Positions 1 to 12,782 of a stretch of 12,782 bases of DNA are shown piece by piece. Every line of letters starts with the position of its first letter. The first letter of the stretch is position 1. This DNA comes from Candidatus Helarchaeota ASGARD archaeon Hel_GB_B (GTDB taxonomy: Archaea; Asgardarchaeota; Lokiarchaeia; Helarchaeales; HEL-GB-B). Where the stretch lies: the NCBI GenBank assembly GCA_005191425.1, contig SUPR01000094.1:1-12782 (forward strand), given 5' to 3'. Both the position numbers and the translations under genes were made by a program. The notes below the pieces were generated by a model, which was not told the origin of the DNA, did no database searches, and saw nothing but the letters and a program-made list of their open reading frames with translations.

Positions 1-123
1 GGGTGCTTGAGGGGGTCCTTGAGGTTCAGGGGTTGGGGGTTCTTGTAGCGGTTCTGCTGTTGGCGGTTGGAAGAGGCCGGGTGCTTGAGGGGGTCCTTGA
101 GGTTCAGGGGTTGAGAGTTCTTG
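1..123. repeat. 78-bp-period tandem repeat inside the CDS (26-aa unit containing TPEPQGPPQAP), probably continuing beyond the window
   Basis: Positions 1-35 are identical to 79-113 (gggtgcttgagggggtccttgaggttcaggggttg). The match extends to 45/123 with 2 mismatches. The period is a multiple of 3. Confidence 0.85.
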
Positions 124-1083
124 AGGTTCAGATTTAGTAGGTCCTGCTGAAATTGGTTTAATAGATGTAGGTGTAAAAAAACTAGGTTCTTGAGGTAAAA
201 TTGGATATTGCCTATCAGATTGGATCATATTTAATTGAGATGGAACTGTATTTGTTATATCAATATCTTCAGATGTATTTGTATCTTCACTTATTAACCC
301 TTGTAATCTTTTTAATCGTTTAAAAATTTCTGCACTTTCTTCTACCAAATTAATCTTTTGAGATGAATCTTCTTCTATTGATGATATGGGGACATTCTGA
401 GGAATTTCTGGAGGATCAATTTCATTCTTAGATGGTGTTGGAGGTATATCTTGCATTAGAGTCGATTTTGGTGGTTTAGGTATATTAACTGGTGGGGGTA
501 GCTGAATATCTGAGATTAAATGTGGGCTAGGCGGAATATTAGATGGTATATTTTGATCAACTTGAGTGATAGGCTCAGGAATAGAAGTATCCGGGGGTGT
601 TATACTTTGTGGAATTGAGGGATTTTCCACTTGAGGTTGTTCAGGAATTTCTGACTGTGTTGTTTCATCGATTAAGATAGTATCACCTTCCATTTGTAAA
701 TCTTTTAATTTATTAAGTATATTTTCACCTTGATCCATAATTGTCTGGTCGTCCATAGGAATTGGTGCAACTTCTTGTTTTCTAATGGCTATAGGACCTT
801 TCATCAGACCTTCTAGAAATCCTTGCACTTTTTTTGCTACTTCAGCTTCATCCTCCTCCACTTCGATTCCCAATTTTCTTTTAAAATCATTAACAATTTC
901 TTGAAATTCTTTTGCTTTTTCTTTATCTCCTAAATTACTTGAGATTTCAATAACTTTTTCAAAATATTCAACAACAGATTCAAAATTCTCATTTGCAAGT
1001 TCTTTTTCAGCTAATTTTATATATTTTTCCCTATCTTTTTTTAACTTTTTTTCAGTTTTTGGGTCAATATAAGTGAAAGTCAG
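1..1083 (-). CDS. Proline-rich, largely disordered protein with an N-terminal helical (TPR/MIT-like) segment; 3'-truncated by the window edge (361 codons visible); probable CTG start
   Basis: Hand translation gives 361 codons with no stop: (M)TFTYIDPKTEKKLKKDREKYIKLAEKELANENFESVVEYFEKVIEISSNLGDKEKAKEFQEIVNDFKRKLG...IPPSPHLISDIQLPPPVNIPKPP...TPEPQGPPQAP. An in-frame TAA (1086-1084) directly precedes CTG (1083-1081), and AGGGTG (1096-1091) lies 7 nt upstream. Absent from the ORF track. Confidence 0.85.
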   Translation of the reverse strand, partial: MTFTYIDPKTEKKLKKDREKYIKLAEKELANENFESVVEYFEKVIEISSNLGDKEKAKEFQEIVNDFKRKLGIEVEEDEAEVAKKVQGFLEGLMKGPIAIRKQEVAPIPMDDQTIMDQGENILNKLKDLQMEGDTILIDETTQSEIPEQPQVENPSIPQSITPPDTSIPEPITQVDQNIPSNIPPSPHLISDIQLPPPVNIPKPPKSTLMQDIPPTPSKNEIDPPEIPQNVPISSIEEDSSQKINLVEESAEIFKRLKRLQGLISEDTNTSEDIDITNTVPSQLNMIQSDRQYPILPQEPSFFTPTSIKPISAGPTKSEPQELSTPEPQGPPQAPGLFQPPTAEPLQEPPTPEPQGPPQAP

Positions 1084-1090
1084 TTATAGA

Positions 1091-1096
1091 CACCCT
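1091..1096 (-). promoter_or_regulatory. Putative Shine-Dalgarno site (AGGGTG) for the CTG-start gene
   Basis: AGGGTG lies 7 nt upstream of CTG at 1083. G-rich hexamers are rare in this very AT-rich spacer. Confidence 0.55.
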
Positions 1097-1519
1097 ATTA
1101 TACTTTTTTATTTTATCATTTTAATTTTTAAAACATTTCCAAGTCAATACTTTATTAATTATAAGCCATATTTAGGTTTCTTTTTTAGCTATAAATAAAT
1201 TTGGTTATTCTTTTTTAAATTTTTATTAATATTTATTTTATAATTTCAATTATCAAGATAATAAAATATTATCATTCAAATTTTAATTCAAATCATAATT
1301 TATATTATTTTGGTTTTTTAGATAAGTTAAAAAGAACTATTTATGAAATTAATTATACATTTACAAATACTTTAAAAAAGTTAAAATAAAGGGTAAAATG
1401 AAATAATCTTTTAAAATATATAAAGGAAAAAAGATTATTGATGCTCTTATATAAAATAATAAAGATTTATATATTTTTATAATACAATAAATTGTAAAAA
1501 TAAACTTGGAATAAATAAA

Positions 1520-1684
1520 ATGACCAAAAAAAGTAAAAATTTCATATGTACAATTTGTAAAAAGGAGTTTCCAAAAAAACAAATAGGAAGAGTAAAATTA
1601 TTAAGTAGAAAGAAAAAGGGGGAGTCTGTTTCATGGATATGCGCGAAATGCGCTAAAACAAAAATCAGGATTGTTAAAGAATAA
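1520..1684 (+). CDS. Small basic zinc-finger protein, 54 aa (CxxC-x27-CxxC)
   Basis: Hand translation: MTKKSKNFICTICKKEFPKKQIGRVKLLSRKKKGESVSWICAKCAKTKIRIVKE*. It has two CxxC knuckles and 18 K/R residues, and is richer in G/C than the flanking spacer. It is shorter than any ORF in the track. Confidence 0.75.
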   Translation: MTKKSKNFICTICKKEFPKKQIGRVKLLSRKKKGESVSWICAKCAKTKIRIVKE

Positions 1685-1809
1685 GTTTCTTAATATTTAT
1701 TTTTTAATTCCTTATAGAATAAAAGAAATAATTTCAGATTTCATAAAAAATACCAAATAATATATAAAATAATTAAAAATTATAGAATACTAACGTAAAG
1801 AATAAAAAA

Positions 1810-2418
1810 TTATGATTTTTTCATTTTCATATAATAATTTAAAACAGCTTCCCTGCAAACCTGTTGAAAGGCTCTTTTTATATTTTGGCCCTTAATTGCT
1901 ATTGTATCATAGATTTGAACCGGCATTTCAATTCCATGGGCGTTCAGTACTTTATCAAGCCCTTTTGATTTTAGAAATTCTAATAATTCTTTTTGGGAAA
2001 TTATGTTTGGTAAGTCTAATTTGTTTAGCATGATTATTAGCGGAATTGATTTTCCTAATTTATCACCTAAATGGCCAATTAATTCTTCCATTGACCAAAC
2101 ATTTTCGTTCCATTGTTCTTTTTGAGCATCCCAGACAAAAATAATGCCATCAACTCCATTTAAAATTGTTTTTCGCTGAAATTTGTGTCTTCTTTGCCCT
2201 GCAACTGTATAGACTTGCATCTTCACACCACCAACTCCAAGAACTGTTCGATCGAAAAATAATGTCCTTCCAGTTGGATCGACAATACTTTGCATTTTTC
2301 CTTCTGCTAAACCTTCCTTATGGAACATCCAGCTAACAGCTGTCGTTTTTCCACCCAGACTAGGGCCCCAATATACTATTTTAAAAACAATCTTGCCGTC
2401 TGCACCTCGAGATGGGAT
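1810..2418 (-). CDS. MglA-like small GTPase (Ras superfamily), about 202 aa; probable ATC start
   Basis: The ORF track starts at 2328, but the frame is open upstream to TGA at 2427-2425 and encodes PSRGADGKIVFKIVYWGPSLGGKTTAVSW. Motifs: G1 GPSLGGKT, switch I GRTLFFD, G3 YTVAGQ, GVDGIIFVWD, G4 NKLD and G5-like TIA. All resemble MglA (RTLFFD, YTVPGQ, GVDGIVFVAD). Confidence 0.9.
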   Translation of the reverse strand: MPSRGADGKIVFKIVYWGPSLGGKTTAVSWMFHKEGLAEGKMQSIVDPTGRTLFFDRTVLGVGGVKMQVYTVAGQRRHKFQRKTILNGVDGIIFVWDAQKEQWNENVWSMEELIGHLGDKLGKSIPLIIMLNKLDLPNIISQKELLEFLKSKGLDKVLNAHGIEMPVQIYDTIAIKGQNIKRAFQQVCREAVLNYYMKMKKS

Positions 2419-2424
2419 TTTAAT

Positions 2425-2430
2425 TCACCT
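2425..2430 (-). promoter_or_regulatory. Putative Shine-Dalgarno site (AGGTGA) for the GTPase
   Basis: AGGTGA lies 6 nt upstream of the in-frame ATC at 2418. Confidence 0.6.
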
Positions 2431-2756
2431 TTATTCTTTAGTTTATATATTTTTGTCGGTCTATCAAATTAATTAAAATGTTATATAAACAATAACAAAA
2501 TTGTTAATAACTTTTTTGTGATTTTATTAAATCGATTTTTAATAATTATTAATTCAATTAGAATTTTTAAATGTTGATTATTAGATTAAACATTCACATA
2601 AATCTTAATTCGAATGATCAAAATATTCCAAATATAATTTTGATATTTGCTTTTTTTTTAAACATACATAATAAAATGATGATTAAATTTAAGTTCTATT
2701 ATCTTAATTGCCAATGAAACCATTAAATTAAATGGTAAATAAATACATTTAAGTAG

Positions 2757-3983
2757 TTATTTCTTAATTTTTTCACTAATAATTAATTTGTAGATATTTT
2801 TCATCATTTGTTCTGTATTAAGATTTGAAAAATTCTCAAGTTGGTTAATAACAGGTTCACCCAACAAAGCCAATTTTTCATTTGGGATAAATGATTTTGT
2901 TACATTTGCATATCTACAATGATTTTTTTTAGTGCGTTCAAAAAGAGAGAAGCCGTCCATATATTCGCCATAATTAGAATTTTCAATATGCCACTCTTCA
3001 AATATAAAATTATCACCATATGTGTATTTAGAAACAGCTTCCCAATAGATTTTCATTTTTAATAGTAATAAATTGACTGTTATTTCATATCGAACTCGAT
3101 TTTTTGACAATCTTGTTGCCTTAAAAGATTTTTCGGGGTTTGTTTTAGTTAAAATATCTGCATCATAAAATTTTTCAAATACTTCCTCTGGAGAAGCAGG
3201 AAAAGTATATAATATTTTATGTCTGAAATGTTTTTCTTGACAATCTTTAAACGTATAAATTTGATAGGAAGAATTCTTATAATATACATTCCATAATTTA
3301 TTTCGGACATAATTATCGAGTGCTTCTAAAATATTTATTCTAATATTACTAGTTAACCTATAAAATGGGATCATAGTAATTGAAAAACCACTAAACGCAT
3401 CAAAAAATGAAAATGTTTTTTTCCAAGATCCGCCTTGTTTAATGATTGAATAAATTTTTTTCTCTCGTTCAATATAATTATTGAGGTAAGCATTGACCAT
3501 ATTCTCATCAGGAAAAACAGATGCGAGAATTTTGTTATTATCTTGGTCAAGGTCAATTTTTTTCTTTGATAAATAGTTTAAGATTGCAATTGTTTCAGAA
3601 ATTTTTAATTTATAGAACCTAAAATTCGCTCTCTCTAGCTTATTGATAATTTCTTTAATTTTTATTGATTGAATAAATGATGGGACATACATTAAAAGAA
3701 GCGTATTAATGGGATCTTTTTTATAGTACAATTTAAATGAATTTTTAATAATCTTTTTTGATTCTTGTTTTGGACTGGTCATAATTTTTTTAACAGCTGC
3801 AAACAATATTTGTAATTGTTTCTCTAATTTCTTTTTATAATCTTTAATGTAAGGACTACGTAATAATTTAATTGGGATAAGAGTCCTTAATGTCTCATCA
3901 AAAGCTTTTGTTTTAACTTCTATTATTTCATTTTCCAAATCTCGTAATACAATTTCTCCTTTCAAAGATAATTCGGATATCAT
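2757..3983 (-). CDS. Hypothetical 408-aa protein: helical N-terminal region plus C-terminal SRPBCC (START/Bet v1-like) domain
   Basis: Long ORF with ATG start and GGTGA 7 nt upstream. The segment ILYTFPASPEEVFEKFYDADILTKTNP matches the usual SRPBCC opening pattern (strand, A.pEEVF.., ..WnP-like turn). It is followed by several beta-like segments and a terminal amphipathic helix (NTEQMMKNIYKLI). Confidence 0.65.
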   Translation of the reverse strand: MISELSLKGEIVLRDLENEIIEVKTKAFDETLRTLIPIKLLRSPYIKDYKKKLEKQLQILFAAVKKIMTSPKQESKKIIKNSFKLYYKKDPINTLLLMYVPSFIQSIKIKEIINKLERANFRFYKLKISETIAILNYLSKKKIDLDQDNNKILASVFPDENMVNAYLNNYIEREKKIYSIIKQGGSWKKTFSFFDAFSGFSITMIPFYRLTSNIRINILEALDNYVRNKLWNVYYKNSSYQIYTFKDCQEKHFRHKILYTFPASPEEVFEKFYDADILTKTNPEKSFKATRLSKNRVRYEITVNLLLLKMKIYWEAVSKYTYGDNFIFEEWHIENSNYGEYMDGFSLFERTKKNHCRYANVTKSFIPNEKLALLGEPVINQLENFSNLNTEQMMKNIYKLIISEKIKK

Positions 3984-4513
3984 GGTGAGATCACCAATAT
4001 ATTTGATTATCTATCTTTTAAATTTATGGTAAAGAATAGAAAAAATAGCGAGATAGTAATTTTACAACCTAATAAACATAATCAAATTACTAATATAAAT
4101 CAAAATGGGTTGTTTAATGAAATAAAAAATCTTTAATCCGTGATTATTCAATATGTTAAAGTAAATTCTTATTTTAGACGATTTTTATTTAAAGAATTTA
4201 TCATTGGCTTTTTAAATTCAAAGAAATTAATTTTTAATCTAGTGTTCTGATATTTTAGCAAAATTCGACTTTAATATAATTTAAATTTTAATAATATATT
4301 ATTTTTTCTTAAAATAATCTAAATTAGACTTATAAGAATTATTAAATAGTTAGTAAAAAATCTTTAAAATAGAAAATCTTTTCTTAAATAATTTATATCT
4401 AAATTTATATAATTTATACAAACTTTTATTAATTTTAGGTCTAAACATTTTTTTAATTATAATACAAATTCAAAAAATTAATTTTCAAGAAACCTGAGGT
4501 GAAAATTTTAAAA

Positions 4514-5776
4514 ATGAGTACAATAGCTGAAAAAATTCTGGCTAAAGCTTCTGTTGAAAAAAGAGAAGTTGTTAAACCCGGTGAATATCTTAATTGTAAC
4601 ATTGACCTTGCAATGGGTCATATAGCACTTGCCAAGGTAGCCGCCAATTTTATGGGAATTAAGAAAAAGTACCGTAAAGTTTGGGATAATGAAAAAGTAG
4701 TCGGAATATTGGACCATTTTTCACCAGCGCCAAGTGAAAGATGGGCATTAGCTCATCAAATGATCAGAAAATTTGCAAGGGAACAAAATTTCAAATATTT
4801 TTACGATATTAAAGAAGGTATTTGCCATCAAGTTTTACCTGAAAAAGGGCATGTTGCTCCTGGAATGTTAATTGTAGGTACTGATAGTCATACTACTACG
4901 TATGGGGCGTTTAATGCTGCATCGTGTGGAATTGGTTATACTGATATGACTATTGTTTTTATAAAAGGAACTTTGTGGTTTAGGGTACCTGAATCGCAGC
5001 TTTTCGAGATCAATGGTAAATTAGATAAAAGAGTTATGTCAAAAGATATAATTTTATATATAGCTGGTAAATATGGGACTGATATTGGGACATATAAATC
5101 AATGGAATTCGTTGGAGATGCAATGGACAATTTATCTATTGCATCTCGCATGACAATATCAAATATGAGTTTAGAACTTGGTGCAAAATTTGGTTTTACT
5201 CCACCTGATGAAAAAATAATAAAATGGTTGAAACCAAGAACTGATAGACCACTTGAATTAGTTAAACCTGATGAAGATGCAAAATATTCTGAAACTTTTC
5301 AAATTGAAGTCGATAATTTAGAACCACAAGTAGCATGTCCCCATTCTGTAGAAAATGTAAAACCAGTTTCAGAAGTTAAAAATGTTAAAATTGACCAGGC
5401 TTTTCTTGGGTCATGTACTAACGGAAGGATAGAGGATTTAGAAATTGCAGCTGAAATTTTAAAAGGTAAGAGAATACATGAAGATGTTCGATTAATTGTT
5501 ATCCCTGCAAGTCAAGAGATTTGGCTAGAGGCAGCAGAAAGAGGTATTTCAAAAATACTTATTGAAGCTGGTGGGATAATAGGCAATCCGAACTGTGGGC
5601 CTTGTTTTGGTGCTCATATGGGTATGTTGGCGGGAGGCGAAAATTGTATATCAAGTTCAAACCGAAATTTTAAAGGTAGAATGGGCTCAGAAAAAGCGGG
5701 GATTTATCTAGCTTCTCCAGCAACAGTCGCAGCCTCTGCATTAACTGGGGTGATTACAGACCCTAGAGATATTTAA
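4514..5776 (+). CDS. leuC: 3-isopropylmalate dehydratase / homoaconitase family large subunit (aconitase superfamily, [4Fe-4S])
   Basis: Motifs DH, GICHQVLPE, GTDSHTTTYGA, GSCTNGRIEDL, CGPCFG and SSNRNFKGRMG, with three cluster cysteines. GAGGTGA at 4496-4502 favours ATG 4514 over GTG 4499. The LeuC versus HacA/DmdA specificity is not resolved. Confidence 0.9.
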   Translation: MSTIAEKILAKASVEKREVVKPGEYLNCNIDLAMGHIALAKVAANFMGIKKKYRKVWDNEKVVGILDHFSPAPSERWALAHQMIRKFAREQNFKYFYDIKEGICHQVLPEKGHVAPGMLIVGTDSHTTTYGAFNAASCGIGYTDMTIVFIKGTLWFRVPESQLFEINGKLDKRVMSKDIILYIAGKYGTDIGTYKSMEFVGDAMDNLSIASRMTISNMSLELGAKFGFTPPDEKIIKWLKPRTDRPLELVKPDEDAKYSETFQIEVDNLEPQVACPHSVENVKPVSEVKNVKIDQAFLGSCTNGRIEDLEIAAEILKGKRIHEDVRLIVIPASQEIWLEAAERGISKILIEAGGIIGNPNCGPCFGAHMGMLAGGENCISSSNRNFKGRMGSEKAGIYLASPATVAASALTGVITDPRDI

Positions 5777-5789
5777 AGGAGGAATGAAA

Positions 5790-6326
5790 ATGGTTAAAAA
5801 AGAATGGAATCCTGTTCTTAAAGGAACTGTATGGAAATTTGGTGAAAATGTTGATACTGATGTAATAACTCCTGGAAAATATTTAGATAACTTAGGTGAA
5901 TGTAAAAAACATGTTCTTGAAACACTCGACCCGGAGTTTCCAGCAAATGTAAAAGTAGGAGACATTATCATTGCAGATAAAAACTTTGGATGTGGAAGTT
6001 CAAGAGAAACTGCCCCCGAAATTTTGCAAGATATGGGTGTAGCGGCTGTTATTGCTCCTTCCTTTGGGCGAATCTTTTATAGAAATAGTTTCTCAATCGG
6101 TTTTCCTTTACTTGAAGCTGATAACATAGCTGAATTTTTTAATAAAGGCGATATAGCAGAAGTAAATATAGAAACTGCTGTAGTGAAAAATCTAACTACA
6201 AATAAAACAATTCAATGTAAAGAAATTCCCAAAATATTAATGGACATTTTAAAAAGTGGCGGACAACTAGAACTATTAAAAAAAGAATTGAAGGCTCGAT
6301 CTAAAGCAGAAAAACAAAACAAATAA
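5790..6326 (+). CDS. leuD: 3-isopropylmalate dehydratase / homoaconitase family small subunit
   Basis: Motifs VWKFGENVDTDVITPGKYL, NFGCGSSRETA and SFGRIFYRN. It follows the large subunit directly. AGGAGG at 5777-5782 is 7 nt from ATG 5790 but only 1 nt from ATG 5784. Confidence 0.9.
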   Translation: MVKKEWNPVLKGTVWKFGENVDTDVITPGKYLDNLGECKKHVLETLDPEFPANVKVGDIIIADKNFGCGSSRETAPEILQDMGVAAVIAPSFGRIFYRNSFSIGFPLLEADNIAEFFNKGDIAEVNIETAVVKNLTTNKTIQCKEIPKILMDILKSGGQLELLKKELKARSKAEKQNK

Positions 6327-6336
6327 AATATTTATT

Positions 6337-6354
6337 TCTTATTTTTTATTTTAA
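6337..6354 (+). terminator. Possible archaeal oligo-T terminator after leuD
   Basis: T-rich tract (tttcttattttttatttt) shortly after the leuD stop, between convergent genes. Weak evidence given the AT-rich background. Confidence 0.3.
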
Positions 6355-6391
6355 AAGGTGTAAATGAAAATATTAAGAAAATTGTTGAGTA

Positions 6392-7480
6392 TTAATAAAA
6401 TTTCTTTTTAATATAATAAGCTGCAAATATTCCGATTAATATGAACAAAATTATCCACCAAATAGATAAATAAAATACTTGACCCGTAGATGTTGCTAAT
6501 GAAAGGAAACCTAGTCCTTCAAGATTTCTTAAAGTTTCAATTGCAAAATATGTACTACTAATTGAAGAGCTCTGACCGTTAGTATTAGTTTTAAAACCTC
6601 CATCTAATAAATTCTGACAATTTTGAACCCAACTTATAACATTTAATTTCAATGGCATGGCATCATTCAAAATATCCAATGAATAAGTGGCAGAATAACA
6701 GTTAATTACTGAAAAATCAAGAGTTTTAGGAGAGCTACTAAAACTTCCATATTTATCAATTTCAAAGCTATTTGTGTTCTGGCAAGACACTATCCAGTTA
6801 TATGCTGAAGTTTTATTAATTTGGTTAATTGATCCTGTCAAATTAAGTGCTTCAAGTGCAAAATACATAGTCAATAAATTATATGTCCCATTTTCTGAAG
6901 AAAATGCCCCATAATTATCTTCAGATTGATTATTTTGTCGCATAATTAGCCACTGGGACGTATTATATTGTCCTAAATTAATATTCAACAAATTTAAAGT
7001 CTCTAAAGCAAAATAGCTACTTAAAATACTTGAGGACTCATTTGGAAAATTACTGAATCCATAATCTGAATTCCAACATTGATTTAACCAAGCTGTTATA
7101 TTATTTTTTGGTTCGAACCCTAGTAGTTTTAATGATTTTACAGCATAATAAGTAGACTCCACTGTTGATGAATCATTCTCAATGTTTGGAAATCCACCAT
7201 CTATATTTTGTGTGCTATTTATCCACGTAGCGATTTTAGTCCGATCAAAAATACTCAATTTACCCAATGTTTTAAGAATAACGATTGCATAATAGGTGCT
7301 CTGCATATCTGGTAAATTATTATCAGGGTATAATGAAAATCCACCTTCTTTTGTATGACAATTGACAATGAAATTCGTTAATAAATCACCTCTTGTTGTT
7401 GTTGTTGTAGATGATAATGGAGTCAATGAAATTGCAAATATAATCAATATTAAACTGAACAATAATTTTCTGTTTTTCAA
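6392..7480 (-). CDS. Secreted, C-terminally membrane-anchored prenyltransferase/squalene-cyclase-repeat (alpha/alpha barrel) protein; TTG start
   Basis: N-terminal signal peptide (MKNRKLLFSLILIIFAISLTPLSS). Six repeats of Q/H/W..G[GAS]F...STY[YF]A-type motifs (e.g. TQNIDGGFP...STYYA, CQNLLDGGFK...STYFA). C-terminal hydrophobic helix plus KKKFY tail. Nine N-x-S/T sequons. Confidence 0.8.
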   Translation of the reverse strand: MKNRKLLFSLILIIFAISLTPLSSTTTTTRGDLLTNFIVNCHTKEGGFSLYPDNNLPDMQSTYYAIVILKTLGKLSIFDRTKIATWINSTQNIDGGFPNIENDSSTVESTYYAVKSLKLLGFEPKNNITAWLNQCWNSDYGFSNFPNESSSILSSYFALETLNLLNINLGQYNTSQWLIMRQNNQSEDNYGAFSSENGTYNLLTMYFALEALNLTGSINQINKTSAYNWIVSCQNTNSFEIDKYGSFSSSPKTLDFSVINCYSATYSLDILNDAMPLKLNVISWVQNCQNLLDGGFKTNTNGQSSSISSTYFAIETLRNLEGLGFLSLATSTGQVFYLSIWWIILFILIGIFAAYYIKKKFY

Positions 7481-7606
7481 ATTAAAACCCTTATTGATCT
7501 AATTTAGTTTAATTTATTGGAATTTTTAATTTAAATTTAATGGTTCATAAATTAGAAAAATTCAATAAAATAAATGTTCAATAATGAAAAATAAAATTAT
7601 GAAGAA

Positions 7607-8854
7607 TTATTCATCATATGAAATTAAGATATTAAGTGGATCTTTACCTGCGCATGCAAATACTAAAATTTCTCCGTTTTGTATATTTAACTCATTAAGA
7701 GTTTTATTTGGGTCTCTTAATCTCTCTACAAAAGGGTTCCAAATAGTCTTTTTGGTCAGTTCAACGGTAATCAAGCAAGAATCGGGGTCGCATTCTCCAA
7801 TTGCAGATGAAACTAGTCCAAACAATGTATCTATGTGCTCATTTTTATTGATAGTTACTTCTATAGTTTCGAACTTTCCACTACCACAATGCAAACAATT
7901 CGGGTCCTTCGCAATATCTATTAATTCAAATATTCCATACACTCCGTTATAATTCAAATATGGCGGACTCATTATAGGACCAATATCTTTACCCTTCAAT
8001 TTGTGCAAGATTTTTAGAATTTCATGAGATTGAATAGCTGCTATAACTGCAGTAACTGTTTGAATTGCGGGCATTTTATTTTTCAAGATATTTTCCATAT
8101 CATCGAATTTAAAATCAGGTTTAAAGTCGAATTTTTTTGCAATTTCATTAGATTTATTTACAAGCCAAATAATATCATCATCATTATCAAAATCCGGAGT
8201 ACGACTGAATCTATTTCCGAATTCATATTCTGCTTTTAGGACACAATGTTCTCGTTTTTTTGGAATACCTTTCGGAGTACAAGCTGCAATCAATTTTTCA
8301 TCTGCTGGAGGGATTGGAAGCAGACATTTTAGACATGGTGTGGATTCAAGACCTTCAATACCTTCAGGAATCACTATATGAACATGTCCTTCAAAACCCA
8401 ATGTACCAGAATCAATCAATGGCTTTTTAAGTCTAATACAGATCTTATTTAAGTCCATTCTTGCTTTAATATTATCTAATCCACCTATTATCAAATCGCA
8501 TTTCTTATATACTTCTAATGGGATCTCTTGTAAAAAGGTAAAATATGTTTCAATATTCATATATGGATTAAATTTTTTTAATTCTCTAGCAGCTACTTCT
8601 GCCTTCGGTTTTCCTTCATCTCCAGGTTTAAATAACATCTGACGAGAAAGATTACTGGTTTCAATTGTATCATTGTCGACCAAGATCATATTACCAATAC
8701 CAACTAGAGCAAGGTTTTTTGCTATTTCACAACCGAGAGCTCCAACACCGATCATAAATACTGTTGAATTTTTAATGATGTCTTGATCCCAGCCTTCCAA
8801 CAAGGAATGTCGTGTATATAATCTTTTTTCTTTAGTTTTTGGAGTTTTGTCCAT
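7607..8854 (-). CDS. Ubiquitin-family activating enzyme E1, eukaryote-like (UBA3/UBA2-type), with catalytic-Cys domain and C-terminal ubiquitin-fold domain
   Basis: Motifs GVGALGCE, DNDTIETSNLSRQMLF and GLDNIKAR; Zn pair CLKC...CLHC; catalytic motif ACTPKGIPKKREHC (compare CT...P...EHC in UBA3/UBA2); PAIQTVTAVIAA; C-terminal TLNELNIQNGEILV. AGGTG at 8865-8861 favours ATG 8854. Confidence 0.9.
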   Translation of the reverse strand: MDKTPKTKEKRLYTRHSLLEGWDQDIIKNSTVFMIGVGALGCEIAKNLALVGIGNMILVDNDTIETSNLSRQMLFKPGDEGKPKAEVAARELKKFNPYMNIETYFTFLQEIPLEVYKKCDLIIGGLDNIKARMDLNKICIRLKKPLIDSGTLGFEGHVHIVIPEGIEGLESTPCLKCLLPIPPADEKLIAACTPKGIPKKREHCVLKAEYEFGNRFSRTPDFDNDDDIIWLVNKSNEIAKKFDFKPDFKFDDMENILKNKMPAIQTVTAVIAAIQSHEILKILHKLKGKDIGPIMSPPYLNYNGVYGIFELIDIAKDPNCLHCGSGKFETIEVTINKNEHIDTLFGLVSSAIGECDPDSCLITVELTKKTIWNPFVERLRDPNKTLNELNIQNGEILVFACAGKDPLNILISYDE

Positions 8855-8966
8855 AATATACACCTAATAAAAAAACAATTTTAATAATATAAATTTATAA
8901 CATTATTATTTCTAGAATATTAAAAAATTGTTAAGTAAAAATGGATTAGTGATTGTTGAAAAATAA

Positions 8967-10256
8967 TTATTCGTTAATATTATCATCATCCGAAGTGTTC
9001 TGGGAGGGTAAATCTGATGTCGCTGTGTCTGATGCATTTGATGGCATATCCGATGTTTCACTAATAGTCTGGGGTGGTGTCCTCAAACAATATGCGCATT
9101 TATTAATTGCTCTTATATTTTGTTCCCAGCAATGTAAATGATATGGTTTCCCACAATAGGGACATTTATAAAAGCACGCTTCAGAACCATCTTGGGGCGA
9201 CAATGATTTTCCACAAGTCGGGCATTCTATTTTATGACAAATAATACAAGATAACACTGATGCGCTAAAAATTGACTTAGAAATTGAGTTAAAAACATCT
9301 ATTAAATAATGAAACGGGTCCCAAACAGCTAATGTGGCTTCAGTAGCGCTTGAAAGTGTTTCAGCTATTTTATCATCTTGAATTTCTGTTTTGAGCGAAA
9401 AAATCGGCTTAGACATTGGATAATCATTTGGAATTTCTACATCAAAGGAAAAGACCATATCACTTGTATTCATTACTCCCTTTAAATCAGCATGAATTTT
9501 CCGCTGTTCTGCGTCATATTGTATATTTTGAAGTCCTCCATACAATAAATCTACTTCAAAATTCATTCTTTCATGTTGATCTATTTTCCATTGAATATCT
9601 CTTAATATATCATTTATTTGATATTCAGGCATCCAATTTTTTATTTTGTCAAAATTATCTGAAGGGCCAATTATTTCTTGTAATTCGGTAGAAAATTTGA
9701 ATTGCGGCGGATTAAATTGCGAGGATAAATAGATATCTAATTTATACTCCTTCCACCCATATGTAATAAATGTAATTAAATAATGATTTCTAGAATCACC
9801 AGCTGGATCAATTTTAAATTCATGGGCAATCTGTTCTGCTTGGGCTTTGTATGTACTAATTTCATAAAGTATTGTTTCTAATTCTCGAACGACATTTAAA
9901 ACTGGTGGTGGATTTGAAGAATCCCAATTTTTTAAAGTGTTTAAAACTTCATTTGGGTCTCCTAGAATATTTTTTACTGATTCTTGTACTGTAATTAGTG
10001 GTTTTTCATTTGGATAAGCAGAAAAATCTATTCCAACTATATAATGTTCAGTTACTGATGCATCTATATAAATTTTAAGCCTAGAAATTATTCCATCAAC
10101 TAATTCAACTTGAAATTCGTTCATAATTTGTTGAGCTTGAGTGGCTAATATTACATCTGAATCATTGTCTATCTCATAACCACTTTCAGTATCTTTTTCT
10201 GGCTCTTCATCTTCATCGATAACCAGTTCATCTTCATCATTATTTTCTTCGGCCAT
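8967..10256 (-). CDS. Putative RING E3 ligase: acidic N-terminus, three tandem inactive E2-like (UEV/RWD) folds and a C4HC3 RING (FANCL-like architecture)
   Basis: Three units of about 95-105 aa share QAqQI..EF / YP..kP or FNPP / W.P...L.dV motifs. There is no Cys before residue 337. C-terminal CPTC...CPYCGKPYHLHC...CAYC. AAGGAGG RBS at 10264-10270. Confidence 0.75.
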   Translation of the reverse strand: MAEENNDEDELVIDEDEEPEKDTESGYEIDNDSDVILATQAQQIMNEFQVELVDGIISRLKIYIDASVTEHYIVGIDFSAYPNEKPLITVQESVKNILGDPNEVLNTLKNWDSSNPPPVLNVVRELETILYEISTYKAQAEQIAHEFKIDPAGDSRNHYLITFITYGWKEYKLDIYLSSQFNPPQFKFSTELQEIIGPSDNFDKIKNWMPEYQINDILRDIQWKIDQHERMNFEVDLLYGGLQNIQYDAEQRKIHADLKGVMNTSDMVFSFDVEIPNDYPMSKPIFSLKTEIQDDKIAETLSSATEATLAVWDPFHYLIDVFNSISKSIFSASVLSCIICHKIECPTCGKSLSPQDGSEACFYKCPYCGKPYHLHCWEQNIRAINKCAYCLRTPPQTISETSDMPSNASDTATSDLPSQNTSDDDNINE

Positions 10257-10306
10257 TTATAAGCCTCCTTCATTTAATTGAATATAATATATTAATTTTT
10301 ATATAT

Positions 10307-11596
10307 TTAATCAATTTTCTTCAATTTTTTTAAAATAATAGAACGCTGCTCTAATTTTAATAACATGTTTGATTCAACATTCTCCTCAATATTTAAACCT
10401 GCGGAAATAACCGAGTTGCAGCCTATCATTTTACCAGGAAAAATAGATACATTAATACCAATGAATGCATTATCACCAATTATAGCACCAAACTTTTTCA
10501 ATGGCACCTCAAATATCTCGTCCTTAATTTTTACTTTAATTTTTTCCTTATGTGAAATATTCCAGGTCTGAGTACCTGCACCAAATTCTACATTTTTTCC
10601 AATAATACTATCTCCTACGTAGCTTAATCTCCCAATAGATGTGTTATCGAAAATTATGCTATTTTTTATTTCAACACCAAATCCGACAACGCAATTTTTT
10701 CCTATTGTAGAATATTCTCTAACTAGTGCATTAGTCCCTATTATTGCTCCCTCCTGAATCACGCAAGGCCCTTGAATAACTGCCCCCGGTCTAATTATCA
10801 CATTTTTGTCTATATAAACTGGCCCTTCTATTTTTGATATGCTTGAAATTCTAGCCGATTTATCTATAAACGACCCCGATTCAAAAAGGCCTCGAGACAA
10901 TATAAATTGGTTTGCACGTAATAAATCCCATGGATAGGTAATTTCGATCCATTCTTTTTCCCAAACCGATGCATATACATTATTATTTCTATTTATAATT
11001 TCTTGAATTGATAAATCAAGTCTACTTGTTTTTTCTAGATGTTCAAATATCTCATTTCTAAAAATATAAACCCCTGAAACTACATAATTTGACTCACATT
11101 TTTCAGGTTTCTCAACTAACTTGGTAATTCTTGCTTCCGAATCTATTGTCGCTACTCCATATAGATGTGGGTTGTCCACTAACGTTATAGATATAGTTGC
11201 ATCCGCATTCATATTATTATGAGTTTGAATTGTTCTTAAGATCATATCTGGGTCTGAAAAAATATCCGCATGAACAATTATGAATTCTTTTTCGTCTTTT
11301 AGCTCATTTTTTGCAGTTAAAATTGCATTTTCAACATTTGGTTTATCTTGTTCTAAATATTTAATCTTTATACCAAAATTAAATCCATTACCAAAATATT
11401 CTGTAATTTGCTCTTTTTTATAACCCACAACTATTAAAATATCCTTTAAATTGGATTCTTTTAAGCTATTAATAACCCACTCTAAAACTGGCTTACCCGC
11501 TATCTTTATCATTGGCTTAACTGTAGTTTCTGTTATCGGTGTTAATCTACACCCTTTCCCAGCAGCAAGGATAAGTACCTTCATTAAAATTACCAT
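10307..11596 (-). CDS. glmU: Bifunctional sugar-1-phosphate nucleotidylyltransferase / acetyltransferase, GlmU-like (NTP transferase plus left-handed beta-helix)
   Basis: Motifs LILAAGKGCRLTP...KPMI, VGYK, YGVA and VEKP, followed by hexapeptide repeats (IEGPVYIDKNVIIRPGAVIQGPCVIQEGAIIG...SYVGDSIIG...FGAIIGD). The start could also be ATG 11584. Substrate is not established. Confidence 0.8.
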   Translation of the reverse strand: MVILMKVLILAAGKGCRLTPITETTVKPMIKIAGKPVLEWVINSLKESNLKDILIVVGYKKEQITEYFGNGFNFGIKIKYLEQDKPNVENAILTAKNELKDEKEFIIVHADIFSDPDMILRTIQTHNNMNADATISITLVDNPHLYGVATIDSEARITKLVEKPEKCESNYVVSGVYIFRNEIFEHLEKTSRLDLSIQEIINRNNNVYASVWEKEWIEITYPWDLLRANQFILSRGLFESGSFIDKSARISSISKIEGPVYIDKNVIIRPGAVIQGPCVIQEGAIIGTNALVREYSTIGKNCVVGFGVEIKNSIIFDNTSIGRLSYVGDSIIGKNVEFGAGTQTWNISHKEKIKVKIKDEIFEVPLKKFGAIIGDNAFIGINVSIFPGKMIGCNSVISAGLNIEENVESNMLLKLEQRSIILKKLKKID

Positions 11597-12084
11597 ATTT
11601 CACATAATAAAGTAAAGTATGTTATTTTTTTAGACCGATGTTATTTAATTTTTTTTTAATCACAACTAATTCATATATTACAATTAATTATTTCATCTGG
11701 TCAGTTTAATTTATCTATTTTTATCTTCAAAACTTTAATTCAATAATTAAATTTAAGAACTTTATTGACTTATAAGTCTTGGCTAATTACAATTTCTAAA
11801 TTTCAATCAACAAAGACTGATCGGTGTCATTGGAAAGAATTACTCTTTCCTCCTTATTATTAGAAGCCTTTTTAGAGCGTAAAGCAGATATTCTCATTGA
11901 ACCCACTATTAATAACAAAACAAGGATTCTCTTTTAGATAAAATATTCTAGAATTGATACTATTGCATTTTAGTTATTGTATTTAAACTTTTCTATCAAA
12001 CTGACTTATTACCATTACTAATATTGCTTTACGTTTCTCCAATTTTATTAAGTTCTAATGCTGGTTAAAATCAGGTATAATTAT

Positions 12085-12744
12085 TTATTTTAAACTTTCA
12101 TAGTCCTCGAGGGTAGCAAGTGCAGCTGACCAACTTTTTATGGTCGCAAGCATTCCATCGAGAGTTCTATCACCTCCTATAATTGTAGATTTTAACCTTC
12201 TTCTCCAAGTTAAATTAAAATAAGGATATATTGGACTTATTTTTCCTTCTTTTTCAGAATAACTGGGTTGTAATGACCATGTTATTTTGTTTGTGCTAAA
12301 AATGACCTGATAACATGAATCAATATCGGTATTTTTATATAAATATAATTTAGTAAAATCAATCTTGTATTTAAGGTTATAATAAATAGCACAAGTTAAT
12401 AAAATATGATATTTTAATGAACTAAATGGATACATTCTTGATTCTGAATAAAAGTTCAAAAGTTTCGAGTGTAAAATTTTATGGTGCAATTTTCTTGGGT
12501 CATTTTCATTAAATAATTTTTTTATTAATATCCTTTTATAAGCCAAGATTTCTCTACTATTGTTATTATAAGAATGTTTTAATAATGATTGTCTGATATA
12601 TTTTTTATTAAATTTAGATTTCATCCAATTTCTGCTAAACCAGGCTGCAATACCATCGGCTCTTCTGGCATTGTTATTTGGTAATGCTTTTGAATGAGGA
12701 GTACTTAATGGAATTATTTTATGTAGGTCATGTTTAAGTACCAT
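12085..12744 (-). CDS. Hypothetical protein, 219 aa (possibly 226 aa from an ATT start at 12765)
   Basis: 660-bp ORF with protein-like blocks (RRADGIAAWF, SSLKYHILL, IGGDRTLDGMLATIKSWSAAL). GAGGTGA lies upstream at 12778-12772. No family recognised. Confidence 0.7.
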   Translation of the reverse strand: MVLKHDLHKIIPLSTPHSKALPNNNARRADGIAAWFSRNWMKSKFNKKYIRQSLLKHSYNNNSREILAYKRILIKKLFNENDPRKLHHKILHSKLLNFYSESRMYPFSSLKYHILLTCAIYYNLKYKIDFTKLYLYKNTDIDSCYQVIFSTNKITWSLQPSYSEKEGKISPIYPYFNLTWRRRLKSTIIGGDRTLDGMLATIKSWSAALATLEDYESLK

Positions 12745-12782
12745 TAAAAATTCATTATTATTAATTATTATTCACCTCATTC

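Follow-up and report, generated by a model that had tools for sequence, protein, structure and literature searches.

The question raised by this locus is whether an Asgard archaeon encodes a protein built like the Fanconi anaemia ligase FANCL, and if so, what that protein might do. The locus lies in a stretch of 12,782 nt (the window), in which no tRNA or other RNA features were found, and all coordinates given below refer to its minus strand. A sequence-only reading of the open reading frame at 8967..10256 had proposed three tandem, catalytically dead E2 folds followed by a C4HC3 RING, and had seen in them a relative or analogue of FANCL. According to the ORF list and its translation, the frame encodes a protein of 429 aa (P0001). 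It is a real, conserved gene: a first homologue search returned 31 homologues at E <= 1e-3, and a profile search gave 178 cluster representatives of what we call the pseudo-E2/RING family. A further, word-indexed search from the broad alignment A3 brought in neither new lineages nor eukaryotes. Among Loki/Hel-type Asgards the family is widespread, and the searchable literature gave us no account of it.

We examined an AlphaFold2 model of the protein. All 429 residues were accounted for by three UBC-like folds, a RING and two disordered tails, with a mean pLDDT of 78.8 and with residues 31-260 in blocks of 85-94. The acidic N-terminal tail (aa 1-30, 10167..10256; pLDDT 35-38) varies in length and sequence among homologues, and the Ser/Thr/Asp-rich C-terminal tail (aa 394-429 with the stop codon, 8967..9077; pLDDT 36-37) is different or missing in many of them. 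Between the tails, the modelled secondary structure repeats three times as a helix, a beta-meander and further helices. Domain 1 (aa 31-133, 9858..10166; pLDDT 85-94) is modelled as a helix at 31-47, four strands and then helices to residue 144; it has a YP..P turn at 81-86 and a helix with W111, contains neither Cys nor HPN, and its residues Y63, P82, P86 and W111 are invariant among homologues. Domain 2 (aa 134-228, 9573..9857), which repeats domain 1 in tandem but has diverged from it, has strands within 148-187 and a helix at 214-241 in the model. The most canonical UBC/RWD fold of the three is domain 3 (aa 229-335, 9252..9572), which carries the motifs PxDYPxxxP at 276-284 and W312-x-P and has a helix in place of the HPN-Cys active-site loop of an E2. 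When domain 3 was superposed on RWD, E2 and UEV structures with VIA-align, Z scores of 11-12 and rmsd values of 2.2-2.6 Å over ~100 residues were obtained, the matches including the SEA complex RWD, RWDD1, RNF25, GCN2 and the TSG101 UEV. The Pfam RWD and UQ_con models matched domain 3 weakly in 29-30 of 30 members, and a search of the PDB with the family profile reached E2 structures through the same domain (E 2e-5).

The three dead E2 folds that had been read from the letters are thus present in the predicted structure. The motifs on which that reading was based were also found, to within one residue: the opening helices QAQQIMNEF (40-48), QAEQIAHEF (139-147) and EVDLLYGGL (234-242), the turns YPNEKP (81-86), FNPP (181-184) and IPNDYPMSKP (275-284), and the three W-helices (110-123, 207-218 and 311-322). 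As it had stated, an HPN motif is absent from the whole sequence and the first Cys is residue 337; among the homologues, including 27 divergent members, no Cys is conserved in domains 1-3. The dead folds of the Asgard protein may bind substrate, as had been suggested.

The repeats are similar beyond chance at the level of their sequences. Domains 1 and 2 aligned in hhalign with an E of 4e-17 (probability 98.9%) and in BLASTP with 25% identity (E 2e-4); the profile-profile comparison of domains 1 and 3 gave an E of 5e-5, and that of domains 2 and 3 only 0.02. Judged by these alignments, domains 1 and 2 arose by duplication within the family. The number of copies of the domain 1/2 type varies from two to three, and four-domain members exist. 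Since they were duplicated there and a third copy occurs in some members, the three-fold count of E2-like domains may be convergent with that of FANCL.

The zinc-binding region (aa 336-393, 9078..9251) contains all 10 Cys of the protein, within residues 337-390. Eight ligands (C337, C340, C365, C368, H373, C376, C387 and C390) are invariant or nearly so in the 27 divergent members and show the strongest conservation of any residues in the family; their spacing, C337-x2-C340...C365-x2-C368-x4-H373-x2-C376-x10-C387-x2-C390, is kept family-wide. The C4HC3 type and the later ligands had been correctly recognised from the sequence, whereas the first pair had been taken to be C345/C348; the family-wide invariants show that it is C337/C340. 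A model of the RING alone (pLDDT 87.7) aligned along its entire 64 residues to RING and U-box folds (Z 5.5-7.6, rmsd 1.4-2.2 Å), so that, as far as a predicted structure can tell, the region is an eight-ligand zinc domain with a RING fold. We also considered two zinc ribbons or C2H2-like fingers, since designed zinc fingers were the top PDB profile matches (E 0.003). This was rejected: those matches rest solely on the repeated CPxC...CPxC spacing, RING folds were matched over the full 64 residues, and members that have no loop-1 insert have a clean eight-ligand RING.

That insert (aa 345-361, 9174..9224) contains C345, C348 and C361, which together with H375 probably form a third zinc site, judging from their conservation; this would bring the number of ligands to 12. 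The earlier ligand list had left out C337, C340, C361 and H375 and had missed this putative site. All four of its residues are invariant in 30 closer homologues. They are gone in all three insert-less members: P0059 and P0064 have lost the insert and have another residue in place of H375; P0091, too, has lost it, and its H373-C376 segment is rearranged. The three proteins retain the RING ligands, the equivalent of C365 being uncertain. On these alignments, the putative third zinc site is optional in the family.

If the putative third site is counted, the same number of Cys/His ligands, twelve, in the same linear order is found in RBX1 and APC11. In the RBX1 structure of Zheng et al. (2002), an insert between ligand pairs 1 and 2 supplies three ligands and a His beside ligand 6 the fourth, as would be the case here. 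A HMMER alignment to RBX1 was colinear ligand for ligand but not significant (E 0.1), and Pfam zf-rbx1 matched one distant member only, below the cut-off (E 0.002). The Asgard protein differs from RBX1 and APC11 in its C4HC3 core, which is RING-H2 in those proteins, in the absence of a cullin-binding N-terminal strand, and in that some family members do without the RBX1-like insert.

Some features of the RING would be compatible with E2 binding. At the positions that usually contact an E2 in established RING-E2 structures, the sequence has I339 (hydrophobic, two residues after the first Cys), W377 and Y389. Two features count against it: W377 is not kept in the most divergent members, and the usual 'linchpin' position directly after the last Cys is Leu, the conserved Arg, the near-invariant R392, coming one residue later. 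The same type of RING (E 1e-15 to 1e-17) is found at the end of beta-helix (NosD-like) and LRR proteins. A recognition domain joined to a RING is the classic layout of an E3. Because it is also C-terminal in those two protein types, we read the RING, on its profile matches, as a reusable catalytic module.

The neighbouring genes point to a conjugation pathway. Downstream, after a gap of 103 nt, lies a UBA3/UBA1-type E1 of 418 aa (7607..8863; Pfam ThiF, 4e-62) with a C-terminal ubiquitin-fold domain region, which aligned end to end with UBA3, the catalytic subunit of the NEDD8 E1 (30-403 to 38-418, E 4e-41). Upstream, after 50 nt, is a protein with an NTP-transferase and a left-handed beta-helix domain (10307..11596; Pfam NTP_transferase, 9e-41, Hexapep and LbH_EIF2B), whose fold is like that of a sugar-phosphate nucleotidylyltransferase or eIF2B-epsilon. 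Both neighbours are kept in L001, L002/L053 and L051; the order NTP-transferase, E3, E1 is found in four genomes, with gaps of about 30-150 nt, and identity across these genomes falls to 42% for the E3 and 64% for the E1. The E1 is not adjacent in two genomes of the same taxonomic order (L019 and L054), nor in any of the 28 examined loci of four-domain forms. In a relative, G127, the gene run is E3, E1, E2 and JAMM. The E2 of G127 is 71% identical to a conserved 169-aa HPN-Cys E2 encoded on contig C17 of the genome studied here, and a relative with 81% identity encodes the same E2 at a distance of 7 kb. No modifier gene was found in the cassette and no repair gene among the neighbours; the candidate modifiers are the ubiquitin of contig C128 and an 84-aa GG-S protein of contig C90. 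Since the other E1, E2 and ubiquitin of the genome are in a separate ESCRT cluster (contig C128), the E3 with its UBA3-like E1 looks like a second cascade, apart from the ESCRT-linked one.

Asgard proteins of this kind can be compared with several known systems, first of all with FANCL. FANCL is the E3 of the Fanconi anaemia core complex and consists of an ELF domain, a double RWD and a C4HC3 RING/PHD-like finger. In Foldseek searches it was the best match outside the family in every structure library: 7kzp_L in the PDB (E 6e-9), mouse FANCL in AFDB-SwissProt (E 6e-12, residues 39-392 of the query aligned to 6-364) and, when 2.3 million AFDB clusters were searched, the highest-ranking cluster from outside the family (E 1.6e-9). 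An ESM-Atlas feature search also gave FANCL as the first non-family match, both for the whole protein (0.92, 178 shared features) and for domain 3 with the RING (0.91, 179 features). The two proteins are colinear, with three non-catalytic UBC/RWD folds followed by a C-terminal C4HC3 RING, and similar in length (375 residues versus about 370 ordered ones). The global TM was 0.2-0.25, a low value because the domain orientations differ. FANCL is therefore the nearest known protein outside the family, and the FANCL-like architecture is confirmed at the level of predicted structures.

Similarity to FANCL was much weaker at the sequence level. Of the Pfam models FANCL_d1, d2, d3 and FANCL_C, only FANCL_d1 matched any of 30 members (four, best E 0.065; 13.7 bits against a cut-off of 23.8 bits). 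The pseudo-E2/RING gene gave no match in a six-frame search of the genome with FANCL_C at E <= 1, PDB searches, whether started from the full-length sequence or from the profiles of the family and of the RING, gave no significant match to FANCL, BRE or listerin (for the RING, RBX1, p44 and EL5 came up below significance), and there is no significant HMM-level similarity to FANCL. Whether the RING would group with FANCL had been set beforehand as a test. In the Z ranking of the RING-only model, listerin came first (7.6; rmsd 2.1 Å, 55 residues, 27% identity), followed by RNF165 (6.7), RBX1 (6.3), APC11 (6.1) and FANCL (5.6; 4ccg_Y, rmsd 2.1 Å, 52 residues, 27% identity), all within about 2 units. 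The Asgard RING also has the three-Cys insert and the His of its putative third zinc site, and a third zinc site is not known in FANCL; unlike in FANCL, domains 1 and 2 are a recent duplicate pair whose copy number varies. Since the RING alone did not clearly group with FANCL, no Pfam FANCL model matched at a meaningful level and the duplication occurred within the family, the confirmed architecture need not mean homology. Specific shared ancestry with FANCL is a serious possibility to which we would give somewhat less than even chances. We propose only tentatively that eukaryotic FANCL, perhaps with a wider pseudo-E2 group including BRE and the listerin RWD-RING, has its archaeal sister in this family.

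A true FANCL homologue, sister or ancestor, could also do a FANCL-like job, mono-modifying a DNA-repair or replication clamp with a UBE2T-like E2. The structural and feature rankings, the colinearity over four domains and the C4HC3 RING all agree with this. So does the cassette-linked E2, for which UBE2T ranked first among solved E2s with a single sequence (69.3 bits) and with a profile (82.8 bits), but the profile scores of UBE2K (82.3) and UBE2D2 (79.6) are effectively tied with it; with a lead under 1-3 bits over UBE2K/UBE2D, assignment of this E2 to a eukaryotic subfamily was rejected. The weak Pfam scores, the RING ranking, the in-family duplication with its varying copy number and the absence of repair genes from the neighbourhood speak against such a job. 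FancD2 (PF14631) had no match in the 93.7%-complete genome either, but the control was also silent, so the power of that search is undemonstrated. Altogether, we consider a repair ligase of the FANCL kind unlikely.

The second-best structural match was BRE (BABAM2), the scaffold of UEV-like folds in the BRISC and BRCA1-A complexes (E 1e-7 to 5e-8, residues 33-310), which shares the tandem dead E2-like folds. The protein might accordingly be a non-catalytic scaffold that organises a JAMM complex or binds ubiquitin-like chains, its zinc domain serving as an interaction module. BRE works with a JAMM enzyme, and the G127 cassette also encodes one, an MPN+ protein with a long coiled-coil tail and the layout of BRCC36/Abraxas. 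The Pfam BRE model matched 9 of 30 members below the cut-off (best E 0.0013), and for domains 1 and 2 alone the feature search put BRE (0.84) level with FANCL (0.85). However, BRE is no ligase and lacks a RING, whereas the RING ligands are the best conserved residues of the Asgard family, the same RING is attached to LRR and beta-helix recognition domains, and the gene is linked not just to a JAMM but also to an E1 and to an active E2. A pure scaffold thus seems improbable.

A third eukaryotic protein, listerin (Ltn1), has an RWD fold directly followed by a RING, as the Asgard protein does, which raises the idea of a ribosome-associated E3 of the listerin/RNF25 kind that would attach to the ribosome or to a translation factor and mark stalled products. 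The best RING matches were listerin in three RQC cryo-EM entries (Z 7.6, 7.5 and 6.7; 22-28% identity), the listerin RWD-RING aligned to residues about 190-395, and by structure domain 3 with the RING was nearest to listerin and RNF25-type clusters (TM 0.52-0.66). The eIF2B-epsilon-like fold of the upstream neighbour would also fit, but that enzyme is more simply taken for a sugar nucleotidyltransferase. Listerin has ~1,500-1,800 aa, mostly HEAT repeats, and a single RWD; the Asgard protein, with 429 aa and three pseudo-E2 folds, has neither HEAT repeats nor any other listerin region. The RING Z scores differ by no more than about 2 units, and FANCL outranked listerin by features. We regard a ribosomal role as very unlikely.

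Archaeal RING E3s have been described before. In ubiquitin operons, small RING E3s are linked to eukaryote-like E1 and E2 genes (Caldiarchaeum, PMC5654768), and the Helarchaeia ESCRT-ubiquitin operon encodes a short RING E3 (bioRxiv 10.1101/2023.07.25.550441). The protein studied here shares the genetic linkage to an E1 gene, but those E3s are short and belong to a ubiquitin/ESCRT cluster, whereas this one has three pseudo-E2 domains and lies in a separate cassette with a UBA3-like E1.

The reading that we favour, and hold to be fairly probable, is that the gene belongs to a ubiquitin-like conjugation cassette of an Asgard (Helarchaeales-like) archaeon and encodes its RING-type E3 ligase. One point against it is that domains of the RWD and UEV kinds, when arrayed, commonly serve as scaffolds with no catalytic role; BRE, kinetochore proteins and Mediator are examples. 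The UBA3-like E1 encoded directly downstream would load an E2 of the C17 type, and the C-terminal C4HC3 RING, to which a third zinc site in the style of RBX1 would lend rigidity, would dock the charged E2, for which the 169-aa HPN-Cys protein of contig C17 is the likely candidate. The three dead E2-like folds may form a rigid, helix-linked platform that holds the substrate, the modifier or both, by analogy with the ELF and double RWD of FANCL and the UEV domains of BRE. The ligase might thus work like FANCL, with the same domain order, and the JAMM protease of the cassette could mature or remove the modifier.

In the searchable literature we met archaeal E3s only as small RING proteins of ubiquitin/ESCRT operons, and the new family is multi-domain. 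Eukaryotes have its layout in ligases with site specificity and in scaffolds (FANCL, BRE and the listerin RWD-RING); here it is tied to a second, UBA3-like E1 cascade. If the link to FANCL is one of homology, the architecture of a genome-maintenance ligase, and non-catalytic E2/RWD domains with it, would originate in archaea; if the family is a sister of FANCL, E3s with a dead-E2 platform would predate eukaryotes, in an Asgard E1-E2-E3-JAMM cassette of their own, apart from the ubiquitin operon linked to ESCRT. Even if the likeness is convergent, pseudo-E2 domains would already be modular binding units in Asgards, and the three-zinc RING would already be shuffled among recognition domains (LRR, beta-helix and vWA). 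In either case, the family would offer a compact, bacterially expressible system for learning how dead E2 folds direct a RING.

Positions 8967-10256 were found to correspond exactly to one open reading frame, on the minus strand, encoding a protein of 429 amino acids. The sequence-only reading had quoted a number of motifs from this protein, and all of them were found, at the residues it named or at most one residue away. It had also proposed three tandem E2 folds that had lost their catalytic residues. The protein indeed contains no HPN motif, and no cysteine precedes residue 337, all ten cysteines lying within residues 337-390. In an AlphaFold2 model built with 30 homologues (mean pLDDT 78.8; residues 31-260 in blocks of 85-94), the same unit, a helix followed by a meander of 3-4 strands and then helices, occurs three times, as domain 1 (residues 31-133), domain 2 (134-228) and domain 3 (229-335). 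The final helix of each unit is continuous with the opening helix of the following one (helices 119-144 and 214-241). The three units are followed by a short zinc domain, and both the N- and C-terminal tails are disordered.

Domain 3 superposes with RWD domains (a SEA-complex subunit, RWDD1, RNF25, GCN2), active E2s and the UEV domain of TSG101 with Z of 11-12 and rmsd of 2.2-2.6 Å over about 100 residues. E2 structures were also matched by sequence using the family profile (E 2e-5); this alignment starts at the PxDYPxxxP turn and reaches the W-x-P helix, with the HPN-Cys loop replaced. In profile-profile comparisons, domain 1 matched domain 2 at E 4e-17 (probability 98.9%) and domain 3 at E 5e-5, and domains 2 and 3 matched each other at E 0.02. 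These values mark domains 1 and 2 as clear tandem duplicates and domain 3 as a remoter member with the same fold, confirming the three repeats. Relatives of 550-600 amino acids have one more domain of the domain-1 type at the N-terminus (E 1.5e-10).

For the zinc domain (residues 336-393), the sequence-only reading had given the ligands as C345, C348, C365, C368, H373, C376, C387 and C390. The ligands were examined in two alignments. Among the 30 closer homologues, 12 ligand candidates are invariant (C337, C340, C345, C348, C361, C365, C368, H373, H375, C376, C387 and C390) and H341 is nearly so. In a 27-member alignment reaching down to 20% identity, only C337, C340, C365, C368, H373, C376, C387 and C390 stay invariant or near-invariant. 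The divergent members P0059, P0064 and P0091 lack the segment bearing C345, C348 and C361; in P0059 and P0064 H375 is replaced too, and a clean C-x2-C-x11-C-x2-C-x4-H-x2-C-x11-C-x2-C finger is kept. The RING is therefore of the C4HC3 type, as had been proposed, with C337/C340 and not C345/C348 as the first pair; the original observation was real and its ligand map is corrected here. Judging from the alignment, C345, C348, C361 and H375 probably form an accessory site, absent from all three members without the insert. In linear order the ligands correspond one by one to those of the three-zinc RING of RBX1 (whose zinc sites are established from its structure), but the HMMER alignment is not significant (E 0.1).

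When the 64-residue zinc region was modelled alone (pLDDT 87.7), it gave whole-length matches to RING and U-box domains, all with rmsd of about 2 Å. The predicted structure thus confirms a RING fold. It does not single out FANCL, whose RING this one had been said to resemble: listerin RINGs gave Z of 7.6, 7.5 and 6.7, RNF165 6.7, RBX1 6.3, APC11 6.1 and the FANCL RING (4ccg) 5.6.

With the whole model the result was different, and each of the three libraries searched gave FANCL as the top match apart from the family itself. In the PDB, 7kzp_L and 9a0j_L were matched at E 6e-9 and 3k1l at 9e-5; in AFDB-SwissProt, mouse FANCL was matched at 6e-12 and human FANCL at 2.5e-10, residues 39-392 aligning with 6-364. 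Among the AFDB fold clusters, three archaeal clusters of the family itself were followed by 'FA complementation group L' (1.6e-9) and then by many FANCL clusters. The whole-model TM-scores are low (0.2-0.25) and the rmsd exceeds 20 Å because the domains are differently oriented, so the model agrees with FANCL in domain order and domain folds and not as a rigid body. ESM-Atlas features gave a similar picture: for the whole protein, its own family clusters came first (0.94, 0.93), then animal, plant and fungal FANCL clusters (0.92, 0.90, 0.88; 178 and 171 shared features). For domain 3 and the RING alone FANCL ranked first (0.91, 179 features); domains 1 and 2 alone scored 0.85 with FANCL and 0.84 with BRE, values that we regard as leads only.

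The next structural matches each suggest another function. BRE/BABAM2 followed FANCL at about 1e-7, across the three pseudo-E2 domains, as would suit a non-catalytic scaffold; we disfavour this reading, since no other residues in the family are conserved as strongly as the RING ligands. Listerin came next (about 5e-6, across domain 3 and the RING), and in the whole-protein ESM-Atlas comparison RNF25-like RWD-RING proteins scored 0.87 and listerin 0.86. Together with the listerin RINGs heading the RING-only matches, this makes a ribosome-associated ligase of the listerin/RNF25 kind a rival reading, set against the higher rank of FANCL for the whole protein. A further rival would make the protein a genuine FANCL orthologue with a role in repair. 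Here the HMM-level evidence opposes that from structure and features: the Pfam FANCL models found nothing beyond FANCL_d1 at E 0.065, in only four of 30 members, and FANCL_C did not match the gene. In addition, domains 1 and 2 were duplicated within the family and copy numbers vary, so the number three could have been reached independently. The FANCL-like architecture and mode of construction are confirmed by structure and features; we do not place the protein in the FANCL family, since the sequence models do not bear this out and the RING match does not favour FANCL. Specific common ancestry with FANCL is plausible, if on balance somewhat doubtful.

Directly downstream, on the same strand and after a gap of 103 nt, lies a gene for a UBA3/UBA1-type E1 of 418 amino acids (7607-8863, minus). 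End-to-end alignments were obtained for it with UBA3, the catalytic subunit of the NEDD8 E1 (E 4e-41), and with the active half of UBA1/UBA6 that carries out adenylation (E 2e-43), and it is distinct from the other eukaryote-like E1 of the genome, a ThiF-ubiquitin fusion in the ESCRT cluster. Upstream, after 50 nt, is an NTP-transferase with a left-handed beta-helix and an eIF2B-epsilon/GMPPB-like fold (10307-11596, minus). It is the upstream neighbour of the pair in four genomes and, with gaps of 30-50 nt in the window and in genome G127, is likely co-transcribed. The trio recurs at three relatives' loci: L001, from a relative with 81% identity; L002 (the same as L053, genome G128), with 46% identity for the pseudo-E2-RING protein and 65% for the E1; and L051 (genome G127), with 42% and 64%. 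The E1 is not adjacent in two genomes of the same order (L019, L054), and no adjacent E1 was found at 28 examined loci of four-domain forms. Two other frames of the window were noted: 6392-7480 (minus), also downstream of the E1 in L001, encodes prenyltransferase alpha-alpha-toroid repeats, preceded by a hydrophobic segment at the N-terminus and with a transmembrane helix at the C-terminus; 1810-2328 (minus) encodes a small Arf/Rag-like GTPase matching Pfam only from about profile position 44, so its G1/P-loop part seems to be encoded ahead of the first start codon listed.

In G127 the E1 is followed by a 172-residue active-type E2 (HPN and Cys) and an MPN+ JAMM protein whose tail is a long coiled coil, the five genes forming a ubiquitin-system island (L051, contig C6, 8032-16368) that also includes a second, short ThiF encoded on the other strand and a vWA protein bearing two RING-like fingers of the family type. 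In the Hel_GB_B genome a small contig (C17, 60-1905; L005) carries, side by side, a short JAMM protein (MPN+, 147 aa, HSHP) and an active-type E2 (169 aa, HPN, Cys). This E2 is orthologous to that of G127 (71% identical) and 60-95% identical among Hel-, Loki- and Hod-labelled Asgards; UBE2T ranks first among solved E2s, but tied with UBE2K and UBE2D. At L001 the corresponding E2 (91% identical) lies 7 kb from the pseudo-E2-RING gene. No modifier gene was found within the cassette. A candidate modifier for this second cascade is an 84-residue beta-grasp protein ending in GG-S (contig C90; L010 1450-1704, plus), which is not chromosomally linked to it and shows 88-90% identity throughout the order, compared with 42-48% for the pseudo-E2-RING protein and 64% for the E1. 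The classical Asgard ESCRT-ubiquitin cluster is on a separate contig (C128; L018 4588-14134), with EAP30/Vps22/36-like, Vps28, UEV-Vps23, ubiquitin (82 aa), E2 (150 aa) and the fusion E1 (429 aa).

We propose that the protein would act as a RING E3. RINGs contact E2s at the C1+2 position, after ligand 6 and at C7+2; by analogy with established RING-E2 structures, the conserved hydrophobic residues I339, W377 and Y389 would there dock a charged E2. Of these, W377 varies among the most divergent members. The third zinc site may stiffen loop 1 as in RBX1, and the rigid, helix-linked pseudo-E2 array would bind the substrate, the modifier or both.

The closest homologues are 69-81% identical and carry the labels Helarchaeota, Lokiarchaeota or Promethearchaeota. 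When 1.84 billion cluster representatives were searched with a profile, 178 proteins matched at E ≤ 1e-3, 33 of them at E ≤ 1e-30, in four groups: full-length proteins with three or four domains, divergent proteins of 350-370 amino acids, and many with only the domain-1 module or only the RING. The solitary module (E 1e-15 to 1e-21) occurs in many otherwise unannotated proteins of 250-760 amino acids (P0074-P0102 and others), whose partner domains match no Pfam family. The RING ends beta-helix/NosD proteins (P0097, P0103, P0108, P0117) and an LRR protein (P0138), matching profile positions of about 338-402 at E 1e-13 to 1e-17, and thus looks like an E3 module that is mobile among Asgards. In a survey of 400 genomes of the phylum some match was present in 241; full-length matches (E below about 1e-70) occurred only in families belonging to the class of Hel_GB_B, other classes giving single-domain scores only (1e-6 to 1e-16). 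Hel_GB_B itself encodes another full-length member of the family, a paralogue of 367 aa (27% identical, E 2e-49; contig C152, 14060-15154; L049 6058-7161, minus), adjoining a 365-residue RING protein (L049 4853-5950, minus) with zinc ribbons, zf-RING_2 and a Prok-RING_1-type finger. Every named match in the homologue searches was from Asgards, and no eukaryote was found.

Automatic annotation calls the relatives 'RWD domain-containing protein', 'RING-type domain-containing protein' or 'ubiquitin-protein ligase', and no description of a pseudo-E2 and RING family turned up in full-text searches of the literature on Asgards or archaea with FANCL or with RWD and RING. Tromer et al. 2019 (PMC6601020) mention one RWD-like sequence from Asgards that is basal to the eukaryotic RWDs, and they count FANCL among the atypical RWDs; the work on the Helarchaeia ESCRT-ubiquitin operon (bioRxiv 10.1101/2023.07.25.550441) concerns a small RING E3 and not this protein. 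Pseudo-E2 and RING domains are combined here in a new and widespread Asgard family, found in a second ubiquitin-like cassette.
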